Source: an uncultured delta proteobacterium
Lineage (GTDB): Bacteria > Desulfobacterota > Binatia > Binatales > Binataceae
Reading direction: 5' to 3'
Length of the DNA stretch: 64,000 bases
Assembly (NCBI GenBank): GCA_963774665.1
Contig: CAVZGB010000020.1
Location: 226,797 to 290,796 of the forward strand
Shown: one piece after another, positions 1-64,000 of the stretch
Position numbering within the stretch: the stretch's first letter is position 1
How the letters are laid out: each line of letters starts with the position of its first letter
Program-made: the position numbers and the translations under genes
Notes under the pieces: model-generated
Databases searched by the model: none
Told to the model about the DNA's origin: nothing
What the model saw: only the letters and a program-made list of their open reading frames with translations

Positions 1-71
1 AGTTATCTACGCTGTACGTCGATTGAATATCCGTGTTGAAACAACATCGAAATGAGGATGGGGTGTACCAA

Positions 72-218
72 ATGAGCGAAGCAAAAGAACGCGAAGTCAT
101 CGTAAAACTACCTTACACGACCCCCAGGCTGGTCGAGTATGGCTCCGTCACGAAGCTTACTGAAGCAAAGTCAAACGGCGGGACCGACGGCGTCCCCGGC
201 GCTCATCACAACGTGTAA
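72..218 (+). CDS. Lasso peptide precursor (A). Leader MSEAKEREVIVKLPYTTPRLVEYGSVTKLTE; predicted core AKSNGGTDGVPGAHHNV.
   Basis: A 48-aa ORF is the first gene of a B2/B1/kinase set. Its leader matches the conserved lasso leader motif Y-x2-P-x-L-x3-G-x5-T-x exactly, with Thr at -2, core residue 1 = Ala and Asp at core position 8. ATG at 72 is preferred over the upstream in-frame GTG at 33, which has no ribosome-binding site (RBS). Confidence 0.6.
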   Translation: MSEAKEREVIVKLPYTTPRLVEYGSVTKLTEAKSNGGTDGVPGAHHNV

Positions 219-225
219 TTCGTCA

Positions 226-262
226 GAGAGCTGGTTCCAGTTTATCGCTGGAACCAGCTCTC
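226..262 (+). terminator. Strong stem-loop immediately 3' of the precursor gene, likely an attenuator or transcript-stabilising hairpin.
   Basis: Perfect 14-15 bp inverted repeat GAGAGCTGGTTCCAG / CTGGAACCAGCTCTC with loop TTTATCG, 8 nt after the precursor stop. The U-tract is weak (ATTCCTGT). Confidence 0.45.
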
Positions 263-295
263 ATTCCTGTCATCGTCGCGAGCTGAACGCTGCTA

Positions 296-1282
296 GTGTT
301 TGGATATGCAGTTTATGGTCTCGCGATCAGTTCTGACGTAACTCTCCGCAATTTGAAACCGATCGAATCGACCGAGGACCTGCAAGGGCGTCCTCGAGTG
401 CGATTGCGCCTCAAACCGTCGAAGTATACGCGGATCCAAGCTACTGACTGGTTTCTCGAGTACGCGACGCCCGCAGGAAAGCCGTTCCTGCGCCAGGCGA
501 AGGTAGCCGGCGGCTACCTGCTGAGCTTTCCCGACCTGGCCGACTTCCTGGTCTCGAAGAATGGATCGCAGGTCACGTGTTGCTGGCCGTATGCACACCG
601 CTCCTTCGACACAATTTGTCATCTCGCGGTGGACCAGGTTCTGCCCTGCGTGGCGAACCTGGTCGGTCTGCTGGCGCTGCATGCGACCGCCGTCGTGACT
701 CCGCATGGAGTCTGCGGCTTCGTGGGATCGGCGGGCACCGGCAAATCCACCCTGGCCGCGAGCTTCGCGCTCGCCGGCTACCCGACCTACTGCGACGACT
801 GCCTGGTGGTAGTTGAAGGCGGCGACGGAATCGTGGCCCAGCCGGGTTATCCCGGCGTCCGACTATGGGAAGACTCGGCCCGATCGATCCTCGGCGATCG
901 CGCCGCCGATCATCCGACGATCGGACACTATTCGAGCAAGCGCGGAGTTGAACGATTTGCGGAAACCGCCGAGGCTTCGCTGCAACCGGCGCCGCTCATC
1001 GCGATTTATATTTTGACTCGCGATATTTCGGGCACCGCCGCCGAGCGCGGTCAGACGCCGACGATCGATGAACTCCCTGCGAGCGAAATCTTTGTCCAGT
1101 TGCTGCGTTCCACCTACCGGTTGGACATTACCGATAGCGCAATGCTCAGTCGGGAGTTTCGGGCCCTCCATACCCTTGTCGATCGGGTTCCGGTGAGAAG
1201 GCTTGCCGTGCCGAACAATTTCGACGCACTACCTGCCGTGCGCGAAACGGTTATCGCCGATCTTGCGCGTATCAGAAACTGA
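296..1282 (+). CDS. HPr-kinase-like (HprK C-terminal domain family) kinase of the type associated with lasso peptides
   Basis: P-loop GSAGTGKST followed by DDCLVV, as in the HprK C-terminal domain GxSGxGKS...DD. GTG start follows an in-frame stop. Sits directly after the precursor gene. Confidence 0.7.
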   Translation: MFGYAVYGLAISSDVTLRNLKPIESTEDLQGRPRVRLRLKPSKYTRIQATDWFLEYATPAGKPFLRQAKVAGGYLLSFPDLADFLVSKNGSQVTCCWPYAHRSFDTICHLAVDQVLPCVANLVGLLALHATAVVTPHGVCGFVGSAGTGKSTLAASFALAGYPTYCDDCLVVVEGGDGIVAQPGYPGVRLWEDSARSILGDRAADHPTIGHYSSKRGVERFAETAEASLQPAPLIAIYILTRDISGTAAERGQTPTIDELPASEIFVQLLRSTYRLDITDSAMLSREFRALHTLVDRVPVRRLAVPNNFDALPAVRETVIADLARIRN

Positions 1283-1294
1283 TACTGATTCTTC

Positions 1295-1711
1295 TCAATG
1301 TTCCCCGACTGGCAGCGCAGCGTAGTTCCGACGCTCACTTTCGCCGGTGATTATACGGTCGCCGCATTCGAGCCATGCATGGGCGCGCAGAAGGTCGGAA
1401 GAATTTTTTGCGACACCGAGCCGGATTTGGCTGCTGATGCCGCGCCGCGCGAGCATCTCGCGCCCGGCGATCGCGCGAACGAGGCAATTGTCTCCGGCCG
1501 GTACGATACGGCCGGCAGTCTCAACCGCCCAACTTATTTTCGCGGTGTCGGTGTCCTGCGCGCCGGCCAGCGGCGTCACTGGCTGCAGGATTTTGCGCAC
1601 GGGAACGAACATCACTGCCAGCCGTGCTTTGACCAGCGACGCTACCGCCGATCCGAGCAGTCGGCGATCAGCGGCCGGCAGGTCAATGAATTTGCGCACT
1701 CGCGATTGCAT
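1295..1711 (-). CDS. Lasso peptide biosynthesis B2 protein (transglutaminase-like leader peptidase)
   Basis: Motif NCLVRAIAGREMLARRGISSQIRLGVAKN...HAWLECGDRII aligns with the McjB C-terminal core CLxxSxALxxxL...IGV...HSWVE, which contains the catalytic Cys and His. Size of about 138 aa is typical of a split B2. Confidence 0.75.
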   Translation of the reverse strand: MQSRVRKFIDLPAADRRLLGSAVASLVKARLAVMFVPVRKILQPVTPLAGAQDTDTAKISWAVETAGRIVPAGDNCLVRAIAGREMLARRGISSQIRLGVAKNSSDLLRAHAWLECGDRIITGESERRNYAALPVGEH

Positions 1712-1785
1712 CGTGGACCGTGATCATCCAGCTTAGACGTGGGGCGCCAACAAGGGCAATCGCGTTTGGCAACCGGTGGCATCCA

Positions 1786-2055
1786 ATGAAGATCGAGATT
1801 TCTAAAGATGTGATCTGGCGCGAATTGGGCGGGGAGGTTGTGATGCTCGATCTCGCCAACCAACAATATTTTGGTTTGACCGGCACCGGCAGCGAAATGT
1901 GGCAACTGATCGTGGAGCATGGTTCAGCCGACTCCGTGATCGATCGGATGCTCGCCAAGTACGACGTGGACCCCGCGAATCTCAGGGCCGACTTCGACAA
2001 GCTCGTGAACGAACTGGCCGCCAAGGGGATGTTGCGGGTCTCCCGCGGCGACTGA
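1786..2055 (+). CDS. PqqD-family protein (lasso peptide B1, the leader-recognition RRE)
   Basis: An 89-aa protein with the PqqD signature (WRELGGEVVMLDLANQQYFGLTGTGSEMWQLI...). It is divergent from B2. The internal ATG at 1786 is preferred over 1720. Confidence 0.75.
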   Translation: MKIEISKDVIWRELGGEVVMLDLANQQYFGLTGTGSEMWQLIVEHGSADSVIDRMLAKYDVDPANLRADFDKLVNELAAKGMLRVSRGD

Positions 2056-2125
2056 CCTTCCCTTTCCCGGACACACTCCCCAGCTCGCCGGTTGATGGGC
2101 GAGGGCGCCGGCGTTGCTTTAGTGG

Positions 2126-2148
2126 GGCGGGCCGCCGTGCCCGCCTTT
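2126..2148 (+). terminator. Possible intrinsic terminator after B1
   Basis: GGCGGGC-cgccgt-GCCCGCC hairpin followed by TTTGATCC. Confidence 0.3.
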
Positions 2149-2162
2149 GATCCCGCTCCTTC

Positions 2163-3419
2163 GTGGGGATAGCTTTCTCCGACATTATGCTGAGTCCCGT
2201 CAATCGATGGTTCCCGCAAAGCGCCACTCGCGACGCGCGGGTGCTGCTGACGACGCGCGCGTTGCGCGGACTTGCCGACGGCGGAGTCAGCGTATTGTTG
2301 CCGGGCTACCTGACGGCAATCGGATTCAATCCGCTGCGGGTCGGCGCGATCGTGTTCGGCACGCTGCTCGGCTCGGCGGCGCTCACGCTATGGGTTGGGC
2401 TGGCGACGGATAGATTGGGCCGGCGTCGAGTCCTGCTCGCGGCGTGCGGGTTGATGCTGTTGACGGGAATCGGATTCGCCATCACGACTAGCTTCTGGCC
2501 ATTGTTCATCGTCGCAGTGGTCGGCACGCTGAATCCTTCCGCCGGCGATGTCAGCCTCTTCCTGCCGGTCGAGCAGGCGGCGCTGGCCGAGGCCGCGGAG
2601 CCGCGAGATCTGACTGCTATGTTCGCACTGTACAATGTTGCGGGCGCATTCGCCGGGGCGTTCGGCGCGCTCGCGAGCGGCGTTCCGGCGATACTCGCGG
2701 CGCGGCACGGATGGGGACTCGCGCCGGCGCTGCGGTCGGGCTTCGTTGCCTACTCGATCCTCGCGGTCATCGCCTTCACGTTCTATCGGCGTCTTTCACC
2801 GGACGTCGAAGTCGAGCGCTACCCGGTCAAGCGCGCGCCGCTGGAGAAATCGCGCGCAATCGTCTACCGGCTATCGGCGCTGTTCAGTATCGACGCGTTC
2901 GGCGGCGGATTCGTAATTCAATCGCTGCTGGCGCTGTGGCTGTTCCGCCGTTTCAATCTCTCGGTGCAGACGGCGGGTGCATTTTTCTTCGCGGCGGGAT
3001 TGCTCGGATCGTTTTCACAGTTTGTTTCGGCGGCACTCGCGTCGCGCTTCGGCCGGATCAACACGATGGTATTCAGCCATCTGCCGTCGAATTTGATGCT
3101 GATACTTGCCGCGCTGATGCCGACGCCGGCGCTCGCGATGGGATTTCTTCTGCTCCGATCGTCGACCTCGCAGATGGACGTTCCCGCTCGGCAGTCATAC
3201 GTGATGGCGGTGGTGCCGCCCGAGGAGCGCGCGGCCGCGGCGACCGTCACGAATGTGCCGCGCAGCCTGGCGTCAGCATTCGCGCCGCTGCCGGCGGGCG
3301 CGATGCTGAATCATTCGTCGTTCGGATGGCCGCTGATTTGCGCGGGCACGCTGAAAACAATCTACGACATCTTGCTGTTGATCCAGTTCCGCGCAGTAAA
3401 ACCCACCGACGAATTTTGA
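2163..3419 (+). CDS. MFS transporter, a possible exporter for the cluster
   Basis: 418 aa with about 12 predicted TM helices and the MFS loop motif GRRRVLL. Start may be at the internal Met at 2187. Confidence 0.8.
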   Translation: MGIAFSDIMLSPVNRWFPQSATRDARVLLTTRALRGLADGGVSVLLPGYLTAIGFNPLRVGAIVFGTLLGSAALTLWVGLATDRLGRRRVLLAACGLMLLTGIGFAITTSFWPLFIVAVVGTLNPSAGDVSLFLPVEQAALAEAAEPRDLTAMFALYNVAGAFAGAFGALASGVPAILAARHGWGLAPALRSGFVAYSILAVIAFTFYRRLSPDVEVERYPVKRAPLEKSRAIVYRLSALFSIDAFGGGFVIQSLLALWLFRRFNLSVQTAGAFFFAAGLLGSFSQFVSAALASRFGRINTMVFSHLPSNLMLILAALMPTPALAMGFLLLRSSTSQMDVPARQSYVMAVVPPEERAAAATVTNVPRSLASAFAPLPAGAMLNHSSFGWPLICAGTLKTIYDILLLIQFRAVKPTDEF

Positions 3420-3485
3420 TCCAACGCGATTGTTCCCCTTCCCTCGAGGGAAGGCGTTAGGGGTTAGGTTCCTTTGAAGGAAGCG

Positions 3486-4319
3486 CTACGCGCGCAGCAC
3501 GACGATGCCGTCGCGGATCGCGAGGCGGCCTTCGCCGCTGAGCGTCTCGAAGAAGATGGCGGTGCCTTCGCGCGCAAGTACTCGTATTGTCAGCATCGAG
3601 GGCATTGTCACCATCGCGCCGAAACGTGCCGCCACTCTTTCTATTCGCGCAGGATCCTTGCCCGCCTGGCTCTCGACTATGCGCGAGACTGCAAGTGCCA
3701 GCGTTGCGGTTCCGTGCAGGATGATTTCGGGCAACCCGGCTGCGCGCGCGACCGACGCGTCGGTGTGTATCGGATTAAAGATTCGCGCGCACTCCGTGTA
3801 TATGTGCGCCATACCCGCCGGCACATCCACCTGGCATTCCAGGAGCGGCTCGCCCTCCTCGACGATCGGCGGCTCCGGCGAGGGCGCAAGCTTCGCCGGA
3901 AAATCCGGTCCTTTGACTTCGACGCCGCGATAGATCGCGCCGTACCAGCTCGTGCACACCGGCTTGCCTGCCGCATCGACGGTGTCGAGCCGCGTGACCA
4001 TGTATGCGCCCGGCTTCCGCCGCTCGACGCCCGCCACCGTGAGCTGCGTGGTCAGGCGCTCGGGTGGCCGAATCGCTCGATGCAGCACGGTGTCATGCGT
4101 CGCATGCACCCCGCGCATCGCCTCGTCGCGCGTAAGCGAGGTGGATTTTTCGAACTGCGCGCGCATCGCGACCTGCACCGGCCATTCGAAGCAGACCGGG
4201 AACATCGGATGCGCAATCACTCCGCCGAACGGTGTCCATGTAGCAGGGAATCGAGTCGCCGAGCGCGGCCGCGTACGCCATCGTCCAGCGCGAATCGATC
4301 TCGCTGACCATTGGCGCAC
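3486..4319 (-). CDS. MaoC-like (R)-specific enoyl-CoA hydratase / double-hotdog dehydratase
   Basis: C-terminal MaoC motif NPIHTDASVARAAGLPEIILHGTATLA. The N-terminal 38 residues are Arg-rich, so the true start may be at 4205. Confidence 0.65.
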   Translation of the reverse strand: MRQWSARSIRAGRWRTRPRSATRFPATWTPFGGVIAHPMFPVCFEWPVQVAMRAQFEKSTSLTRDEAMRGVHATHDTVLHRAIRPPERLTTQLTVAGVERRKPGAYMVTRLDTVDAAGKPVCTSWYGAIYRGVEVKGPDFPAKLAPSPEPPIVEEGEPLLECQVDVPAGMAHIYTECARIFNPIHTDASVARAAGLPEIILHGTATLALAVSRIVESQAGKDPARIERVAARFGAMVTMPSMLTIRVLAREGTAIFFETLSGEGRLAIRDGIVVLRA

Positions 4320-4471
4320 CGGCGCTCCCGACGATCGAAGACTCGAGCGGCATGACAGCTACTTCTACCCGCGACGAATCGTCCCGTCCACCGCGCGGCA
4401 GATTTACAGACATCTGCAGCGGGTGAAATCCTCGTTGACATCTGATGACTGATGCGTGATGATCAATCGTT

Positions 4472-4699
4472 ATGCGTACCACGCTGGATATAGATGAGGA
4501 CGTTCTCGAGTGCGCTAAAGAGCTAGCGGCCAGGCGGCAAACTACGGCGGGGCGCATTTTATCTGAGCTCGCGCGTTGCGCGCTGGCGCCCCGGGATCGC
4601 ACTGCTCGTAAACGCAACGGGGTGCCGCTTCTGCCAAAGCAACGAGGGGTGCGGCTGGTCACGCCGGAAATTGTCAACCGGCTCCGCGACGAACTTTAA
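4472..4699 (+). CDS. vapB: Type II antitoxin VapB
   Basis: N-terminus MRTTLDIDEDVLECAKELA is typical of VapB/DUF2191 antitoxins. It is 14 nt upstream of a PIN toxin gene. Confidence 0.75.
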   Translation: MRTTLDIDEDVLECAKELAARRQTTAGRILSELARCALAPRDRTARKRNGVPLLPKQRGVRLVTPEIVNRLRDEL

Positions 4700-4713
4700 G
4701 AGCCGGATAGCGT

Positions 4714-5151
4714 GTGATCGCCCTGCTTGACGTCAACGTCCTGGTGGCGTTGTTTGATCCCGCCCATTTGCATCACGAGGCAGCCCACGTGTGGTTCGGT
4801 CGCAACCGCAGCCGCCGATGGGCGACTTGTCCGCTGACAGAAAACGCGCTGGTTCGGGTATTATCCAATCCGTCCTATCCTGGCCGGCGCACGACGATCG
4901 AGGATGCCGCAGCGCGTTTGCGAGTCTTCTGTTCGGATCGCCTGCATGTCTTCTGGGCCGATTCGGTGAGCATTCGCGACACCGGCGGGTTCCGATGGAA
5001 TCATGTTCAGGGCCATCGCCAGCTCACTGACGTCTACCTGCTGGCCCTTTCGGTATCGAATGAAGGCCGACTGGCCACTTTCGATTCGACGATCTCTCTC
5101 AGAGCGGTCCAAAGCGCGGCTCCGAATAATCTCGAACTTCTCTCAGCATAA
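4714..5151 (+). CDS. vapC: PIN-domain toxin VapC
   Basis: MIALLDVNVLVALFDP... PIN fold with an acidic residue pattern; 145 aa. Confidence 0.8.
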   Translation: MIALLDVNVLVALFDPAHLHHEAAHVWFGRNRSRRWATCPLTENALVRVLSNPSYPGRRTTIEDAAARLRVFCSDRLHVFWADSVSIRDTGGFRWNHVQGHRQLTDVYLLALSVSNEGRLATFDSTISLRAVQSAAPNNLELLSA

Positions 5152-5305
5152 CTGCTTGATCGCGCAAACTGGCGATGACGGAGTTACCGCTCCGCGGAAA
5201 GCGCAACGCGGGGATTACCGCGGACCCAGGTGTCGAACATTTCCGCAAGCGCCTGGCGTTTTACCGGCTTGCTCATTGCTGGCAGCTTTGTTCAGGGAAC
5301 TGCGT

Positions 5306-5875
5306 TCAGTCTGATTTCTGGCAAGAGGCTCCGACGTACTTCCAGATCGAATGACCCGGACCAGACAAGCGAAACATTGTCCCGCTCAAGATGGTGCCGT
5401 CGGGCGATACTTGAAAGTCTCCATGCATCGTCCGAAGGTGCAACTGAATCTGGGTTCCGTTAACGGTACCATCGCCGTGGCTCATCACTGCGTCAGACTC
5501 CGGAAAGTAGTTGGTTACTTCGAGCTTCGATCCAGTTTGAGTAATGAGATGACAGCCGCCTACCATGTCGCGCCACGCCCCGGTGAGGGTTGGATGCTTC
5601 CCGGGTTTTATCGAAGCGAGTTGGGACGAAGACGCCGGTGATCCGGCTCCGGAGCGAGCCTCATTCGAGACTGCCGATCCGGGTGCGAACCCAGGTTCTT
5701 CAGAAGATGGAGCCGGCGCGCTGATTTCCGTGGCCCTGGTTGCCTCGTGATTTCCGATGTAGCCGAGCTGATTGAGCGTTCCTACGATAGCGGCGATAAC
5801 GGTAGCTAGCGCGGCAGCAGCACCGAGCAGGCCGCCGGAGATGCCGCTGCTTCCCTTTCGGGGATCATCCGCCAT
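5306..5875 (-). CDS. Hypothetical membrane-anchored protein
   Basis: ORF with one TM helix (GGLLGAAAALATVIAAIVGTL), a low-complexity linker, then a C-terminal domain. Its ATG overlaps the upstream hydrolase stop (TAATG). Confidence 0.4.
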   Translation of the reverse strand: MADDPRKGSSGISGGLLGAAAALATVIAAIVGTLNQLGYIGNHEATRATEISAPAPSSEEPGFAPGSAVSNEARSGAGSPASSSQLASIKPGKHPTLTGAWRDMVGGCHLITQTGSKLEVTNYFPESDAVMSHGDGTVNGTQIQLHLRTMHGDFQVSPDGTILSGTMFRLSGPGHSIWKYVGASCQKSD

Positions 5876-6651
5876 TATTTTCCCTTCAGATATTGCGCAA
5901 GAAAGTCGAGCGTAACCGCCCATGCGGCTTGAGTATCATTCGCGTCGTAAGCGCTCGAGTCCTCGAAGTTGAAGGCGTGCTCTGCCTCGGGATAGAGCTT
6001 AAGTTGATGCGGCCGCGCCGCTGCAGTGAGGATCTGATCGAGCTCCTGAGATTGCTGAGCAAGCACTAAACGATCTTTTCCGCCGTGAATAATCAAGGTC
6101 GGCGGCATCGTGGCAGCCTTTTCTTTAATCGATGGGGGCACCGGCCCATAGTAGTCGACGACCGCCGCGACCTGGTCTGAATAATGGGCGCCGAGAGAGA
6201 GCGCCAGCATCGCGCCAAGGGAATAGCCCATCACACCGATTCGCTTGGGATCGACCGCGGGGTTCTTGCCCAGCGCGTCGAGGCCGTCGTGAAGTTTCCG
6301 GACCCACCCGGCGAACGATTGGCGGACTTTCGCCTGCTCCCCCGGTACGACTTCTTCGCCCGCGGCGTAGTATTCGATCATCTCAGCGTAGTAGCCCTGC
6401 GCCGCGAGATCCCCGCAGACCTGCTCCAGGTTGTGATAGCCGGCACCATGAACTTCCGCACCATGGATCAGTATCACCGCTGGATGCGATTGCTTCGAGT
6501 CGGGTGCACAGGCGTACACTTCGACCGGTTGGCTACCGGACGTGTACTCGCTCTTGGTCCAGGCGGCGCGGGCCGGAACGGCGCCAATCAGAAGCGTGAT
6601 GGTGATCGAGAGGAGCCAGAGTTGATTGACCGCTTTGACTCGGTTTCCCAC
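5875..6651 (-). CDS. Dienelactone hydrolase-family alpha/beta hydrolase (secreted)
   Basis: Signal peptide, nucleophile elbow GYSLG, HGGKD and a C-terminal His motif. Confidence 0.8.
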   Translation of the reverse strand: MGNRVKAVNQLWLLSITITLLIGAVPARAAWTKSEYTSGSQPVEVYACAPDSKQSHPAVILIHGAEVHGAGYHNLEQVCGDLAAQGYYAEMIEYYAAGEEVVPGEQAKVRQSFAGWVRKLHDGLDALGKNPAVDPKRIGVMGYSLGAMLALSLGAHYSDQVAAVVDYYGPVPPSIKEKAATMPPTLIIHGGKDRLVLAQQSQELDQILTAAARPHQLKLYPEAEHAFNFEDSSAYDANDTQAAWAVTLDFLAQYLKGK

Positions 6652-6827
6652 GTTGAATTCCGACTCACACTCCCATCAACATCAGCTGATTTGCAAGTGG
6701 CTGCCGGCCGCGGCACAACATGGCGCGATAACGACGCGGTCGCAGATAGACGTGAGTACTTGCGCGATCGGCATGAATCGCGAGTTGAGAGTTCCGGCGC
6801 CTTCACTGCGACGCCAGGTCTCGATAT

Positions 6828-7265
6828 CTACAGGAAGCTGCCGACTGTTCCCTGACCGTCGAGCTCGATGTGCTGGGGACTATTTTGCGCCGAGTCGGTG
6901 AACGTCAGGGCATTGTGATCGTTCACCTTGCCGGTGACGAGCGGATGGAACACGACCTCAACCTTGCACGAACCACCGGGAGCCAGCGGCGAGCCCGAGC
7001 ATTTGTCGCTTTGTATCGAGAAGGTTTCCGCGGCGACGATACTGGTAAAAGTGATCGAGTCTGTCCTGGATTTGTTGGTAACGGTTACGGTCAGCGGCGC
7101 ACTGGAGGCTGTGGCGACCACCGGGCCGAAGTCGTGCTTGTCAGGTTTGAGTTTCAGCTCTGCGCCTGAGTCTGCGGCGACGATGGCGTAGACTAAAGCC
7201 GTCGCGACAGCTGTCAAGACCATCAGAAACGATCCGGCAGGACGGGTAAATCTGAATCGCAGCAT
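6828..7265 (-). CDS. Small secreted protein with a choice-of-anchor-D/ASH-like domain
   Basis: Signal peptide, then DFGPV...TVTNKS...CSGSPLAPGGSCKVEVVFHP, which is the same pattern as the C-terminus of the 58000..59639 protein. Confidence 0.5.
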   Translation of the reverse strand: MLRFRFTRPAGSFLMVLTAVATALVYAIVAADSGAELKLKPDKHDFGPVVATASSAPLTVTVTNKSRTDSITFTSIVAAETFSIQSDKCSGSPLAPGGSCKVEVVFHPLVTGKVNDHNALTFTDSAQNSPQHIELDGQGTVGSFL

Positions 7266-7469
7266 GTTGTTCCTCCCCCGAGGACGCGATGTCTAAACTC
7301 ATCACAACTAAACAGATTGTAGTAAAAGATAACAGCGACGCAAGAGCCTGCCAACTGCCGCTCGGTCGCGTCTCGAGATCCTTCAGACGGCGCGCGATTT
7401 TGGGTAAGGTGGACAATCGTGGTTCCGGGGAAGAACTCCAGGCACCGAAGCTAATGATTTATCAGGCTT

Positions 7470-7559
7470 GGAGGGGTGGCCGAGCGGTTAAAGGCACCGG
7501 TCTTGAAAACCGGCAGGGATGAAAGTCCCTCGTGGGTTCGAATCCCACCCCCTCCGCCA
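7470..7559 (+). tRNA. tRNA-Ser (anticodon UGA)
   Basis: Cloverleaf with acceptor GGAGGGG/CCCCTCC, D-arm GCCGAGCGGTTAAAGGC, anticodon stem CCGGT/ACCGG with loop CTTGAAA giving anticodon TGA, a long variable arm, T-arm GTGGGTTCGAATCCCAC, discriminator G and CCA. Confidence 0.85.
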
Positions 7560-7826
7560 ACGAGTCCCCGAGGCAGAGAAATCGGGGCTTCCGCTGGCGA
7601 AAAGCCCGCGCAGACGGCGTTTTCTAGGCCGAAAGTCCCTCAGAGAAAGGCCAGCCAGCGACGATCCGCCGAGATTTCGCCCGATTCTCTCTGTTTCGAC
7701 CTTTCGGAGGGGACTTTCGAAATCGAACAGAAAGCTGAAAGACCGCTTTCAACATCAATGACGAGGGCTTCCCGAGCAAGGACAAGCCCAGACAAGGGTT
7801 GCTCGCCTCAGGTTGGTCGCGACTCC

Positions 7827-8270
7827 TCAATGGCGAGCAGGCTCGAACAGCTCAATCGGATTGCCGTCGGGATCTTCAATTTGAATCTGTTTGCCACCGG
7901 GGCCGACCTCGATTTCATTTCTAAAACGCAGACTCGCCTTTTTCAGCTCCGCAATGCGCGCAGGCAAATCCAGGACCTGAAGGAGCACACGGTTCCATCC
8001 GCCGGGCTCTTGTTGACGGCCATCGCACATTGGTCGCGACCCAGATGCCCCAGGACCGCTCAAGATTAACTTGAGGCCACCTATTGAAACCTGGCCGAAA
8101 GCCGGCAAGTTCTGCATGTCCAGATTGAAACCAAGCGTCTGCGTATAAAAAGTAATTGCCCGCTGAACATCTTTGACCTGATATCGAACACCCCAAAACC
8201 CCACAACGAAAGCCTGTGTCGTATGAGATGACTCCGAGTGTTGCTTCTCGCTCTCTTGTATTGAATTCAT
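7827..8270 (-). CDS. VOC-family protein (glyoxalase/bleomycin resistance/dioxygenase fold)
   Basis: VGFWGVRYQVKDVQRAITFYTQTLGF...IEDPDGNPIELFE. Start chosen at Met 8270, which has a GGAG ribosome-binding site. Confidence 0.7.
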   Translation of the reverse strand: MNSIQESEKQHSESSHTTQAFVVGFWGVRYQVKDVQRAITFYTQTLGFNLDMQNLPAFGQVSIGGLKLILSGPGASGSRPMCDGRQQEPGGWNRVLLQVLDLPARIAELKKASLRFRNEIEVGPGGKQIQIEDPDGNPIELFEPARH

Positions 8271-8367
8271 AGGTAGACACTCCAGTCGCCGTTGATTCGC
8301 TCTCGTGATTCCGATCCGATGTCGCTCGCACGGCGCGTTGCCGCAATTCGAATCAACAGATGCTCGT

Positions 8368-9312
8368 TCATTCGGGACCGCTCTCGTGTCGCGCCCGCAC
8401 CAAGTGGCGTAACTTATCCGGATTGCGCACAATGTACAGCGCTCGGATGACGTTATCTTCAATCTCGAACGCCGCAGTTTGCACAGGACCCTCGGGTGCG
8501 TCCACGATGATACCGGGCAGGCCGTTGACGTTTGCAAAGCGCGTCCTGAACTCTTGGCGCCACCACGCACCTGGACGTTTGCGCGAGACTTCAATCAGGA
8601 ACCGCGCCGCGCGATCGGCGCCTTCGATCACGTCCAGAGCCGCCCGCACTCTGCCGCCGCCGTCTGTCACGATGCGCACGTCACTCGCAAGCAACTGCGT
8701 CAGCGCATTAAGATCGCCTGACTGGGTTGCCGCCGCGAATGCGGACATGAGTTGTGCATGCTTCGCATAGATCTCGCCCGGACGCGGCGTCGGCGTAGCG
8801 GCGCCGCGTGGTCGTAACCCGCGCACGTGAGCGCGTGCGCGGGTGGCCAGCTTCCGGCATGCGGTCTCGCTCCGATCCAATGTCGTGGCCACTTCGCTGA
8901 AAGAGAAATCGAACACGTCATGTAGTAGGAAAGCTGCACGCTCGAGCGGTGACATTTGGTCGAGGATCAAGAGCAGCGCTATCGATAGATCTTCAGCCAA
9001 TTCCGTGCGGCTGTCGGGCGCGAGTGCTGCCGTGTCCAGAACCGGCTCCGGCAGCCACGGGCCGACGTACTCCTCGCGCCGGGCGCGAGCCGACGTCAGC
9101 ATGTCGAGACAAATCCGTGTCGTCGTAGTCATGAGAAATGCCCTCGGGTCCAACACTCTGTGGCGGTCGGAGGCATGCCAGCGCAAGTACGTTTCCTGTA
9201 CTGCGTCCTCGGCGTCAGCCATCGATCCGAGCATGCGATACGCAAGACCGAGCAAGCGCCGGCGATACGGCTGGAAGCTCTCGGCGGGACTCGACACGCT
9301 CGTGGAACTCAC
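8368..9312 (-). CDS. ECF sigma factor of the ECF41 group, with a SnoaL-like C-terminal extension
   Basis: Sigma-2 and sigma-4 regions plus the ECF41 signatures YVGPWLPEP, DGGGR(V) and NPDKL. Confidence 0.85.
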   Translation of the reverse strand: MSSTSVSSPAESFQPYRRRLLGLAYRMLGSMADAEDAVQETYLRWHASDRHRVLDPRAFLMTTTTRICLDMLTSARARREEYVGPWLPEPVLDTAALAPDSRTELAEDLSIALLLILDQMSPLERAAFLLHDVFDFSFSEVATTLDRSETACRKLATRARAHVRGLRPRGAATPTPRPGEIYAKHAQLMSAFAAATQSGDLNALTQLLASDVRIVTDGGGRVRAALDVIEGADRAARFLIEVSRKRPGAWWRQEFRTRFANVNGLPGIIVDAPEGPVQTAAFEIEDNVIRALYIVRNPDKLRHLVRARHESGPE

Positions 9313-9758
9313 GTCATTCGCTCGGGCTCTGAGGCAGTGCGGCGGCAGCGGGCCAGAGCCAGCCCGCCGAGGGCCAGGGCAATTATCCCTAACACGAACG
9401 CCGCTGCGCCACCGACTACTCCATTGCCGGTGCCAGGACCACCTTTGGCGATGGCCAAATTCAGCCAGCCATTACTCACGGCGATTAGCCCCGCCACCAA
9501 GACCACAATGGCTCCGAGTCGCCCGGAGTCCGTACCGAAGCGACTGCCGGGACGAGCCAGAGCCAGCCCACCGATGGCCACGCCGACCAGTGCTACCATG
9601 GCGACCGTGGTGGCCCAGAGTCTCCGCGCGGTAACGCCGTAAACTGTGATGGAGGCTGGCTCGGAAACGTGTGCGGCGACCAGCACACCATACACAAGCC
9701 CCCCGAACAGAGCGGTTACAACCAGGGCGGCGAGAGCAATAGCGAAGGTTCGTTTCAT
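9309..9758 (-). CDS. Small integral membrane protein (4 TM), co-transcribed with the ECF41 sigma factor
   Basis: 149 aa with four hydrophobic helices. Its stop overlaps the sigma-factor start, and it lies downstream of the ECF41-type promoter. Confidence 0.55.
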   Translation of the reverse strand: MKRTFAIALAALVVTALFGGLVYGVLVAAHVSEPASITVYGVTARRLWATTVAMVALVGVAIGGLALARPGSRFGTDSGRLGAIVVLVAGLIAVSNGWLNLAIAKGGPGTGNGVVGGAAAFVLGIIALALGGLALARCRRTASEPERMT

Positions 9759-9789
9759 AGATTTTCACTCCTCTAGCCTCCAATGGTGA

Positions 9790-9816
9790 GACGGGGTAGC
9801 GCTTCGAAATGTGACA
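9790..9816 (-). promoter_or_regulatory. ECF41-type promoter, TGTCACA-N16-CGTC
   Basis: On the minus strand, TGTCACA (9816..9810), a 16-nt spacer, then CGTC (9793..9790), about 31 nt upstream of the ATG at 9758. Confidence 0.55.
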
Positions 9817-9922
9817 TCGGCGGCGAAAACCTTATTCACGCGGGTCAGGCCGGAAGCCAAGGTCAGTCGTCTTGACGGCGTCATCGTGCGTGAGTCAGGT
9901 TTGATGCCGATCCCGCGTCGAT

Positions 9923-10912
9923 ATGAGTCCGAATCGGAAACCCAAACTCAGTCTAATCGCGGCGGCCTGCGCGTTGGCCCTGGCAGCGACGTGCGCTGCA
10001 GGCGCGCCTGACGTGCGTGCGCAGATGATGGGCGATGACTCGGGCCAGATGATGGGTGGAGGCCAGATGGCTTCCATGCGAACTTTGATGTCCTGGATGC
10101 AGGGAACGGAAATCAACGCTGCCCCGACCGCGCCCGAGCCTGAGTTCAACGCGGAGCTGCGAGCGCGGGGCAAACTTCTCTACGGGCAACATTGCGAGAT
10201 CTGTCACGGCGCAAATGGAGACGGCGAAGGCCGTCGCGCAACCGAGCTATCTCCCCGGCCCCGTAATTTCGTGAGAGGCGTTTTCGAGTTCCGCTCAACA
10301 CCGACAGGAACCCTGCCGACGGACGAAGACATCTGGAAAGTGATTTCCAACGGCCTGCACGGAACGGCGATGGTGCCGTGGATCAGCCTCTCGGAAAAAG
10401 ATCGTTGGGCTCTAGTCGCTTTTGTCGAAGGATTTTCTCCGCGATTCGGCGCCGAGAAGCGGAGTTCATTGGTTGCGGTGCCGTCTCGACCGGCCGAGAC
10501 GTCCGAGCTTATCGCGCAAGGCAAGAAGCTGTTCAGCGAGGCTGGATGCGTTGAATGCCACGGCAAAAACGGCAACGGCGATGGTCCGTCGGTGTCGTCG
10601 TTGCGGGATGCGGCGGGAAGACCGATCGCGCCGCTGAGTTTTTCGAGCGCGATCTTCAGGCGCGGTTCGAGCCTTGCCGATATTTTTCTGACTATCCGGA
10701 CCGGGCTGGATGGCACGCCGATGCCGTCGTACGCAAACTCGCTGTCGCCGGATCAGAGCTGGGCGGTAGCGGCATACGTGCAAAGTCTGAGCGCGACCGG
10801 TCCGGTGGAAAGTGAGTCGGCAACCAGCGCACGACAGCAAGAGCGCTTGGGCATGGGAATCGACATGCCCGGAATGGCGGGCATGCCAATGAGCGGTGGC
10901 ATGATGCATTAG
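9923..10912 (+). CDS. Dihaem c-type cytochrome with Met-rich termini
   Basis: Signal peptide, two CxxCH motifs (CEICHG, CVECHG), and Met/Gly-rich tracts (QMMGDDSGQMMGGGQMASM at the N-terminus, MGIDMPGMAGMPMSGGMMH at the C-terminus). Confidence 0.8.
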   Translation: MSPNRKPKLSLIAAACALALAATCAAGAPDVRAQMMGDDSGQMMGGGQMASMRTLMSWMQGTEINAAPTAPEPEFNAELRARGKLLYGQHCEICHGANGDGEGRRATELSPRPRNFVRGVFEFRSTPTGTLPTDEDIWKVISNGLHGTAMVPWISLSEKDRWALVAFVEGFSPRFGAEKRSSLVAVPSRPAETSELIAQGKKLFSEAGCVECHGKNGNGDGPSVSSLRDAAGRPIAPLSFSSAIFRRGSSLADIFLTIRTGLDGTPMPSYANSLSPDQSWAVAAYVQSLSATGPVESESATSARQQERLGMGIDMPGMAGMPMSGGMMH

Positions 10913-11038
10913 CGCGACAGGTGCTTTTTCGGCGAGCTACCTTCCCAGCATGGCCAACTGCCAGGGAAAGCCGAGCAGCTTGTGCTGAGCGTCCCAGGCA
11001 AGTGGCAGCTCAGCTTGACCTCTCAGTAACGGCAGCTC

Positions 11039-12343
11039 TCATTTTGCGCCTCCAAACAGCTCCATGCTTTCGAATGGCTTGGACGACCAGGGGCGGAAAC
11101 GATTCAGAGTGAACTTCGTGTTGTGGCCGGGCGCGACGTCGACCAGAAGGTAGCTATACTCCTCGCTCGGCGGCGTGGCTTTCTCGTAGAGATTCGGTGG
11201 ATAGTCAGGCGGCATCTTGAGGTCTGTACGCCCCGGGAGAATCGGGTCCTGCTCCCCGCCGCCGCCGCCAAGCAGCAGGTATTTCACTCCGTCCACTTGG
11301 TAGAGCTCGGTCGTGTGTACGTGACCGTTGAAGACAACGATGTCCAAATCCTTGGCGTACGACGCGAGCAGCTTATGCGGACTTTGCGCTTCCGGGATGG
11401 GACCCATGCCGGAACGGCAAAAGACCGGGTTATGGAAGCTGACGAAAATCTTCCGGATGCCAGCAGCTTTGGCTTCATCCAGCCATTGCGCTAGCTGCTT
11501 CATCTGTTCTTCATAGGTGGGTCGTGTCGCGCCCCACGCCGTGGGCTTGTTCTCGTCGTATTTGCCAGTCCATAGAAAGATGAAGCGAGCACCGTCGTAG
11601 TCAAACTTGTAGATGAGATTTTTGTCTGAAACTCCGAGCTGCTTCAGATAGGGGAAGGTACTCAAGAAACCCTCGGCGTTGGCGTCCTCCCACACTTCGT
11701 GATTGCCGACAGCGGTGAAGAAGCGACCTCCGAGACCCGCGGCGCGCATTCGGTCGTCTGGGGGCGGCAATTGCTTCACGACGTCATCGTTTACCAACTT
11801 CCAATACGGGCTATCGAAAGGAGTAGAACCCTGTGAACCCCACCAGACCAAGTCGCCGGTGTGCAGGACTAGCTGCGCGCGTCCGCTTTTGACGTCGTTG
11901 AGTACCTGATGGGCGACCCACTCACCGCCCGAAAGTTCGAACATCGTGCGGTGGACGCCGGGAAGGAGTTTCACGTCCTCGACCGAGGCCTTGGTGACCC
12001 AGCCTTTATCCAGAGTGAGTGTGGTAATCTCATACTTGGTGTCAAACGGCATCACGACCTGCACCAACTCATGGGTGGCAGGATCGTAGGTGAATTTGAC
12101 ATCTCGTTTGACCACTGCCTCGGCGATATTCCTTGGGAACACGAGTTCGAACATCTGAACCATCAGTTCGCGTGCCTCAGCCTCTTGGCCCGATTTGTAC
12201 GGCAGGTAGAACATCGACCGCGAGTCGCCGTACACGGCGAATGAAAATCCGGCATCTCCCGGGCGCGGCTCTTGCGCGACGACTTTGGGGCAGTGAAGCG
12301 CGAGAATGATACCGATCGTAACGAGTATGAAGCGAACGTTCAT
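11039..12343 (-). CDS. Secreted metallophosphoesterase (calcineurin-like)
   Basis: Signal peptide with GDSRS, GDLVWWG, GNHE and GHVHTTE phosphoesterase motifs. Confidence 0.8.
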   Translation of the reverse strand: MNVRFILVTIGIILALHCPKVVAQEPRPGDAGFSFAVYGDSRSMFYLPYKSGQEAEARELMVQMFELVFPRNIAEAVVKRDVKFTYDPATHELVQVVMPFDTKYEITTLTLDKGWVTKASVEDVKLLPGVHRTMFELSGGEWVAHQVLNDVKSGRAQLVLHTGDLVWWGSQGSTPFDSPYWKLVNDDVVKQLPPPDDRMRAAGLGGRFFTAVGNHEVWEDANAEGFLSTFPYLKQLGVSDKNLIYKFDYDGARFIFLWTGKYDENKPTAWGATRPTYEEQMKQLAQWLDEAKAAGIRKIFVSFHNPVFCRSGMGPIPEAQSPHKLLASYAKDLDIVVFNGHVHTTELYQVDGVKYLLLGGGGGEQDPILPGRTDLKMPPDYPPNLYEKATPPSEEYSYLLVDVAPGHNTKFTLNRFRPWSSKPFESMELFGGAK

Positions 12344-12978
12344 GAGGTCCTCTACTATTTTTGGATCTAACTACGCGCTTTCCTGGTTAGAGAGTAACCC
12401 TCGCACACTAGTTCATCTTTACCGCGAGCGATATTGTACTTTGGTACAACATTGCTCACACACCGGTGACCTTCCGGACCGCCGAGCGGCTCTTAGTTGA
12501 GAATCTCCGGAATCAGCGACGAGATGTACCGCTTACCCCGCCGCGGACTTGTTGGCGGCGATGCAGTGCGATGCTCAGATTGTCCGCGTCAAAGGCATCG
12601 AGCGTGAGATCGCCGTTCACGCATTGCGCGCCTGACACCAAGGCGCGCCCGGACACTGCCCCATACGGCTGTAAGTGCGGATTCGGCCGCTTCGGCAGCG
12701 TGGCGAAGATTGGGCTTGGACTCACAGCTGGCTTGCACTTTGGGTTTGCAAACCGCCTGGTATCGGTGGGAGTCTAAGTGTGGATTCAAAGCAAATCCCA
12801 GTCTGAAACTTCTACGGCACTCACGCGGGGCACGAAGGCCACCATTCAGTCAGTAGCGTGCGCGCCTCCTCGGACGTGAAGAACGCCCCATAACCCTGTG
12901 CGGCAACGCGCGAGTCTTTGCGGGGAACTGAAAACTCCCGCGGCCCGCACGTCCGCGCGAACGGAAAAGGAGAGAGCG

Positions 12979-13380
12979 ATGTTAGGCGAACAGATTGGTG
13001 AAGAGAAAGGAAAAGTCACGGCCCGCAGGGTGCTCTCGATCGACGGGGGTACCAAGGTGGAGGTCAGCTTCCAGAGCAGCGGAAAGCTCCTGGGAGTCGA
13101 GCACCAGAGCACAGTCACCTACACGGCAGCCGTTCGGCCAGACGGAAGCGTCTACGGCGAAGCACAGGGGCTGGTCGCGGGCAAAGGCGGCGAGCGGGCC
13201 ACGTTCAAGGCCCAAGGAGTCGGCAAGATCCTCGACGGAGGAGGAGTAAGTTATCGTGGAGCCCAGTACTTCTACAGCGACTCACCGAAGTTCACCGGCT
13301 TGAACCGAATAGCCGTTGTTTTCGAGTACGAGGCTGATGCTGAGGGCAACACGAAGACCAAGCTCTTCGAGTGGAAGTAG
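12979..13380 (+). CDS. Hypothetical protein
   Basis: ATG with an AAGGAGAG ribosome-binding site, 133 aa, followed by a strong terminator. No recognisable family. Confidence 0.45.
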   Translation: MLGEQIGEEKGKVTARRVLSIDGGTKVEVSFQSSGKLLGVEHQSTVTYTAAVRPDGSVYGEAQGLVAGKGGERATFKAQGVGKILDGGGVSYRGAQYFYSDSPKFTGLNRIAVVFEYEADAEGNTKTKLFEWK

Positions 13381-13399
13381 GCGTTCCCACGGTATCGCG

Positions 13400-13432
13400 G
13401 GGGCCTAGCCAGTCGGCTGGGCCCCTTTTGTT
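13400..13432 (+). terminator. Intrinsic terminator
   Basis: 11-bp GC stem GGGGCCTAGCC/GGCTGGGCCCC with loop AGTC, followed by TTTTGTT. Confidence 0.55.
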
Positions 13433-13692
13433 ATAGATCAAGCCCGCGGTGATGCTGTCCCTCTTCAAAAATTGACCGATTACGACAAAAGGGGCCGCGG
13501 CAGCAAGAATCTGCCGCAGCGGCCATTTTTGCTATCGAGGACTTTTTTTGAGGTTAGCGCTGTGCCGCCGTCTATTTCAGTTTATCCCTCGGATATCGTT
13601 CCCTTCCATGACCGCGACGCGAGGTCTATCTCACCTTCGCTCGATTGTCTGCTGCCAGTACCGAATCGCTTGAGACCAGCCCTTTTGGCGGA

Positions 13693-15276
13693 TCATATTG
13701 GTCTCGACGATCGCCAGACACGTGCGTCCTTACGCGGTTCAAATCCTTCATAGACGAAGGCGGGGTCGTCGAGGTCGATGGCCGGTAAAGTGTCTTTTTC
13801 GCGCCAATAGTCTTGGGTGTGTTGCCACTCCGGCTTATCGCCGCGTTTCGGCAGTAGGTGCATGGCGCGCATTAGATAGCCCGGATTGAAGTTCTCGGGG
13901 TCGATCCAAGGCAACAACGGCATGTCCTTGTCCTCCGGCCTCAGTGCTGGAGTGACTTTCTTCGCGCCGATCAGCTTCATGTGATTGAGCAGGCGGCACA
14001 CGAAGTCGGCGATCAGATCGACCCTCAGCGTCCAGCTCGCCCGGAAATATCCGAACACCCAGACGAGATTGGGCACGCCTGTGAACATCATGCCGCGATA
14101 GGTGACCGTGTCCGAGAAGATGAGCGGCTTGCCATCGATCACGAAGTCGATGTCCCCAAGTACATTGAGGTTGAAGCCGGTCGCCGTGACGATGATGTCG
14201 GCCTCGAGCAGCTTGCCCGATTTCAAGAGAATTCCCGACTCAGTGAAGCGGTCGATCTCGTCCGTGACGACGGATGCCCTGCCGGTGGCAATCCCCTTGA
14301 ACAGGTCGCCATCCGGCACGAAAGCTATCCGTTGACGCCATGGCCGGTAGTTAGGAGTGAAGTGCTTGTCGATGTCGAAATCGGGGCCGAGATAGGCGCG
14401 AACACCCGCCAGCAGCTCCTCCTTCACGACCTCAGGTTCGGTGAATGAACGGCGGGTAAAGACGGCTTGATCATGCAGGATCTTGCGGCGCACGATTTCA
14501 TGGATCCACGATTCGTCGATCTGCAGCTCGCGCAATGTGTTAGCTAGCTCGTTCTCGTTGAGCGCTGGAATGAAATAGGTCGGGGAACGCTGCAGGATCG
14601 TGATGTGACGGGTGTCGGCGGCCATCGCCGGTACGATCGTCGCCGCGGTGGCGCCCGAGCCGATGACGATGACGTTCTTATCCTTGTAGTCAAGGTCTTC
14701 TGGCCATGTCTGCGGGTGAACAATTCGGCCCTTGAACTCGTCCATTCCCGGCCATTCGGGCGTGTAACCCTGCGAGTGCCGATAGTACCCCTGGCACATC
14801 CAGAGGAAATTCGCGGTCAAGCGAACCGCCTTCCCGGTGTCTGTCTGAACGGCCTCGATCGTCCATAGATTGTCGCTACTCGACCAATGCGCCGAATTGA
14901 TCTTGTGGCGATAGCGGATGTGCCGGCCAAGGTCGTTCTCCTCGATGACTTCGCCCACGTAGGCGAGGATCTCGGCGGCGGTCGCGATCGGCGCCCCGAT
15001 CCACGGCTTGAAACGATAGCCGAAGGTATATAGGTCGCTATCCGACCGAATGCCTGGATAACGATGGGTTAGCCACGTGCCGCCGAAGCTTTCTTGAGTT
15101 TCGAGGATCACGAAGCTCGTACCTGAGCACTGCTTGGTGAGGTGATAGGCACCTCCAATCCCAGAGATTCCTGCTCCGACGATAACGACGTCGAAATGCT
15201 CGGTGTTGCCGACTGCGCCGTTCCCCAGCATCCGTGCACGCCGAACGGACTGGGGGTCTTTGACGTGCTTGTTCAT
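13693..15276 (-). CDS. Flavin-containing / Baeyer-Villiger-type monooxygenase
   Basis: GxGxxG FAD site (VVIVGAGISGIGGAYHL) and BVMO fingerprint FKGRIVHPQTWP (FxGxxxHxxxWP). Confidence 0.85.
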   Translation of the reverse strand: MNKHVKDPQSVRRARMLGNGAVGNTEHFDVVIVGAGISGIGGAYHLTKQCSGTSFVILETQESFGGTWLTHRYPGIRSDSDLYTFGYRFKPWIGAPIATAAEILAYVGEVIEENDLGRHIRYRHKINSAHWSSSDNLWTIEAVQTDTGKAVRLTANFLWMCQGYYRHSQGYTPEWPGMDEFKGRIVHPQTWPEDLDYKDKNVIVIGSGATAATIVPAMAADTRHITILQRSPTYFIPALNENELANTLRELQIDESWIHEIVRRKILHDQAVFTRRSFTEPEVVKEELLAGVRAYLGPDFDIDKHFTPNYRPWRQRIAFVPDGDLFKGIATGRASVVTDEIDRFTESGILLKSGKLLEADIIVTATGFNLNVLGDIDFVIDGKPLIFSDTVTYRGMMFTGVPNLVWVFGYFRASWTLRVDLIADFVCRLLNHMKLIGAKKVTPALRPEDKDMPLLPWIDPENFNPGYLMRAMHLLPKRGDKPEWQHTQDYWREKDTLPAIDLDDPAFVYEGFEPRKDARVWRSSRPI

Positions 15277-15353
15277 GACTTCATCTCTCTATCGTTCATT
15301 TGAACCACAGCCTCAGAGGCTGGGTGTTTTCGCGGTACCGCAATTGGTACCGC

Positions 15354-16706
15354 CTAGCCGGCCGGCTTGAGCTTGTAACGGATCTGCATGTGCTTGATAC
15401 CGCCGACGAAGCTCGAGCGCAGACGTTCGACCGGTCCCGCCAATTCTGCGTAGTCGAGTCGTTTCGCCAGCTCTCTGAAGATCACTGCCAGTTCCAGCCG
15501 CGCCAGATTCGACCCAAGGCAGAAATGCTCTCCGATTCCGAACGAGAGATGAGGGTTCGGATTACGGCCGATGTCGAACTTGAACGGTTTCTCGAACACG
15601 TCCTCGTCACGGCTGGCGGACGGGTAGAACAGGCAGACCGACTCGCCGGCGCGAATCTTCTGTCCGCGCACGACCGTGTCGCTCGCGGCGGTGCGTGCAA
15701 ACTGGATAACAGGGGAGGTCCAGCGCACGATTTCCTCGACTGCGGTTTTGATAAGTGTGGGATCCGACTTGAGCCGCCGGAATTGTTCGGGGTTTTCGAG
15801 AAGCGCGAGCAGGCCGCCACTTGTGGCATTGCGGGTAGTCTCGTTGCCCGCCACCACCAGCACGAGCAAATAGGAAAGAAGCTCCAGCGCGGGCAGTGGC
15901 GCGCCATCTATTTCCGCATTGGCGATGATGCTGGTGACGTCGCCGGTGGGATGCTTGCGACGCTCGGCGACCAGGTCGGTAAAGTACTGGAACACTTCCA
16001 TCCGCGCCTGGGCGAAGGTCTCCATAGAGTCTTTGCCGGACTGAAATTCAGGATCTCCGCCACCGATGATTTCATTGGTCCATCGGAACAACTTCGGCCA
16101 ATCTGGGCGCGGCACGCCGAGCATCTCCGCAATCACGGCCACAGGGATCTTCGACGAAATCTCAGTGACGAAGTCGCATTGGTTCCGGTCCATTAAGTCA
16201 TCGAGAAGTTTCGTGGTGATATTCGCGATCTCAGGCTCGAGGGCACGAATCGATCGCGGAGTGAAATACTGGCTCAGGATCGACCGGTACTCGCCATGCT
16301 GCGGCGGATCCATATTAAGCAGATGCTTGAGCGGCGACGCTTCCGGCGGAAGACCAGTTTCGCCCTCGTCAAGCATGAAAACCGCGAGCCGCGGCCCGTT
16401 GAGCCATAGCCGCGGCTGGCAGCTGATCTCCTTGAGGTCGGAAGCCTTGGTGATAGCCCAAAATGGATCGACTCGCGGACGGTCAACATAGAATACCGGG
16501 TGGTGCTTGCGCAGATACGCCCACTCCGCATGCGGGTAGCCGTTCTTCTGGTAATGGTCGGGGCTGATGATATCGATCGTGTCGAGCGAGAATTCGGCGC
16601 TCGTAATTTGACTGCTGGCTGCCTGGGTTTCCATGGGTATCCTGAATGCACCTCTCTGTTTTCCGAAACCTAATCTTCGATGATTGAGATCGCCTGCCGC
16701 GGACAC
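15354..16706 (-). CDS. Cytochrome P450
   Basis: Haem loop FGIGEHFCLGSNLARLE, EIVRW (ExxR) and AGNETT I-helix. Confidence 0.9.
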   Translation of the reverse strand: MSAAGDLNHRRLGFGKQRGAFRIPMETQAASSQITSAEFSLDTIDIISPDHYQKNGYPHAEWAYLRKHHPVFYVDRPRVDPFWAITKASDLKEISCQPRLWLNGPRLAVFMLDEGETGLPPEASPLKHLLNMDPPQHGEYRSILSQYFTPRSIRALEPEIANITTKLLDDLMDRNQCDFVTEISSKIPVAVIAEMLGVPRPDWPKLFRWTNEIIGGGDPEFQSGKDSMETFAQARMEVFQYFTDLVAERRKHPTGDVTSIIANAEIDGAPLPALELLSYLLVLVVAGNETTRNATSGGLLALLENPEQFRRLKSDPTLIKTAVEEIVRWTSPVIQFARTAASDTVVRGQKIRAGESVCLFYPSASRDEDVFEKPFKFDIGRNPNPHLSFGIGEHFCLGSNLARLELAVIFRELAKRLDYAELAGPVERLRSSFVGGIKHMQIRYKLKPAG

Positions 16707-16864
16707 ACGCGCGCGGCCTGATTTATTTTCGCGCGCAAACGCTCTTGCGGCCGCTCGATGAGCAGATGCGACTTGTCGTCATCGCGCAACTCGAAGACTT
16801 CAGGAGCAGCGTTTACACACCGCTCGTTCCCTTCGCATAGCTTTAGATCGATGACAATCTTCAT
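16670..16864 (-). CDS. Ferredoxin (3Fe-4S/4Fe-4S, P450 redox partner)
   Basis: MKIVIDLKLCEGNERCVNAAPEVF...VCPRQAISIIE; overlaps the P450 start. Confidence 0.7.
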   Translation of the reverse strand: MKIVIDLKLCEGNERCVNAAPEVFELRDDDKSHLLIERPQERLRAKINQAARVCPRQAISIIED

Positions 16865-17326
16865 GCACACCTCGCTTCTAGCCATCTAACGGGGGCGTGC
16901 CGTCGTTAACGGCCTCCGGCTGCCGCGGATTGCGCAACTGGCCTCGACTCGGTGTTCTTGAAGTACGGTATCGCATAGCGCCCTATGAACTTGATGGTGT
17001 CCATGATGTAGAAACTAAAGACCGTGAGGAGCCGTCTGAATTCCTGGGTGCCAGGCGTTAATTCCGATTTCAATTTGTGGCTCGCATATTTCGTCTCATC
17101 AGATGCACGGAATGTGCCGTTAGCGAAAAGTGCGCTGGAGTCATTTCCAGTGCGCGCAGGCCAGAATTTGTCGCGTCACTGGCGCGTATGGATACATCCC
17201 GGTGTTCCGAACGGAGCCACTGCATCGAATCATCCGTGGCTGGTCCCACCTCAGAACTTCGCGCTCCAGTAGATCAAACGTATTGAGTCTTGAAGCCAAG
17301 CGACGTTAAAACTATCAACCGAATGG

Positions 17327-18142
17327 TTGGTAGGTGAATGTTTAGCTGATCGCCAAGTCCACCGCACATGGCACGCGACGTGCTGTCCTCGCTGGCCGTT
17401 CAACGGAGAGGAGGAATCGTCGCGAGTCGTGCTGCAAGATTTGCTTCCAAAAAATGTCTCGACCTTCGGCGGTGATATCGACCATGTCTTCTGGCTGATC
17501 TTCTGGATCGTCGGGATTTGGTTCGTCGCGGCTGAGGGCGTTCTTCTCTATTCCATCATTCGCCACCGAAAGAGAGCAGGTGCGCAGGCCACGTACTTGC
17601 CCGGCAACACGGCGCGGCAACTCGCGTGGGTGCTGATTCCCGCGCTCGTAGTGCTTTGCCTGGATCTGGGCATCGACCGCGCCGGCGCGAGTGCGTGGGA
17701 CCGGGAAAAAGGCACTCCGCCGGCGGGCGACGTCGTTGTGCGAATTACTGCCAAACAATTCAACTGGAACTTCACCTATCCCGGACCTGATGGAAAGTTC
17801 GGCACCGCTGACGACGTCACGAGCGAGAACGACTTGCACGTCCCGGTTGGCAAGGTGGTGCGGTTCGAACTGCAATCTGAAGACGTCATCCACAGCTTCT
17901 TCGTCCCTGATATGCGGCTGAAGCAGGACGTGGTGCCGGGGCGGACGATTCGCGGCTGGTTCGAAGCGACGAAAACGGGCATCTACGAAATCGCATGCTC
18001 GGAGCTATGCGGATTCGGTCACTACTCGATGCATGGGAACGTTATCGTGCAAACGCCCGCTGAATATGCCGGTTGGCAGCGCGAGACGTGGCCGAGTCGA
18101 ACCGCCGCCAACGATGCGGTCAAGGGAACAGAGACAAGATGA
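17327..18142 (+). CDS. ctaC: Cytochrome c oxidase subunit II (aa3-type)
   Basis: Two TM helices and the CuA motif H...CSELCGFGHYSMHG; no CxxCH. Confidence 0.85.
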   Translation: MVGECLADRQVHRTWHATCCPRWPFNGEEESSRVVLQDLLPKNVSTFGGDIDHVFWLIFWIVGIWFVAAEGVLLYSIIRHRKRAGAQATYLPGNTARQLAWVLIPALVVLCLDLGIDRAGASAWDREKGTPPAGDVVVRITAKQFNWNFTYPGPDGKFGTADDVTSENDLHVPVGKVVRFELQSEDVIHSFFVPDMRLKQDVVPGRTIRGWFEATKTGIYEIACSELCGFGHYSMHGNVIVQTPAEYAGWQRETWPSRTAANDAVKGTETR

Positions 18143-19848
18143 TGGAAGTCGCAGATTCTCACGCACAGCCGGCCGGCTTCATCCGACGCTACGTGTTCTC
18201 AACCGATCACAAGGTGATCGCGAAACAGTACCTGCTGCTCAGCCTCGCGATGGCGCTGATTGGCGGATTCACCTCGTACCTGATCCGGTGGCAGCTCGCG
18301 TGGCCGGAGACCGACATCCCCGGATGGGGCCCGATTGGCCCCGACAACTACAACGCGATCATCACAATGCACGGCACCGTCATGGTGTTCTTCGTGGCGA
18401 TGCCGCTGCTGCTTGGCGCTTTCGGCAACTACCTTATCCCCTTGATGATCGGCGCCAACGACATGGCGTTTCCGCGGCTCAACATGATGTCTTTCTGGAC
18501 GCTGTTCACCGCTTCCGTGGTCTTGACGATCTCGATGTTCGTGCCGGGAGGTCCGGCGGCGGCGGGATGGACCAGCTACGCGCCCCTATCCGACAATCCG
18601 ATCTACACCGGAGTCACCTGGGGGCAGAATCTCTGGATACTCGCGGTCGCACTCGAGTTCGGCTCGTTCCTAATGGGCGGCATCAACTTCCTGACGACGA
18701 CGCTGAATATGCGCGCGCCGGGAATGACATTTTCACGGCTTCCGCTGCTGGTCTGGATGGAAATCACGGCGGCCGTCGTGTTTTTGCTGTCGGTCGGCCC
18801 GCTGATCGGCGGCGCGCTGATGCTGCTGATGGATCGTACGATGGGAACGAGTTTCTTTCGTGCTGACGGTGGCGGCGATCCGCTGTTATGGGAACATCTG
18901 TTCTGGTTTTTCGGACATCCCGAGGTTTACGTGGTAGCGCTGCCGGGGTTCGGAATAATGCTCGAGGTAATGCCGGTGTTCGCGCGCAAGCCAATCTTTG
19001 GCTACCGCACGATGATCTGGTCGACGATAGCGGCGGGCCTGCTCAGCTTTGTCGTATGGGCACATCACATGTTCGTGAGTGGGATGGATCCGCGCCTCGC
19101 GACTCCGTTCAGCGTTACGACGATTCTCATCTCAGTTCCTTTTGCGATCCTTGTATTCGCGATGATCGCGACTGTGTGGCGTGGCGCGATCGTTCTTTCA
19201 ACTGCGATGCTTTTCGCGTTGGGCGGACTTGCGACTTTTATCATCGGCGGAGTGACGGGGATTTTCCTGGGATCGGCCAGCACCGACATCTTCCTTCATG
19301 GTACCTACTTCGTCGTCGCGCATTTCCACTACACGCTCTTCCCGGTGACGTTCTTCGGAGGCTTTGCTGGTCTCTATTTCTGGTTCCCGAAGATGTTCGG
19401 CAGAATGATGAACGAGACGCTGGGCAAGATTCATTTCTTCTTTACGTTCGTGTGTTTCAACTTCGTCTTCATTCCGCTGTTCCTGGCTGGCCTAAAAGGC
19501 AATCCGCGCCGCATCTATGAAACGAGTTCGTACGACTTCCTGAAGCCGGTCCAACACATTCACGTTATCGCGACGATCGCCGCGATCGGCTTACTAATCG
19601 GACAACTCCCTTTCATCATCAATTTCTTTTACAGCATGATGCGTGGCAAAATTGCCACTTCCAATCCGTGGCAAGCCAACACGCTCGAGTGGACGACCGA
19701 CTCGCCGCCGCCGCACGAGAACTTCAGGACGATGCCGATCGTCTACCGTGACCCGTACGAATACAGCGTGCCGGGCGCGCCCAGTGACTGGATTCCACAG
19801 AACGAACCACCCGAGCCGATCTATCCGATCTCTGCGGCCGCAGATTGA
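18140..19848 (+). CDS. ctaD: Cytochrome c oxidase subunit I (A-family)
   Basis: GHPEVY, HH and WAHHMF motifs and 12 TM helices. ATGA overlap with subunit II. Confidence 0.9.
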
Positions 19849-19874
19849 TCGTGGCGGAGTGCGAAGGGGAATAA

Positions 19875-20480
19875 ATGAGCACAGCAGTTGAGACCGCGTC
19901 AGCGGAAATGCGAGTCGGCTACGAAGCCGCGCTCTCGCCGAGCGGCAAACTTGGAGTCTGGTGGTTTATCGCGTCGGAAATCATGGTCTTCGGCGGCCTG
20001 ATCGGCTCATACGTGCTGTTCAGAGTGGCGCACGGAGGATGGAACGACCAGGCATCGCATGTGAACTGGCGCCTGGGCGCGATCAACACGCTGGTCCTCG
20101 TGACGAGCAGCCTTACAATGATCCTCGCGCTCAACGCCGTGCGCATCGAGCGACGACAGCGCGCCGCGAAATTTCTGCTGATGACCGTGTTGCTCGGCCT
20201 TACCTTCCTCGGCATCAAATCGATCGAGTACACGCACGAGCTCAGAGAAGGTTTCACCCCGACCAGCGGGATGTTCTGGTCGTTCTACTACATCATGACG
20301 GGCCTTCACGGAGTCCATGTGCTCGGCGGGATCATCTTGAATTTGACACTGTACATTGCCGCCGTCCGCGGCACTCTATGGTCCGGGAACAGGAGGAGCC
20401 GAGTCGAGTTCGCGGGACTGTATTGGCACTTCGTCGACGTCGTCTGGATTTTCCTTTTCCCGCTGCTTTATCTAGCTTGA
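19875..20480 (+). CDS. ctaE: Cytochrome c oxidase subunit III
   Basis: Typical CoxIII helices (WWFIASEIMVFGGL...). Confidence 0.85.
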   Translation: MSTAVETASAEMRVGYEAALSPSGKLGVWWFIASEIMVFGGLIGSYVLFRVAHGGWNDQASHVNWRLGAINTLVLVTSSLTMILALNAVRIERRQRAAKFLLMTVLLGLTFLGIKSIEYTHELREGFTPTSGMFWSFYYIMTGLHGVHVLGGIILNLTLYIAAVRGTLWSGNRRSRVEFAGLYWHFVDVVWIFLFPLLYLA

Positions 20481-20491
20481 GGCTGAGTGAG

Positions 20492-20794
20492 ATGAATTCG
20501 AACGAACCTCTCGGAGTAACGGCTGAATCTCTCGATCGCTCGTCGATCATTATATGGATCTGGCTCGTGGGCTTGCTCGGCGCAGGTATGATGGTCTTCA
20601 CGCTGCCAATTCCGCGAATACCAGCGCTGCTGCTGATTTTCGGGATCGCCGGAATCAAGGCCACGCTAGTGCTGCGCGACTACATGCATCTCAGGCGGGA
20701 GAGATTGCTCATCTATGCGATCGCATTGACGCCGCTCCTACTCGCGATTGCGCTGGCGCTGGTGCTGATTCCAGACATCGTATTTCGCCGCTGA
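20492..20794 (+). CDS. Cytochrome c oxidase subunit IV (prokaryotic)
   Basis: 101 aa with three TM helices directly after subunit III, and a GAGG ribosome-binding site. The ORF track shows only a longer out-of-frame ORF here. Confidence 0.6.
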   Translation: MNSNEPLGVTAESLDRSSIIIWIWLVGLLGAGMMVFTLPIPRIPALLLIFGIAGIKATLVLRDYMHLRRERLLIYAIALTPLLLAIALALVLIPDIVFRR

Positions 20795-20803
20795 CGGATC
20801 TCA

Positions 20804-21037
20804 ATGGCGACAATCCGAAATCTCGCGGCTGCGCTTGTACTGCTGATAGGGTCCAACGATGCGGCGTTCGGCTGTGCGGCATGCTTTGGCGCGTCTGCGC
20901 CCGCGGCCCTGCGCGCTTACTACATCAGCACCATTCTTCTGAGCGCGATGCCGTTCGTGCTCATCGCCGGTTTCGTAGTCGTTCTTAGGCGCTACCGATT
21001 CGGCGGCGGTACATCGTCGCGAAAACAATCAGAGTAA
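20804..21037 (+). CDS. Small hypothetical membrane protein
   Basis: 77 aa with two hydrophobic helices following the oxidase operon. Confidence 0.3.
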   Translation: MATIRNLAAALVLLIGSNDAAFGCAACFGASAPAALRAYYISTILLSAMPFVLIAGFVVVLRRYRFGGGTSSRKQSE

Positions 21038-21276
21038 CCAAATCGGGCGCGCGCTCGATCCAGCTGAGCACCCAGCTCAGGAATTAGGGCAACCGAATCA
21101 GCCCGAGTTGGACATCGCTTAGCCTGGTGAGTGAGAATCGAGCGCATGGCAGACTGGTTCGATTCAGAATGATTCGGGATGTTCATTTGCTGGAAACACT
21201 GCAGCCAGCGCGGACTTGAGCTGTCGTGGCCGCTGGTTGGCTGGGACGTAGATTCAGAATTCTTTAGCGACATGAG

Positions 21277-22551
21277 TCATGTCCCGCGACGCACGAAGTT
21301 AATAAACAAATCCACGGTCGTGCCGACTCCATCTTCATGACGAATCCGCTCGCCGAGAGCGGAAGCGCGTTGACGCATCGCAGTGTCTGATGTCGCTTGA
21401 CGAATTGCGTCGGCGAGGAGTTCGGCGGTGAGCTCGCGGAACGGAATCGCGCGAGGCCCCACTCCGAGCGCCTCTATCCTGCTCGCCCAGTTCGGCTGGT
21501 CCGCAACAAATGGCGTGACGATCGACGGCACTCCTGCGCGAAGGCCGGCGCCTGTCGTGCCGGCGCCTCCATGGTGAACGACTGCGCTCATGCGAGGGAA
21601 AAGCCAACTATGCGGAACGCTCTCAACACCCAAGGCATATTCCGGCAGCTTGCGATCCTCGCCGATGCCCGCCCAACCCGACAGCAGAACGCCGCGCTGA
21701 TGCGACAACTCCAGCGCCTTGAGTATCAGTTTCAGCGTGTCCTCGGCGCTGCCGCATGGCATGCTGCCGAAGCCCACGTACACCGGCGGAGGTCCGCTCT
21801 CCAAAAACGCGACCAGATCGCGCGGAGGCGTCCAGCCCGGCGGCGGATCGGAGAACCAGAATCCCGTGACGTGGATGCGATCGGGCCAATCCGCGGGACG
21901 CGGAATCACGGTTGGGCTGTAGGCGTAAAAGAGCGGCGTGCGTTCCAGCTGGCGTGCGGAAGGTCCCAACAATGGCAGTCGTGGAAGGCCCAGGAGCTCA
22001 CCACGCATCTTGTTGTCAAAATTCCGCGCTACCTGCCAGATGAATTGTTCCGTGATTCGCCAAAGTAGCGAATTGATCGTCGTGCCGCGATCCTTTCCAC
22101 CGCCGATAAGAAAACTGGGGAAGGAAGACGTCCTTGTAAGCGGCATGAACATCGCGGCCGCGGAGGGGACGCCAAGTTTCTCCGCGATACTGTAAAAGGG
22201 AATCCAGCTGCTCTTGTAGATGATCGCGTCGGCGCCCTCGACGGCGCTTATCGCATCGGTATCGAGCCCCTGAAGGAACGCCTTTCTCTGGTTCGCATCC
22301 GAGGCCTGCTTTACGATCATCCGGAACATGTTGCCGGAGTCGATTGCCGTCGCCACCTCCTCATTCCTCAGCAACGACTTGTATGGATTCCCCAGCGCAG
22401 CGAACTCGATACCGTACGACGCCGCGAGGCCGGCGAAGTCGGGCCGCGCCGCGAGTTTGACCGTATGCCCTTGCTGCTTGAAGCGCGCGGCGAGCGCGAC
22501 AAAGGGTTGAGTATCGCCCATCGCGCCGACCGTCAGTAGCGTTATGTTCAA
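21277..22551 (-). CDS. Glycosyltransferase family 1 (UDP-glycosyltransferase, MGT type)
   Basis: N-terminus MNITLLTVGAMGDTQPFVALA and a C-terminal HHGGAGT...PFVADQ UDP-sugar motif. Confidence 0.85.
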   Translation of the reverse strand: MNITLLTVGAMGDTQPFVALAARFKQQGHTVKLAARPDFAGLAASYGIEFAALGNPYKSLLRNEEVATAIDSGNMFRMIVKQASDANQRKAFLQGLDTDAISAVEGADAIIYKSSWIPFYSIAEKLGVPSAAAMFMPLTRTSSFPSFLIGGGKDRGTTINSLLWRITEQFIWQVARNFDNKMRGELLGLPRLPLLGPSARQLERTPLFYAYSPTVIPRPADWPDRIHVTGFWFSDPPPGWTPPRDLVAFLESGPPPVYVGFGSMPCGSAEDTLKLILKALELSHQRGVLLSGWAGIGEDRKLPEYALGVESVPHSWLFPRMSAVVHHGGAGTTGAGLRAGVPSIVTPFVADQPNWASRIEALGVGPRAIPFRELTAELLADAIRQATSDTAMRQRASALGERIRHEDGVGTTVDLFINFVRRGT

Positions 22552-22578
22552 TTTACGCCCACGAACTTGAACCCACCA

Positions 22579-22700
22579 TCACTCAGGTGATTGCTCGCAT
22601 AAAGATGTGAAAGAGCCGCCGAAACTAGACGGGATGTCGAGAGAGAGCTGAAAGGGAATGGGTAGCGGGACGGAGGAACGCCTTGTGTCTGCAACGATCC
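22579..22700. repeat. Conserved non-coding element, copy A
   Basis: About 80% identical over roughly 120 nt to 26415..26535 in the same orientation, with shared blocks TCACTCAGGT, TTGCTCGCATAAAGATG, GAGCCGCCGAA, GAGAGCTGAAAG and CTTGTGTCTG. Confidence 0.5.
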
Positions 22701-22867
22701 GTTCCGCGCACCCTCGCGCCTTTCCAGGTTCGCACCCATTAGCTAGCCCGTCCAAGCAAGATACCCAGACATGTCTGCGAAAAGGTAGCAGCAACGCGCG
22801 CTTCAGCGTTAGGCGAGTCTCGGAATTCGTAACTAAGGACTGTTCACCAGTTTTAAGTAGCGACACT

Positions 22868-24529
22868 CTAAGGATAGAGCAGACCCGCGGTCGTGAGGCG
22901 GGGCGGGAAGTGTCCGAGGATGAAAGGTCCGTAGACCGCGACCACCAGGATGACCGAAGCGAGGACCCAATAGCCAAGCTGATCAAGCCGCGGCTGCCAC
23001 CCGATGATCGATGGCGTCTGAACTGTCGCCGTGAAGGGAAGGTCACGCGACTCGGTCTTTTTGCCGGCAACTATTGTCATCACAAGGATAAAGAAGAACA
23101 GCATAGCGGCCGTGAACATCAGCGTGCCGCCGACGCCTGTCATGATTCCTGGAATCTTCCACGCAGCCAGGTCGTAGGTGGCATGCACCATGTCTGTGCG
23201 CCGCGGCATCCCTTCCATGCCGCCTGCCATCAGGCCGCGCGAGAAAATCATGACTCCGAGGAAATACAAAAACGCCTGGAACAGCGCGGCGCGCGACGAC
23301 CACAGTTCGCGCCGCTCGAGATACGGTACCATCCAGTAGGCGATTCCCATGTAGGAGAGGGCCACCGCGCAACCGATGGTGAGATGAAAATGTCCTGGGA
23401 TAAACGCTGTGTTGTGAATCTCCATATTCATGGTGTAGCTCGCGTTCATCAGACCGGAGATGCCGCCTAGCAGGAACGCGATCATCGCGAGTACTTGGGC
23501 CGCGACCGAAGGATCGCTCCACGGAATCGCGAAGAACCATCCGATGAGCCCGTTGCCACCGCGCCGGCGTCCGCCGACTTCGAGCGCGTACATCACCGAG
23601 AACGCCGTCATCAGGCTGGGAAAGAAAATCGCGAAGGTCACGCTCGCGACGGCGAATTTCAATTTCCCCGAAATTCCTGGATCGACGAACTGATGATGAA
23701 AACCGACGGGGACCAACAGAATGAAAAGCAGGAAGGCCACGCGCGTCAGCGTATCGCTGAACAGCACACCGCCGGCCTGCCGCGGGATCAGCCCGTACCA
23801 CGAAACGTAAATCGGCAGCAGCCAGTAGTACACGATGGGATGGCCGGTGAACCAGAATAGTGTGCGATCGAGCATCGGATCGACGCCCGGCAGCCATCCG
23901 AGCGACCATGGCAGCAGGAACACCACGACCTCGACGGCCAGGCCGACCGACGCGATGTCCCACATCACGTATGTCGCAATCGACATGAAGGCGAGCAGCG
24001 GCACTCGCTCACCCGGATGATTCCTGCGCCATGCGCGCAGCGCAAATAGCTGTGCCGCCGAGGTGAGCCACGTGCTCACCACCACCAGCGCGAGGCCCAG
24101 GTAAAAAGTCCAGTCCGCCTCGAGCGGCGGATAGAAGGTGTACAGGACCGAGGCCTTGCCGGCGAGCATCGCGTACGCCGCCATCAGCGAGCCGATGAGT
24201 AGAGTCCAGAACGCCGCATGGAGGAGCGCATCGTTGAGCTTGCGCCCGAGTCCGCGCGCGGTAGTCAGCACGAGAAAGCCGTTGGCGAACGCTGTTGGCA
24301 GCACCAGCGCGTTCAGCACGCCGTGAATCGTGAGTCCCTGGTAGTACGAATGTACGACTGGATAGTACTGCTCGATGTTCACGCGCGCGTAGCCGAGTGC
24401 CTGGCCGAGTCCCATGATGACGCCGATCGCAAGCAGCGCGAAGCCGAAGTAGATGTTCCACTTGATAACGTTCAACTGGTTCGGCGGCAGATCGAAGCCG
24501 GACGGTTCTGCAACGATGGACGTGGTCAC
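22868..24529 (-). CDS. Haem-copper oxidase subunit I (ba3-type, B-family)
   Basis: GHPIVY, HH and WAHH-type motifs. The GTG start overlaps the subunit II stop (GTGA). The longer ORF up to 24883 has no Met or ribosome-binding site. Confidence 0.8.
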   Translation of the reverse strand: MTTSIVAEPSGFDLPPNQLNVIKWNIYFGFALLAIGVIMGLGQALGYARVNIEQYYPVVHSYYQGLTIHGVLNALVLPTAFANGFLVLTTARGLGRKLNDALLHAAFWTLLIGSLMAAYAMLAGKASVLYTFYPPLEADWTFYLGLALVVVSTWLTSAAQLFALRAWRRNHPGERVPLLAFMSIATYVMWDIASVGLAVEVVVFLLPWSLGWLPGVDPMLDRTLFWFTGHPIVYYWLLPIYVSWYGLIPRQAGGVLFSDTLTRVAFLLFILLVPVGFHHQFVDPGISGKLKFAVASVTFAIFFPSLMTAFSVMYALEVGGRRRGGNGLIGWFFAIPWSDPSVAAQVLAMIAFLLGGISGLMNASYTMNMEIHNTAFIPGHFHLTIGCAVALSYMGIAYWMVPYLERRELWSSRAALFQAFLYFLGVMIFSRGLMAGGMEGMPRRTDMVHATYDLAAWKIPGIMTGVGGTLMFTAAMLFFFILVMTIVAGKKTESRDLPFTATVQTPSIIGWQPRLDQLGYWVLASVILVVAVYGPFILGHFPPRLTTAGLLYP

Positions 24530-25008
24530 TTGACCACTACCTTGCCGGACATGGTGTGATGCAGGCGGCCGCAATATTCGTGGCAAATCAGGAGGTATTC
24601 GCCGCGTTTGGTAAAGCGGTAATCGAATTCGGAAACCTGTCCGGGAATGAGCATCATGTTGACGCGGGTGCCGACGATGAAAAATCCGTGGATCACGTCT
24701 GACGACGTAGCGACGAAGCTCACGTCGGCGCCGACTGGAACGTCGATCTCGTCGGGGGTGAAGGACCAGGTCTGCGCTATCACCACAGCCTGGTATTTCC
24801 CCGGTGCGATTTCCTGCACTCCTATGCGATCGAACGGAGGGGTTTTGCGCAGTACCTTGCGAAGCTTCTGGCCCACGTCGCAATAGATCGTCCCGCTATG
24901 CGAAGGGAGATGAACGCCCATCGCGACGCTGCCATAGGCAAGCGCACCCAGGAAAACCACTAGAACCGCGGCGCATGCTGCGAGGAAGGCCTTCTCGTAC
25001 CGCTCCAT
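24526..25008 (-). CDS. Haem-copper oxidase subunit II (ba3-type, single TM)
   Basis: 160 aa with one TM helix and the CuA site H...CHEYCGRLHHTM. Confidence 0.85.
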   Translation of the reverse strand: MERYEKAFLAACAAVLVVFLGALAYGSVAMGVHLPSHSGTIYCDVGQKLRKVLRKTPPFDRIGVQEIAPGKYQAVVIAQTWSFTPDEIDVPVGADVSFVATSSDVIHGFFIVGTRVNMMLIPGQVSEFDYRFTKRGEYLLICHEYCGRLHHTMSGKVVVK

Positions 25009-25149
25009 TTATCTGTCCAGCAACACCCAGAACATCGCCGCCCAGCCCACGGCCAGCACCAGCATGTAGGTTCCCAATATGAAGATGGTGCCTGTAGGAG
25101 GAGGGATTTTCTCTTCGGAGAATTCGTCGCGCGATGTTTCAGTTGCCAT
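25009..25149 (-). CDS. Small single-TM subunit, ba3 subunit IIa-like
   Basis: 46-aa ORF not in the supplied ORF track: MATETSRDEFSEEKIPPPTGTIFILGTYMLVLAVGWAAMFWVLLDR. It has an AAAGGAGAGG ribosome-binding site, and its stop abuts the subunit II ATG (TAAATG). Confidence 0.45.
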   Translation of the reverse strand: MATETSRDEFSEEKIPPPTGTIFILGTYMLVLAVGWAAMFWVLLDR

Positions 25150-25290
25150 GCGCCCCTCTCCTTTCGCAGTTACGGCCCCAAGCGATTGGCGCTCAGACTC
25201 GCGATCGATCGCCTACTCTCATCTGTGCCGGCTTGTCCAGCGATCCGGGGAAACTTTCGCTAAAGGCCATTCTGGCCCCGCGATGCAGGC

Positions 25291-25830
25291 TTGCAGCGCG
25301 CACTGAATGATCGGCCGTATAGTTGCGAGTGTAACGCGTATAGATACTATGCCAACCAAATAATATGGACGGACCTGTCCTGGGACTTCGATGCTGAGGT
25401 TCCGGGCGCGTTCAGATATTACTGCAGTGCGCCGCCGATGGTCACATATATCGGCAATGGGATGTATGGGATGACGATCATCGATCCGAAGGGCGGCTGG
25501 CCCAAGGCGTCGGGTGACAGCAAACGCATGATGGATGAACGGCCAGACTTCGTTGTGTTCAACGGCATCATCGAAAAATATGGGGACCATCCGATTCCTA
25601 TAAAGTGGCGAGTTGGAACGGATTTTCTTCGTCACTGCCGGACCCAACCGGACTTCCAGGTTTTACGTTGTGGCGCCGTGTTCAGATCCGTCTAACGCAG
25701 CGGCAATCCCGCCAATGCCTTTCACCTGGTGCAGAGTTTTTGGGGTGGGGCCAGGAGATGGCGCTATCTTCGAGTTCCGCATACACGAGGGCCGCGACTA
25801 CCCATTGGCGGACTGCCGGTGGTTGACGGC
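25291..25830 (+). pseudogene. nirK: Remnant of copper-containing nitrite reductase (nirK)
   Basis: AFRYYCSAPPMVTYIGNGMYGMTII and DFVVFNGI align with the NirK domain-1/2 junction. The N-terminal ~120 aa are missing, there is an internal deletion, the type-1 copper His ligands are replaced (H to Y), and NRTSRF and FEFRIHEG remnants continue in another frame after about 25600. Confidence 0.5.
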
Positions 25831-25920
25831 GGCAAGTTGATTGGTATCGTGACGTCGAATGATATGCTGAGAGCATTTCTCAGCGTAGTCGAGGCGACCC
25901 AGAAAATCCTTGAGCAATAG
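25729..25920 (+). pseudogene. CBS-domain C-terminal fragment
   Basis: GLPVVDGGKLIGIVTSNDMLRAFL matches the end of a CBS pair, but no N-terminal portion is present. Confidence 0.35.
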
Positions 25921-25928
25921 GAGGCAAA

Positions 25929-26426
25929 ATGACACGTACACTCGAACGCCTCTGCAAGGGCCCGAACCTGGCCGGGAACCTAGCTGTCCGACGTCTGCAA
26001 GCGATGAAACTAAATCGATCCCTTGTACTCTTGTTGTCCGGATTTCTCCTCGTCTCGTCGAAAGCTGTGGCCGGCGATGTTGCCCGAGGCCGAGTATTGT
26101 ATCTGCGTAACTGCGCGTCGTGTCACGGCGTTAAGGGTGATGGAGAGGGCCCCGTCGCTGCGCAGCTCAAGACTCATCCCGCGGATCTGCGGTTGCTTTC
26201 GAGCCGATATGGAAACCCTCTTCCGGAAGATCAGATAGCCCGCTTCATCGATGGTCGCGCCGACATTGCCGCCCATGGTCCGCGCGACATGCCAGTATGG
26301 GGGGAAGAGGTATGGAAGTATCCTGAGGGCGAGGGACCGAACAGTGAGGTGACGTCTCGCGTCGCGGACCTGGTCGCCTACCTCCAGTCCATTCAGGAAC
26401 TGCAGCATCACGCGTCACTCAGGTAG
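25929..26426 (+). CDS. Class I monohaem c-type cytochrome
   Basis: AGGAGG ribosome-binding site, long signal peptide, CASCHG haem site and a distal Met region. Confidence 0.8.
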   Translation: MTRTLERLCKGPNLAGNLAVRRLQAMKLNRSLVLLLSGFLLVSSKAVAGDVARGRVLYLRNCASCHGVKGDGEGPVAAQLKTHPADLRLLSSRYGNPLPEDQIARFIDGRADIAAHGPRDMPVWGEEVWKYPEGEGPNSEVTSRVADLVAYLQSIQELQHHASLR

Positions 26427-26535
26427 TTGCTCGCATAAAGATGCGAGGGAGCCGCCGAAGATAGACAGGCTGTCCAGCGAGAGCTGAAAGAGAATGGCGA
26501 AGCGCGACAGAGCATCGTCTTGTGTCTGTCAAATA
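26415..26535. repeat. Conserved non-coding element, copy B
   Basis: Homologue of 22579..22700. It begins inside the last codons of the cytochrome c gene. Confidence 0.5.
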
Positions 26536-26641
26536 TGGTATCAACGATTGCATAAAGGCTGATCGAGAAGCGGCCCGGCGCCCTGAAGCAGTACGTATCT
26601 CTCCCGCTCACATTTCTTCCAGACGCTCCAGGGCTGGGACA

Positions 26642-27103
26642 TTACTTCTTGCCTCCGGGATGCGCAGCCGGAAACTCCTCTCGGACAGTCAACACCGGGC
26701 ACGTAGCCTTGCGCACCACAGCTTCGGTAACGCTACCGAGGAACATCCGCGCGAGGCCTCTCCGCCCATGCGTTGCCATCACGAGTAGATCGGGCTGATG
26801 CTTGGTCTGCGCTCCTAGGATCGAAGCAATCACGTCGCCGGTATAGACATGCGTTTCGTGCTTCAACCCGCCGAGTTTCTGCTTCGCAATGTCAGCCAGC
26901 TTTGCTTGGGCGTCCTTTTCCTGATCTTCGTAAAGCGCCACCGGCGGCGGGACTTCGCCAAGTGCAACGATCAGTGACAGCACATGCACCAGGATGATGC
27001 TGCTGCCAAGGTGCCGTGCGATCTCGACCGCCTTGTCGAGAGCAGCCAGAGAGTTCTCATCGAAGTCGACGGGACAGAGAATCGTCTTGTATGGGAATGC
27101 CAC
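26642..27103 (-). CDS. Universal stress protein (UspA family)
   Basis: MAFPYKTILCPVDFDENS...ATHGRRGLARMFLGSVTEAVVRKATCPVLTV. Confidence 0.85.
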   Translation of the reverse strand: MAFPYKTILCPVDFDENSLAALDKAVEIARHLGSSIILVHVLSLIVALGEVPPPVALYEDQEKDAQAKLADIAKQKLGGLKHETHVYTGDVIASILGAQTKHQPDLLVMATHGRRGLARMFLGSVTEAVVRKATCPVLTVREEFPAAHPGGKK

Positions 27104-27436
27104 AGAATTGAACTACCTCCCTTAAGGATTGACGATATATTGAAGCTCAATTCCAGTTTTCCTGCCATTCGGAGAATATTCCCTTTTGCAGCCGAAGAGA
27201 TCAGGGAATTTGACGCGGAGAGCAGTTCGCATCAGACTGCATCATCCGTACGTGAAAGCAGGCGATCGCCATGCGTTCGAAACGACCAATGAATTCGTGC
27301 GGATCAGGTTGTGAGGAGGGGCAACCGACATCGTCTGCCTGATACCGGCCGCGAACTTGTGTCTGCTCTGCAGTGTACGATAAGGATGGAAATCTGAACT
27401 TCGCGCGCGAACGATGAAAGACAAGTGGGATAAGAA

Positions 27437-29257
<1,821 letters not shown>

Positions 29258-29537
29258 GCGGCGAGCCTACCATCGTTTCCAAGAAGGCTCTCCCGCCTCC
29301 TCGGAGCCGGACGTCATGTGATGTATGGAGGGCATAAACCGCAAAGCAGCGAATCCCATCGGCGCCGTGGAAAGAGCTCGGTCTGTTCTCGAGGTCTTCC
29401 GAGAGGAGGGTATCCCCGTGGGCGATTCAAACCCAATGCCGAGAGCGATTGCGGGAACTTGAAGCGGCTGTCGTTGAGAGGTTACGCGATGCTTATTGAC
29501 TGACCGCCCAAATCTCGCGGGTTTTGGAGAGATGGTC

Positions 29538-30764
29538 ATGACCGACAATCGACCTCGGCACGTGTTGGACGGCTACAAGGTCCTCGACTTCACGCAGATC
29601 GTGGCGGGCCCCACCTGCACTTTGATGCTGGCCGAAATGGGCGCCGACGTGATCAAGGTCGAGATGGCGCCAACGGGCGATCCCTCGCGCGGGGCCCAAG
29701 TCCTGATCAACGGCCGCAGCGGCTATTTCGTGCAGCACAATCGCGGCAAGAAAGGCCTTTGCGTCGATCTCAAGACGCCCGAAGGTCTTGCGATAATCAA
29801 GGAGCTGATTCGCCAGACGGACGTAATGGTCGAGAATTTCGCGCCCGGAGTGATCGGCAGACTCGGCCTCGACTACGACTCGGTGAAGATGCTGAATCCG
29901 AAAGTCGTAATGTGTTCGATTTCCGCATTCGGGCAAAACGGGCCTCTCGCCAACGAGCCGGGCTTTGATTACCTCGGCGCGGCGTACGCGGGAATTGTTT
30001 CGATGGGCGGCGAGCCCGAGGGCGCGCCATATGTGATTATGACGGCTATCGGGGACGTGAGTACCGGGGCACATGCGATGGGCGCGATCTGCGCCGCCTT
30101 GCTCTATCGCGAGCGAACCGGACGCGGGCAGTATCTGGATTTGTCGCTGCTCGATACCTATTTCCATTACCACGAGGCAGGAGTCGAGACGCTCAGTCTC
30201 AGCAAAGGCGCGATCAAGCCGACCCGCTCCGGCTTGCACTCCTGGTATGCGGTACCGGCCGGGCTATTCAAGGCCAAGGATCGCTACATAATAATTATCG
30301 CGCCACTCGAACATCAGTTTGCGGGCCTGTGCCGCGCGATGAACCGTCCCGAACTGGCGGACGATCCACGCTTCAAGACGAACGCTGACCGACTGATAAA
30401 TCTGACGCAACTTGTCGCGACGATCGAGGGATGGCTCGACTCGATGCCGAGTGACGACGTTTCGATGGCGGCGATGAAGGAATATCGCGTGCCGCACGCG
30501 CCTGTTCTGTCGCTGGAGGAGGCCGTCAAGCATCCGCACCTCCGTGAGCGGGGAACAGTTCGCACCGTCCATGATCGCATTCTGGGAGACTTCGACGTTC
30601 CCGGTTTCGCGCTTCGCTTCTCGGCGTTTCCACAACGCCTCGAATTGGATGCTCCATTGCTCGGCGAGCACAACGAGGAAGTTCTAACAAATTACCTGGG
30701 ATACGCGCCCGCTCGCGTGAATTCGCTGTACGAGAAAGGAGTTATTCGCAAAGGCCTGGCCTGA
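29538..30764 (+). CDS. Family III CoA-transferase (CaiB/BaiF)
   Basis: VLDFTQIVAGPTCTLMLAEMGADVIKVE N-terminal signature. GGAGAG ribosome-binding site with 6-nt spacing to the ATG at 29538. Confidence 0.85.
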   Translation: MTDNRPRHVLDGYKVLDFTQIVAGPTCTLMLAEMGADVIKVEMAPTGDPSRGAQVLINGRSGYFVQHNRGKKGLCVDLKTPEGLAIIKELIRQTDVMVENFAPGVIGRLGLDYDSVKMLNPKVVMCSISAFGQNGPLANEPGFDYLGAAYAGIVSMGGEPEGAPYVIMTAIGDVSTGAHAMGAICAALLYRERTGRGQYLDLSLLDTYFHYHEAGVETLSLSKGAIKPTRSGLHSWYAVPAGLFKAKDRYIIIIAPLEHQFAGLCRAMNRPELADDPRFKTNADRLINLTQLVATIEGWLDSMPSDDVSMAAMKEYRVPHAPVLSLEEAVKHPHLRERGTVRTVHDRILGDFDVPGFALRFSAFPQRLELDAPLLGEHNEEVLTNYLGYAPARVNSLYEKGVIRKGLA

Positions 30765-30792
30765 AACAGGAAAACCAATCGAGGATGAAATC

Positions 30793-31254
30793 ATGAAAAC
30801 GACTGATGAACTGGTAATCGAGCTTGCTGATCGCGAAGCGATTCGTGAACTGCCCGTACGTTACTGCGATTGCGTCTGGCAAAACGATCTCAAGACTATG
30901 GTCGAGCTTTTCGTCGAGGACGGGATATTTGTGATTAAAGGACGCGAGCGAGAGGCAACGACCAAAGGCCGCGCCGAGCTTCGCAGGATGTACGAGCAGG
31001 CGCTCGGCGAGACCTCGCCGCGTCCCTACATCCACAACCATGTCGTAACTCTCCAGAGCAAGACCAAAGCGACTGGCAGATGTTACGTGGAACTGCGCAG
31101 CGCGGCGCGGGAGATGGAGTGGATTGGAACGGGCTTCTACGACGACGAGTACATGAAAGTCGGCGATCAGTGGAAGTTCGCCTCGCGACGCTTCACGAGT
31201 ATTAGACTTCCGACCCTGTCGCCGGTCAAAACCTCGATTGAGAACCGCGACTAG
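30793..31254 (+). CDS. NTF2-like (SnoaL-like) family protein
   Basis: 153 aa with the SnoaL_4/NTF2 pattern (EAIRELPVRYCDCVWQNDLKTMVELFVEDG...). Confidence 0.6.
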   Translation: MKTTDELVIELADREAIRELPVRYCDCVWQNDLKTMVELFVEDGIFVIKGREREATTKGRAELRRMYEQALGETSPRPYIHNHVVTLQSKTKATGRCYVELRSAAREMEWIGTGFYDDEYMKVGDQWKFASRRFTSIRLPTLSPVKTSIENRD

Positions 31255-31319
31255 GTAGATCGTTTTTACTGCGAGATGAGACGATCGCGCCAAAAGCCTG
31301 ATTCCACCGGCTCTACACA

Positions 31320-32093
31320 ATGAGTTCAGCACCAATTTACGATTTCGCGGGTAAGGTGGTCACTATCACCGGTGGCAGTCGCGGGCTGGGCCATGCGATG
31401 GCGATGGGTTTCGCGCGCGCAGGCGCAAACGTCGCGATCGCGAGCCGCAAGATCGAAGCTTGCGAGAGCACCGTGCAGGAAATCCGCGCGCTCGGCGCCG
31501 ACGGTTCCGCGCACGGCGTGCACGTCGCGATGTGGCGCGACTGCGAACGCCTCGCCGACGAGGTTTACGCGCGATGGGGCCGATGCGAGGTTCTGATTAA
31601 CAACGCCGGCATGTCGCCACTCTATCCGTCACTGGCCGAGCATACTGAAGAGCTCTTCGACAAAGTCGTAGGCGTGAATCTCAAGGGACCATTCCGATTG
31701 TCAGCGCTGTTCGGTTCCCGTATGGCATCCGGCAACGGCGGCGCCATTATCAATGTCTCTTCGACCGCGGCAATTCGTCCTTCCAAAACTACTACGCCTT
31801 ACTCGGCAGCCAAGGCCGGGCTCAACGCGATCACGATTGCGTTCGCGCAGGAATACGGTCCCAAGGTTCGCGTCAACTGCATCATGGCGGGTCCGTTTCT
31901 AACCGACGTCAGCAAGGTCTGGGCGCATACCGAAGAGTTCAAGAATCGCTCGCAGAGCTTTCCGTTGCGACGGGCCGGCGACGCTGATGAAGTCGTCGGC
32001 GCCGCGCTCTACCTCGCGAGCGACGCGGCCAGCTTCACCACCGGCGCAATTCTAACGATAGACGGCGGCGCATCGATACCGACGTCTGAGTAG
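31320..32093 (+). CDS. SDR-family oxidoreductase
   Basis: TGGSRGLG cofactor motif, NNAG, and the S/Y-x3-K catalytic motif. Confidence 0.85.
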   Translation: MSSAPIYDFAGKVVTITGGSRGLGHAMAMGFARAGANVAIASRKIEACESTVQEIRALGADGSAHGVHVAMWRDCERLADEVYARWGRCEVLINNAGMSPLYPSLAEHTEELFDKVVGVNLKGPFRLSALFGSRMASGNGGAIINVSSTAAIRPSKTTTPYSAAKAGLNAITIAFAQEYGPKVRVNCIMAGPFLTDVSKVWAHTEEFKNRSQSFPLRRAGDADEVVGAALYLASDAASFTTGAILTIDGGASIPTSE

Positions 32094-32657
32094 GAATCTC
32101 AAGGTGACACTGATTGGATCCTTGCGGACTGATCCGACTCAGTAAGCAACGAATTCGCCGCTCTCTATAACCTTCACCGGAAGACCCTCGACGTCCCCAC
32201 CATCGAAACGCTCAGCCCGCTCAGCAGCGCGGTAAGCCGTCCCTGATGGAGTATGCGCAGAACATGCCGGCTGAGCGCATACGCACTATCAAGAAACCAA
32301 TGCTGGCCATGGCGGGCCGCCAGACTACGCCGGTGTTCACGCAGATTCACGCTTGATGCCGTTAGCGTTCGCCGTATTCATCTCGATCTCCTGCAGTTGA
32401 AGCGCGCGGCCTTCCGCACCCGCCGTGTAAATGATCATTTAAACCGAAAGCCAGAGAAATGCGTGGATGATTAAGTTGATGGGCTTACTGTCGGCGCGAG
32501 CTGCGTCGCGCGCCGCTTGACCACGATCCGCAATCAAAAGTAGTTAATTGAATGACATCGCATCGAAAAATCCCGTGCCGAGGAAAGTCGGCGCTCGGCT
32601 CGAACAAAAATCCGGACGGATTTCTATTTCTGGCGATCCTCTCTCATCCGCAAAGCC

Positions 32658-33533
32658 TTGTCGATGACGAGTAACCGTAACCGTGCGATCGCCGCGGCGA
32701 TGGGCGCTGCTGCAGCGCTTGGCCTGACAGTCGATGATGCGATCGTGCTCCAGGAGTCGAACAAGCTCGCTGTGCGCCTGGTGCCGTGCGACGTTCTTGC
32801 TCGGGTCGCGGAGGCGCGCATCAAGCGCTGGGCGGAGTTCGAAGTCGAGCTTGCTTTACGGCTCGCGGAAACCGGGAGCCCCGTAGCGGCGCTTGAGCCT
32901 CGGGTCGCGCCGGGCGTCTACGTGAGTGACGGTTTTGTGGTCACGCTGTGGACCTACTACGAACCTGTGCCGTCCCGAGAGTTCGCGCCAGCCGACTACG
33001 CGCGCGCGCTCGAACGGCTGCATGACTGCATGCGGCAGATCGACTTTCCTACACCGCACTTTACCGATCGAATCACCGACGCCCAACGGCTTATCGGAAG
33101 CCGCGACCAGACTCCAGAGCTCGTTGACGCGGACCGTGAGCTTCTCAGCAACACGTTACGAAGTCTGCGGCAGGCTATCAGCGCTCGCGGGCGCCCCGAA
33201 CAACTCCTGCACGGCGAGCCACACCCGGGCAACGTGCTCAGGACGAAGAAGGGCCTGCTGTTCATAGACCTCGAGACCTGTTGCCGCGGGCCCGTCGAGT
33301 TCGATCTCGCCTACGTGCCCGAAGAGGTGAGCGTGCTCTACCGGAGCACCGATCAACAGCTGCTCCGCGAATGCCGGGTCCTGATGCTTGCGATGGTCGC
33401 AGCATGGCGCTGGGATCGAAACGACCAATTCCCCAACGGGCGGCAAGCAGCGCGAGAATTCCTCAGCGAGCTCCGGGCGGCACTGTCGGGCGCACCCTTC
33501 TCGACGCACTTGCCGCGCTGGACTGACACCTGA
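32658..33533 (+). CDS. Phosphotransferase-family (APH-like) kinase
   Basis: Brenner motif LHGEPHPGNVL and the FIDLE metal-binding motif. Confidence 0.75.
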   Translation: MSMTSNRNRAIAAAMGAAAALGLTVDDAIVLQESNKLAVRLVPCDVLARVAEARIKRWAEFEVELALRLAETGSPVAALEPRVAPGVYVSDGFVVTLWTYYEPVPSREFAPADYARALERLHDCMRQIDFPTPHFTDRITDAQRLIGSRDQTPELVDADRELLSNTLRSLRQAISARGRPEQLLHGEPHPGNVLRTKKGLLFIDLETCCRGPVEFDLAYVPEEVSVLYRSTDQQLLRECRVLMLAMVAAWRWDRNDQFPNGRQAAREFLSELRAALSGAPFSTHLPRWTDT

Positions 33534-33560
33534 ATCGCTGGCGGATGATAAAAATTGGAG

Positions 33561-33770
33561 CTAGCTCGTCGAGCTCTTTGCCCCACTAACTAAATGACGT
33601 CCATCTTTTCCCGCCAGCTCGCGCTTGGACTCCGCCATTAGGTGAGTGTAAGTGTCGGCAGTTAGCTGGATTGTCGAGTGCCCAAGCATCTCCGAAATCA
33701 TTCCCAATTGAACATCTTGTACCAGCAACAAAGGCGCGTGAAAACGGGCTAAACCGAAAGCCATTGGCAA
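33561..33770 (-). pseudogene. C-terminal remnant of a tyrosine recombinase/integrase
   Basis: RFHAPLLLVQDVQLGMISEMLGHSTIQLTADTYTHLMAESKRE matches the integrase C-terminus (..RHTFA....LLGHssi.mT..YtHl). No catalytic core or N-terminal domain is present. Confidence 0.5.
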
Positions 33771-33847
33771 ATGCAACACGCGTTTGTCATTCTCAGCGTC
33801 CTGTCGCAAAATTAACCGATCGTTCAGGATAACGAAGCTGAAACAAG

Positions 33848-34687
33848 ATGGGTCAGGCGATGCGAAACGATATCGATCAGATTGTTGCTGAAGTTGAAGA
33901 AAGCGGCGTATGCATCGTGCCAAATTTTATTTCCGCGGTTCTCCTCGGTCGCATCCGCGACGACCTCGACCGCCTGAACGATCTGGAACGCCAGCACGGC
34001 GTCGCATTTCTCGAATCCGATGGCGCGAACCAGCGCGTCTTCAACCTGGTCAACAAAGGCGAGGTCTTCGAGGAAATTGTCCAGCATCCCGACGTGATGG
34101 TGGTAATGGACAAACTGCTCGGCGGCGATTTCATCCTGTCGGGATTTTCCTCGAACACGACCGGCCCGGGCGGCGAGGAGATGACCCTGCATTCCGACTC
34201 CGGTTACGTGCCGCCGCCTCATCCCGAGTATCTGTTGTCGGCGAATGCGGTCTGGATGATCGACGATTTCACCGAAGAGAACGGTGGCACCCGCTACGTT
34301 CCAGGTTCGCACAAGCTGCGCACGGTTCCGGATTCGCGACGAAACTACGAGACGGTGCCAATCATCGGCAAGGCCGGATCAGTCGCGTTCCTGCACGGAT
34401 ACACCTGGCATAAGACGGGCAGCAACAATTCTCGCGACGGTCAGCGACGCGCGCTGTTCGCATACTATGTGCGTCCGTTCCTGCGCGTGCAGGAAAATCA
34501 TATCGTCTCGGTGCGCGAGGAGGTTTGGCATCGCGCCTCTCCAACTCTGCGCCACCTGCTCGGCGGCGATCTGTGGTTGAACTCCATCGGTTTCTTCGAT
34601 GGACCGCCAAAGGCATATCGCGAGGCCGCGTTCCCGCGCCGCTCGGGCCTGGGCACACCGCCAAAGCCGCAGTCGCAAAACAAGTAG
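33848..34687 (+). CDS. Phytanoyl-CoA dioxygenase (PhyH) family Fe(II)/2-oxoglutarate oxygenase
   Basis: HSDSGY facial-triad His/Asp, a later HGYTWHKTG, and a PhyH-like N-terminus. Confidence 0.85.
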   Translation: MGQAMRNDIDQIVAEVEESGVCIVPNFISAVLLGRIRDDLDRLNDLERQHGVAFLESDGANQRVFNLVNKGEVFEEIVQHPDVMVVMDKLLGGDFILSGFSSNTTGPGGEEMTLHSDSGYVPPPHPEYLLSANAVWMIDDFTEENGGTRYVPGSHKLRTVPDSRRNYETVPIIGKAGSVAFLHGYTWHKTGSNNSRDGQRRALFAYYVRPFLRVQENHIVSVREEVWHRASPTLRHLLGGDLWLNSIGFFDGPPKAYREAAFPRRSGLGTPPKPQSQNK

Positions 34688-35021
34688 CTACGATCGCGAG
34701 ATCACCTTCTCCTGAAACTTTTCCAGTCGCTGCGTGATGACCGCCGGATTCGTTCCCGTCGGATTTATTACCATCCGCGGCACACCCAGATCCGCAAGCG
34801 GCGGTCGAGATTGACAGGTCAGGCGGCGACGAAGACCTCGCGTGCGTGGTTGGTATCGCGCGCCAGCAGCATCGCCTCGGCGCGCCCGATGCCTCGGCCG
34901 GCGCTGACCATCGCGCGCGGGGTTTGACATCCTTGCCAGGATATTCGGTATCATTGTTGCCGGCCAATTAAACGATCGGTCAGGACCAAAGACTGAAGCC
35001 TGTGCGACGGAGATTCGCCCG

Positions 35022-36149
35022 ATGCCATCGAAAGATATCGTTGTCGACGCTGACGGACACATCCTCGAGCCGCCCGACCTGTGGGAAAAATATCTCGAAG
35101 CAAAGTATCAGCCGCATTCAATCAAGGTGGTGAAAAACGAGAAGGGCCTCGAATGCCTGCAATATGACGGCAAACTCTCGCAGATGGCGCAGCCCGGGTT
35201 CCTCGCCGCACTCGGGGGGATGGGCAAGGAGCAGGATCAACTGCGCCCCGACGCGGAGCGAACCTACGTCGGGAGCGCGCCGTTCGGCTCGATGGATGCG
35301 AGCGAGCGCGTCGAGCTGCTCGATCGCGAGAACCTCGCCAAGGCGGTGCTCTATCCGACCCTGGGAATTTTGTGGGAGGCCGAAGTCGAGGACGTCGAGC
35401 TCTCGCAGGCCTACTGCCGCGCTTACAATCGCTGGATCGCCGACTTCTGCCGGCCCTACAGCGATCGCCTGATCCCGATCGCGCATTTGTCGCTCGGCGA
35501 TCCTCAGGCTGCCGCCGCGGAACTCGAACGCGCCGTCAAAGACGGCTGCCGCGGCGCGTTCGTCGCGCCGTTCACGATCACGCACAAGCCGCACGGCCAT
35601 CCCGATCACGATCCGGTTTTCGCGATGGCTGAGAAACTCGACGTGCCGTTCGCGATTCATCCGACCTTCGAACCCAAGGGGCTCAATCGCGCGCGCTTTC
35701 ACGGGATGGAGCGGATGCCGCTGCTGGGCGTGATTGCGTCGCAGATTCTGCAGCAGCCGCTCTCGACATTTTTCCAGTTCGGCGTCTTCGACAAGTTTCC
35801 CAAGCTGCGGGTGGTGATCCTCGAATCCGGTTCCTCTTGGCTCGGGTTCTGGATGGATCGCATGGATGAGGGCTACGAAACCTGGATCGGCGGCACGCTG
35901 CCGCTGAAAAAAAAGCCGAGCGAGTACGTGCGCAAGCAGGTATGGATCTCCGGCGACCCCGACGAGCAGGCCACCGCTTACGTGATCGATTACGTGGGAC
36001 GTGATCGCTTCTTCTGGGCCAGCGACTTTCCGCATCCGGACCACGGCGGCAAATACCTCGACGCGCTCGAAAGGATGGTCGCACCGATGGGACCGGAGGC
36101 GCGCCGCGGCATCGTCGGCAAAAACGTCATCGACTGTTACAGACTGTAG
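35022..36149 (+). CDS. Amidohydrolase-2 family metal-dependent hydrolase (paralogue 1)
   Basis: Amidohydro_2/ACMSD-like pattern VVDADGHILEP...HPDHG...WASDFPHPDHG. Confidence 0.85.
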   Translation: MPSKDIVVDADGHILEPPDLWEKYLEAKYQPHSIKVVKNEKGLECLQYDGKLSQMAQPGFLAALGGMGKEQDQLRPDAERTYVGSAPFGSMDASERVELLDRENLAKAVLYPTLGILWEAEVEDVELSQAYCRAYNRWIADFCRPYSDRLIPIAHLSLGDPQAAAAELERAVKDGCRGAFVAPFTITHKPHGHPDHDPVFAMAEKLDVPFAIHPTFEPKGLNRARFHGMERMPLLGVIASQILQQPLSTFFQFGVFDKFPKLRVVILESGSSWLGFWMDRMDEGYETWIGGTLPLKKKPSEYVRKQVWISGDPDEQATAYVIDYVGRDRFFWASDFPHPDHGGKYLDALERMVAPMGPEARRGIVGKNVIDCYRL

Positions 36150-36160
36150 GATCAGAAAAG

Positions 36161-37285
36161 ATGCCGGGAAATCAGCTCATCATCGACGCCGACGGGCATA
36201 TCCTCGAGCCGGTCGACATGTGGGACAAATACCTCGAGGAAAAATATCGCGCGCGCGGAATCAAGATTAAGCGCGATGACAAGGGGATGGAGTTCCTCGA
36301 GTACGATGGCAAACCCGCGCAATTGATGCGCAGCGGCGTGCTGCACACGCTTGGCGCGATGGGCCGTAGTGCTCAAGAGATGAAGCCCTCGGCGGAGCGC
36401 ACCTACGTCAACTCCGCGCCGTTCGGATCGATGGACATGAAGGAGCGGCTTAAGCTGCTCGATCAGGACGGCATCGACAAGGCGATTCTCTATCCGACCA
36501 TCGGGCTGTTGTGGGAAGCCGAAGTCGAGGACCCGGAACTCAGTAACGCTTACTGCCGCGCCTACAATCGATGGATCGCGGATTTCTGCCGCGACTCGGG
36601 CGGGCGTCTCATTCCGATCGCGCATCTCTCGATGCTCGATGTTCCCGCCGCCGTCGCCGAGTTGGAGCGCGCGGTCAAGGACGGATGCAAGGGCGCCTTC
36701 GTCGCGCCTTTCAACCACTTGCGCAAGGCGCACGGTCATCCTGACTTCGATCCGCTGTTCGCGAAGTTCCAGGAGCTCGACGTTCCATACGGAATCCATC
36801 CGACCTTCGAGCCGGCGTCGCTCGCGTCGCGCCGCTTCAGCGGGCTGGGCTCCTCGATTTGGTATCATCAGGTGACCGCGTGCTACGGCGCGCAGGTCGC
36901 GTTCACGACGCTGTTCTCATTCGGCGTGTTCGACAAATTTCAGAAGCTCAAAACGGTGGTGCTCGAATCCGGCGGCGGGTGGATCGGTTACTGGGTGGAC
37001 AGGATGGACGCGCTGTACGAGGTCCCGATAAATCGCGCGCCGCTGAAAAATCCGCCGAGTCATTACATCCGCACGCAGAGCTGGATTTCCGCCGATCCGG
37101 ACGAGCGCGCGCTGGCCGGGCTAATCAAATTTGTCGGCGACCGATTCTTCTGGGCGAGCGATTTTCCGCATCAGGATCACGGGCGCGAGTACATGAACGA
37201 GCTGAAGGGGCTGCTGGCCGAGATGCCGGCGGCCTCGGGGGCAAAACTCGCGGGTGAGACAGTCGCTAGTTTGTATAAAATTTGA
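36161..37285 (+). CDS. Amidohydrolase-2 family metal-dependent hydrolase (paralogue 2, tandem)
   Basis: About 55-60% identical to the upstream paralogue, with the same motifs and 11-nt spacing between the two genes. Confidence 0.85.
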   Translation: MPGNQLIIDADGHILEPVDMWDKYLEEKYRARGIKIKRDDKGMEFLEYDGKPAQLMRSGVLHTLGAMGRSAQEMKPSAERTYVNSAPFGSMDMKERLKLLDQDGIDKAILYPTIGLLWEAEVEDPELSNAYCRAYNRWIADFCRDSGGRLIPIAHLSMLDVPAAVAELERAVKDGCKGAFVAPFNHLRKAHGHPDFDPLFAKFQELDVPYGIHPTFEPASLASRRFSGLGSSIWYHQVTACYGAQVAFTTLFSFGVFDKFQKLKTVVLESGGGWIGYWVDRMDALYEVPINRAPLKNPPSHYIRTQSWISADPDERALAGLIKFVGDRFFWASDFPHQDHGREYMNELKGLLAEMPAASGAKLAGETVASLYKI

Positions 37286-37551
37286 TTCGTCAGCTACTAA
37301 GGATGCCTCGCGCGTACTGATCGGAGACGCTGAAGCCGGCATTGCAGGCGCTACTAGCGTGCGCGCGATCGTGGTGAGGACGAGAAGACCTTGCTCGCCC
37401 GCTACGAGACGATCACCCCGATGAAGCGGCCATAGACACGGCAAGAGCTGAAGTAGGGCAGTGGCGTTCTCGCATCGACTGACGCCGCCAACCTCACGGG
37501 CCAGTGCGTGCTACGTCGACGGCGGCGTCGTCGTGCGCGACTGAGCGGTCG

Positions 37552-38802
37552 TCATATGAGCACGGTGTTCGGCGGCAGGCCAACCATCGCGCGGCCTTGC
37601 TGCTCGAGCACAGTGTCGAGATCGTACACCACGTGACTCGACATCGTATTGATGTCGCGAAGCGCGCGCTGGAGCGGATCGTCCAGGGAATGAGCGCTGG
37701 CGCCGGCGGCCTCCGATAGGGTCTGCACCGCCTCGCGCGCGAATTTGACGGCGTAGGCGATACGGCATCGCAGCTCGATGCGCTGTTCGGCCTTTGCGGG
37801 CGCGGCTCTTTCCGCCAGCGCGAAGTTCTCTCTCGCCGCTTGCCGGATCATCGTCTCGGCTGTAGTCGTGAGCACGTGCGCTTTGGCCAGCCGCATCTGG
37901 GCGGCGGGCTTTTCGCCCTGGGTGGTCTCGGTGCCGACGATTACCCGTCGGGAGAGCCGCTCGCGAAACAGGCGGACCGCCTCCCGTGCCGTGCCGACCG
38001 CCGGAATCGCAGCGGCTACGGCCAGAAACGGCAGCATCGGCATCCTGTACACGGGATTCGTATGCAGCTTGCATCCCGGCGCGGTGCCGTCCTGCATCTC
38101 CTTCATGTCGATGGCGCGATGAGCGGGCACGAAGACGTCACGCATCACGATGTCGTTGCTGCCGGTACCGATCATCCCGTCCATGTGCCATGTGTCGACG
38201 ACCACCGCCTGTTCTGCCGGGACGGCGATAAAATACAGATGCGGGCGCGGACCGTTGGGCAGCATGGCCGCCGCGAGAATCCAATCCGCATGCATCACGC
38301 CGGTGCCCCATTTCCACTGGCCCGTCACGCGATAACCGCCAGCAACCTGCGTCATGATTCCAGGTGGGAAGGTAACTCCCGGCGCGATGATGTAGGGGAA
38401 GCCGGCGCCAAAGGTTTCGTCCTGCAGCTCTTTTGAAAAATGGGCGAGCATCCAGTTGTGCTCGACGCAGAACGACGCCACCCATCCGGTTGAGGAGCAT
38501 CCTTCGGCGAGCGGCAGCATCGCGTCGATGAAGGCGTCGACGCCGAACTCGAGTCCGCCGTAAATCTTCGGCACGAAGTGGTAGAAGATTCCGCTCGCGC
38601 GGAGCGCTTCCCAGACCGCGTCGACCGGCCGCCGTAGCCGTTCTGCTTCGCGGCTGTTGGCGGCGAGCAAGGGTTTCAGCGCGACGGTTCGATTGACGAG
38701 CTCGTCGGGTGTGACGGTGGCCAGTTGCTCGCGCGACAGCCAATCGCCGCCCTGCGGCAAACGCCGATCAGCCAGCGGCATCGAAGGACTCTGATCATTC
38801 AC
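37552..38802 (-). CDS. Acyl-CoA dehydrogenase-fold flavin-dependent monooxygenase (HsaA/DszC-like)
   Basis: ACAD N-terminal, middle and C-terminal domain pattern without the ACAD catalytic Glu context; 416 aa. Confidence 0.75.
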   Translation of the reverse strand: MNDQSPSMPLADRRLPQGGDWLSREQLATVTPDELVNRTVALKPLLAANSREAERLRRPVDAVWEALRASGIFYHFVPKIYGGLEFGVDAFIDAMLPLAEGCSSTGWVASFCVEHNWMLAHFSKELQDETFGAGFPYIIAPGVTFPPGIMTQVAGGYRVTGQWKWGTGVMHADWILAAAMLPNGPRPHLYFIAVPAEQAVVVDTWHMDGMIGTGSNDIVMRDVFVPAHRAIDMKEMQDGTAPGCKLHTNPVYRMPMLPFLAVAAAIPAVGTAREAVRLFRERLSRRVIVGTETTQGEKPAAQMRLAKAHVLTTTAETMIRQAARENFALAERAAPAKAEQRIELRCRIAYAVKFAREAVQTLSEAAGASAHSLDDPLQRALRDINTMSSHVVYDLDTVLEQQGRAMVGLPPNTVLI

Positions 38803-38839
38803 TGGTTACACCATCGCGGCGCCCCGCGCCCACGGAAGT

Positions 38840-39706
38840 TCATCTTCCTGCGGCGAGCTTGTCCTGCGTCTTGGTGTCGAAATCGCTAGCGTCGTGCCGT
38901 TCGTGCAACTGGCTCGACGGCTCACCGTAAACGCGGTTGACCATCCGTCCCCGTCTTACTGCCGCCCGCTCCAGGAGTGCGTCAGCCCAACGATGCACGA
39001 TCTTGTAGTCCTGCACGCTCAGGAACTCGCCGGCCCCGTACAGCGCGCCCTTCGCCAGTGCGCCATACCAAGGGAAGATGGCCATATCAGCGATCGTGTA
39101 GGTGCTGCCCGCGATGTACTCACTCTCCGCGAGGCGACGCTCGAGGACGTCGAGTTGTCGCTTCACCTCCATGGCAAACCGATCGATTGCATATTCGATC
39201 TTTTCCGGGGCATACGCATAGAAGTGGCCGAACCCACCGCCCAGATACGGCGCGCTTCCCATCTGCCAGAACAACCATGACAGGCATTCGGCGCGCGCGC
39301 CGGCCTCGGTTGGTAGGAACGCGCCGAACTTTTCGGCGAGATACAGGAGGATCGCGCCGGACTCGAAGACCCTGATCGGCGTAGAACCGCTGCGATCAAC
39401 GAGAGCCGGGATCTTGGAGTTCGGATTTACTGCGACAAAGCCGCTACCGAACTGATCGCCGTTTCCGATGTTGATAAGCCAGGCATCGTACTCCGCGCCG
39501 CTGTGCCCCAGGGCCAAGAGTTCCTCCAACATTATGGTGACTTTCACGCCGTTCGGCGTTCCGAGCGAATAAAGCTGGAGGGGATGGCGGCCCACCGGCA
39601 AATTCTTATCGTGCGTTGGTCCGGCGACAGGACGGTTGATGTTTGCGAACTGTCCGCCGTTCGACTTGTTCCAGGTCCACACTTTCGGAGGAACGTAATC
39701 GCTCAT
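38840..39706 (-). CDS. yghU: Nu-class glutathione S-transferase YghU (GSH-dependent disulfide oxidoreductase)
   Basis: KVWTWNKSNGGQFANINRPVAGPTH...HPLQLYSLGTPNGVKVTIMLEELLALG...EYDAWLI closely matches the E. coli YghU N-terminus as I recall it; 288 aa. Confidence 0.85.
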   Translation of the reverse strand: MSDYVPPKVWTWNKSNGGQFANINRPVAGPTHDKNLPVGRHPLQLYSLGTPNGVKVTIMLEELLALGHSGAEYDAWLINIGNGDQFGSGFVAVNPNSKIPALVDRSGSTPIRVFESGAILLYLAEKFGAFLPTEAGARAECLSWLFWQMGSAPYLGGGFGHFYAYAPEKIEYAIDRFAMEVKRQLDVLERRLAESEYIAGSTYTIADMAIFPWYGALAKGALYGAGEFLSVQDYKIVHRWADALLERAAVRRGRMVNRVYGEPSSQLHERHDASDFDTKTQDKLAAGR

Positions 39707-39779
39707 TTTTCTATACCCACTTCTTTCGCCGGGTGAACAATCGGGATGCGATCACTCCGGACTTTATTGGTTTTGGTTT

Positions 39780-40271
39780 TTACCTCAGCGGCGGCAACAC
39801 GATTGGGTCGGGTAGTTGCGAAGCGGGCCAGGGCCGGTTGTGCTTCGCCGCGATCTCGCCGACGACACGTTCCCAGCGCTCCTTCCCGAAGCTCTTGTAG
39901 GTCTGGAACGGATTGACGTATTCGCGCATGCGGAATGCCTGACCGTTTCTGATGGTGATCAGGGTGAAATAGCGCTGGGTATAGCGGCCGCCGTGTACGG
40001 TATCGCCACCGCCAGACGATTCCACGATGGTAGTATCCGGATCGGTTGTGGGATACACCGCTACTGGCTTTGTGCTGAAGCGCGGAACCACGCTGAGCAG
40101 AAATTCCATAAAACGGCTCACGGCCTCGCACCCGATCAGCGTGACCGGGATCTCGAACGTCGGCCCCTCCCAGATGGCATCCTCATGCACTGCATCGAGC
40201 CAGATTGCGCGCTGTTCTTCCAGGGTGGTGATCTTGCCGCCGAAGGCGTCACCGAGGTTCTTCCGGACCAT
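39780..40271 (-). CDS. SnoaL-like / NTF2-fold protein
   Basis: 163 aa, of a size and composition consistent with an NTF2-fold (SnoaL/ketosteroid-isomerase-like) protein; weak. Confidence 0.45.
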   Translation of the reverse strand: MVRKNLGDAFGGKITTLEEQRAIWLDAVHEDAIWEGPTFEIPVTLIGCEAVSRFMEFLLSVVPRFSTKPVAVYPTTDPDTTIVESSGGGDTVHGGRYTQRYFTLITIRNGQAFRMREYVNPFQTYKSFGKERWERVVGEIAAKHNRPWPASQLPDPIVLPPLR

Positions 40272-40420
40272 TGGCTGTCTCCTTTCCGCGTTTTACTACG
40301 TTCGGTTAAGAATGTCCTCATCTCCCGGCGGAGACTCCGAACAACTCACGGATGTTCGGGGATTTGGGTTGGCGGCAGCTTTATGAATTTACTGCCGCCC
40401 ACGGATCGGTTGCGGACGGC

Positions 40421-41293
40421 CTACAGCTTGCGCACTGGACGGCGCGTGCTCTCGGCACCGGTGCTGCCGCGGTTCACGCCGACTTGCGATAGTCCAGCTT
40501 CCCGCGCTGCTCCCAACCTGCGCCAGATATCCGGGCCGGCGGCGGTCAAACCTCCGTCGACGACCAGTGCCTCGCCGGTGACAAACGCGGAATCGTCGCT
40601 CGCGAGAAACAGCGCAGCGCCCGCGATGTGCTCGGGCTTGCCGTGATCCGGCCACGGCTGCATCTGTTCCATCCGCTTGGCGGCGCTAGCGGGATCTCCA
40701 CGGTCGGTAAGTGGCGTGAGAACTCCGCCGGGACAGATCGCATTGACGCGTATGCGGTCGGCCGCAAGCTGCAGCGCGGCCCCGCAGGTGAGGTTGATAA
40801 CCGCTGCTTTGGCAGCCGAATAGACCAGCGGTCCGCCGCCGCCGCTGAGACCCGCGATCGACGCCGTGTTTATGATTGAACCGCCCCGCCCGATTCGTTT
40901 CATCGCGCGAGCCGCATGCTTGATTCCGAGGAAGACGCCCTTGGCGAGCACGTCGAAGGTGTAATCCCACTCATCGACTTCGACGTCCCAGATAGGACCG
41001 AGCGCGCCACCGACGCCGGCGTTGTTGAACACGATATCAAGCCGGCCGAACTCCGAAACCGCCAGATCGATCATCGCGGCAATTTCGGGCTCCCTGGCGA
41101 CATCGGTTCTGATGAAGCGGACCTGGTCGCGAAACCCGCGATCGGACGCGATCGCCAGCGTCTGCTTGCCGGTATCTTCGTTGTAATCGGCAACCACCAC
41201 CGACGCGCCTTCCTCGACGAAGCGGATTGTAGTCGCGCGGCCCATCCCGCTCGCGCCGCCGGTGATCACCGCTACTTTGTCTTTCAGTCTCAT
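40421..41293 (-). CDS. SDR-family oxidoreductase
   Basis: VITGGASGMG, NNAG and the SxxxxxxxxxxxxYxxxK catalytic pattern. Confidence 0.85.
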   Translation of the reverse strand: MRLKDKVAVITGGASGMGRATTIRFVEEGASVVVADYNEDTGKQTLAIASDRGFRDQVRFIRTDVAREPEIAAMIDLAVSEFGRLDIVFNNAGVGGALGPIWDVEVDEWDYTFDVLAKGVFLGIKHAARAMKRIGRGGSIINTASIAGLSGGGGPLVYSAAKAAVINLTCGAALQLAADRIRVNAICPGGVLTPLTDRGDPASAAKRMEQMQPWPDHGKPEHIAGAALFLASDDSAFVTGEALVVDGGLTAAGPDIWRRLGAAREAGLSQVGVNRGSTGAESTRRPVRKL

Positions 41294-41342
41294 AGCTGGA
41301 ACCTCGCGAATTAAGTACCTGGCCCGTTGGTTGGGAAAGGAT

Positions 41343-41900
41343 CTATTTGCGCGCCTGAATCCCGTCGAGAATGTCGACTTTGCCGGCGAAATCCTCGAGT
41401 TCGACTTCCGTCGTTTCGAGGATACTCGCAGTCTGGCGCCAGTGACCGATTATCACCAGCAATTCAATTATTTCGCCGGGGCTGAGATGGCGCTTCAGGG
41501 CTTCGAGGGTTGCGCGGCTGGCCTTGACGTTGGCGTTCACCTCGTCGGTGAACTGCAATACCAGTCGTTCGACTTCGCTGAAGCATCCGGCGCTTTGCCA
41601 ATTTTCGATCGCCGCAATCTGCTCATTGGTGACGCCGACGTGCTTTGCGGCCGGCACGTGCTGCGTCCACTCGTAAACTGAATGACAATCCCTGGCGGTG
41701 CGCAGAATCGCGATTTCGCGCAACTTCGGATCGATCACAATCTGAGTGAAGAGCGCGTTACTCAAGCGGCTCCGCTGCAGGAAGATACTCTGCGCGTTGG
41801 CGGTCATTTTCTGGACGTTGAGTACGACGCGGCCGGATTTGAGTGCCTTGAGGACTTCGGGCGACGCGTCTTTTTCATCGAGATAGGGTAGCAAAGGCAT
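41343..41900 (-). CDS. Carboxymuconolactone decarboxylase (AhpD-like) family protein
   Basis: CMD-core pattern (CHSVYEWTQH..) in a ~185-aa protein with duplicated CMD halves. Confidence 0.7.
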   Translation of the reverse strand: MPLLPYLDEKDASPEVLKALKSGRVVLNVQKMTANAQSIFLQRSRLSNALFTQIVIDPKLREIAILRTARDCHSVYEWTQHVPAAKHVGVTNEQIAAIENWQSAGCFSEVERLVLQFTDEVNANVKASRATLEALKRHLSPGEIIELLVIIGHWRQTASILETTEVELEDFAGKVDILDGIQARK

Positions 41901-41912
41901 CGATACGTCCTC

Positions 41913-42947
41913 CTATTGACTGCTGTATAGGGTTGACACTAGCGCCTCTCGGTACTCGTCCCTTCGCTGCGCGGGTAAGAAGTATTGCGGCGGCGAAAGC
42001 GTCATCGAATTGGCGTGCTCCCACATTTGTGACAATCGCTGACGCACCTCATCGGGAGTACCTGCCAACGCAAACGTCGTGACCATCTCATTGGGAATCG
42101 CTCTCACCATCGCAGTTGTATCTTTGCGAACAGCCGCTTCGGATGCCGCCTTTGCCTGCGGTCCGAAGCCGTGAGCAACGTAATACTTCTGATACTGGGC
42201 AATGCTCGCATAGAACGCGACCGTACCGCGCATATCATCGATCGCCTGTTTCCGATCGTTAGCAATCGCAACGTACTGCCACAGGTTCACGTGAAAGTCG
42301 TCGCGCTTGCGGCCACGAGCTGCTAGCAGGTGTTCCAACCGCGCAGATTGCTCTTGTATCGATTTCAGCGACCACACCGGATGGCTAAGCAAGCCGTCGG
42401 CAACCTCTGCGGCCAGTGCCACGGTTTTTTCGAAAAGGGCCGGGATGTAAATCGGAATCGAGCCGCGTACTGGTTTTCTGCCGGTGTTGAACCCGCGTAA
42501 ATCAAGTTTATGGTACTCCCCCTCGATCTCACCCAACTCACCACTATGGCCTTTTTCGATGATCGCTCGGACGCTGGTGACAATCTCGCGCAGATGCGTC
42601 ACCGGCTTGCCATAGGTCACGCCGTTCACCCGCTCGTTCCAATCGCGAATGCTGGTGCCAAGTCCGAGCACGAACCTGCCGCCGCTCAATCGATCTATAT
42701 CGAGCGCGCTCAGCGCAGTCTCAATAGGGCTGCGCACGAACGCCATCGCAATTCCGGACCCAAGCTTGAGTCTGCCAGAGACCATCGCCGCCGCTGCCAG
42801 AGTCGGAAACGGCGGTGCGAACAGCTGCGGAGACCAGATCCCGTAGAGACCGAGGTCCTCGAAGCGGTGCACAAGATCAGCCAGTGCCGGCGCTGGCATT
42901 GCCTGCACCATTTCCCAGTAATCGCGCTTCATCGCGGTCGCCTCCAA
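41913..42947 (-). CDS. LLM-class (luciferase-like) flavin/F420-dependent oxidoreductase
   Basis: TIM-barrel LLM signatures (GLYGIWSPQLF...LGLGTS). Confidence 0.8.
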   Translation of the reverse strand: MEATAMKRDYWEMVQAMPAPALADLVHRFEDLGLYGIWSPQLFAPPFPTLAAAAMVSGRLKLGSGIAMAFVRSPIETALSALDIDRLSGGRFVLGLGTSIRDWNERVNGVTYGKPVTHLREIVTSVRAIIEKGHSGELGEIEGEYHKLDLRGFNTGRKPVRGSIPIYIPALFEKTVALAAEVADGLLSHPVWSLKSIQEQSARLEHLLAARGRKRDDFHVNLWQYVAIANDRKQAIDDMRGTVAFYASIAQYQKYYVAHGFGPQAKAASEAAVRKDTTAMVRAIPNEMVTTFALAGTPDEVRQRLSQMWEHANSMTLSPPQYFLPAQRRDEYREALVSTLYSSQ

Positions 42948-42992
42948 CCGATTATTTTTCTCGCGTTTCTCGCCGTATCGTCACAACCAGTT

Positions 42993-43991
42993 CTATCCCT
43001 TGTTCAATACCGGAAGAACCTCAGTAACGAAGCGCTTGAGCGATCGCATCGCCAGTTTTGGATCGAGTCCCGGTTGCTGCATGTTCAGTGTTAGCTCAGT
43101 TGCTGGATGTTTTTCGATAAAGTGTCGAAGGTGTTCGATCAAGCGATCTGGCGGACCGAGGATGGCGCTTTTTCGAAGAGCTTCGGGGTCCGGGCGAAAG
43201 TTCGAAGCCTCGATACCGCCCTCGGCGAGCCATTTCTGATACAGTTTCATCTGGTAGAGCATTCCGGGCGCGATTTCATTCCATGCCTGGTCTTCGCTGT
43301 CGGCAACATAGACCGCAGCCATATTGACGACATTGTATGCGGCCGGGTCTTTGCCCAATTCCCGCAACGCTTCATGAAATTGTTTGATCTCGGCTGCACC
43401 GAGATTGCAGGCGAAGCCGAGGTCGAGTCTCGCGCAGCGCTTGATCGAGTTCGGATTCATCCCGCCCCACAAAAGTTCAGGACCTTTCGCGCTGACCGGC
43501 TTAGGTAGCACCCGGGCGTTGCGGAAATTGAAGTGCTTCCCTTCAAAGTCGAAGCGTTCACCGGTCCACGCAAGCTTCATGATCTCGATCGTTTCCAGCG
43601 TCCGGCCGAGCCGCTCCTTGCGCGGTATCTGAAAAATCTCGAACTCTTCGTGGCGATAACCGACGCCGATTCCCAGCCGCAGCCGACCATTGGAGATGAC
43701 GTCGATCAGGGCGGCATCTTCGGCCAGGCGCAGTGGATGATAGAACGGCGCAAGGAGCACAAAGCTGCCGACCTTCACGCGTTTAGTACGCGCCGCGATT
43801 GCCGCCATCATGGGCATCACCGACGAAAGATAGCCGTCGTCGACAAAGTGATGCTCGGTGGTCCAGATAGTCTCGAAGCCGGTCTGATCCAGATACTCGA
43901 TTTGCTCGAACATGCCGGCATAGAACTCGGCGTCTGCGAGCGTCGAAAGCTCGCGCGGATTGCGAAATCCCATCAAATAGCTGAATTTCAT
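42993..43991 (-). CDS. LLM-class flavin-dependent oxidoreductase
   Basis: FETIWTTEHHF...GRLRLGIGVG. Confidence 0.85.
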   Translation of the reverse strand: MKFSYLMGFRNPRELSTLADAEFYAGMFEQIEYLDQTGFETIWTTEHHFVDDGYLSSVMPMMAAIAARTKRVKVGSFVLLAPFYHPLRLAEDAALIDVISNGRLRLGIGVGYRHEEFEIFQIPRKERLGRTLETIEIMKLAWTGERFDFEGKHFNFRNARVLPKPVSAKGPELLWGGMNPNSIKRCARLDLGFACNLGAAEIKQFHEALRELGKDPAAYNVVNMAAVYVADSEDQAWNEIAPGMLYQMKLYQKWLAEGGIEASNFRPDPEALRKSAILGPPDRLIEHLRHFIEKHPATELTLNMQQPGLDPKLAMRSLKRFVTEVLPVLNKG

Positions 43992-44231
43992 CTCACGCTC
44001 TCCTGTTAGTGAGGTCTGAATAACCGCAACCGTTCATACGGGAGCCCGGGGCGGACCCGCTCAATGAGCAAGTGGACCATCGGGCCGTTGCTCCTGGTGC
44101 CTGCCTGAATTGATGGCCAGAAATTACGCGATAAGCTACTCGCCATCAAATGAATGGATAAAGAGGCAATCAGACCGTGATTTTAAAACCCATGAAAACA
44201 CGCGGCGCTTGCCGCGACTAAGGAGGCATCG

Positions 44232-45194
44232 ATGAAAAGCTACGGCGTAACTCTTCGTCCGACAGTTCCCGGTATATCCGAATTGGTTCAACTCGCGCGC
44301 GAGACCGAGGATGCCGGGTTCAGCGGCGTCTACATTCCCGAGGCCGTGAACGACGCGCTGATGTGCTCGGTCGCCGTGGCCAACGCGACCAAGCGGATCG
44401 CCGTCGCGACCTGGATCGCAAACATCTATCTGCGCGACCCTGGCCTATGCGCGATCGCCGCCGAGATGGTACAGGAAGCTGCGCAAGGACGTTTCATCCT
44501 GGGCCTCGGCACGAGTCATCGACCTGCGCTCGAAGCGCGCGGCATCGAGATGGGCAACGCGCGCGACCGCTTGCGCCACGATACTGAAATCATCGGCAAG
44601 GCTTTTCGCGGCGAGCTCGAAATGTTCGGAAGGAAGTTCCCCACACCCAGCCATCCCATTCCGATCTACTTCGCGGCGCTGGCGCTCGAGACCGCAAAGC
44701 TCGGCGGTGAGATGGCTGACGGCCTGATGCTCTACATGTGCCCGCCCGAGCGGATGAAGAAATCGATCGACGCGGCGAACCAAGTGGCAAAGGCGAAGGG
44801 CCGCTCCCCCGGCAGCCTCACGATGACGTGCGGTGTGCCGGTCTTTCTGCATGATGATTTGGAAACCGCTTACGAGGCGGCGCGGCGCGGGCTCGCATTC
44901 TACGGCGCGCTGCCGTTCTACAATCGCATCATGGCGAAGAGCGGATTTGCCGATGCGGCGGGGCGCATCATGGAGGCCTCGAAGCGCCGCGACGCGAATG
45001 GGATGGCGGCCGCTGTCACGAGGGAACTCGCTGATGCGGTCGCGCTGATTGGTCCACCGTCGCGATGCATCGAACGATTGGCTGCTTATCGCGAGCAAGG
45101 TGGCGATGTTCTCATTCTTGTGCCGAACGCGGTCAGCGAGGATTACGCGAGCGCGGTCCGCAAAACTCATAAGGTATTCGCGAAACTGAACTAA
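44232..45194 (+). CDS. LLM-class flavin-dependent oxidoreductase
   Basis: GFSGVYIPEAVND...GRFILGLGTS. Confidence 0.85.
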   Translation: MKSYGVTLRPTVPGISELVQLARETEDAGFSGVYIPEAVNDALMCSVAVANATKRIAVATWIANIYLRDPGLCAIAAEMVQEAAQGRFILGLGTSHRPALEARGIEMGNARDRLRHDTEIIGKAFRGELEMFGRKFPTPSHPIPIYFAALALETAKLGGEMADGLMLYMCPPERMKKSIDAANQVAKAKGRSPGSLTMTCGVPVFLHDDLETAYEAARRGLAFYGALPFYNRIMAKSGFADAAGRIMEASKRRDANGMAAAVTRELADAVALIGPPSRCIERLAAYREQGGDVLILVPNAVSEDYASAVRKTHKVFAKLN

Positions 45195-45307
45195 ACAAGG
45201 GAGTTATCGAGTGCGATCGACCGCGTGAGCCATCGGGCATGCTTAAGATGACTCTCCTTGAAGAACGAGCAAGTTAGTACAATATCTGCTCATCTAACAA
45301 AAATTCG

Positions 45308-46528
45308 ATGAGCATGAAAATGGGAAGTCACCGCTCCAACGAAAAGTATCCAACAGCCGACTTGGCCGCGTCGAACAGTCTTCTGGTTGCCCCGCTGCTA
45401 CCCCTGATCGCAGAGCAGGCGGCCGAGGCCGACGCCACGCGGTCCGTCGCCCCGTCGGTTATCGCGGCGCTGAAGAGCAACGATGTTATGCGCATGTCAG
45501 CCGTCCGAGCCTTGGGCGGGCTTGAAAGTAGCGTAACCGCGATGGGGCGAGAGCTGGAAGCAGTGGCCGCCGCCTGCGGCTCAACCGGGTGGTGTCTTTG
45601 GAACCACCTGTGTGTGTTCCACTTCTACTGCGGCCTTCTGGGTCCCGCGCATATTGGATTGCTGCGCAATATCACTGCCAACCGGCACTGGGTGTGCTTG
45701 CCCGCCGGCGCTGGGACCGGAGTGATTGGCAGAGTGGACGGGGACGAGGTCGTGCTGAACGGAGTCGCCTCCTTTGGCTCCGGCGGCCGCTATTCGGACT
45801 ATGCGGGTGTCACCTTCGTCTTCGAGGGCGAAAAGCAGCCGCACTTGACGTTAGTTCGTACCGATCAGCAGGGGGTGCGCATCGACCCAACCTGGAAGGC
45901 AATGAGCCTTCGCGCCTCCGCGACTGACCACATGCATTATGAGGACGTGCGAGCGCCCCTTTCGGGGATAGTGCCGTTCCCGTTGCCTTACCGGGTTGCC
46001 TTCCGCGATCCGGCCTATGCGGTCATCGACGATCGCTATCGCGAAGATTGGGTGGCTCTCTCCGACCTTTGGCTCGGCTGTATGGCGGTGGGCGTCGCCG
46101 ACGCGGCATTGAAGGACGCGTGCATCGGCATCCAGGGCAGAGTCGCTATCATGGGAGTCAAGATGGTGGAGAGACCCACCATCCACGTGAATCTCGGCCA
46201 TGCCGTCGCGCTGATCCACGCGGCGCGCGCAGCAGTCTATGACTCCTGCGCCGCGACGGACGCGCGTATTGCGGCGCATCAGACTCCGACGGAAGGCGAC
46301 TATTTGAAACAGCTTGGGGCCAGCATGATAGCTCTGCGCTTGTGCGACGAGGCCATGCGGCTGATCCTGCGCGTGCTCGGCGGCAATGGTCTCCGAGAGG
46401 GCCAGTCCTTCGAACGCCGCTACCGTGATTTTCAAGCGATGCCTTTGCACATCAACGCACATCCGGACCGGGTGTCGGAACAACTTGGACGTCACGCGCT
46501 TGGCCTGGCGACCGAGAACCCGTTCTGA
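45308..46528 (+). CDS. Acyl-CoA dehydrogenase-fold flavin monooxygenase
   Basis: ACAD-like three-domain pattern; 406 aa. Confidence 0.7.
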   Translation: MSMKMGSHRSNEKYPTADLAASNSLLVAPLLPLIAEQAAEADATRSVAPSVIAALKSNDVMRMSAVRALGGLESSVTAMGRELEAVAAACGSTGWCLWNHLCVFHFYCGLLGPAHIGLLRNITANRHWVCLPAGAGTGVIGRVDGDEVVLNGVASFGSGGRYSDYAGVTFVFEGEKQPHLTLVRTDQQGVRIDPTWKAMSLRASATDHMHYEDVRAPLSGIVPFPLPYRVAFRDPAYAVIDDRYREDWVALSDLWLGCMAVGVADAALKDACIGIQGRVAIMGVKMVERPTIHVNLGHAVALIHAARAAVYDSCAATDARIAAHQTPTEGDYLKQLGASMIALRLCDEAMRLILRVLGGNGLREGQSFERRYRDFQAMPLHINAHPDRVSEQLGRHALGLATENPF

Positions 46529-46880
46529 ACCTCAGGTTACCTCCGCAAATGAGGCAGTGGGTTTTACTTGAGCCTCGGATTGTTCTGGTCCTGTGAGTAC
46601 AGAAGCCGGTGTGCGAGCCTTTAGTGCGCGCCTGGATTCTTACTTGAACGTCTCCATCGGACGTACGACTTGAATTAAAAGCGATCAGAATGTATAGCGG
46701 GTTTTGATTTCAGAATCTCGTAAAACCCTGAATTGGAGGTTGATGTCCGCGGCTCGTTGAAAGAGGTTTGCTCTTAATCTCGAGCGCCTGCTGGTCGCGC
46801 TTGAGCCGACTGAGTTAGCAAGAGCGAACCATTCTCAAATTTATCCACTTTTTTTCTCATCGGCTAAGGAGGACTCAACG

Positions 46881-47678
46881 ATGGCTGACTCACTGACAAA
46901 GCATAAGATCCAAAGGTATGGCTGGATACCCGACCTCCCGGACGCGCGCGATCATCTCTACGCAGCGCCGCCGCATGTCCTTACCGCACTGCCGACGAAA
47001 GTCGACTTGCGACCCCAATGCCCCAACGAAGTGTACGACCAGGGAAAACTTGGCAGTTGCACGGGCAATTCGATCGCCGGCGCCGTCCACTTCGACCGAA
47101 TCAAGCAGCAGGATCCGTCTGCACAGGAGCTTATTCCGTCCCGCCTGTTTATCTACTACGACGAGCGGTTCATCGAGGGCACGATCTCGCAAGATAACGG
47201 AGCACAGATTCGGGACGGGATTAAAGCCGTAGCAACTCAAGGGGTCTGTTTCGAGAGCGGACCGGACTCGTGGCCGTATGATATCGCGGCGTTCGCTACA
47301 CAACCGCCTCCGAACTGTTACGAAGCGGCGTTGAAAAACAAGGTGCTGCAGTACAGCCGGTTGGTTCAAGTCCTGTCTCAGCTGAAGGGCTGCCTTGCGG
47401 ACGGATACCCGTTCGTTTTTGGATTCACCGTCTACGAAAGCTTTGAGGGCCCGGAGGTGGCAAAAACTGGCGTCGTCCCGCTGCCGGGACCTGGAGACGC
47501 GGCGATCGGCGGACACGCGGTGCTGGCCGTAGGTTATGACGACGAGGCGGAACGTTTCATCGTACGCAACTCATGGGGACCGGGGTGGGGGATGAACGGT
47601 TATTTCACACTTCCCTACTCATACGTCACCAACTCAAATCTCGCGGATGACCTCTGGACGATCCGCATGGTCGCGTAG
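46881..47678 (+). CDS. Papain-family (C1A) cysteine peptidase without signal peptide or pro-domain
   Basis: Catalytic Gln/Cys (QGKLGSCTGNS), His (GGHAVLAVGYD) and Asn/Trp (RNSWGPGWG). AAGGAGG ribosome-binding site. 265 aa. Confidence 0.85.
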   Translation: MADSLTKHKIQRYGWIPDLPDARDHLYAAPPHVLTALPTKVDLRPQCPNEVYDQGKLGSCTGNSIAGAVHFDRIKQQDPSAQELIPSRLFIYYDERFIEGTISQDNGAQIRDGIKAVATQGVCFESGPDSWPYDIAAFATQPPPNCYEAALKNKVLQYSRLVQVLSQLKGCLADGYPFVFGFTVYESFEGPEVAKTGVVPLPGPGDAAIGGHAVLAVGYDDEAERFIVRNSWGPGWGMNGYFTLPYSYVTNSNLADDLWTIRMVA

Positions 47679-47725
47679 AGGTGCTACACATCGGGAGCTA
47701 GCGGAAGCGGATCATTCCCGCTCCT

Positions 47726-48040
47726 CTAGCTCCCTACTTTCACATGGATCTTGAAAGTTCTACTCGCCGCTGCCGAGCTTTCCCATCGCCGACGATATCC
47801 GAGTTCGATATCGCATTCGCCGGGGCGGACCGCCTTGAAGTTCCAGGTGTGATCACCGCCCTTTCCTGGCGGGCCGGCTGGCGCGATGAATTGGTCGCCA
47901 GTCATAGCGCATGCGGGGCCGCCGTCGGAGGTTAGCTGCCAGCTGAACCCGGTCGTCCGGTTCTCCGGAAGACGAACCTCGATCGTCTGACCGACCGTCA
48001 CATCGATCGTTCGACCGTTAAACGTTTCGTCGACCAGCAC
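47726..48040 (-). CDS. Chagasin-family (I42) cysteine-peptidase inhibitor
   Basis: 104 aa with the chagasin motifs NRTTGFSW (NPTTG-F/Y-xW), GxGGxxxF (PPGKGGDHTWNF) and RRWE (RPWE). No signal peptide. GTG start. Confidence 0.8.
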   Translation of the reverse strand: MLVDETFNGRTIDVTVGQTIEVRLPENRTTGFSWQLTSDGGPACAMTGDQFIAPAGPPGKGGDHTWNFKAVRPGECDIELGYRRRWESSAAASRTFKIHVKVGS

Positions 48041-48055
48041 TCCGTAACCCTGACC

Positions 48056-48310
48056 TTACTGGCTCCGTCGGATGGCGTCGCGGCGACAGGTGCGGTTCTT
48101 CTTCGAGCATGCGTACGGCTCGACTATTCCGTTGTCGGGCCCAATGCAGGTTTGAGTGTAAACGCACCAATACTGGTGGTCGCTAACGGACTGAACCGTC
48201 GGATCATGCTCTGCTGGAGTGAATTGGCCCTTCCACGTGAGTGCCGGGCAGATGTCGGGACTGTTCCGGTCAAACCGGACGGCGTGAGCCAGCATCGGAC
48301 GCGCTTTCAC
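48056..48310 (-). CDS. Small Cys-rich hypothetical protein
   Basis: 84 aa with 5 Cys. Its start overlaps the coxM-like stop (ATGA), and its stop lies 16 nt before the chagasin gene. Confidence 0.35.
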   Translation of the reverse strand: MKARPMLAHAVRFDRNSPDICPALTWKGQFTPAEHDPTVQSVSDHQYWCVYTQTCIGPDNGIVEPYACSKKNRTCRRDAIRRSQ

Positions 48311-49329
48311 GATCGGGCTCCTCTGCGATGTATGGAAGGGATATTCGCGCCGGCGGCCTGCAGGATAGCTCGCTTCAGAGCAACTCGCGCGACCTGGACC
48401 TTGTATCCGTTCTGTCCCAGATTCCGCGCTGGCTGTAAGGCCGCATTGCTGGCATCAGTCGCAACTTGATCATCGATCGCTTTTCCGATGAGTGCTGCTT
48501 CCGCTTCCTTAGACCTCCATGGCACGGGAGCGACATGTCCCAACACCACGGAAGCGGTAGTGACGTTGTCGCCCTTCTTTTGGATTGAAACTGTGGCCGT
48601 TGCGACCGGCCAGTCGAATCCGTGCTTTTGTCGAACTTCGTAGTACGCGGTAGAGGATCCCGCCGCGGGCGGTGGCAACTTCAGACGAATCACCATCTCA
48701 TTAGGGGCAAGGTCGTGCTCACGCTCTCCCGGTTTCAACGGGACTCTGTAAAAATCTTCCAGCGAAATCGAGCGGGAGCCCTTGGGACCCGCAATATCGA
48801 TGCTCGCGCCTAACGCCACCAGTACCGGAGCTATGGTCGAGGGACTCACGAAATAGGCCGGACCCGTGTTGCCCAGAATCGCGTGATACCGGTTGTCGCC
48901 CTTCAGCACCAAAGACTCCCCGTTCGCATCCAGCGCCAGCAATCCATAACCATTGCGGAAGTACCAACAACGGGGACGCTGGCAGAGGTTTCCGCCTATA
49001 GTCGCCATGTTCCGGATCTGAGGGCTGGCCGCGTCGTTGAGGGCCATCGCGAGCGCTGGGTACAGCTGGGCTACTCGTTTTTCGCGGGCCAATTCATCCA
49101 AGGTGACAAGGCAGCCCGCCTGCAATCCCTGGTTCGCATCGACGGCCAGGCTATCGAGGTCGCCGACTTTCTTTATGTTCACCAGTTGCGAGGGCGCGAC
49201 AATGTCGTCCTTCAGTAAGGCCAGCAGATCAGTTCCGCCGGCCAGTATCTCAGTCGGTCCCCATTGCTTGCCCAATAGATCCAATGCCGACGGCAAATCG
49301 GTGGGGCTGCTATAAGTGAACGGATTCAT
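48307..49329 (-). CDS. Molybdenum hydroxylase FAD-binding medium subunit (CoxM/CutM family)
   Basis: ILAGGTDLL FAD motif in a 340-aa protein. Confidence 0.85.
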   Translation of the reverse strand: MNPFTYSSPTDLPSALDLLGKQWGPTEILAGGTDLLALLKDDIVAPSQLVNIKKVGDLDSLAVDANQGLQAGCLVTLDELAREKRVAQLYPALAMALNDAASPQIRNMATIGGNLCQRPRCWYFRNGYGLLALDANGESLVLKGDNRYHAILGNTGPAYFVSPSTIAPVLVALGASIDIAGPKGSRSISLEDFYRVPLKPGEREHDLAPNEMVIRLKLPPPAAGSSTAYYEVRQKHGFDWPVATATVSIQKKGDNVTTASVVLGHVAPVPWRSKEAEAALIGKAIDDQVATDASNAALQPARNLGQNGYKVQVARVALKRAILQAAGANIPSIHRRGARS

Positions 49330-51443
49330 GGCTGCCCCCCTAACGCTCCCAAAACGCGGTCGGGCGTCAGCGGCAGGTGAGGAACGCGCACACCGATTGC
49401 ATTGGCCACTGCGTTAGAAATGGCCGCTCCCGGTGAGATGACAGCGGCCTCACCACATCCCACAATTCCGCGCTCGTCATATCCCTTGCCCGACATCAGA
49501 TGAACGACAAGGTCGCCGATGTCGCCGATCCCACAAAGCCGATAGAACTCGATATTCGAATTCAGCATGCACCCGAGATTCTGATCCATGATCTTCTCTT
49601 CGTAGAGGGCGTAGCCGATTCCCATGGTCAGCGAGCCATAGCATTGGCTCAGCGTTGTTTTGCGGTCGATAATCAGTCCGCAATCCTGCACGGCAACGAT
49701 TTTGTCGATACTCACTACCCCCGTCTCGACATCCACTGAGACCTCGGCCATTTGCACGCCGCCGACACCGCTGGAATTCAAATCGCCAGGACCCGGGTTG
49801 GCTCCGTGAGTTGTCATGGGCAAGGCCCCGAGCGTCGAGCAGGCCTGTTTCCAAGTGATCTTGGTGTTACCGGCGGCGATCATGCCCCCCGCGGCGCTGA
49901 GGGTATTCGCCTGGACTCCGAGAGATGGAGCGACTTTCGCGAACAAAGCGTTGAGGGCGTCGACTGCAGCGCGTCTGGCGGCCGATCCCATGCCGCCCGC
50001 GGTCCCGCTTCCGCCCGAGCCGGCGGAAGCCGGAAACGCACTGTTCCCCACTTGAATCTGAATATCTCCTGGCTGCAGGCCGAACGTCTCGGCCACTACG
50101 ATCGCGATGACGGTACGCGTACCCGTCCCGATGTCCTGCGTCCCGGAAGAGATCACGACGGATCCATCTGGATTGATTGTGAGCGCACACGACGCTGGGT
50201 GTGCGGTACCGGTCCAGGTATGAAATGATAGACCGACTCCCGGCAGAATCCCCTTCCCGCCGTTCTTATTTCTTGGCCGCCACTTGGCTTTCCAGTCCAT
50301 GAGTTGAGCGGCGGTGTCGAATTCTTCTTTGTAAACTTGCGCTCGCGGACCAGCCAACTTCAGATTCTTTAGGACAAGATCGAGCGGATCCTGCCCCAAC
50401 TTGTCCGCCAAATCGTCCAGGGCGCACATTGTGAGAAAGCATGCCTGTGGATGGCGCGGCGCGCGCATCGAGCGCGCACTGCCGATGTTGTTCACGATCG
50501 TGGTGTGCTGATTCCTTTGATTGGGGATTTTCAGGATGTAGGGCAGGGGAAACTCGGCGCCGCCAGTCATTCCACCGGTGCTCCACGTGGTCGCCTGCCA
50601 GGCGGTCAAATTGCCGTGCTTGTCAGAGCCGATCTTAATCGTCCCGTAAGCGGAGGGCCGACAGCCCGCGGTCTGCTGCTCGGTGTGGCGATCTATCACC
50701 AAGCGCACGGGCGCTCCCCCGGCTTGCTTGGACAATTGCGCCGCCGCCAGTCCCCATCGGTCCGCGGCCAGCTTTGCTCCGAAGCCGCCGCCTTCGTATT
50801 CGGCGTGTACTTGAATCTTGCTGGCCGGCAGATTCAGGGCTTTGCTCAGTTGAGTCACAATTCCCGACACCGATTGCGTCGAGATGTGGACGTCGAGCGA
50901 GGAATCGGTCCACGTCGCCACGCTGCCGTGCGGCTCGAGGCAACAATGAGTGATGACAGGCATCGAGTAGGTTTGCTCGATCACGGCGGCAGCCTGTTGA
51001 AAAGCGGAATCGACATCTCCAACGTTTTCCGGCTGCATCGGCTGCGAGAAACCCGCGGGCGGATTCGGGTTCGAGTCCGTCACCAGATGCGGCAACTCCT
51101 GGTAGCTGACCTTGACCGCCTTGGCAGCCTGCGCGGCGGACAGTTCGTCCAGGGCCGCCACCGCAACTACGTCGTCGCCTGCCCAGAAGATCTCGGTTCC
51201 CGGCTTCTGGATCACGTACACCGCCTTGCATCCCGGGGTTTTTGCAGCCGCCTTGGTGTCGATGCTTACGATTTTCGCATGAGCGTGGGGGCATCGCACC
51301 GTAGTCGCGTACAACATGCCGGGCAAGTTGACGTCGGTCGTGTACTGGGCCTTCCCCGACACTTTGAATGGCGAATCGACTCGGAGAACGTCGGTACCTA
51401 TTAACTTCCGATCGGCGGATGCGGGCCAGTCGTAGTCAACCAT
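49326..51443 (-). CDS. Molybdopterin-binding large subunit of a xanthine-dehydrogenase-family enzyme (CoxL/aldehyde oxidase-like)
   Basis: 705 aa with the aldehyde oxidase/xanthine dehydrogenase Mo-cofactor domain pattern. Confidence 0.9.
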   Translation of the reverse strand: MVDYDWPASADRKLIGTDVLRVDSPFKVSGKAQYTTDVNLPGMLYATTVRCPHAHAKIVSIDTKAAAKTPGCKAVYVIQKPGTEIFWAGDDVVAVAALDELSAAQAAKAVKVSYQELPHLVTDSNPNPPAGFSQPMQPENVGDVDSAFQQAAAVIEQTYSMPVITHCCLEPHGSVATWTDSSLDVHISTQSVSGIVTQLSKALNLPASKIQVHAEYEGGGFGAKLAADRWGLAAAQLSKQAGGAPVRLVIDRHTEQQTAGCRPSAYGTIKIGSDKHGNLTAWQATTWSTGGMTGGAEFPLPYILKIPNQRNQHTTIVNNIGSARSMRAPRHPQACFLTMCALDDLADKLGQDPLDLVLKNLKLAGPRAQVYKEEFDTAAQLMDWKAKWRPRNKNGGKGILPGVGLSFHTWTGTAHPASCALTINPDGSVVISSGTQDIGTGTRTVIAIVVAETFGLQPGDIQIQVGNSAFPASAGSGGSGTAGGMGSAARRAAVDALNALFAKVAPSLGVQANTLSAAGGMIAAGNTKITWKQACSTLGALPMTTHGANPGPGDLNSSGVGGVQMAEVSVDVETGVVSIDKIVAVQDCGLIIDRKTTLSQCYGSLTMGIGYALYEEKIMDQNLGCMLNSNIEFYRLCGIGDIGDLVVHLMSGKGYDERGIVGCGEAAVISPGAAISNAVANAIGVRVPHLPLTPDRVLGALGGQP

Positions 51444-52008
51444 GCGACCTCCTGCGTTTCGACTGGACTTTCGTCCGGCTCACAGCCAGCAGTGCTTCCG
51501 CGATGCCGGCATAGGTTCCGCAGCGGCAAAGATTTCCACACATACCTTTTTTAATTTCGTCCAGAGTCGGCGCCGAATTGTCGTCCAGAAACGCCTTCGC
51601 AGACATGACAAACCCGGAAGTGCAATAGCCGCATTGCGAGGCGTCCGCCTGCACGAATGCCTGCTGCAATGGATCGAGTTCGCCATTTTCTGCGAGCGAT
51701 TCTATCGTCGAAATTTCCAGATCCTGCGAATCGATCGCGAGCATCGAGCAGGCATACACGCGCCTTCCGCCCGCGATTACCGTACATGCGCCGCATGTCG
51801 CACGATCGCAGACCTGCTTTGCTCCGGTCAGTCCCAGTTTTTCCCGCAATACCTGGAGCAAGGTGAGGCATGGCTCCGCGGTCGCGGACATGGTCTGCCC
51901 GTTGATCTTCAATTGGATCGGAACGGGCCCGGGACCGAACGCCGGCGGGGCCGCCTTTCTCAGGCGCGCTTTTTTTCTTCCAATCGTCCTATGTTTTCGG
52001 ATTGCCAT
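51436..52008 (-). CDS. (2Fe-2S)-binding small subunit (CoxS family)
   Basis: CxxGxCGxC plant-type cluster and the second CxxC...CRCG cluster. Confidence 0.85.
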   Translation of the reverse strand: MAIRKHRTIGRKKARLRKAAPPAFGPGPVPIQLKINGQTMSATAEPCLTLLQVLREKLGLTGAKQVCDRATCGACTVIAGGRRVYACSMLAIDSQDLEISTIESLAENGELDPLQQAFVQADASQCGYCTSGFVMSAKAFLDDNSAPTLDEIKKGMCGNLCRCGTYAGIAEALLAVSRTKVQSKRRRSHG

Positions 52009-52231
52009 TCGATACTCCGCAGAAATTCCTTATCGAATCGATGCGCAAGCATGGCAGCGGACTCAGATCCCGGACCCCTCGCGAATGATCGCCCAGGAAC
52101 GATCGAGCAACAGTACCGACAGTTTCTCACGACGTTCATCTTGCCATCTGTCAGGGGAGCAATATCTCCCGGATGTATGATATTGATACCACAGATCAAC
52201 CGAAAAAACGGAGCGGGATGGGAGCCAATCC

Positions 52232-53905
52232 ATGCCTTATGATCCGCCTCGGCAAAGGGACCCGCAAAGGACCCAGGATCCTCTAGAGATCGAATTGGTG
52301 TATTGCGTTCGGTCCTGCGGGACGTGCGAGTTTTTTTGGCCCGAACATTCGCCGCAGCCTTACGGACCGTACCCGACTTACGATTTCACATCGAACACGC
52401 CTGCGGAGAAGGGACCCGAAGGAAGATCGAATTCGTTTGTTTGGCTCGCGGGGGTTACACGCCCACCGGCGTTTCCCGACGCCGAAGTTATGGACGGCTG
52501 TCGCAAAGCTCCCATAATGACGATCGGGATCAACCCCAACCTTACCGCTTTCGCCTCGGGAAAGACTGGTGCGTCATGGTGTTACCCCAGTTTTTCCAGC
52601 GCTGATAGCACGGATTCCTGGACCAAATACGCCTACTACTATAGGTACCGATCAGTCTATCAGGAGCATTTCGATCTGAAGTTTATCGAGCCGTATCTGC
52701 TTTCGGAGGGATCGATTCGAGCTGCTAAAGCGGGCGTGATGCAGGAATTTCCTCGGGGCAGTGACGACCCATCCTACGAAATCCGCGTGCAGTACGACGG
52801 CGACCCGAATCCGACCGCTATTCACCTTCCAGGCAAGATGGGACAGCCGCGGTACGTAGTGCTAGTCGATGCGAACGCGAGATTCCAGAAAGACGACCTT
52901 CTCGCCGCCCCGTTGGACGTTCCAAGCGGTCAGAAGGTGGACGTTTACGGGCAGCCCATTGGCTACTACATGCAGATGGCTCCGGTGCTCTCCGCCTTCG
53001 AGGCCTTCCTGAAGGAGCAGGGGCACGACAGCGCGCGTCTTCAAATCGGAGAGGATGTCGGACAGCTGGACATGGTTGCTTGTGCGTCGCCGCATTGGGG
53101 GCCGCAGTGGCTCGGGGGAACGAGCCAGAGCGTCAATACGATTATTTCCAACTGCGTCCACAAGAACGCCTGGGCGATGAAGCAATTGGTGCAGACCCGT
53201 CCGGCGGTCTTGTTTCTGGTCGGACAGGCCTCATGGAATATGTTCCGCCAATCTTTCGGCCATCTGATTCGCTCGCAGACGCCGCTCCCGACGCTTCCCG
53301 AAGATGGACCATTCACGCTGCTGCGGATGACTACTCAGCAGGAGTGCCGGCTGGAATTTTCCACAAAGATCGACGCAGAGGAGTACACGCTCTCGACTCG
53401 ACTGGTCATCACGCCGCATTTTTCGTACAACGAAAACTTCGTGCCTCAATTCCGCATGAGCGCACAGGCCTTTGAAGCTTTCGAAAAGCAATATCCTCCC
53501 GCGGCAGATTTTCTCCAAAAGGACCCGCGAATCAATTTTCAGAAAGTGCCCGGAAGCTTCGTGGCAGCGGGCATGGACAAGGACTCTGCAGTTGTCCTGA
53601 GTGAGATCAAACAGAAATATCCAGCCGCCGCTGCCGAGCTAATGCCAAATCTCTACGACCCGCACGAGATGATGACTGCTGTATTGAAAAGCATGTACGG
53701 GAAAGAGCTGACCTACACCGAGTCGAAAGACGGGGCCTCGGGATTCCTGGCGCGCACCATCGGCCCCTGCGCGTTCTGCGTAAATGACCATTGGAAATTC
53801 CCCAAGGGTTGTCCATACGGCAAACCGGATGAGAAACAGTACCCAATCGGCTTTTTGGAAAAAGTCACTGCGACCATGCTCGCGGGCAGCGGCGTGACAA
53901 TCTGA
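52232..53905 (+). CDS. Hypothetical 557-aa protein with no recognisable family
   Basis: Long ORF with a GGGAG ribosome-binding site and consistent codon usage. It has an N-terminal CVRSCGTC cluster and a C-terminal CAFC...C cluster. It lies 73 nt upstream of the PNP-fold gene. Confidence 0.6.
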   Translation: MPYDPPRQRDPQRTQDPLEIELVYCVRSCGTCEFFWPEHSPQPYGPYPTYDFTSNTPAEKGPEGRSNSFVWLAGVTRPPAFPDAEVMDGCRKAPIMTIGINPNLTAFASGKTGASWCYPSFSSADSTDSWTKYAYYYRYRSVYQEHFDLKFIEPYLLSEGSIRAAKAGVMQEFPRGSDDPSYEIRVQYDGDPNPTAIHLPGKMGQPRYVVLVDANARFQKDDLLAAPLDVPSGQKVDVYGQPIGYYMQMAPVLSAFEAFLKEQGHDSARLQIGEDVGQLDMVACASPHWGPQWLGGTSQSVNTIISNCVHKNAWAMKQLVQTRPAVLFLVGQASWNMFRQSFGHLIRSQTPLPTLPEDGPFTLLRMTTQQECRLEFSTKIDAEEYTLSTRLVITPHFSYNENFVPQFRMSAQAFEAFEKQYPPAADFLQKDPRINFQKVPGSFVAAGMDKDSAVVLSEIKQKYPAAAAELMPNLYDPHEMMTAVLKSMYGKELTYTESKDGASGFLARTIGPCAFCVNDHWKFPKGCPYGKPDEKQYPIGFLEKVTATMLAGSGVTI

Positions 53906-53978
53906 CGCTTCAGACTTGACCGCGGAGCAATTGTGAAGATCCTGCTGGCTACGTCACTTACTCAGGAGGAACCAGGCC

Positions 53979-55127
53979 ATGATGATTGATCGAGCATGGG
54001 TCAAACGGAATCTCGGCTTCGATCCGATCGCAACGCCCGCGCCAGCTTCAACCTTCTCGTTCGCGAGGGCCGAGCGTACCTCCAGTGTCGAGGACCTGCA
54101 GAGAGAGATCATCGATTTCGATTCCGAGGCGCCGGAAGGAAAGGAGTTCCTTGCTTTCACAACCGCGACTGGACTCTCACGATATACCGACGTGCCGTGG
54201 CCCACGGGACTTGCGCCCAAACCTGACAAGACGGCATCCGTGGGTTCTGGCGGTGGTCTGCCGACGGCAGACGTGCTGGTGGTTACGTGGACCGTCGACG
54301 AAGGTCATGCGCTGAGCCGCGTGCTTACGCCCGGCAAGGATTCGCGAAACGACTATCTTCCCTACACCCACAATTTCGCATCCATCTCCACAAAGATGCG
54401 CCCGGGCTGCCCTGCGCTCGAGCTCAAACGCCTCGGTACATATTGGACCACAAAGATCGGCGCGAAGAGCGTCGTTGTCTTCAAATCAGATTCGCATATG
54501 TCGCAGGATGGCCCGAAGCTTCCGAATATAGACGTGTGGAGTCAAATCATCAGCGAGGTGCAGCCGAAAATCGTCATCACCACTGGCACCGCCGGTGGAA
54601 TCGGCAAGCAATTCGAGGTCGGCGACGTGGTGGTCAGCCCGATTGTGCGCTTCGATTGTATCTCGAAGTTTAAGAGCGAGCCGTTCCACGACGCTCATTA
54701 TTCGAGCGTCGCGCCGAAAACCAAATACCTCGCCACCGCGAAAACGCTTTTCAAGGCGAATTCGGGGCAATTGCCGAAGGAAAACACCCGTCCGCCAAAT
54801 ATCGTGCGAGTCGCGCCTACCGCACTCACATCGTCGGTTATGACCACTGATTTCTTCGGGTTCGATACCTCAGACAATCATTATCACCTTCAGAAGATGG
54901 CTGATGTGTCAGAAATGGGAGACGCTGTACTTGGGCTCGTCGCCAGTCGGATGGGGGACAAGGCTCCACGCTGGGTTGCGGTGCGCAACGTGTCGGATCC
55001 ACAGATAAAGGCCGAGGGTACTCTCAGACAACAGGCTCAGATCGCGGCGCAGATCTACAAAGGATTCGGCCGCTGGAGTTCGGTTTGTAGTGCGATCGTG
55101 TGCTGGGCGCTGATCGCAGCAGAGTAG
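53979..55127 (+). CDS. PNP_UDP_1-fold (purine nucleoside phosphorylase / MTA-nucleosidase-like) protein with a ~100-aa N-terminal extension
   Basis: Aligns with MtnN-type blocks: ADVLVVTWTVDEGHAL (beta-1), KIVITTGTAGGIG (cf. INTGSAGGLA), VGDVVVSP, MADVSEMGDAVLGLVA (cf. AVEMEATAIA) and WVAVRNVSD (cf. VVVRAISD). CAGGAGG ribosome-binding site. Confidence 0.7.
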   Translation: MMIDRAWVKRNLGFDPIATPAPASTFSFARAERTSSVEDLQREIIDFDSEAPEGKEFLAFTTATGLSRYTDVPWPTGLAPKPDKTASVGSGGGLPTADVLVVTWTVDEGHALSRVLTPGKDSRNDYLPYTHNFASISTKMRPGCPALELKRLGTYWTTKIGAKSVVVFKSDSHMSQDGPKLPNIDVWSQIISEVQPKIVITTGTAGGIGKQFEVGDVVVSPIVRFDCISKFKSEPFHDAHYSSVAPKTKYLATAKTLFKANSGQLPKENTRPPNIVRVAPTALTSSVMTTDFFGFDTSDNHYHLQKMADVSEMGDAVLGLVASRMGDKAPRWVAVRNVSDPQIKAEGTLRQQAQIAAQIYKGFGRWSSVCSAIVCWALIAAE

Positions 55128-55375
55128 GGCGCGCGATATCAAAAAGGCGGGTTAACATACCCGACTAGGTTCTGCGCCCACTCGCCGAGTTCTTCCCGCT
55201 GCTCGCGAGCAATGTCGAGCGGCGGGGAAAGCCCTCTTTGAAAATTTGCCGGTAAGTTTCGGGTTTTTCGGGAAAAGGAAAGGCTTCGTTATCTCGAAGT
55301 CGGTGCAAATGCGCAGCTTTTTGGCGGCTTGATATTTGCAAATTGATATCAGTCCCTAGTTGGAGGGCGAAAATC

Positions 55376-55750
55376 GTGAAGCCCAAACCCACTGATGAAC
55401 GACTGGTGCTGGTAGTCGATGACGATTCCTGTATCCGCGAAAGTATGTCGGAACTGCTTCATACGAAAGGTTTTTCGGTCTTGGAGGCTGAGAACGGTCA
55501 AAGGGCGCTGGATATATTGAAAAAAGCTCCGCACTTCCCGTGTTTGGTGGTGTTGGATATGGCAATGCCGATCATGGATGGTCGCGGATTTCTTAAGCGG
55601 CGTGCTCACGACGCTGCCTTGCGCGATATTCCGGTGGTGGTGGTCACCGCAAACCTACAGTCGGGAGCACCGCTTCGGGGAATCGATGGTTATTTCAGGA
55701 AGCCGGTTAACGTTGACCGGTTGATCGAAGTCATCGATCAGCACTGCTGA
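55376..55750 (+). CDS. Orphan single-domain response regulator (receiver domain only)
   Basis: LVLVVDDD...D (phospho-acceptor in VVLDMAMP)...T...K receiver pattern. GTG start with a GGAGGG ribosome-binding site. Confidence 0.75.
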   Translation: MKPKPTDERLVLVVDDDSCIRESMSELLHTKGFSVLEAENGQRALDILKKAPHFPCLVVLDMAMPIMDGRGFLKRRAHDAALRDIPVVVVTANLQSGAPLRGIDGYFRKPVNVDRLIEVIDQHC

Positions 55751-55770
55751 AGTCGCTTTCTGGTCCCGCT

Positions 55771-56536
55771 TCAGTCGGGATACTCGGCCGACCCCTGCAC
55801 CCATAGAAATGATTGGATATCAATCATGTCTCTCGGCTTCAGGTCCGAGAGATCCCGTCGGACCAGCGCGGCAAAATCCAGTACATGTCTATAGCTCTGC
55901 CACGAAGGTCGCGAAACATAATGTAGCGGGTATCCATACATATGGGCGGCGACGCGCGTAACAGTAGGCTTATAGAAAAAATGGAGGCGGGGGAGAGCGA
56001 TAAATCCAAAGACAGTGACAATCGGCCAGGTGAGCACGCGGGTCTTGACCCGCGGCAGCGAAGCAACCACGTCGCACCAACGTTCAAACTTGTCTTCGTC
56101 GCGACCGTGGCCATAGACGAGATCGTGCAAGCCGTGGGCAAACGCGGCTGCACCCGCCTTCGTTCTGACAGCATCGCGCAAGGCCATTTTTTCGAATGAA
56201 AAAATAAGGTTGGTGCGTGATTCTATTCGAACCGCGCGCAGCGCAATTTCTTCGAACTTATTCGCACGCAATAGCAACATGAACTCTTGATGGTTGAGCA
56301 TCGCGTTCCAACTGCGATGTGCTGCGACCTTATAGTCGCGCTCCCAGGCCAGGTAGTTGTCGTCCATGAACCCGTCCGGGAAGTATCTGAGGAATTTCCG
56401 ACGACAGCGAAGAGCGCCGCTCGATTGCAGGACCTTGTTCTTGTCGGCGTCGGCCCTGGCGGTCCGTAAGTGATGTGCACGAATCGCAGCTTTGGTGGTT
56501 TGACCTGAGGTTTGGGTCTTCATGTCCAGTCTCATC
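55771..56536 (-). CDS. Hypothetical protein
   Basis: ORF runs to 56814, but Met 56536 is the first Met after the Arg-rich N-terminal tract. No recognisable domain. Confidence 0.35.
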
Positions 56537-56667
56537 GATGACTCGAGGGGAAAGATTCCTGTTTCGCGGATCGCGCGAACAACTGCTGAATAAATTTGCC
56601 TCAAAATCAAAAGATAACCACTATTTTTACAGAGCGCGTCGCATGCTTCGGCAACAGGAGGCCACTC

Positions 56668-56961
56668 ATGGATCGCGACGTTTGGAGCAGCCATCAATGG
56701 GCCAGCGCCCGCGGACGCCGGGTAGAGATCGAGTCCGGTAATCCTCTGGTACAGCGGCACTGCACCCGATGCGCGCGTGATTTCGTCGAAGACCCCGCGA
56801 GCGGTGTGAGGCACGGCGTCTTTGTCTCGGTATTCAGCTTTCGGATGCTACCCGACCACATCAATCAACAGTGGCTTGCCGAGATGTGTCCGGGAGCACC
56901 GCTTCCTATCGACGTCGCAATCCGCGGCAAACTGATCGAACACAGAATCCGCAAATCGTGA
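56668..56961 (+). CDS. Small hypothetical Cys-containing protein
   Basis: 97 aa with an AGGAGG ribosome-binding site 6 nt upstream. Confidence 0.35.
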   Translation: MDRDVWSSHQWASARGRRVEIESGNPLVQRHCTRCARDFVEDPASGVRHGVFVSVFSFRMLPDHINQQWLAEMCPGAPLPIDVAIRGKLIEHRIRKS

Positions 56962-57327
56962 CCAGAACGTGTGACGCCGCTAAGCGCTGCGCATCTTGTA
57001 CGTAGTGGCGAAGGCTCGCGCTATAGACAGCTCGTCGTTTGCCTGGCTCCTTGGCGCGTCGGTACGCGCCCAGCGACCCCACTCTCACTATCGGGAGGGG
57101 AAACGCTCAATTCTTAGAAAGCTAACTGTCAGCTAAATTTGTCGACAACAGCATCTTGTTCTCGTTACGTGCAATTATTTGACATAAATCTTGTGTTACA
57201 TTAGCTAAGGCTCGAATATCTGTGTAGTGTTTCTTCTGGTCGTTTCTAGAACACTGCGAGGGGAAGATCACTCTCCACCGAAACGCGTTGCGCGAGGGTG
57301 ACCCTTCAGGCGCGGGGAGGAACTCGA

Positions 57328-57981
57328 GTGAAAAATTGCCTAGCTGCGGTCTTCTCGGCCGTCGTAATGTTTGCGTGGGCGGCGTCAGCGGCTGCGGTCG
57401 ACGGCACGATCGAAATCAACCTGGCGAAAGTGCTTGCGAACGGCGGATTTCCCTATGTCATCACCACGAGCGGAAGCTACCGTCTGACAGGGAATCTTAC
57501 AGTTTCGAGCACCAGCGCCGACGCGATCGACGTAAATGCCAACGACGTGACCATCGACTTGAACGGATTCTCGATCGTTGGGCCCGGCGGCTCGACCAGC
57601 GGAAACGGAATTTCTGCAGCTAGCGTGGTCGACGTCACGGTGCAGAACGGAACGATAACCGGGTTCGGAGGCTCTGCAGCTATTCGAGCCGGCAAAAACA
57701 GCATCGTCAGAAACGTGCATGCCGGCTCAAACGGAAACGGCATCGTCGCCGGGAGTGGGAGCGTAATCTCGGAGAATATCGCACACGACAACAGCAGCAC
57801 GGGGATTAATTGCAATGGATCAGGATGCGCCATCTCCGGAAACACTGCACTTGACAACACTCAAGGCATCTCAGCGAATGACGCCACCACCGGTTACGAA
57901 GGCAACGTGCTGAAAAACGCCACAAATGTATCCGGTGGTACCTCGATGAAAAACAATGTTTGCGCCGGATCCGCTTGCTGA
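57328..57981 (+). CDS. Secreted right-handed parallel beta-helix repeat protein
   Basis: GGGGAGG ribosome-binding site then GTG, a signal peptide, and Gly/Asn/Ser-rich repeats ('NG.I...') typical of pectate-lyase-like beta-helices. Confidence 0.6.
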   Translation: MKNCLAAVFSAVVMFAWAASAAAVDGTIEINLAKVLANGGFPYVITTSGSYRLTGNLTVSSTSADAIDVNANDVTIDLNGFSIVGPGGSTSGNGISAASVVDVTVQNGTITGFGGSAAIRAGKNSIVRNVHAGSNGNGIVAGSGSVISENIAHDNSSTGINCNGSGCAISGNTALDNTQGISANDATTGYEGNVLKNATNVSGGTSMKNNVCAGSAC

Positions 57982-57999
57982 GGATTCCGGATCTGCGCA

Positions 58000-59639
58000 C
58001 GATGAACCGGCGGATAAAATCTGTACCGGGCCGGCGCGGTAAATATCTGCGCTTTGCCGCAGGCGTGTTCGCAATTGCAGTTGGGCTTGTCGCGATTGGC
58101 CCTTATCCGGCCGCGGCTCAGACCAGCCTGACCGGGCTGCACGTCGGGACCGACATAACCGTCCAGCTGAACAGCACCATCCTGACGCCCCAGCAGGTAC
58201 AGTGCTATAAGTTTCCCGCGAGCATGGGCACGGCACTGACGCGCTTTGGGCCGCTCCCCGCGGGCGTGGACGTTGCCGCTTATTGGCCGTTCGGGATACT
58301 GGTCGTTATCAGTACCACTGCCGCGCTGCCGACGGACGGCAGCGGAGATACCGTGACGGTATCTCCTCGGGACGTCGCGTTGTTCAACTTCGACTCTCAA
58401 TTTTACTCGCCGACGCTCTTTTTCCAGGGATCGAGCAACGGAGTTCCCGACGGCACGCAAATCGACTCCCTCGGACAGGACTCGCTGGGAAAACTGCTGC
58501 TCTCGTTCGATGTGACTGTCAGGTTACCCAAGGCTGGCGGTGGCACGCTGACGGTCAAGCCTGCTGACCTCGTCTCGTTCGACGGCTCTGCTTACACGCT
58601 GGTTTTCGACAGCACCGCTGCCGGCATCCCGGATGGAATGATCCTGGACGGCGCTTCGCTGCTGCCCAATGGCCACTTGCTGATGGTGTTCAACCAATCC
58701 GGCTCGCTCGGCGGGACTGATTTCACGCCCACGGACGTGCTGGAATATAATCCCGCCGCCAACAGTTGGTCGATCTCATTCAACGGCGCAGCCCAGGATG
58801 GTTGGCCGGACGGCAGCATGATGCGCGGCGTTGTCGGAGATGAGGCGTCGAGCGCAAGCGACACCGCCACTCCGACGACGAAGGCGACGCCAACCGTAAC
58901 TGCGACCGCAACAGCTACAGTGATTACCACATCGACCGGGACCGCAACGCCAACTGCAAATGCGAGTGCAACAGCCACGAGGACTGCCACGTCGACCAGA
59001 ACCGCGACGCAGACGGCAACTGCGACGGCGACTTCGACCGCAACTGCGACGGCAACCGGGACGGCAAAGGGGACTGCTACCTCGACCGCAACCGCGACTC
59101 CGACCGCAACGCCGACGACGAGGGCGACTCCAACCGTAACTGCGACCGCAACAGCCACGAGGACCGCCACGTCGACCAGAACCGCGACGCAGACGGTAAC
59201 TGCGACGGCGACTTCGACCGCAACTGCGACGGCAACAAGGACGGCGACCAGGACGGCTACGCCGACCGCAACCGCGACGTCATCCAAATCGCCTACGCCG
59301 ACTGCCACGCCTACTCCGGGAACGCTCAAGGTCAAACCGAAGACGCTCAGGTTCCCAAAGACGACTGTCGGAAAGACCAGTGAACCCAAAAAGGTCAAGG
59401 TATCCAATCCAAACGGCAAGAACCATCAAGCGCTTCCGGTCGTGATCGAGATGATCTCAGATCCGGGAGTGTTCACGCAGACCAACGACTGCCCAGCCAG
59501 TCTGGAGCCCGGCACGTTCTGCGCCATTTCGGTCAGGTTCAAGGCCAGCGCCGATATGAAACAGACCGGAACACTCAAGATCAGCGATAATGCGCACGGC
59601 GGTATCGCGTCGGTCTCGCTGCGCGGCACCGGCCAATAA
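58000..59639 (+). CDS. Secreted protein with a Thr/Ala/Pro-rich tandem-repeat linker and a C-terminal choice-of-anchor-D-like domain
   Basis: Signal peptide, N-terminal domain, about 150 aa of T/A-rich repeats, then LKVKPKTLRFPKTTVGKTSEPKKVKVSNPNGKNHQALPVV...CPASLEPGTFCAISVRF. Confidence 0.65.
58870..59300 (+). repeat. Tandem DNA repeat encoding the TATATRTATSTRTATQT linker
   Basis: A ~240-nt unit (58885..59124) repeats from 59125, with nested ACNGCGAC sub-repeats. Confidence 0.6.
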
Positions 59640-60006
59640 GCAGCGCCTGAATCCATCGCGAACTTGCATTTCAATCAGCGTTCTTTGTTGCGCTCTTTTT
59701 CCCAACATCCAATTTAGGCCGTAATGGCGGAAGAATTCGCCGCTTCGACTCTGGCCCGATTTCTAACGGCAGCCAGTCCTGTATTTTCAAATTCTCTGGC
59801 AAAGACTCGAAAACAGCCCGCAAGGCAGCCCGCATTTTCTCTCGGCTTACGCACCGGACAAACCTAAGGGCGCTTGGCGACAAGTTGAATCAGAGAATTT
59901 GACGCTAGTGACCGGTTTGCGCCAGACTGCCCGTCCGTTCTCGGTGCTGTCTGCCGACTTATGGGCAGCGCGGCGCCGCAAGTAAATCGGCGAAATAGGC
60001 AAGAGC

Positions 60007-60615
60007 ATGTCTGCGAACTTAATACCGACACGTTCTCGGATTTTCTATTTATTAATCGGGCTCGCGCTGCTGACCGGTGGCTTCCTTATGGGCTGGCATT
60101 TAAGTCGCCGACCCCTCGGTTTCAGGCACCCTATGCACTACCTCAGTCATAAGGGAGATGCCCAAGACCAAGTTCGCGCGGAAGTCCTTGCCTCGTTAAG
60201 AGCGTTCCAATCAGGCTATACGAAAAGAGATCCAGCCATGATACCTGCGTTCATGGAGCAGCTGTTTCCGAAAGATCGGGACATCTTGGTCTTGGGCACG
60301 GAATCAGGGGAATGGATTGAGGGTTACCAGGGAGTGGAGGCCCTCATCGAAAACGACTGGCGTGGCTGGGGCGACGTCCGGCTCGATGTAGAGGATGCGA
60401 CGGTTTCCGCCGACAAAGAGGTTGCGTGGGCGACGACCGTTGGAACTGTCGGTAATGGATCCTCGTCGCGCGCAATTCGCTTCGCGGCGGTGTTGAATCG
60501 AATCAACGGTCGCTGGTTGTTTCGGCACATCGTGTTCCAATGGGACGACATACCTGAGAGCTTGTCAGAACTGCTCCGCCGATCGATTCCCGGCGCGTCT
60601 GCATCGAGTCGATAA
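60007..60615 (+). CDS. Membrane-anchored NTF2-like (SnoaL/DUF4440-like) protein
   Basis: N-terminal TM helix, then a ~150-aa domain with an NTF2-like pattern (...NGRWLFRHIVFQWDD). Confidence 0.45.
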   Translation: MSANLIPTRSRIFYLLIGLALLTGGFLMGWHLSRRPLGFRHPMHYLSHKGDAQDQVRAEVLASLRAFQSGYTKRDPAMIPAFMEQLFPKDRDILVLGTESGEWIEGYQGVEALIENDWRGWGDVRLDVEDATVSADKEVAWATTVGTVGNGSSSRAIRFAAVLNRINGRWLFRHIVFQWDDIPESLSELLRRSIPGASASSR

Positions 60616-60792
60616 TGGATGGCATTGCCGTGTAATCGCAGATTGTCTAGACGGCAGACTATTAAACTCAACCTGCAATCCACCTATATCGCCGACGTGC
60701 ATCTTCACGTTCGATATTGAAAAGTCGGTGAATACTGCCTGATGTGCTGAGCCTCCCAAGCAAATCATTAGTTTGCTCCGAAGGTTACCGGA

Positions 60793-61605
60793 TTGCTCGA
60801 ACGACGGCGCACGATGATCTCAACTAGAATAAAAAACTCGATCTCGCAAATTCGGTTTGGCTATCGAGGATACGCGAAATGGTCGAATTTCGCCGACTGG
60901 AACTCTTTCGGAACGCTGAGTACGAATTCCGACAACGCATTCCACGACTTCCTTGAGACGCGTAAAGAAGGCGGCCCTGGAATCTGGAAATGGAATCACT
61001 ATTTCGACATATACGACAGGCATTTTAGTCGCTTCCGCGGCCGCGAAGTACATGTATTGGAAATCGGCATATATAGCGGAGGCAGCCTCGAATTGTGGCG
61101 CAATTATTTCGGTCAGAACTGCCACATATACGGCATCGATATTGAACCTGCATGCATGGCTTATGAGGGTGACAGTGTCCGCGTATTCATTGGCGATCAA
61201 GGGGACCGCGCATTCTGGAAGCAATTTCGGCAAGCAGTTCCAACGCTCGATATAGTTGTTGACGATGGTGGCCACCTTCCCGAGCAACAGATAGTCACAA
61301 TCGAAGAATTGCTGCCGTATCTCAGACCCGGTGGCGTGTATCTGTGCGAAGACCGACACGGGAAACAGAACGGGTTTGCCGCTTACGTCTATGGGATGTC
61401 ATGGAATATCAATGCGATCGACCAGATTCAAGAAAATTTTGAAAATCCCGAGCGCAGGTTGTTGTGCAAAGCGTCCGCGCTGCAAGCCGCTATCAAATCT
61501 ATACACCTTTACCCGTTTGTTACCGTGATCGAAAAAAACGACGCGAAAACGACAGAGCTCGTTGCTCCCAAGGTCGGCACGAAATGGCAGCCATTTTATA
61601 AGTGA
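60793..61605 (+). CDS. CmcI-family class I SAM-dependent methyltransferase (glycan O-methylation type)
   Basis: GIWKWNHYFDIYDRHF...VHVLEIGIYSGGSLELW...IYGIDIEP...VDDGGH, as in the CmcI/rhamnosyl-O-methyltransferase family. Confidence 0.7.
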   Translation: MLERRRTMISTRIKNSISQIRFGYRGYAKWSNFADWNSFGTLSTNSDNAFHDFLETRKEGGPGIWKWNHYFDIYDRHFSRFRGREVHVLEIGIYSGGSLELWRNYFGQNCHIYGIDIEPACMAYEGDSVRVFIGDQGDRAFWKQFRQAVPTLDIVVDDGGHLPEQQIVTIEELLPYLRPGGVYLCEDRHGKQNGFAAYVYGMSWNINAIDQIQENFENPERRLLCKASALQAAIKSIHLYPFVTVIEKNDAKTTELVAPKVGTKWQPFYK

Positions 61606-62450
61606 CCACAGCGACCCCCAGAACCCGGTGGTCCGATGAGGCCGCTCGGGCATTTCACAAGTTAGATCAGCGGACGTATACAGCGGACGTGGCTGGGGAA
61701 TCGACAGAGATCGAGTTCCTGATTGTCACGCCAACTTATCACCGTGAGTCCCTGCTGATCCGTTTCTTGAAACAGGTCAGGGCTCAGACTTACGGTCGTT
61801 GGAGACTTTTGGTGGTGCACGATGGGGCCAATCCTCTTACCGAGGAGTTGGTCGGCCGTTTTCGGATGCAGGACCCGCGTATCGAATACCTCCATACCGA
61901 GACCCGTGGAAACGATTTCGGCGTGACTCCACGGCTTGAAGCGCTGCGCCATGCGGTCCAAAAGAATCCGCCGGCCTATGCCGTTTTCTGGGACGATGAT
62001 GATTACTTTGTGAGAACCGCACTCGAGACGATCGCCGCAAACCTCAAGGCGGCCAGCTATCCTGCAATGCTGCTGTCTCCAAACCGCTATCGCAACCGCA
62101 TCATTCCGCCGCCTGGAATCTCTGTCAGCGACCTGGCAACCGGGCAGGTGACTACCGGCAACATCGCAGTCCGAGTTTCACTTGCGCTGCAGGCGTATGA
62201 GCATATCGCCATCATAAAGGATCATTCCTCGAACAGTCTGATGTATGTGCAGGACTATCTGCTTTTTGACCAGATTCGAAAGCAGGAGCCTCAGCCGTCT
62301 ATCGAAGTGGCCCGCGATGCGGTGATCGGCATCCACGACGGCTTGCGCCGGCAGGTCTACTTGAGAAGCCTGTTGGGAATTCCCCCTATCGGACTGCTCA
62401 ACCGCGAGCGAATCAGCAAGCTCATGTTCTGGAAGACTGGTTTACGGTGA
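61602..62450 (+). CDS. Glycosyltransferase family 2
   Basis: IVTPTYHRESLL...LLVVHDGANP, with DxD in WDDDDYF. GTG start overlaps the upstream stop (GTGA). Confidence 0.75.
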   Translation: MTTATPRTRWSDEAARAFHKLDQRTYTADVAGESTEIEFLIVTPTYHRESLLIRFLKQVRAQTYGRWRLLVVHDGANPLTEELVGRFRMQDPRIEYLHTETRGNDFGVTPRLEALRHAVQKNPPAYAVFWDDDDYFVRTALETIAANLKAASYPAMLLSPNRYRNRIIPPPGISVSDLATGQVTTGNIAVRVSLALQAYEHIAIIKDHSSNSLMYVQDYLLFDQIRKQEPQPSIEVARDAVIGIHDGLRRQVYLRSLLGIPPIGLLNRERISKLMFWKTGLR

Positions 62451-62495
62451 TGGGCGGGGCGGCTTTCTGCCCGCGTCGCTTCAAACCATTCAGGT

Positions 62496-63590
62496 TTAAA
62501 TAACGCCCTCGCGCACCTCCCCCGCTGGTACCCACAATCCTTTCGAGGCGAGCCACTCGCGGAAGTGCTGAACCACTCGCTCCTCGGTACACTCGCGTCG
62601 GGCGAAGCGTCGTCCGTTTTCACCGAGACTCTTGCAGAGGGCAGGAGCTTTCCAGAGTCGTTCGGTTGCCTCAGCCAGGGCAGCTGCCGAGCGAGGGGGG
62701 ATAGTTACCGCGTTGTACCCATCTTGTGCGTAATCGCGAACGCCTTCCGAGTCCGTAACAATGAATGCTTTGCCCAGGTGCATCGCCGCAACGATTGTCA
62801 CGTGACCGCAAGGGACTTCGGAGTGCACTAGCGGAAGAACCATGAATCGCGAATGCAAAAGTAAGTTCATGGCCTGACCAAACTGCAAGTTGGTATGGAC
62901 AGTGACATTAGACGGGACATCCAGGCCTGAGAGACTCTCTGGACGCACGAGGCAAACGAACCGGATATGCGGTATCAGGCGCGCAGCTTCAAGCAGGGTT
63001 CCGTAATCACGCGCGTTACCGCCGATAGCACACACATATTCGCCTGGTTCCAGGGGATGCTCAGGTGAGTCGACCGGTGGGGGGTTAACTCCCCAATGCA
63101 CCATGTCAAAACGATCCTCAGGCAGATCAAAGGCCTTGGCATAGAGACTGCGCTCGAGACTCGAAAAGACGACGAATCGGTCGACGTTAGAGAGCATCGA
63201 GCCCAACACCGTCCGTTTGGTCGCATTTGGCAACTCGGTGAAGTTAAATGAGTGCGCGACGATCGGTATCTTCAGCCGAAGGATTCGCGCAAAGAGTCCG
63301 CACCATGCTGCCAAGGCAGGACCGTGCGTGACGATAACGTCCGCCTTCTTTTTTCGAGCGAGCCTTACTGCCTCAAGTGAAGCGCGCAAGCGTGGCAGGT
63401 TCAAAGAAGTGATACCCCGCTCAAATAGGTTTCGGGGGACAGCACGAACAAATTCAAAGCGGACTCCAGTGTCGGAAAGTGGCTCCTCAATCCATCGCCA
63501 CTTCGAGTCCGCGAAATCAGCACAGCAGACCACGAGGCCTGAAGGACGAGGCGTCGAGGCGTTCGAAGCGATTTCAACCGGACCTTTCAT
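62496..63590 (-). CDS. Glycosyltransferase family 4 (GT-B, retaining)
   Basis: C-terminal EGFG-type block ...SEGVRDYAQDGYNAVTIPP... and a typical GT4 N-terminus. Start chosen at Met 63590. Confidence 0.75.
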   Translation of the reverse strand: MKGPVEIASNASTPRPSGLVVCCADFADSKWRWIEEPLSDTGVRFEFVRAVPRNLFERGITSLNLPRLRASLEAVRLARKKKADVIVTHGPALAAWCGLFARILRLKIPIVAHSFNFTELPNATKRTVLGSMLSNVDRFVVFSSLERSLYAKAFDLPEDRFDMVHWGVNPPPVDSPEHPLEPGEYVCAIGGNARDYGTLLEAARLIPHIRFVCLVRPESLSGLDVPSNVTVHTNLQFGQAMNLLLHSRFMVLPLVHSEVPCGHVTIVAAMHLGKAFIVTDSEGVRDYAQDGYNAVTIPPRSAAALAEATERLWKAPALCKSLGENGRRFARRECTEERVVQHFREWLASKGLWVPAGEVREGVI

Positions 63591-63895
63591 TTTCAATACT
63601 GAATCGGAATAGCCCCGATTTTTCGGCCACCTCCCATGGCAATCTTCTTCAGTGTAACGGCCACGAACTGATCTTCCTGTCTCAGTCACCCTATCGTCGT
63701 TATTTCTTGCCACCCCACATCCGCGTGGATGTTCGGAGCGACCCGCGCGCACTTTAGGGCGGTGCTTTTCACCCCACCGAAGAGCGCTTTAGGTGAATCC
63801 TGCCGCTGGTTTGCAGCGAATTCGTAGGAAGATAAGAAAACGAGCGATTGGCTGATTCGACAACATCATAGCGCATGGAACTGTAAGGATTAGCG

Positions 63896-64000
63896 ATGAC
63901 CGCAATTCTGGGTTTGAGCGGGCTTGCCAACTCTGTTCGCTTCAAGCGGGCACATTGGCCAGCTCTGGAGGAACGGGAATACAGGATTTCGCAGGGATTC
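63896..64000 (+). CDS. 5' end of an unidentified gene, truncated by the window edge
   Basis: MTAILGLSGLANSVRFKRAHWPALEEREYRISQGF...; only 35 codons are visible. Confidence 0.25.
   Translation, partial: MTAILGLSGLANSVRFKRAHWPALEEREYRISQGF

What the first reader, a model, noticed from the sequence alone, without database searches (positions are those of the whole stretch)
1..3419. Left half of a kinase-containing lasso-peptide biosynthetic gene set
Five of the expected components are visible here. There is a 48-aa precursor whose leader fits the lasso RRE-recognition motif exactly. There is an HprK-like P-loop kinase of the kind reported in paeninodin-type clusters. There is a split B2 transglutaminase-like protease carrying the CL..A.A...L...IGV...HAWLE core, a PqqD/B1 protein, and an MFS transporter where an ABC exporter is more usual. 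The macrolactam synthetase (C, asparagine-synthetase-like, about 600 aa) is not in the window. It is presumably upstream of coordinate 1. The predicted product (core AKSNGGTDGVPGAHHNV) resembles no lasso peptide I know.
Basis: partly seen in the sequence, partly recalled or inferred. Interest (0 to 1): 0.7.

Follow-up and report, generated by a model that had tools for sequence, protein, structure and literature searches.

The report
Kinase-bearing lasso peptide gene cluster
The start of the window holds the downstream part of a real lasso-peptide (knotted antimicrobial-type peptide) gene cluster from an uncultured soil bacterium; its missing ring-forming enzyme lies just off the window edge, and it is a new example of a known kind, not a new kind of system.

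Summary
Window 72-3419 encodes these genes:
- a 48-aa lasso precursor (Y-17, P-14, L-12, T-2; core AKSNGGTDGVPGAHHNV, Ala1-Asp8 ring)
- an HprK/PEPCK-fold P-loop kinase
- a B2 protease, on the minus strand
- a PqqD B1 protein
- an MFS transporter

The missing cyclase exists. In a metagenome contig 99.2% identical to the window, an Asn-synthase-like cyclase ends 12 nt before window position 1. Further upstream are two secreted beta-barrel proteins and a PF14907 nucleotidyltransferase.

The kinase gives no Pfam HprK hit (no hit in the Pfam scan that includes PF07475). It does carry the exact catalytic motif of characterised lasso kinases (H129, G144, G147, G149, K150, S151, D167, D168). Profile-profile probability against them is 99.1%.

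No precursor in this clade ends in Ser, so the paeninodin rule (C-terminal Ser) does not apply. Ser3 is invariant in 12 core variants, which matches BsfK of Bradymonas, a kinase that phosphorylates ring Ser3.

The C-A-K core is a 4.5-kb cassette. It was swapped, inverted, into a conserved Binataceae locus that supplies B2, B1, MFS and the nucleotidyltransferase.

Verdict: a new member of a known kind. Interest is moderate.

The parts
72..218 (+). Precursor gene A (48 aa). Leader 72-164 (31 aa), core 165-215 (AKSNGGTDGVPGAHHNV), stop 216-218. The ORF is also open from GTG 33.
   Evidence: NF033521 lasso leader, 20.1 bits against a cut-off of 19. Y-17/P-14/L-12/T-2 spacing read directly from the sequence. 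Asp8 is the only acidic residue in the core. Gene callers give 48 aa on two of three sister contigs (61 aa, the GTG-33 start, on the third). Twelve distinct homologous cores keep A1, K2, S3 and D8.
226..262 (+). Perfect 15-16 bp stem-loop between A and K, with no U-tract. It probably protects the precursor mRNA 3' end and/or attenuates read-through.
   Evidence: Inverted repeat, 100% complementary. MFE -36.8 kcal/mol, z -4.6, with 0 of 200 shuffles folding as well. Conserved in four sister loci, with 3 compensatory pairs. Precedent: a hairpin after the A gene had to be removed to express astexin-1 (PMC7549694).
296..1282 (+). K: HprK/PEPCK-fold P-loop peptide kinase (328 aa). His129 at 680-682, P-loop G144-S151 at 725-748, Asp167-Asp168 at 794-799.
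   Evidence: H129, G144, G147, G149, K150, S151, D167 and D168 are invariant in 30 homologues, with the same spacing as the mutagenised BsfK motif (PMC10368454). Ungapped 33-42% identity to eight lasso kinases over the catalytic segment. hhalign 99.1%, E 4.4e-19. AF2 pLDDT 88.8. Foldseek hits PEPCK and L. casei HprK/P at E 4-7e-6.
1295..1711 (-). B2 leader peptidase (138 aa, transglutaminase-like Cys protease). Candidate catalytic triad Cys76/His111/Asp118.
   Evidence: PF13471 E 3.7e-24; NF033537 81 bits. Closest to B2s of kinase-bearing clusters: PadeB2 E 3e-19; Bace, Papo and Psm about 1e-16; BsfB2 4e-12. Actinobacterial B2s score 1e-4 or worse.
1786..2055 (+). B1: PqqD-type RiPP recognition element (89 aa from ATG 1786; ORF open from GTG 1720).
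   Evidence: PF05402 E 3.6e-16. Best NCBIfam hits are the two lasso PqqD chaperone models (E 4.6e-13 and 6.3e-11), both below their exception cut-offs. Called as 89 aa on the sister contigs.
2163..3419 (+). MFS transporter (418 aa), presumed exporter and/or immunity pump.
   Evidence: PF07690 E 2.6e-37. Orthologues at 71-97% identity lie inside 13 of 80 related lasso loci, in at least four different positions relative to C, K and B1.
1..1301 (.). Window part of a 4.5-kb replaceable cassette (sec2-sec1-C-A-K). Its right-hand junction falls between the K stop (1282) and the B2 stop (1295-1297).
   Evidence: blastn of L002 against L026: the flanks are collinear at 84-91% identity up to L002 6310 (window 1302) and again from L002 10815. 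The interior is unrelated and inverted.

Best explanation
This is the downstream part of a complete, split-B (B1/B2) class II lasso-peptide gene cluster from an uncultured Binataceae-like bacterium.

Shown by sequence:
- The full set, read in the window's orientation, is N (PF14907 nucleotidyltransferase, divergent), sec2, sec1, C (cyclase), A, hairpin, K, B2 (opposite strand), B1, MFS.
- The window starts 12 nt after the C gene.

Inferred mechanism:
1. B1 binds the YxxPxL leader of the 48-aa precursor.
2. K, an HprK/PEPCK-fold P-loop kinase, phosphorylates the linear precursor on a ring hydroxyl. Ser3 is the most likely site, by analogy with BsfK.
3. B2 cuts after Thr-2/Glu-1.
4. C joins the Ala1 amine to the Asp8 side chain around the tail. 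The product is a 17-residue lasso with an 8-residue ring and His14/His15 as likely plugs.
5. The nucleotidyltransferase may decorate the phosphate further, as PsmN does.
6. The MFS pump exports the product.
7. The stem-loop after A raises the precursor transcript level relative to the enzyme transcripts.

The C-A-K core, with two secreted beta-barrel proteins, is a cassette that replaced a different C-A-K cassette, in inverted orientation, at a conserved locus. That explains why B2 faces the other way.
For: Cluster membership:
- HMM hits for A, B2, B1 and MFS.
- C, N and both sec genes lie on 98-99% identical contigs.

Kinase:
- Invariant catalytic motif with the spacing of the BsfK residues whose mutation reduces activity (PMC10368454).
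- hhalign 99.1% to 10 lasso kinases; fold match to HprK/P and PEPCK.
- Across the 80 genome loci, C is detected beside K in 65, N in 64 and B1 in 55; N starts within 400 nt after K in 43.

Phosphorylation site:
- Ser3 is invariant in 12 of 12 cores of this clade.
- A Ser or Thr sits at positions 3-5 in 48 of 48 cores of the other clades.
- Only 2 of 60 cores end in Ser, and Ser/Thr directly before the Asp occurs in only 11 of 48.
- BsfK phosphorylates Ser3, needs the leader and is strongly accelerated by B1 (PMC10368454).

Other points:
- B2 groups with the B2s of kinase-bearing clusters.
- The hairpin is conserved with compensatory changes.
- Cassette swap.
- PsmK/PsmN precedent for phosphate followed by hexose (PMC8498205, PMC9266682).
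Against: - No product has been observed, and everything beyond gene identity is inference.
- The kinase misses PF07475 and reaches only 22 bits on TIGR04352.
- Thr/Ser7 is also invariant in this clade, so it could be the phosphorylation site instead.
- The leader has Thr-2, whereas the Bsf group has Ile-2.
- C, N and the sec genes are not in the window itself. They are known only from near-identical metagenome contigs.
- The closest cassette relatives (L004-L006) have no B1 or B2 within 8 kb, so dependence on these particular B genes is not proven.
- B2 and B1/MFS are transcribed separately from A-K, and no sigma-70-like promoter was found.
- The Bsf cluster, the best analogue, has never yielded a mature lasso peptide in any host (PMC10368454).
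Confidence: 0.8

Rival explanations
1. This is the same lasso cluster, but K acts on a different site or at a different stage. It might phosphorylate Thr7 next to the isopeptide Asp. It might act on the mature peptide as self-resistance. It might only prime the peptide for the nucleotidyltransferase.
For: Thr/Ser7 is invariant in all 12 cores of this clade. Lasso kinases already show two different regiospecificities, C-terminal Ser and ring Ser3 (PMC8498205, PMC10368454). K-N adjacency in 43 of 80 loci suggests a coupled two-step modification.
Against: Across the other clades, a hydroxyl residue directly before the Asp is present in only 11 of 48 cores, while one at positions 3-5 is present in 48 of 48. 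Characterised lasso kinases do not accept the core alone or the threaded peptide (PMC8498205, PMC10368454).
Confidence: 0.2
2. The locus is a recombination scar. A foreign C-A-K cassette landed beside B genes tuned to another precursor, so the set is silent or non-productive.
For: The cassette was replaced in inverted orientation. B2 is convergent with K. The sister cassettes L004-L006 lack B1/B2 nearby. No promoter-like sites were found. L001 and L002 show frameshifted MFS genes.
Against: All five window ORFs are intact. The leader is nearly identical across clades (PYxxPxLVEYGxVxKLT), so the resident B1 and B2 should recognise it. The cores show purifying selection at positions 1-3, 7, 8 and 15 across 12 variants. 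The hairpin keeps its pairing through compensatory changes. The same arrangement appears in at least three independent samples.
Confidence: 0.1
3. The 328-aa protein is not a peptide kinase. It is some other HprK/PEPCK-fold ATP-binding protein, such as a phosphatase, a pyrophosphorylase or a scaffold.
For: No curated family cut-off is reached. The profile search of the PDB gives only weak P-loop hits (E 0.008-0.05). HprK/P itself is bifunctional (established knowledge).
Against: Every residue whose mutation reduces BsfK activity is invariant. hhalign gives 99.1% to ten characterised or predicted lasso kinases. The gene is strictly embedded in lasso clusters.
Confidence: 0.05

Closest known systems
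bsf cluster of Bradymonas sediminis FA350 (BsfA, K, B1, B2, C, D, N; PMC10368454)
   Same: Split B1/B2. HprK-like kinase with the same H...GxxGxGKS...DD motif. A nucleotidyltransferase gene is present. The precursor has no C-terminal Ser. There is a Ser at core position 3 and an 8-residue ring closed on Asp8. The YxxPxL motif is at -17 to -12.
   Different: Bsf has Ile at -2, Gly1 and an ABC exporter. This cluster has Thr at -2, Ala1 and an MFS transporter, plus two secreted beta-barrel proteins. The kinase catalytic segments are only 38% identical. The host phylum and gene order also differ.
Paeninodin-type clusters of Firmicutes (PadeK, ThcoK, BaceK, PapoK) and SyanK of Sphingobium
   Same: A lasso cluster with an HPr-kinase homologue that acts on the linear precursor. 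The window's B2 is most similar to PadeB2, BaceB2, PapoB2 and PsmB2. The kinase catalytic segment is 33-42% identical.
   Different: Those kinases phosphorylate a C-terminal Ser that is conserved in all their precursors (PMC8498205). This core ends in ...HHNV, and only 2 of 60 related cores end in Ser. They use ABC exporters, and their leaders differ.
Pseudomycoidin cluster (PsmK + PsmN), Bacillus pseudomycoides
   Same: A kinase paired with a nucleotidyltransferase-like protein. PsmN adds one or two hexoses to the phosphate (PMC9266682). The K-N pairing recurs in 64 of 80 loci of this family.
   Different: The Psm modification is on the C-terminal Ser. In this cluster N is divergently transcribed about 3.7 kb upstream of A, outside the window. 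N was matched only to PF14907, not to PsmN itself.
Caulonodins IV-VII (lasso peptides that do not start with Gly; recalled from memory, not checked here)
   Same: The ring can start at Ala or Ser rather than Gly or Cys.
   Different: They have no kinase and come from a different lineage (Caulobacter).

Membership tests
Lasso peptide biosynthetic gene cluster (split-B type) | Precursor with a YxxPxL leader motif at -17 to -12, Thr at -2, a core starting with a small residue, and Asp/Glu at position 7-9 | tested here: met
   Y-17, P-14, L-12, T-2, Ala1 and Asp8 read directly from window 72-218. NF033521 gives 20.1 bits against a cut-off of 19.
Lasso peptide biosynthetic gene cluster (split-B type) | PqqD-like RiPP recognition element (B1) | tested here: met
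   PF05402 E 3.6e-16, 59.7 bits against a cut-off of 23.4. The lasso-specific NCBIfam models are the best hits but fall below their exception cut-offs.
Lasso peptide biosynthetic gene cluster (split-B type) | Transglutaminase-like Cys protease (B2) | tested here: met
   NF033537 81.4 bits against a cut-off of 33; PF13471 85 bits against 26. Cys76 and His111 align with PadeB2.
Lasso peptide biosynthetic gene cluster (split-B type) | Asparagine-synthetase-like macrolactam cyclase (C) in the cluster | tested here: met
   It is not in the window. On the 99.2% identical contig L002 it ends 12 nt before window base 1. PF00733 E 8e-42; the best NCBIfam hit is lasso cyclase NF033535, 381 bits, below its 525-bit cut-off.
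Lasso peptide biosynthetic gene cluster (split-B type) | The product has a threaded lariat topology | not testable with these tools
   This needs MS, NMR, and carboxypeptidase or heat assays on the isolated peptide.
Lasso-peptide kinases (HprK-like: PadeK, ThcoK, SyanK, PsmK, BsfK) | Catalytic motif His ... G-x2-G-x-G-K-S ... D-D with fixed spacing | tested here: met
   H129, G144, G147, G149, K150, S151, D167 and D168 are invariant in 30 homologues. The spacing is identical to BsfK H148...D187. hhalign 99.1%.
Lasso-peptide kinases (HprK-like: PadeK, ThcoK, SyanK, PsmK, BsfK) | HprK/P-PEPCK type P-loop fold | tested here: met
   AF2 model with pLDDT 88.8. Foldseek hits PEPCK (E 4e-6) and L. 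casei HprK/P 1kkl (E 6.5e-6).
   There is no Pfam hit except AAA_16 at E 0.032. TIGR04352 gives 22 bits against a cut-off of 200.
Lasso-peptide kinases (HprK-like: PadeK, ThcoK, SyanK, PsmK, BsfK) | ATP-dependent phosphorylation of the linear precursor | not testable with these tools
   This requires an enzyme assay.
Paeninodin subtype | C-terminal Ser in the precursor as the phospho-acceptor | tested here: not met
   The core ends in Val. None of the 12 cores of this clade, and only 2 of 60 family cores, end in Ser.
BsfK subtype (ring phosphorylation) | Ser/Thr at core position 3 and no C-terminal Ser | tested here: met
   Ser3 is invariant in 12 of 12 cores.
BsfK subtype (ring phosphorylation) | Ile/Val at leader position -2 | tested here: not met
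   Position -2 is Thr in the window and in all related precursors recovered.
PsmN/BsfN-type tailoring nucleotidyltransferase | A nucleotidyltransferase-family protein encoded with K in the cluster | tested here: met
   PF14907 E 2.4e-56 on L002 11069-12292. It is present in 64 of 80 K loci.

The most novel reading that the evidence does not exclude
The sec2-sec1-C-A-K unit may be an exchangeable cassette. It would move between genomes and use a resident, shared set of B1, B2, MFS and nucleotidyltransferase genes, which the near-universal leader makes possible. Its two secreted 8-stranded beta-barrel proteins may be a previously unknown kind of lasso-peptide partner, such as a periplasmic carrier or immunity protein. 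The final product would be a ring-Ser3 phospho-lasso peptide, possibly with a further nucleotide or sugar on the phosphate, from the uncultured phylum Binatota.
Probability: 0.25. Interest if true: 0.55.

Novelty: new member of a known kind. Interest (0 to 1): 0.38.

Why it matters
Kinase-tailored lasso peptides are few. About half a dozen kinases have been studied, and only one of them modifies a ring residue.

This locus belongs to a large, uncharacterised family. There are 409 loci in species-representative genomes and 3,435 kinase representatives at E<=1e-30. The family is spread through uncultured soil and freshwater lineages (Binataceae, Nitrospira, Acidobacteriota).

The family as a whole lacks the C-terminal Ser rule and keeps a hydroxyl residue at ring positions 3-5. 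This suggests that ring phosphorylation is the commoner natural mode.

The cassette swap gives a natural example of mixing C-A-K modules with fixed B1/B2 genes, which is useful for engineering. None of this changes how lasso peptides are understood; it extends a known theme.

Tried and rejected
- Pfam and NCBIfam on the kinase: no usable hit.
- Profile search of PDB sequences: only weak P-loop matches to PEPCK (E 0.008) and HprK 3tqf (E 0.048). These were replaced by fold and profile-profile tests.
- The paeninodin paper (PMC4919450) is not held.
- Literature searches for lasso peptides with Binat* (0 papers) or Nitrospir* (only BGC surveys) found no description of this family.
- A second cyclase or other cluster genes elsewhere in the 64-kb window: none.
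- Repeats at the cassette junctions that would indicate site-specific inversion or a mobile element: none.
- Sigma-70-like promoters in 1-3600: none. The only terminator-like site is a weak hairpin over the K stop codon.
- sec1 function: no Pfam or NCBIfam family. Foldseek gives only non-significant lipocalin-like or TbpB-like beta-barrel matches (E about 0.03, TM 0.4 or less), so only the fold class is stated.
- PF27840, precomputed on a few kinase homologues, is absent from the local Pfam copy and could not be identified.
- Considered and rejected: that the 61-aa GTG-33 start is the real precursor start. Homologues and two of three gene calls on sister contigs use the ATG, giving 48 aa.


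Full report
**What is in the window**

Six-frame ORF listing and HMM scans give the following genes.
- A 48-aa ORF at 72-218 (+).
- A 328-aa ORF at 296-1282 (+).
- A 138-aa ORF at 1295-1711 on the minus strand.
- An 89-aa ORF at 1786-2055 (+; open from GTG 1720).
- A 418-aa ORF at 2163-3419 (+).

The HMM support is as follows.
- The minus-strand ORF is a lasso B2 protease (NF033537, 81 bits against a cut-off of 33; PF13471, E 3.7e-24).
- The 89-aa protein is PqqD (PF05402, E 3.6e-16). Its best NCBIfam hits are the two lasso PqqD chaperone models.
- The last ORF is an MFS_1 transporter (E 2.6e-37).
- The 48-aa peptide reaches the curated cut-off of the lasso leader model NF033521.

Counting back from the Glu31|Ala32 junction gives Tyr-17, Pro-14, Leu-12 and Thr-2. 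These are the positions described as the B1 recognition and cleavage elements in PMC10368454. The core is AKSNGGTDGVPGAHHNV. Asp8 is its only acidic residue, so an Ala1-Asp8 eight-residue ring is the only possible macrolactam. The main correction is that B2 lies on the opposite strand.

**The missing cyclase**

An exact-sequence look-up of B2 found three metagenome contigs that carry it.
- L002 matches window 1-7508 at 99.2% identity. L001 matches window 1-3419 at 98.3%.
- On L002 an Asn_synthase/GATase protein ends with TGA 12 nt before window base 1. It was called at 613 aa and is 635 aa from the MSGII start.
- Its best NCBIfam hit is the lasso isopeptide cyclase model (381 bits, against 248 for genuine asparagine synthase). 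It is below that model's exception cut-off.
- Upstream of it lie two small secreted proteins (171 and 175 aa). Beyond them, divergently transcribed, is a 407-aa PF14907 nucleotidyltransferase (E 2.4e-56).
- Nothing resembling C, N or the secreted proteins occurs elsewhere in the 64-kb window.

**The kinase**

Four other lines of evidence support a kinase.
1. In an alignment of 30 homologues down to 40% identity, H129, G144, G147, G149, K150, S151, D167 and D168 are invariant. Their spacing is identical to H148-G163-G166-G168-K169-S170-D186-D187 of BsfK. Mutation of six of these residues (all but G166 and G168) reduces BsfK activity (PMC10368454).
2. The catalytic segment aligns essentially without gaps (none for six of the eight) at 33-42% identity with BsfK, PcyK, LvtK, PadeK, ThcoK, PapoK, SyanK and PsmK. 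Those fragments were taken from that paper's Supplementary Figure S10.
3. A profile-profile comparison of the two families gives 99.1% probability, E 4.4e-19, over 90 columns.
4. An AlphaFold model (pLDDT 88.8) matches PEP carboxykinases and the L. casei HprK/P catalytic domain at E 4-7e-6.

The protein family is large. There are at least 502 close homologues, none of them carrying a functional name (those named are 'hypothetical protein'). There are 409 loci in species-representative genomes. Against 1.84 billion cluster representatives, 3,435 score E<=1e-30.

**Genomic context of the kinase family**

I mapped the window proteins by tblastn onto 80 genome loci. Beside K, the cyclase is detected in 65 loci, the PF14907 protein in 64, B1 in 55 and B2 in 29. 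In 43 loci the PF14907 gene starts within 400 nt after K. The hosts are mostly Binataceae or 'Deltaproteobacteria' MAGs from peat and soil, and Nitrospira. A few are Acidobacteriota, Burkholderiales and Entotheonella. The window's flanks are 84-91% identical at the DNA level to Binataceae and Candidatus Binatus MAG contigs, so the source is most likely a Binataceae bacterium. That origin is an inference.

**Which residue is modified**

Characterised kinases of Firmicutes and Sphingobium phosphorylate a C-terminal Ser that is conserved in their precursors (PMC8498205). This core ends in Val. I recovered 12 distinct cores of this clade and 48 from other clades.
- Only 2 of the 60 end in Ser.
- Within the clade, A1, K2, S3 and D8 are invariant. 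Position 7 is always Thr or Ser, G5 is present in 11 of 12, and H15 in 11 of 12.
- In the other clades a Ser or Thr at positions 3-5 occurs in 48 of 48 cores. A hydroxyl residue directly before the ring Asp occurs in only 11 of 48.

BsfK, the one kinase whose precursor lacks a C-terminal Ser, phosphorylates Ser3 and accepts Thr3. It does not accept the core alone, and B1 strongly accelerates it. I therefore take Ser3 of the linear, B1-bound precursor as the most likely target, at about 50-60% confidence. Thr7 is the main alternative.

The window's B2 is also closest to the B2 proteins of kinase-bearing clusters. PadeB2 scores E 3e-19, against 1e-4 or worse for actinobacterial B2s. This agrees with the paper's observation that such B2s form one group.

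By analogy with PsmK and PsmN, where hexoses are added to the phosphate (PMC9266682), the PF14907 protein may elaborate the phosphate. This was not tested.

**Other anatomy**

A perfect 15-16 bp stem-loop lies at 226-262, between A and K.
- MFE is -36.8 kcal/mol, z is -4.6, and none of 200 shuffles folds as well.
- It is kept in the four sister loci, with three compensatory base-pair changes.
- It has no U-tract, so it is not a canonical intrinsic terminator.
- A hairpin after the A gene is known from astexin-1, where it was removed for heterologous production (PMC7549694).
- Its inferred role is to stabilise the precursor transcript or to limit read-through into K.

**Mosaic origin**

Comparing L002 with L026, a Binataceae MAG, shows collinear flanks at 84-91% nucleotide identity. 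One flank carries MaoC, MFS, B1 and B2, up to the last codons of B2. The other carries N, YCII and a flavin monooxygenase.

The 4.5 kb between the flanks (sec2-sec1-C-A-K) has no counterpart in L026. L026 instead carries, in the opposite orientation, a different C-A-K set and a 320-aa ORF with no known family. Its C is 35% and its K 43% identical to the window's, and its core is SGGSSLPVDG....

In L026, B2 is co-directional with C-A-K. The inverted replacement explains why B2 converges on K in the window. No junction repeats were found.

Sister cassettes L003-L006 (about 75% nucleotide identity) sit next to the same MFS and N genes. L003 lacks B2, and L004-L006 lack both B1 and B2 within 8 kb. 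The leader is almost invariant across clades (kkPYxxPxLVEYGxVxKLT), so one B1/B2 pair could serve several cassettes. That is a hypothesis.

**The secreted proteins**

sec1 and sec2 are distant paralogues (32% identity, E 7e-6). The sec1 family is small (19 clusters), and several of its contigs are the same ones that carry this cassette's kinase or precursor. Its model (pLDDT 79) shows a signal peptide followed by an eight-stranded beta-barrel. It has only non-significant lipocalin-like matches. The function is unknown. A carrier or immunity role is speculation.

**Comparison and verdict**

The locus works like the kinase-bearing lasso clusters, and it meets the defining features of a split-B lasso cluster and of the lasso-kinase family.
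- It fails the paeninodin-subtype feature (C-terminal Ser).
- It fails one Bsf-subtype feature (Ile at -2) but meets the Ser3 feature.
- It differs from all characterised examples in having Ala1, an MFS transporter instead of an ABC exporter, two secreted barrel proteins, its host phylum, and its cassette-swap history.
- No paper in the searchable library describes this family.

I rate it a new member of a known kind. Interest is moderate, at 0.38.

Predicted masses for testing:
- linear core: 1616.766 Da
- lasso: 1598.755 Da
- mono-phosphorylated lasso: 1678.721 Da

Noticed in passing
L002 6311-10814 (= window 1-1301 plus 3.2 kb upstream) compared with L026 5462-10199: The C-A-K core and two secreted-protein genes form a 4.5-kb cassette. 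It replaces a different C-A-K cassette, in inverted orientation, between flanks that are 84-91% identical (B2/B1/MFS on one side, nucleotidyltransferase/YCII on the other). No junction repeats were found.
   Followed up: partly
L002 9577-10092 (-) and 10195-10722 (-), just upstream of the window: Two paralogous secreted proteins (171 and 175 aa, 32% identical) with a predicted 8-stranded beta-barrel and conserved cysteines. They have no Pfam or NCBIfam family. The family is small (19 clusters) and several of its contigs are the same ones that carry this cassette's kinase or precursor.
   Followed up: partly
L003, L004, L005, L006 (the closest cassette relatives): L003 keeps a PqqD gene but has no B2. 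L004-L006 have neither B1 nor B2 within 8 kb of C-A-K. This suggests the B genes act in trans from another lasso locus, or that these copies are decaying.
   Followed up: partly
L039, L044, L047, L051, L053, L054, L057, L058, L063, L069, L076, L077, L079 (Nitrospira) and several Binataceae loci: 23 of 48 related precursors end in Cys-Leu, often after a Met/Gly-rich tail (for example GNPSGMFPDGNSGMRMTTSCL). In L044 a 381-aa ORF (6820-7965) with a SAM-methyltransferase motif (VVDLGSGTGVLG) lies between A and K. These look like a further, undescribed tailoring variant.
   Followed up: no
L026 9148-10110 (-): A 320-aa ORF with no Pfam family lies between K and the nucleotidyltransferase in the alternative (SGGS-type) cassette.
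   Followed up: no
window 4472-4699 (+) and 4714-5151 (+): A small antitoxin-like ORF followed by a PIN-domain protein (PF01850, E 3e-5). This is a VapBC-type toxin-antitoxin pair, unrelated to the lasso set.
   Followed up: partly
window 3486-4319 (-), 5875-6651 (-), 6828-7265 (-), 7470-7559 (+): A MaoC-like double hot-dog dehydratase, a dienelactone hydrolase, a secreted Ig-like (HYDIN/VesB-type) domain protein, and tRNA-Ser(UGA). These are ordinary neighbours that mark the end of the cluster.
   Followed up: partly
L001 7187-8420 and L002 4191-5425 (MFS gene): The MFS gene is split by frameshifts in both sister contigs but is intact in the window. These are probably assembly indel errors, but pseudogenisation in those populations is not excluded.
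   Followed up: no
kinase homologues P0013, P0014, P0039, P0046, P0064: These carry a precomputed Pfam accession, PF27840, which is not in the local Pfam copy. A curated family for this kinase may therefore already exist in a newer Pfam release.
   Followed up: no

Follow-up and report, generated by a model that had tools for sequence, protein, structure and literature searches.

A class II lasso-peptide gene cluster of a Binataceae-type bacterium whose HprK-like kinase may act on a residue of the macrolactam ring

Genes and features of the locus

The window (the whole 64-kb stretch of DNA analysed here) covers a lasso-peptide gene cluster only in part, from the precursor gene A to a transporter gene, MFS. 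A Pfam search of the ten largest other ORFs in the window returned FMO-type monooxygenases, cytochrome oxidases, a P450 and a molybdopterin enzyme and no Asn synthase, that is, no cyclase. The upstream DNA was read from the overlapping public contig L001, in which position 7945 corresponds to window position 1. The Asn-synthetase-type lasso cyclase C (613 aa; L001 6091-7932; PF00733, 8.4e-42, plus GATase_6/7) ends there 13 bases upstream of the window. Upstream of C lie X and Y (L001 4834-5979), two secreted, signal-peptide-bearing paralogs with no match in Pfam, and the NTP_transf_5 gene N on the minus strand (L001 3264-4487; PF14907, 2.4e-56). The gene order is N(-), X, Y, C, A, K, B2(-), B1 and MFS, and the window begins between C and A.

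Gene A (72-218, plus strand) encodes 48 residues from an ATG start to a TAA stop at 216-218, and its translation consists of the leader MSEAKEREVIVKLPYTTPRLVEYGSVTKLTE followed by the core AKSNGGTDGVPGAHHNV. The 31-residue leader (nt 72-164) passes the NCBIfam model NF033521 lasso_leader_L3 with 20.8 bits against a cutoff of 19, and its motif YTTPRLVEYGSVTKLTE fits the pattern YxxPxLx3Gx5Tx with zero mismatches. This match places a Thr at position -2 and fixes the start of the core at Ala. The core (nt 165-215, plus strand) has 17 residues, contains no Cys and starts with a small residue (Ala), as in class II lasso peptides. The translation agrees with the initial annotation of this DNA in three respects. 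First, Ala1 and Asp8 (186-188), the latter being the sole acidic residue at core positions 7-9, give a predicted ring of 8 residues and a tail of 9 residues. Second, Ser3 (171-173) and Thr7 (183-185) are the only hydroxyl residues of the core, and both lie within the ring. Third, the core has no C-terminal Ser and ends in Val. The same annotation also considered that the true precursor might be another small ORF upstream, ending in Ser. A motif scan of the 64-kb window and of 8 kb upstream found no leader-motif ORF other than A, so there is no alternative Ser-ending precursor in this region. The ORF of A is conserved in 11 further related loci with dN/dS below 1 (0.09-0.53), and orthologous precursors are present at L002-L005, L082-L085, L088-L090, L092 and L106.

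The C-A intergenic region (1-71, plus strand) holds the ribosome-binding region of A, GAGGATGGGG at 54-63. A hairpin with a perfect 16-bp stem and a 5-nt loop lies between A and K (226-262, plus strand), 8 nt past the stop codon of A. Its predicted folding energy is -37.2 kcal/mol (z = -4.73), none of 200 shuffled sequences being equally stable, and it is kept with compensatory changes in the stem in nine loci (L106, L082, L083, L084, L088 and L002-L005). The hairpin lacks a T-run and no intrinsic terminator was called at it, so that it is not a canonical intrinsic terminator; probably, it serves as an attenuator or mRNA-stabilising element between A and K. A scan for promoter and terminator consensus sequences found nothing relevant close to A.

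Gene K (296-1282, plus strand), described in the next section, is followed by three genes. The leader peptidase B2 (1295-1711, minus strand; 138 aa, transglutaminase-like) matches NF033537 lasso_biosyn_B2 (7e-23) and PF13471 (3.7e-24), is antisense to and convergent with A-K, and has dN/dS values of 0.18-0.35. B1 (1786-2055, plus strand) is a PqqD-type leader-recognition (RRE) protein matching PF05402 PqqD (3.6e-16) and the lasso PqqD chaperone models NF033536/NF033530; its open frame begins at 1720, it is 89 aa long from the ATG, and the gene calls in L001 and L106 give the same length. Co-directional with B1 is a gene for a 418-aa MFS transporter (2163-3419, plus strand; PF07690, 2.6e-37), which may export the product. 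Judged by its gene content, the locus is a complete class II lasso-peptide gene cluster of a Binataceae-type bacterium.

The flanks of the window are 84-91% identical in DNA to those of several Binataceae loci, L025 being one of them. One flank comprises FMO, part of YCII and N, and the other comprises B2, B1, MFS and MaoC. In contrast, the 4.5-kb X-Y-C-A-K segment between these flanks (window about -3203 to 1302) shows no DNA similarity to those loci except for one patch of 68% identity at the P-loop region of the kinase, which is in the opposite relative orientation. At the protein level, B2, B1, N and MFS are 78%, 89%, 86% and 91% identical to their L025 counterparts, whereas C and K are only 35% and 42% identical. 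The core at L025 is also different (SGGSSLPVD..., with a 9-residue ring). Another C-A-K cassette thus occupies this place in the window, in inverted orientation and set into a conserved frame, and this inversion explains the antisense position of B2. The MFS gene is part of that chromosomal frame and not of the variable cassette, being 88-97% identical in amino acids (dN/dS 0.05-0.13) to the copies in loci whose K is only 71-74% identical. Because K changes together with C and A while B1, B2 and N stay 78-89% identical, the exchange fits K reading the core and not the leader. More generally, the pattern would suit a cluster in which B1, B2 and N deal with the conserved leader or with generic chemistry and C and K read the core, and we take it as indirect support for action of K on the core peptide.

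The kinase and the cores of its clade

The product of K (328 aa) has an HprK/P fold with the P-loop GSAGTGKST. Its AF2 model (pLDDT 88.5, pTM 0.88) has the HprK/P structures 1KKL and 1KKM as its best PDB matches in Foldseek (E ~2e-6, probability 1.00), and PEPCK comes next; the PEP carboxykinase fold is related to that of HprK/P. The cluster-encoded HprK-like kinase of the initial annotation is therefore confirmed by fold. The match of K to TIGR04352 is weak (22 bits against a cutoff of 200) and K has no match in Pfam, where Hpr_kinase_C (PF07475) is absent even at E<=10, whereas BsfK, the lasso kinase of Bradymonas sediminis FA350, passes PF07475 with 37.5 bits. Another family, PF27840, is annotated on a few homologs of K.

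The conserved motif of BsfK comprises eight residues, six of which are needed for activity in that enzyme (PMC10368454). All eight are found in K (H129, G144, G147, G149, K150, S151, D167 and D168). The catalytic residues of K do not vary among 30 homologs with identities as low as 40%, and its dN/dS against six relatives is 0.16-0.31 (Nei-Gojobori), similar to that of B2. K is accordingly predicted to be a functional HprK-fold peptide kinase, and the invariant catalytic residues and low dN/dS lead us to reject a vestigial K.

Relatives of K are numerous. The protein database gave 497 at E<=1e-5 among the scored candidates, and the genomes that represent 185,579 species (one-genome-per-species GTDB contigs) gave 402. 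The latter are mostly from MAGs assigned to Binataceae or "delta proteobacterium", and also from Nitrospira, Entotheonella TSY1 and Burkholderiales. Motif-bearing small ORFs were collected as precursors from 80 genome loci and 24 metagenome loci, the metagenome scan adding six cores of the type found here, and together they yielded 72 distinct cores. Cyclase C was found in 46 of the 49 adequately flanked loci, N in 38 and a motif-bearing precursor in 43. Thr occupies leader position -2 in A and in every clade precursor collected. Only one of the 72 cores ends in Ser. The initial annotation had suggested comparing cores from kinase-containing clusters in related genomes; this comparison indicates that the missing C-terminal Ser is the rule of the clade and not a peculiarity of the locus.

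Control precursors were taken from kinase-lasso clusters found by tblastn against annotated plasmids and processed by the same extraction pipeline. Five of these six precursors end in Ser (Priestia, Paenibacillus, Thalassobaculum, Azospirillum and Sulfitobacter), the one from Priestia being annotated as "paeninodin family lasso peptide". The sole exception, from Butyrivibrio, ends in Arg. Two loci were left out of the controls: L109 (Rhizorhabdus), with a kinase truncated by IS6, and L112 (Tistrella), with an orphan kinase outside a lasso cluster.

In 66 cores (from L001 and the genome loci) the first acidic residue is at position 8 in 36 cases, at position 9 in 24 and at position 7 in 5. The ring contains at least one Ser or Thr in all 72 cores, while the tail has none in 16. 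In 71 of the 72, a Ser or Thr is present at core positions 3-5, and in subclades other than that of K the conserved hydroxyl is at position 4 or 5, usually after Gly, and not at position 3. Shuffling of whole cores gave a mean of 37.7 cores with Ser or Thr at positions 3-5 and a maximum of 53 in 20,000 shuffles, and shuffling of the ring alone gave a mean of 51.8 and a maximum of 64; these statistics overstate independence and should not be read as strict probabilities, since the cores are phylogenetically related and lasso rings are generally rich in Gly, Ser and Thr. Even with this reservation, the preference for positions 3-5 is strong. A Ser or Thr immediately precedes the ring acid in 24 of the 72 cores.

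The closest subfamily, which we call AKS, includes 12 distinct cores adjoining kinases about 65-96% identical to K (L001-L005, L082-L085, L088, L089 and L106). All 12 fit [AT]-K-S-x-[GA]-x-[ST]-D, with Ser3 and Ser/Thr7 both invariant. Their C-termini are mostly of the H-[NDGS]-[VA] type, and none of them ends in Ser. The architecture of L106, L083 and L084 is the same as in the window, while L085 has co-directional K-B1-B2, L002 keeps only B1, and L003-L005 are without B1 and B2 within 7 kb. The antisense B2 in the window and the three relatives without B1 and B2 nearby make it uncertain whether all such clusters are expressed. L089 encodes two precursors in tandem, neither with a C-terminal Ser. 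Two further loci, L021 and L066, are on one contig, and Binataceae genomes can thus hold more than one kinase-lasso locus.

The literature searched contained no relevant paper on lasso peptides from Binatia, Nitrospira or Entotheonella, and it describes neither how large the clade is, nor that its cores almost never end in Ser, nor its cassette architecture.

Which residue may be phosphorylated

The initial annotation took it as given that the kinases of described lasso clusters phosphorylate a C-terminal Ser, and it offered three options for K: modification of an internal residue, action on another substrate, or a vestigial enzyme. The premise is outdated, because BsfK phosphorylates ring Ser3, and not Thr2, of BsfA, a precursor with a C-terminal Asp (Duan et al., Front Microbiol 2023, PMC10368454). 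The core of BsfA is GTSGNEVDGSTPADRGNNPGD (GTSGNEVD...), with an 8-residue ring; the substrate is the linear precursor, and BsfB1 accelerates the phosphorylation (PMC10368454). Among the three options the internal residue is the one that we favour, the other substrate is disfavoured and the vestigial enzyme falls away. We consider it probable (roughly 0.6) that K phosphorylates the linear precursor at a hydroxyl that ends up inside the macrolactam ring.

The pathway may be pictured as follows. B1 would hold the YxxPxL leader, and K, probably together with B1, would use ATP to phosphorylate Ser3 (or Thr7) while the precursor is still linear. B2 would then remove the leader by cleaving after Thr-2/Glu-1, and the cyclase C would adenylate Asp8 and close the Ala1-Asp8 isopeptide around the tail, with His14 and His15 as plausible plugs of the predicted lasso. 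N may decorate the phosphate with a sugar or a nucleotide, as PsmN does in pseudomycoidin, and the MFS protein may export the product. Phosphorylation itself, where and when it happens, and what N contributes are inferences. The sequences show the identity of the genes, the intact catalytic motif, purifying selection, the joint inheritance of C, A and K, and cores that throughout the clade lack a C-terminal Ser, with a single exception, and keep a hydroxyl in the ring.

Ser3 is the favoured site, at just short of even odds. Two observations point to it: the window of positions 3-5 is conserved family-wide, and the mapped site of BsfA is in a ring of the same size. Alternatively, K could phosphorylate Thr7, the residue preceding the ring-closing Asp8, which we regard as unlikely. 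Position 7 is Ser or Thr in 12/12 AKS cores, and in several of them this residue follows Gly (GGT, AGS), as in the G-[ST] pattern common elsewhere in the clade. As Ser3 and Ser/Thr7 are equally invariant in the AKS cores, sequence alone cannot settle the site within this subfamily. Across the whole clade, however, a hydroxyl before the ring acid is not conserved (24/72, against 71/72 for positions 3-5), which favours Ser3 over Thr7. Moreover, the sole ring site mapped so far is Ser3 of BsfA, in a ring of the same size (PMC10368454), and a phosphate beside the Asp that is activated by the cyclase would presumably be sterically awkward. The probability left beyond Ser3 and Thr7 falls, roughly, to both residues, to another one or to none.

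It is improbable that K acts elsewhere, be it on another protein (B1 or an HPr-like target), on a small molecule, or as a non-catalytic scaffold. K reaches the threshold of no curated peptide-kinase family, and HprK-like paralogs do exist outside lasso clusters, such as the orphan on Tistrella plasmid pTM2. However, K lies between A and B2, and its inheritance in one cassette with C and A disfavours another substrate. A cyclase is nearby in 46/49 flanked relatives and a motif-bearing precursor in 43/49, the complete ATP/Mg catalytic motif is conserved in K, and all characterised HprK homologs of lasso clusters modify the precursor (PMC8498205, PMC10368454). Two other explanations can be dismissed briefly as very improbable. 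Descent of K from an ancestral C-terminal-Ser cluster, followed by decay, would be compatible with the clade profile, which ranks kinases of such clusters above BsfK, but K is full length, its eight catalytic residues are invariant in 30 homologs, its dN/dS is comparable to that of the essential B2, and the clade has 402 relatives in species-representative genomes. That the true substrate is a different, Ser-ending precursor encoded elsewhere might be suggested by the tandem precursors at L089 and by the two kinase-lasso loci on one contig, but A is the only leader-motif ORF in the window and 8 kb upstream, both L089 precursors lack a C-terminal Ser, and Ser-ending cores amount to 1/72.

Kinase-tailored lasso peptides comprise a handful of studied cases, and until 2023 the rule was that the C-terminal Ser is modified. 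Ring phosphorylation as such has had a precedent since the BsfK work of that year (PMC10368454), while the clade described here is uncharacterised. It is a whole clade of kinases, mostly from uncultured soil and freshwater lineages, paired with rule-breaking precursors that keep a hydroxyl at ring positions 3-5. If K and its relatives indeed phosphorylate the ring, this modification would be common and not a peculiarity of Bradymonadales, and the clade would offer a second set of regioselective peptide kinases for engineering of lasso scaffolds. Such a group on the ring, charged or glycosylated, would also raise questions about the tolerance of the cyclase and the target of the peptide. If C-A-K units are exchanged in a frame of fixed B1, B2, N and MFS genes, as seems to be the case, nature has provided an experiment that can tell leader-reading enzymes from core-reading ones. 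For genome mining, a missing C-terminal Ser is no ground to dismiss a kinase-lasso cluster.

Comparison with known kinases and lasso clusters

The C-terminal kinase domain of HprK/P (for example, that of L. casei, 1KKL/1KKM) matches K in fold and P-loop, with a TM score of 0.50-0.55 normalised to the HprK/P domain. The two proteins differ in other respects: they share only about 16% identity, the N-terminal domain of K is unrelated and its overall arrangement is PEPCK-like, and K is encoded in a RiPP cluster and not associated with PTS regulation.

The cluster resembles those of the paeninodin type in having an HprK-homolog kinase within a lasso cluster, and its C-A-K order is that of the paeninodin-family cluster of Priestia. 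It differs in the acceptor: a C-terminal Ser is absent here and in 71/72 clade cores and present in 5/6 controls. In addition, the W/YxxPxL motif of the paeninodin-family leader lies two residues nearer the cleavage site than in A, if counted from what we take to be the paeninodin cleavage site. According to a 2021 review, PadeK, ThcoK, SyanK and PsmK modify the C-terminal Ser (PMC8498205), and the paeninodin-/SyanK-type kinases (PadeK, ThcoK and SyanK) act on the linear precursor (Zhu et al. 2016, as reviewed in PMC8498205).

In pseudomycoidin, PsmK and PsmN place a phosphate and hexoses on the C-terminal Ser (Zyubko et al. 2019, PMC6993621, as summarized in PMC8498205). The locus described here is similar in that the kinase co-occurs with a nucleotidyltransferase-family gene (N), the likeness being one of gene family. 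Unlike in pseudomycoidin, any decoration would here necessarily be on the ring, and N is on the opposite strand and in the conserved frame, not in the cassette.

The bsf cluster shares more features with the locus, including split B1/B2, a cyclase, an HprK-like kinase, a nucleotidyltransferase N and a precursor without a C-terminal Ser. Both cores have a predicted 8-residue ring closed on Asp8, a small residue 1, Ser3 and Gly9 (GTSGNEVDG in BsfA and AKSNGGTDG here), and the catalytic motif H...GxxGxGKS...DD is identical in BsfK and K. K is 30% identical to BsfK over 207 aa (BLASTP, E 2e-14) and B2 is 41% identical to BsfB2. There are also differences. Leader position -2 is the canonical Thr here and Ile in bsf, so that A departs from the Ile/Val expected of a BsfK-type precursor at this position, and the putative transporter is an MFS protein here and an ABC transporter in bsf. 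The mature Bsf lasso peptide was never detected (PMC10368454).

These likenesses could suggest that K is the BsfK orthologue and hence modifies Ser3. We rejected this argument, as K scores at least as well against kinases of the C-terminal-Ser type. Compared with the fragments given in Fig. S10 of PMC10368454, the catalytic core of K is closer to PapoK, BaceK, PsmK and PadeK than to BsfK, with 50% identity to PapoK over 48 aa of this core; a homolog search with the PapoK fragment returned three short fragments only. In longer alignments the identity of K is 25% with the Thalassobaculum kinase (324 residues), 28% with that of Priestia (192 residues) and, as given above, 30% with BsfK. The clade profile gives 113.6 bits to the Thalassobaculum kinase (ThalK), 96.6 to SulK, 90.4 to PriK and 61.9 to BsfK, which places BsfK below five of the seven other outgroup kinases. 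The K clade is monophyletic in 194/200 neighbour-joining bootstraps, and the split grouping BsfK with it appears in 119/200, at saturated distances, so that the clade sides clearly with neither BsfK nor the paeninodin-type kinases. BsfK shows that ring regiospecificity is possible and is not evidence by orthology for K.

The safest description of the K clade, from these comparisons, is that of a third clade of lasso kinases. A broader proposal, which we offer tentatively and at odds clearly below even, is that this third deep clade, widespread in uncultured Binatia, Nitrospirota, Entotheonella and some Burkholderiales, may carry out ring phosphorylation, with or without N-dependent phospho-glycosylation or nucleotidylation, that its C-A-K cassettes may be exchangeable within an N...B2-B1-MFS frame, and that its regiospecificity may have arisen independently of that of BsfK.

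Apparent cassette exchange in the Binataceae chromosome

Comparison of the lasso cluster with the loci L025, L028, L034, L019 and L008, all carrying related kinases, indicates that the segment X-Y-C-A-K (the paralogs X and Y, the cyclase C, the lasso precursor A and the HprK-like kinase K) is a replaced and inverted cassette. It extends from about position -3203, upstream of the window, to 1302 (from 4741 in the overlapping public contig L001 to window position 1302) and lies within a chromosomal frame conserved in Binataceae (FMO-YCII-N ... B2-B1-MFS-MaoC). Between the window and L025 the cassette flanks are 84-91% identical in DNA sequence; the C and K proteins of these two loci share just 35-42% identity and the orientation is opposite. 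Replacement and inversion of the cassette within the frame account for the antisense position of the leader peptidase gene B2.

In the genomes of L003, L004 and L005, and also of L002, the related AKS-type clusters (cores [AT]-K-S-x-[GA]-x-[ST]-D) contain N, X, Y, C, A and K. Neither B1, the PqqD-type RRE, nor B2 lies within 7 kb of them, except that L002 has kept B1 alone. In these clusters the MFS gene comes immediately after K. Either they are inactive, or a further lasso locus supplies their B1/B2 in trans.

Hairpin and paralogs of the AKS-type cassette

Immediately 3' of the precursor stop codon, between A and K, lies a hairpin with a perfect 16-bp stem (window 226-262). It is kept in nine related loci, with compensatory substitutions. 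The hairpin is absent from L085, where K begins immediately after A, and from the other cassette types represented by L025, L046 and L014.

X and Y (L001 4834-5361 and 5464-5979), located upstream of the window between N and the cyclase, are paralogous proteins of ~175 aa each with signal-peptide-like N-termini and no match in a Pfam search. Among the loci examined they are limited to AKS-type cassettes, their counterparts in L002-L005 being 34-50% identical. Possible roles include immunity or that of a binding partner.

The MFS gene and downstream neighbours

The MFS gene (window 2163-3419) is conserved far above the lasso genes, with 88-97% amino acid identity and dN/dS of 0.05-0.13. Because it adjoins different cassette types too, it may be a housekeeping neighbour and not a dedicated exporter. 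In L001 the gene is broken into two calls of 339 and 81 aa, pointing to an indel or an assembly error in this contig. Further downstream, window 4472-5151 probably encodes a VapBC-type toxin-antitoxin pair, as judged from a 75-aa ORF without a Pfam match and, 15 bases downstream of it, a protein of 145 aa with a PIN domain (PF01850 at 25 bits). Finally, tRNA-Ser(TGA) (window 7470-7559) is about 7 kb downstream of the lasso cluster; positions 7354-7558 are 90% identical in locus L106.

Precursor ends in this and other kinase families

Across the kinase family, 25 of 66 cores end in a Cys-Leu dipeptide (L006, L017, L020, L023, L031, L033, L038, L043, L046, L050, L052, L053, L056, L057, L062, L065, L066, L068, L073, L075-L078 and L081), often preceded by a tail rich in Met and Gly, as in GATGSVPDGMSGMFGMGMGMGACL from Nitrospira. 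The conserved C-terminal motif could mark a site of further modification, or of metal or lipid attachment. Locus L089 (84-560) carries a tandem pair of different precursors, with cores AKSNGSSDIGSTTKHNV and TKSAGPSDASDVHKHSVP, upstream of a single kinase.

The precomputed Pfam accession PF27840 is assigned to the kinase homologs P0013, P0014, P0039, P0046, P0064, P0121 and P0123, and may represent a family of recent construction covering these lasso kinases. Outside the kinase family studied, a Firmicutes lasso cluster with kinase and N, on Butyrivibrio fibrisolvens pNP243 (L114), has a precursor (8640-8789) ending in ...ASGPLPR, without a C-terminal Ser. Judged by its predicted precursor, Butyrivibrio is a second lineage, outside that family, breaking the rule that lasso kinases phosphorylate the C-terminal Ser of the precursor.

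Follow-up and report, generated by a model that had tools for sequence, protein, structure and literature searches.

Two copies of a short non-coding repeat in a Candidatus Binatus locus probably derive from the 3' end of a cytochrome c gene

The repeated element described here, of which two copies (A and B) are present in the window, i.e. the stretch of 64,000 nt that was analysed, can be compared with four kinds of described systems: gene remnants or relics of segmental duplication, small RNAs derived from 3' untranslated regions (3'UTRs), integron attC sites, and the REP/BIME and MITE families of repeats. Similar to gene remnants, the repeat holds the last codons, the stop codon and the flank of a source gene, with one copy in native position and the other without the gene body, and it combines a patchy, lineage-restricted distribution with pseudogene fragments and strain-level indels in its surroundings. 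It differs from them in that the orphan copy is kept across lineages whose glycosyltransferase (GT) differs by approximately 10%, diverges slightly more slowly than four-fold degenerate sites, and may have been co-opted upstream of the GT gene. 3'UTR-derived small RNAs are represented in the enterobacteria by CpxQ, SdhX and DapZ; in agreement with such RNAs, the stop codon of a respiratory-chain gene marks the start of copy B, which has sense orientation and a stem-loop immediately downstream, but the element is without an intrinsic terminator, a comparatively supported seed or covariation, and copy A lies behind no gene.

Integron attC sites are located at the 3' end of genes, overlap the stop codon and measure about 60-140 nt, features of position and length that the element shares. 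Direct reading found no R''/R' core sites (RYYYAAC / GTTRRRY) at either end, the ends are not palindromic, and the neighbouring genes include no integrase domain and form no cassette array. With REP/BIME and MITE repeats the element has in common that it is short, non-coding and repeated in intergenic DNA; unlike these, it has two copies, lacks a palindromic unit, terminal inverted repeats and target-site duplications, and consists of host coding sequence at one end. The features of the window are as follows.

21277-22551, minus strand: gene for a glycosyltransferase of the GT28/UDPGT family, antisense relative to the element, with copy A 28 nt upstream of its TTG start
22579-22695, plus strand: copy A, putative orphan copy of the cytochrome c 3' end and flank (TCA CTC AGG TGA…), which lacks the cytochrome c body and abuts the GT start region
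22696-22821, no strand: non-coding "tail" beside copy A, also present in the USP>CBS>tail-E>GT loci of relatives (E, the element)
22868-25008, minus strand: COX1 (about 22868-24529) and COX2 (24526-25008), identified by Pfam and by the gene calls of L021 and L022, strains with 98.5% identity
25438-25920, plus strand: chimeric, truncated CBS-domain remnant with an in-frame stop in the window, immediately upstream of the cytochrome c gene
25929-26426, plus strand: cytochrome c gene, 165 aa (Pfam Cytochrome_CBB3 and Cytochrom_C; homologue alignment), with whose last codons the element begins
26415-26532, plus strand: copy B, probably in native position, with the last three codons and the stop of the cytochrome c gene (26415-26426) followed by approximately 106 nt of 3' flank
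26430-26447, plus strand: hairpin H1 (CTCGCAT-AAAG-ATGCGAG), directly after the cytochrome c stop codon, the only stem kept in all copies
26503-26523, plus strand: 21-nt island within the element, reverse complement of USP codons 5-11 (27070-27090)
26533-27306, no strand: USP-bearing segment, with the USP gene on the minus strand (26642-27103), starting exactly at the edge of copy B

Copies A and B have the same orientation and are 83.3% identical over 114 nt with one gap (blastn, E = 9.7e-29), which bears out the two copies of about 80% identity reported at these positions by the initial annotation; blastn found no third copy in the 64-kb window below E = 0.1. The ungapped core, delimited by MAFFT alignment and repeat search, comprises 83 nt with 86% identity (22579-22661 versus 26415-26497). 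The homology ends at about 22695 in copy A and 26532 in copy B, at …CTTGTGTCTG+4, resulting in a repeat unit of approximately 115-118 nt that carries TCACTCAGGTAG at one end. Two conserved blocks, searched in the window with up to three mismatches, matched at the sites of A and B only, with 0.06-0.12 matches predicted by shuffles. The long conserved blocks, to which attention had been drawn, are uninformative in the comparison of A with B, because for 21 differences in 115 nt, as counted between the copies, 47% of simulations give an uninterrupted identical stretch of 17 nt or more.

The source of the repeat is indicated by its first 12 nt, which read TCA CTC AGG TAG in copy B and encode the S-L-R-stop of the cytochrome c, with TGA as the stop codon in copy A; coding sequence of a source gene is thus contained within the repeat. 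The C-terminus …HHASLR of the cytochrome c is conserved in the alignment of homologues down to 68% identity, including those from genomes without the element. None of four cytochrome c loci from other genomes (L025-L028) possesses the full element, and all four genes end with TC[ACGT]CTCA[AG]GTAG TTGC; the element is missing from three of these loci and is partially present, as the proximal flank, in L025. In this last locus the cytochrome c is 82% identical and the CBS>cytochrome c pair is intact and without the duplication, so that the native context is found in a relative that has no duplicate. L025 has in common with the element the stop codon and the first 28-40 nt of the flank (nhmmer, E = 1.2e-6), including the hairpin, whose equivalent stem CTCGC…GCGAG likewise follows the cytochrome c stop codon. 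In copy A the stem equivalent to H1 (22594-22611) contains one G.U pair and one mismatch and is thereby weaker. Because ASLR is kept in genomes without the element, and because L025 has the same stop codon and proximal flank, copy B is considered to be the native 3' flank of the cytochrome c gene. Copy B had been described as beginning within the last codons of this gene, which holds for the last four (stop codon at 26424-26426), and as filling the gap up to the USP gene, which does not, since 109 nt (26533-26641) remain before the USP stop codon.

Copy A, placed by the initial annotation in the 5' leader region of the GT gene, lies 28 nt upstream of its TTG start. The homology specific to the GT gene, which is common to five other GT contexts, reaches as far as 22553-22574, 5-26 nt short of the first base of the element. 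Orthologues of copy A were found in L001, L002 and L006-L011, and the element as a whole was found only in a narrow Candidatus Binatus subclade, where it is present once in each of the USP>CBS>tail-E>GT loci and twice in each of the window-type strains L021 and L022, and in no other loci. It is absent from the five other GT contexts (L003, L004, L005, L023 and L024), whose GT is 82-93% identical; the orphan copy is dispensable in that orthologues of the neighbouring GT gene exist in these five contexts without it. The element is equally absent from the nine USP loci L012-L020, which represent two other contexts. Exact-pattern scans retrieved a single locus from 185,579 species genomes and a single locus from the JGI metagenomes, both being orthologues of copy A, while viral scans returned chance 17-mer matches only. 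In the approximately 400 kb of relatives' loci, the element occurs once or twice per locus and nowhere else. The identity of copy B with each of the A-type copies is 76-85%, and the A/B duplication is therefore old. The annotation itself had set against its proposals the case that only two copies exist and arose from a recent local duplication; this is essentially what was found, but the duplication is old rather than recent.

The tail links copy A to the loci of the relatives: blastn matched the window from 21245 to 22808 with L001 and L006, while the tail is absent from L003. In strain L021, a 22-nt piece of the tail also flanks copy B, matching the tail of copy A at 20 of 21 nt with one gap, a score reached by none of 2000 shuffles. 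The USP-bearing segment is missing from this strain, and 38 tail-like nt are found in its place. Since copy B of L021 has a tail-like flank, the duplicated unit was formerly longer.

Based on these sequence comparisons, the element is probably the 3' end and flank of the cytochrome c gene, with copy B as the native copy and copy A as an older orphan duplicate, and would represent an ordinary relic of segmental duplication. Transcription of the cytochrome c gene would run into copy B, its flank in place, and the stem-loop that follows the stop codon would probably serve to mark the mRNA 3' end or to stabilise it. Copy A would be an older paralogous copy of this flank, which kept the last three codons and the stop codon and lost the cytochrome c body, and a rearrangement would have joined this remnant to the GT start region, antisense to the GT gene. 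We infer this rearrangement rather than observe it, since a cytochrome c gene beside the GT gene was found in no relative. The duplicated unit may originally have measured at least approximately 160 nt, comprising the element and part of the tail, and may have been trimmed by later indels; in the window strain, the USP-bearing segment would have taken the place of the tail beside copy B. As a repeat, the element would have no function of its own. A twice-occurring, conserved-looking non-coding block would in this way be recognised as the orphan tail of a cytochrome c gene, which averts a false call of an RNA family.

The rate of divergence is an argument against this explanation. Between the window and the CBS-type loci the element is 91% identical, versus 77-81% for the four-fold degenerate sites of the GT gene; between L001 and L006 the element is 94% identical, versus 88% for third codon positions and approximately 88-88.5% for the adjacent CBS pseudogene and tail. 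Some constraint on copy A is possible, because the element diverges somewhat slower than these putatively neutral sites. A 7-nt deletion in the element is tolerated in most lineages. Copy A may passively add to the promoter or leader of the GT gene, which would account for its slightly slower-than-neutral divergence; if this small excess of conservation is true, copy A would be a minor case of a gene remnant co-opted as the upstream sequence of another gene.

How the duplication arose could also be described as the movement of a cassette, in which a segment containing the cytochrome c gene, the CBS fragment, COX2, COX1 and one copy of the element, circular or linear, was integrated by recombination at a resident copy, leaving direct repeats around a 3.7-kb insert that could later mediate its excision. 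This reading is unlikely as it stands, although as an account of the origin of the duplication it is partly compatible with the segmental-duplication relic and can in part be combined with it. The copies are direct repeats around a discrete gene set, to which COX1 and COX2 belong within the 3.7-kb segment bracketed by A and B; the USP>CBS>tail-E>GT loci of the relatives lack this gene set, and homology with them resumes exactly at 26534, the outer edge of copy B, and at 22808. Several independent structural variants break within a few bases of the right edge of the element (L021 compared with the window, the CBS|E fusion P0362 without a tail, and the loss of the element in L003), and IS-type transposase or integrase genes are found near CBS-type loci. 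However, these edge breakpoints are partly circular as evidence, because the edge is defined by the end of homology. The copies are only about 83% identical and copy B is equidistant from all A-type lineages, so that the event would be old or from a divergent donor. The predicted excision product USP-E-GT was seen in no locus, and the neighbourhood in the window contains neither an integrase nor a recombinase; terminal inverted repeats and recognisable core sites are likewise missing.

A functional RNA, for example a small RNA derived from the cytochrome c 3'UTR with its second copy antisense to the GT leader and base-pairing with targets such as the first codons of the USP mRNA, is decidedly unlikely. 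The element is non-coding, as had been proposed, because its orthologues differ by indels of 1 and 7 nt; their differences lack codon periodicity, and a search of 1.84 billion proteins matched only a chimeric ORF call spanning the element. The reported lack of a riboswitch match extends to all Rfam families: at the gathering threshold the whole window yielded tRNA only, and permissive scans of both loci gave chance-level matches (ZEB2_AS1_3 with E = 8.8, and the Hairpin ribozyme with 17.6 bits versus a gathering threshold of 65). The sense orientation of copy B and its start at the cytochrome c stop codon are consistent with an RNA, as are wobble changes (G-C to G.U) in two stems that are tolerated on the plus strand only, the slightly lower than neutral divergence, and the fold of copy B, which is slightly better than that of shuffles (z = -1.6 and -2.1). 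The fold of copy A does not surpass that of shuffled sequence (z = +0.8 and +1.8), and RNAalifold found, among nine distinct copies, no two-sided compensatory change on either strand and a covariation term of about 0.

The minimum free energy structure of copy B is 77.6% paired across all copies versus 77.4% in shuffles; pairing reaches 91.5% in its helix 2, where every change is one-sided, helices 3 and 4 form in B copies only, and helices 3-5 are broken in A-type copies. No terminator-like or promoter-like sites were found on either strand of either locus, the terminator scan covering canonical hairpins followed by a U-run. In a stretch of 21 nt, 19-20 positions are complementary to USP codons 5-11, but the 7-nt deletion interrupts this stretch in most A-type copies, L021 has it unchanged despite lacking a USP gene, and the third-position conservation of these codons is not unusual (0.93 versus a gene mean of 0.88). 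The more specific proposal of a lineage-specific RNA from the 3' end of the cytochrome c/haem-copper oxidase transcript, which would pair with USP codons 5-11 and whose A copy would link envelope glycosylation to respiratory status, is, judged on sequence, highly improbable. A structured small RNA or 5' leader finds no support, given the missing compensatory pairs, the loss of the B fold in A-type copies and the GT orthologues without the element; among the roles first suggested, a 3'UTR module came closest in position, copy B being the native cytochrome c 3' end and flank; copy A follows no parent gene.

The similarity to USP codons 5-11 falls outside what the segmental-duplication model explains. 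The island matches these codons at 19 of 21 positions in copy B and 20 of 21 in the L001 copy (nhmmer, E = 0.012-0.039); in copy A the equivalent stretch (22666-22686) matches more weakly, and 7 nt of the island are lost in most relatives. According to a further reading, the right-hand two thirds of the element represent, on the minus strand, a decayed 5' fragment of a USP paralogue fused by deletion to the cytochrome c 3' end. The island has 90-95% identity in the correct orientation, its Smith-Waterman score was matched by none of 500 shuffles, and direct reading of the in-frame translation adds a few more identities (KT.LC…F…S…HL..S). Such a fragment is nevertheless very unlikely: the similarity is confined to 21 nt, a looser alignment needs gaps totalling 8 nt, the significance of the island is only about 0.01-0.04 after correction for the whole window, the translations have no Pfam Usp signal even at E = 10, and the 1.84 billion proteins returned no USP.

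A dispersed REP/BIME-like or MITE-like repeat, suggested by a short intergenic sequence in more than one copy, is extremely improbable: there are at most two copies per locus, with only two in the 64-kb window, none elsewhere in the approximately 400 kb of relatives' loci and orthologues only in the collection scans, the ends TCACTCAGGT and CTTGTGTCTG, read directly, do not form inverted repeats, the flanks (CCA|…|CAAC versus GCG|…|TCAA) show no target-site duplication, no unit-length palindrome exists, copy A has no stable hairpin, and one end is coding sequence of the host's cytochrome c gene.

The neighbourhood as a whole bears signs of rearrangement, which include a CBS pseudogene, the chimeric CBS fragment and the deletion of USP in L021 at the edge of copy B. 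The USP / CBS / cytochrome c / COX / GT neighbourhood can be regarded as a rearrangement hot spot with gene fragments in this clade, which may help the annotation of metagenome-assembled genomes (MAGs) and the use of synteny. As the CBS-domain remnant indicates, the neighbourhood is pieced together from gene fragments; in L021, this remnant is an open ORF of 160 aa.

The window holds two copies of a non-coding element, in the same orientation, with 83.3% identity over 114 nt and one gap (blastn within the window, E = 9.7e-29) and an 83-nt ungapped core at 86% identity, which bears out the two-copy repeat of about 80% identity described in the initial annotation. The long conserved blocks remarked on there are uninformative: in simulations with 21 differences in 115 nt, the 17-nt longest identical run is the expected one (P = 0.47). 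No further match below E = 0.1 was found in the window, and two conserved blocks of the element, with up to 3 mismatches allowed, occur there only in copies A and B. The relevant features are as follows.

Copies of the element and neighbouring features in the window
21277-22551, minus strand: GT28/UDPGT-family glycosyltransferase gene (GT), TTG start
22579-22695: copy A, 28 nt upstream of the GT start
22696-22821: non-coding stretch beside copy A (the tail)
Bracketed by copies A and B: oxidase genes COX1 and COX2, a small ORF, a truncated CBS fragment and cyt c
25438-25920, plus strand: chimeric ORF immediately before cyt c, in which ~110 unrelated residues are followed by the last ~45 of a CBS-pair protein
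25929-26426, plus strand: cytochrome c gene (cyt c)
26415-26532: copy B, starting within the last four codons of cyt c and ending 109 nt before the USP stop codon
26642-27103, minus strand: universal stress protein gene (USP)

The element opens with TCA CTC AGG, after which copy B has TAG and copy A has TGA, and these bases point to its origin. In copy B they are the final Ser-Leu-Arg-stop of cyt c, whose C-terminus …HHASLR is kept in homologues with as little as 68% identity; each of four cyt c loci taken from other genomes ends in TC[ACGT]CTCA[AG]GTAG TTGC. One of these four, locus L025, whose CBS > cyt c pair is intact and which lacks the duplication, has in common with the element the stop codon and the first 28-40 nt of the flank (nhmmer E = 1.2e-6), a part that includes the stem-loop directly 3' of the cyt c stop. 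Because this ending is conserved, and because a locus without the duplication shares both the stop and the proximal flank, the element is identified as the end of cyt c together with its 3' flank. Copy B lies in situ, and copy A is an orphan that has lost its gene body; the element is probably an ordinary segmental-duplication relic, with the cyt c 3' end and flank present twice and orphaned once. The 3'UTR module considered in the initial annotation holds for the position of copy B, at the 3' end and flank of cyt c. The GT-specific homology common to five other GT contexts stops at 22553-22574, 5-26 nt from the first base of copy A; an extension of the A/B homology leftward into the cyt c coding sequence was rejected, as the apparent resemblance (~55%, with gaps) falls in the conserved start region of GT itself.

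Exact-pattern scans returned a single locus among 185,579 species genomes (L001, from a Candidatus Binatus MAG, a lineage of the uncultured phylum Binatota; PMC8262859) and a single one in the JGI metagenomes (L002), both of which are orthologous to copy A and arranged as USP > CBS > tail-element > GT. Homology to GT, USP and cyt c gave access to more loci: six further contigs of this arrangement carry the element once each, one of them (L007) being the same contig as L002, and L021 and L022, strains 98.5% identical to the window, carry it twice. It is missing from five other contexts in which GT orthologues of 82-93% identity occur (L003, L004, L005, L023 and L024), of which L003 has neither element nor tail, and from nine USP loci (L012-L020). 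Copy B shows 76-85% identity to every A-type copy (copy A and its orthologues), and these show 83-99% among themselves; therefore the duplication is probably older than the divergence of the lineages that carry A.

The duplicated unit formerly extended further, since the 38 nt that come after copy B in L021 match the tail that adjoins copy A (20/21 nt plus one gap; 0 of 2000 shuffles scored as high). In the window and in L022, a 774-nt USP-bearing segment (26533-27306) stands in place of these tail-like 38 nt. The USP gene is intact in the window and missing in L021, where the edge of copy B is the exact point at which the replacement or deletion begins (L021 3939-3978); in L022 (3412-3878) it carries several 1-2-nt insertions, which may reflect either errors of long-read assembly or genuine decay. 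Remnants make up much of this neighbourhood, like a patchwork. In the USP > CBS loci the CBS gene is broken; the chimeric CBS ORF is open in L021 (160 aa) and has an in-frame stop codon in the window, and at the same place L025 carries an intact 131-aa CBS gene. No single unambiguous order of rearrangements could be reconstructed among the COX1 > GT, USP > CBS > tail-element > GT and window-type architectures. In relatives, the USP > CBS > element > GT loci have IS-type transposase or integrase (rve) genes a few kb away at most (L001 3829-4854; L006 12458-13640), which fits with a rearrangement-prone region. Copy A of L021 (7812-7951) shows 4-6 differences from that of the window (22571-22709), although the GT genes are 99.7% identical; several of the variant bases agree with the CBS-type lineages, a hint that a small patch may have recombined.

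With respect to function, copy B would be the plain untranslated end of the cyt c transcript, with the hairpin at 26430-26447 as a plausible 3'-end or stability element, and copy A would be a relic, a repeat without a function of its own. A slight excess of conservation suggests that copy A may now belong to the GT upstream region: the element is 91% identical compared with 77-81% at four-fold degenerate GT sites, and its identity between L001 and L006 is 94%, compared with 88% for third positions, the tail and the pseudogene alike. The effect is weak, however, and a 7-nt deletion in the element is tolerated in most lineages.

Near the right end of the element, an island of 21 nt (26503-26523) reads as the reverse complement of USP codons 5-11 (27070-27090), matching at 19/21 positions in copy B and 20/21 in the L001 copy (nhmmer E = 0.012-0.039; 0 of 500 shuffles as high). 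It is disrupted in most A-type copies and retained in L021, which lacks the USP gene, and USP codons 5-11 show no special constraint, their third-position conservation being ordinary. This island may be a short conversion patch or what is left of an old USP fragment, or it may have arisen by chance. A USP pseudogene was rejected, as neither nucleotide similarity beyond these 21 nt nor any protein-level USP signal was detected, and pairing of a 3'UTR-derived RNA with the USP mRNA is very improbable.

On present evidence the element does not seem to be a structured RNA, and neither a riboswitch nor the sRNA put forward initially finds support. The Rfam scan that had been suggested gave nothing relevant at gathering or permissive thresholds, and RNAalifold on nine distinct copies found zero pairs changed on both sides, on either strand. 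The minimum-energy fold of copy B is not preserved in the A-type copies, the first hairpin being its sole survivor, and copy A folds worse than shuffled sequence. Consensus scans detected neither a sigma-70-like promoter nor a canonical terminator on either strand. A REP/MITE-like or other dispersed repeat finds no support either: an nhmmer profile of the copies, searched against the window and 30 loci, recovered expected sites only, ~400 kb of related loci gave nothing else, scans of viral contigs gave chance 17-mers only, and the two ends of the element do not form an inverted repeat. On the minus strand, both copies are overlapped by ORFs (63 and 67 aa) that share one frame throughout the core, and HMMER with the 67-aa ORF of copy B against 1.84 billion proteins returned just a repeat protein and record P0362, a chimeric ORF call from a tail-less variant, in which a CBS domain runs straight into the element. 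The coding reading is rejected because of the 1-nt and 7-nt indels among orthologues, the absence of codon periodicity in the A/B differences (4/5/3 by phase), the lack of any Pfam match to element translations even at E = 10, and the chimeric nature of the sole protein match.

Elsewhere in the window, two sets of haem-copper oxidase genes occur within 8 kb of one another, with GT between them: a COX2-COX1-COX3-COX4 operon (~17300-20800, plus strand) and a separate COX2-COX1 pair that has a 46-aa ORF ahead of it (22868-25008, minus strand). A tRNA of 87 nt with a long variable arm (7470-7556, plus strand; 62 bits against RF00005) is the sole Rfam match in the window. Two adjacent paralogous genes at 35253-37225, with ~72-76% DNA identity and an offset of 1136-1139 nt, look like a tandem gene duplication. 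At 58863-59320, 15 densely packed, overlapping direct-repeat copies start 12, 18, 30 or 42 nt apart, always a multiple of 6, and form a short-period, low-complexity tandem repeat that is probably coding.

Follow-up and report, generated by a model that had tools for sequence, protein, structure and literature searches.

The locus described here encodes a papain-like cysteine peptidase and a chagasin-family inhibitor, whose genes lie tail to tail in a soil bacterium. We hypothesise, on the basis of sequence comparisons, that they form an endogenous cytosolic protease/inhibitor pair in which a tight-binding chagasin gates the cysteine protease, and we consider this reading rather likely. That the two proteins are functionally linked is well supported by the comparison of related loci. 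The genes are found within a stretch of 64,000 nucleotides, here called the window, and the main features of the locus are as follows.

46660..46701, plus strand: promoter-like block, with TTGAAT at 46670-46675, a 17-nt spacer and TATAGC at 46693-46698
46866-46872, plus strand: Shine-Dalgarno sequence AAGGAGG, 8 nt 5' of the peptidase ATG, read from the sequence and invariant in the related loci L081, L083 and L084
46881-47678, plus strand: peptidase ORF, 265 aa, a C1A peptidase (xylellain-like, XLP) without signal peptide
47693..47734, no strand assigned: GC-rich intergenic hairpin overlapping the chagasin stop codon, minimum free energy -33.3 kcal/mol
47726-48040, minus strand: chagasin ORF, 104 aa, I42 family, GTG start, without signal peptide

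The initial annotation placed the inhibitor on the opposite strand, 48 bp away. The strand and the proximity are correct, but the gap is 47 bp.

The peptidase matches Pfam PF00112 with E 2e-13, scoring 51.4 bits where the curated cut-off is 20.7, and the match covers 205 of the 220 profile positions (1-205), while PF03051 (C1B) gave no match to it and the NCBIfam search returned no significant model. Residues 5-264 align with residues 25-289 of PDB 3OIS (E 5e-75), xylellain, Xylella fastidiosa XF0156, of MEROPS family C1A ('short bacterial C1A'). A papain two-lobe fold is supported by an AF2 model (pLDDT 82, pTM 0.83) and by a Foldseek search with that model, which found 3OIS at TM 0.82 and 48% identity, and cathepsins B, K and S at E ~1e-11. 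Judged by its sequence, the peptidase is a full-length member of the xylellain-type short C1A family. Its catalytic residues are listed below.

47040-47042, plus strand: oxyanion Gln54, in the motif QGKLGSC (47040..47060); invariant in alignment A1
47058-47060, plus strand: catalytic Cys60, in the same motif; invariant in alignment A1
47514-47516, plus strand: catalytic His212; invariant in alignment A1, aligning with the cathepsin H His/Asn region
47568-47570, plus strand: orienting Asn230; invariant in alignment A1, aligning with the cathepsin H His/Asn region

All four match the catalytic positions of cathepsin and papain and are invariant across 37 homologues, so that the catalytic apparatus is complete, as had been claimed. 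The gene is under purifying selection (dN/dS 0.15-0.32 against close relatives), and mean identity is 67% across phyla and ~65% across domains of life.

The classical secreted C1A zymogen has a signal peptide, an I29-type prodomain and three disulfides, and the peptidase has none of these. Its N-terminus, MADSLTKHKIQRYGW, is hydrophilic, and its ATG is the earliest start codon possible downstream of the in-frame stop. The protein has neither a signal nor a Tat motif, nor a sorting domain at its C-terminus, and the Pfam search gave no match to the I29 prodomain (PF08246). Compared with papain, the catalytic Cys alone is kept and none of the six disulfide cysteines is conserved; Leu57 stands where papain has the disulfide Cys22. 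Since both the signal peptide and the three canonical papain disulfides are missing, the peptidase would remain in the reducing cytoplasm. Earlier starts that might add a signal or pro-region were looked for, and neither gene of the pair has one; the earlier description of the peptidase as lacking a signal peptide is thus upheld.

The N-terminus is nevertheless not without a candidate for latency.

46881..46988, plus strand: N-terminal extension, residues 1-36, with the invariant motif G14-W-x-P-D-L-P-D-x-R-D24; candidate short pro-segment

These residues come before the position matched by the mature N-terminus of papain, and the extension is collinear with the N-terminus of xylellain. Conservation reaches 0.76 over residues 13-36 and 0.78 over the catalytic domain. 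Residues 1-19 are at pLDDT below 50 in the AF2 model, and 267-268 residues are ordered in 3OIS. The xylellain structure paper has 'reveals an intriguing activation mechanism' in its title; part of the xylellain N-terminal sequence is said, in work attributed to Leite et al. in 2013, to block the active site, and a nucleotide (UDP) site is also reported. By analogy, the N-terminal segment is a candidate for occluding the active site of the present enzyme. The initial annotation described a peptidase with no inhibitory pro-peptide, which would be constitutively active. The first statement is right for the I29 prodomain, but it overlooks the conserved 36-residue extension; the second is unjustified, given that this extension is conserved like the catalytic domain and collinear with a segment reported to block the active site in xylellain.

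The chagasin scores 89.5 bits with PF09394 (E 1.8e-25; curated cut-off 27.2), the match running from position 2 to position 91 of the 91-position profile. The best match in the PDB is 2WGN_B, the ICP of P. aeruginosa (E 3.9e-13), and chagasin is found at E 3e-9. Its AF2 model (pLDDT 89) has seven strands in an immunoglobulin-like β-sandwich, and in Foldseek it superimposes on EhICP2 and chagasin with TM 0.85-0.88 and rmsd 1.8-2.5 Å. Chagasin binds cathepsins and falcipain by inserting loops into the cleft, and all three loops are present here.

47939..47962, minus strand: loop L2, NRTTGFSW, residues 27-34, equivalent to NPTTG of chagasin; T29, T30, G31 and W34 invariant
47855..47866, minus strand: loop L4, GKGG, residues 59-62; G59 and G62 invariant
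47780..47791, minus strand: loop L6, RRWE, residues 84-87, equivalent to RPW of chagasin; R84 and W86 invariant, E87 at least 90%

Invariance was taken from alignment A3, with 34 homologues, and bears out the earlier description of the motifs as intact. In L2 and L6 Arg replaces Pro, as it does in relatives too. There is no room for a signal peptide, since an in-frame TAA stands six codons 5' of the start, and here too the initial annotation was right. Most members of the cluster are given 104 aa by gene callers; the database calls of 126 aa (P0125, P0129) were judged to have over-extended starts. The gene is under purifying selection (dN/dS 0.06-0.26).

It is worth adding that ORF84 (48056-48310) is in frame with the chagasin, with one TAA between them. 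A fused gene, a pseudogene and stop-codon readthrough were each considered and rejected, the spacer being 15 to 95 bp in relatives, and ORF84 being under purifying selection of its own (dN/dS 0.03-0.11) and a member of a small protein family of its own.

Support for a functional link comes from other genomes. Of 80 related genome loci, 26 have an I42 gene right beside that of the peptidase, separated from it by 10-90 bp. This adjacency, which is far beyond chance, is spread over eight phyla: Myxococcota, Pseudomonadota, Chloroflexota, Desulfobacterota, Methylomirabilota, Acidobacteriota, Verrucomicrobiota and Thermoproteota. All three gene orders occur, namely convergent, C1->I42 and I42->C1. 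The convergent order is that of the window and of 22 of the 26 linked genome loci, and the co-directional orders are found in archaea, Methylomirabilota and Acidoferrum. Carriers include free-living soil bacteria and, among archaea, Nitrososphaeria and Bathyarchaeia. Starting from the inhibitor, the peptidase is adjacent in all four close chagasin relatives. Neighbour clustering shows I42 to be the sole neighbour of the peptidase that recurs across phyla, and revealed no third conserved gene of the module. An HU/IHF-like gene is also seen downstream in 20 loci, as lineage-specific synteny. In the remaining 54 of the 80, all close peptidase homologues, I42 is missing within 6 kb, which indicates that cells can tolerate the enzyme when no inhibitor is linked to it. 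The distance matrices of peptidase and inhibitor have a Mantel r of 0.58, reached by none of 2000 permutations; their Spearman correlation is weak (0.18). The inhibitor evolves much faster, with a mean identity across phyla of 36% against 67% for the peptidase.

Linkage follows the absence of an export signal. Among the chagasins sampled, 11 of the 12 signal-less proteins are encoded beside a xylellain-like peptidase, against none of the 22 with a signal or lipobox (Fisher p ~4e-8 for signal against linkage). Counted the other way, linked chagasins have no hydrophobic leader in 27 of 30 loci, and a signal or lipobox is present in 17 of the 18 that are unlinked, many of the unlinked loci being on short contigs. 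Individual look-ups gave the same picture (7/7 signal-less chagasins linked, 0/5 lipoprotein or signal forms). The look-ups and a profile search were added to a single-sequence chagasin scan of metagenomes, whose patterns were over-specific and which gave 22 loci. Together with the adjacency in genomes, these results support the functional pairing of the two genes that the initial annotation had proposed.

The promoter-like block lies ~180 nt 5' of the peptidase ATG. In alignment with L081, L083 and L084 it is almost invariant, while the sequence on either side diverges, and it may act as the promoter of the peptidase. A sigma-70 consensus promoter scan gave no match and did not pick up the block. 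The hairpin between the genes has a z of -4.4, and none of 200 shuffles folds equally well. It has no T-run and is absent from the output of the terminator scan, but it is probably a bidirectional terminator. Similar hairpins are seen in 12 of 25 convergent intergenic regions among related loci; a special role was therefore rejected, as about half of convergent pairs have such a hairpin, which is usual for terminators. An Rfam scan of 46300-48500 at E<=1 gave no match. The region 46529-46880 had been singled out as AT-rich. Its GC content is indeed below that of the whole window (0.489 against 0.585), but other intergenic stretches in the window have 0.46-0.54, and its composition is therefore that of a normal promoter or leader.

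We propose that activity would be restrained in two layers. In the first, the enzyme's own conserved 36-residue N-terminal segment would occupy the cleft of the active site, as the N-terminal sequence of xylellain is reported to do. In the second, the signal-less chagasin would insert L2 (NRTTG), L4 (GKGG) and L6 (RRW) into the cleft of the activated enzyme, acting as a tight, reversible and competitive inhibitor. The order of events is conjectural, since an N-terminus in the cleft would exclude simultaneous binding of chagasin. With separate putative promoters, and genes converging on a shared hairpin, the cell could set the ratio of enzyme to inhibitor by transcription and may thus release proteolysis in particular conditions.

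The pair is probably self-regulating and intracellular rather than a toxin-antitoxin module, because signal-less pairs of this kind are found again in eight phyla, bacterial and archaeal. The initial annotation had suggested a toxin-immunity-like module. In such an addiction or abortive-infection system the free protease would be lethal, the chagasin would serve as its labile antidote, and the protease would be set loose by phage attack or when the locus is lost. This is unlikely, although several observations point in its direction: the tight two-gene linkage moves as a unit between distant phyla, the inhibitor evolves faster than the enzyme, the distribution is patchy, with a propensity for horizontal transfer (PMC10380794), one contig has two copies of the module (L009 and L072), and viral contigs often carry a xylellain-like gene (380 in IMG/VR). 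On the other side, the genes are convergent and not an autoregulated co-directional operon, and their surroundings are metabolic (monooxygenases, an acyl-CoA dehydrogenase and a xanthine-dehydrogenase-type operon). No mobile-element genes were seen near the pair, GC3 is native for both genes, and no PADLOC model matches either protein. Moreover, the many close homologues without I42 within 6 kb, the purifying selection and high identity of the peptidase across domains of life, which are unlike those of polymorphic toxins, and the conserved N-terminal segment, which argues for built-in latency, all speak against it.

It is also improbable that the peptidase is an effector exported by a non-classical route, with the cytosolic chagasin protecting the producer only before export. 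Xylellain-like peptidases of phytopathogens have been called 'hypothetically secreted' following SecretomeP predictions (PMC12090721), and a precedent exists in staphopain/staphostatin and the C10 pair Bfp/Bfi, where a cysteine protease that leaves the cell has a linked inhibitor in the cytoplasm (PMC3462683). However, the present peptidase has no signal, Tat motif or sorting domain and has lost all the canonical disulfide cysteines of exported papain-like enzymes, no secretion-system genes are found near the pair or recur across loci, and the pair is present in free-living soil bacteria, Nitrososphaeria and Bathyarchaeia.

Xylellain-like peptidases are frequent cargo of phages and jumbo phages, and cells with the enzyme often add a fast-evolving cytosolic chagasin. 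This would allow for a conflict module around a mobile protease, in which the chagasin gives immunity against the xylellain-like peptidases both of the cell itself and of incoming phages, or acts as the labile brake of an abortive-infection switch by which infection sets the protease free; we give this little credence. In the best 80 of the 380 viral contigs no inhibitor is nearby, and no alternative linked inhibitor was found in viral loci. Finally, it is very improbable that the chagasin merely belongs to the upstream xanthine-dehydrogenase-type operon and is unrelated to the peptidase: the minus-strand run (2Fe-2S, MoCo subunit, FAD subunit, ORF84, chagasin) has five genes with short or overlapping junctions and keeps its order beside the pair in the closest relatives (L081-L084), but beyond these the dehydrogenase genes are not adjacent, L013 alone having a weak FAD-subunit match ~4 kb off, and peptidase-I42 adjacency across eight phyla and three gene orders effectively refutes this explanation.

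The pair is most likely, by analogy, a prokaryotic counterpart of chagasin-cruzipain. The protozoan inhibitors (T. cruzi chagasin-cruzipain, Leishmania ICP, Entamoeba EhICP, Plasmodium ICP) likewise have the PF09394 fold and the three-loop motifs and are signal-less, and they control the organism's own papain-family C1 peptidases (PMC5014320). Their targets, however, are secretory or lysosomal, have I29 prodomains and are encoded away from the inhibitor gene, whereas both partners in the soil bacterium are predicted to be cytosolic and are genetically linked. The characterised bacterial chagasins, P. aeruginosa ICP PA0778 (2WGN), P. syringae Cip1 and P. putida Cpi1, are of the same I42 family. 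They carry a signal peptide or lipobox and are aimed at proteases of plant or animal hosts, and their genomes are mostly without C1 peptidases (PMC5014320; bioRxiv 10.64898/2026.06.02.729523). [quoted passage not shown]

Xylellain resembles the present peptidase in length (~265-271 aa), in the extension motif YGW/YIPD..D.RD and in having neither signal peptide nor I29 prodomain, but xylellain comes from a plant pathogen, where secretion or a part in virulence has been considered possible for it (PMC12090721). The literature searched describes no linked inhibitor of xylellain, and no characterisation of a cytosolic C1A/chagasin pair was found in it. The staphopain-staphostatin pairs (ScpA/ScpB, SspB/SspC) and Bacteroides C10 Bfp/Bfi also link a cysteine protease to a dedicated cytoplasmic inhibitor, and follow the same logic of guarding the cytoplasm from the cell's own protease; they differ in family (C47/C10), in their lipocalin-like I57 inhibitor, in being co-transcribed and in having a secreted protease with a prodomain. 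C1B aminopeptidase C / bleomycin hydrolase is cytoplasmic, prodomain-less and gated at the active site by its own terminus, but it belongs to subfamily C1B, is hexameric and self-compartmentalising, and uses the C-terminus as its gate. We know of no protein inhibitor partner for these enzymes.

Both families are already annotated and their relationship is an expected one, so the surprise is moderate. The locus and its relatives present a clean two-gene unit in eight bacterial and archaeal phyla, and would give prokaryotic chagasins a natural endogenous target. They also yield a simple rule, by which a chagasin without a signal is linked to a xylellain-like peptidase and an exported chagasin is not. 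As a small pair, the two proteins should express easily and lend themselves to direct testing in vitro. It may thus provide a handle on the function and regulation of the xylellain-like peptidases, which are implicated in vascular plant pathogens and are also phage-borne.

The two genes encode a xylellain-like C1A peptidase and a chagasin-type (I42) inhibitor, both matching their Pfam models well over the curated cut-offs. They are convergent neighbours on opposite strands, as initially annotated, but the gap is 47 bp and not 48 bp. The features of the locus are as follows.

46660-46701, +, promoter-like block (TTGAAT, 17 nt, TATAGC), nearly invariant among relatives
46866-46872, +, AAGGAGG at the Shine-Dalgarno position 5' of the peptidase ATG, invariant among relatives
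46881-47678, +, C1A peptidase ORF, 265 aa (Peptidase_C1, E 2e-13)
47693-47734, hairpin between the genes (-33 kcal/mol, z -4.4)
47726-48040, -, chagasin ORF, 104 aa (Inhibitor_I42, E 1.8e-25)
48056-48310, -, ORF84, a small ORF between the FAD subunit and chagasin genes
48307-49329, -, FAD subunit of a xanthine-dehydrogenase-type operon
49326-51443, -, MoCo subunit of the same operon
51436-52008, -, 2Fe-2S subunit of the same operon

The peptidase ATG is the earliest start downstream of an in-frame stop, and the GTG of the chagasin, where relatives carry Met, has an in-frame TAA six codons upstream. No alternative start could therefore give either protein a signal peptide or a long pro-region, which upholds the earlier description of both as lacking signal peptides. 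The region upstream of the peptidase (46529-46880) had been described as AT-rich and contrasting with its flanks. Its GC content is 0.489 (window, 0.585), which is ordinary, because other intergenic stretches have 0.46-0.54. Both families are already known and annotated: the exact sequences of both proteins are present in public collections, and cluster members carry the pipeline names "C1A family cysteine protease" and "inhibitor of cysteine peptidase".

Among solved structures the peptidase is closest to that of Xylella fastidiosa xylellain (3OIS; E 5e-75), with which it aligns collinearly over residues 5-264, including the N-terminal motif YGWIPDLPDARD, and the AF2 model (pLDDT 82) superimposes on 3OIS with a TM of 0.82. 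An alignment of 37 homologues shows no variation at Gln54, Cys60, His212 or Asn230, confirming that the catalytic residues are complete. Aligned with papain, the enzyme keeps none of the six disulfide cysteines (Cys22 is replaced by Leu57), the catalytic cysteine being the only one conserved. This loss fits a cytoplasmic enzyme. In the same alignment the mature N-terminus of papain corresponds to residue 38, and residues 1-36 are thus an N-terminal extension outside the mature domain. Residues 13-36 are conserved like the catalytic domain (top-residue frequency 0.76 vs 0.78), with G14, W15, P17, D18, L19, P20, D21, R23 and D24 invariant; the AF2 model is of low confidence for residues 1-19. 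The enzyme had been proposed to lack a pro-peptide and so to be constitutively active. An I29 prodomain is indeed absent, but given the conserved extension the inference about activity is not justified. The xylellain structure paper, whose title ends "...reveals an intriguing activation mechanism", reportedly found the active site to be blocked by part of the N-terminal sequence.

The loop FIEGTISQDNG (47169-47201, residues 97-107) is the only internal segment with AF2 pLDDT <50, and its flanks are highly conserved (ER.IEG...D.GA.IRDG). On this model it could be an element that is mobile or depends on a ligand. Xylellain reportedly binds nucleotide outside the active site.

All three inhibitory loops of chagasin, noted earlier as intact, are present: NRTTG (27-31), GKGG (59-62) and RRW (84-86), with T29, T30, G31, W34, G59, G62, R84 and W86 invariant in 34 homologues. 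The AF2 model is all-beta (pLDDT 89; TM 0.85-0.88 to EhICP2 and chagasin).

The peptidase family comprises >8000 clusters at E<1e-10 and >560 genomes; members are about 255-270 aa long and 60-80% identical between phyla. A survey of co-occurrence, suggested in the initial annotation, found an I42 ORF directly adjoining the peptidase in 26 of the best 80 genome loci, with gaps mostly of 10-90 bp (22 convergent, three co-directional with I42 downstream and one with it upstream). These are from Myxococcota, Pseudomonadota, Chloroflexota, Desulfobacterota, Methylomirabilota, Acidobacteriota, Verrucomicrobiota and two archaeal classes. That the two genes stay adjacent in three gene orders is good evidence that they are functionally coupled. 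Approached from the inhibitor, each of the four closely related chagasins in metagenomes is paired with a peptidase. After a profile search, a neighbouring peptidase (60-65% identical to that of the window) was seen for 7/7 signal-less chagasins (88-115 aa) and for 0/5 lipoprotein or signal-bearing ones. A hydrophobic leader is lacking in 27/30 linked chagasin loci, whereas a signal or lipobox is present in 17/18 unlinked ones. A Fisher test of the split between signal-less and exported forms gives p ~4e-8.

Peptidase and inhibitor distances are correlated (Mantel r 0.58, matched by 0/2000 permutations), mostly through close pairs (Spearman 0.18). Divergence is much more rapid in the inhibitor than in the enzyme (mean identity 36% vs 67%). 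In comparisons with close relatives the dN/dS values are 0.15-0.32 (peptidase) and 0.06-0.26 (chagasin).

Among the related loci, one contig (L009/L072, CAVZCJ010000007.1) carries both genes twice, the copies separated by about 110 kb, and another MAG has two modules (L013, L015), the L015 chagasin being in two frames (6818-7141, 6810-7001), from a frameshifted copy or an assembly error. In L095 a signal-bearing chagasin (2-436) is followed co-directionally by a distant C1 peptidase (363-1616; E 3e-8 to the window enzyme), which may be a separate, exported pair. About 20 unpaired Verrucomicrobiota loci (L020-L080) have an HU/IHF-like DNA-binding gene directly downstream of the peptidase, which looks like lineage-specific synteny and not a functional partner.

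The promoter-like block lies about 180 nt 5' of the peptidase, which would make the leader about 180 nt long; Rfam had no match over block and leader. Within this leader, a partly conserved inverted repeat CTCGAGCGC...GCGCTTGAG (46780-46806, +) is seen among four closely related sequences. About half of the convergent relatives have a hairpin like the one between the genes, which would be expected of a bidirectional terminator. The genes upstream of the peptidase encode an acyl-CoA dehydrogenase and luciferase-like monooxygenases. Synteny with the closest related loci, L081 and L084, ends at ~46596, ~285 bp upstream of the ATG: these genes on the left are unshared, and those on the right (peptidase, chagasin and the dehydrogenase operon) are shared. 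The GC3 of the pair resembles that of its neighbours.

ORF84 matches nothing in Pfam or NCBIfam. By sequence conservation it is a real small gene: the protein, with five cysteines, is 89-98% identical in relatives whose DNA is 85-90% identical (dN/dS 0.03-0.11), and its family has 77 representative clusters of proteins of roughly 70-85 aa. The ORF84 start, a GTG, shares bases with the stop codon of the FAD-binding subunit (GTGA), and ORF84 is thus probably the fourth gene of that operon. It is in frame with the chagasin across one TAA; this is coincidence, as the spacer length varies in relatives.

On the basis of these observations, we consider it fairly probable that the genes form an endogenous cytosolic protease/inhibitor pair. 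The N-terminal segment would keep the enzyme latent, the three chagasin loops would cap it once activated, and separate promoters would set the enzyme:inhibitor ratio. The analysis itself demonstrates the identities, folds and motifs of the proteins, their missing export signals, the selection on them and the linkage of the genes; what we infer is the binding of chagasin to peptidase, the N-terminal occlusion, the regulation and the substrates.

The toxin-immunity-like module proposed initially, as a toxin-antitoxin or abortive-infection system, is unlikely: transcription is convergent, the context is metabolic with no mobile-element or defence genes near the pair, PADLOC gave no match, and 54 of the best 80 homologue loci have no I42 within 6 kb. 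Because of viral homologues, a conflict-type reading retains a low probability. Xylellain-like peptidases are encoded by 380 IMG/VR contigs (50-63% identity to the window enzyme), several of them 200-435 kb long, and homologues also by jumbo phages in GenBank (uncultured phage LR756511, 52%; Burkholderia phage FLC9, 39%). In the best 80 of the 380 (L115-L194) none has I42 within 4 kb; neighbours include an amidase-type endolysin (six cases) and elsewhere anti-repressor or terminase genes. As unlikely as the toxin-immunity module is a safeguard of the staphostatin type for an effector exported by a non-classical route, a role in line with speculation on xylellain-like peptidases of plant pathogens (PMC12090721), since the disulfides are lost, no secretion genes lie nearby and the pair is found in archaea and free-living bacteria. 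That the genes are merely syntenic with the dehydrogenase operon is effectively refuted, as I42 is the only partner recurrent across phyla when all neighbour ORFs are clustered, and the dehydrogenase order is limited to the closest relatives.

The bacterial chagasins that have been characterised (P. aeruginosa ICP, Cip1 and Cpi1) are exported and target host enzymes; C1A enzymes are missing from most Pseudomonas genomes, and the role of bacterial chagasins has been called not elucidated (PMC5014320; bioRxiv 10.64898/2026.06.02.729523). A passage in a review citing Rigden et al. 2002 has them proposed to act against own or host proteases (PMC2784779), and intracellular inhibitors of peptidases are said to be rare (PMC3901451). 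In the literature searched, whose coverage was incomplete, no paper described the xylellain-like peptidase/chagasin linkage, which gene-neighbourhood databases may already show, or the split between signal-less and exported chagasins. As an endogenous cytosolic pair, the two proteins would be analogous in logic to staphopain-staphostatin, and a prokaryotic, genetically linked counterpart of chagasin-cruzipain.
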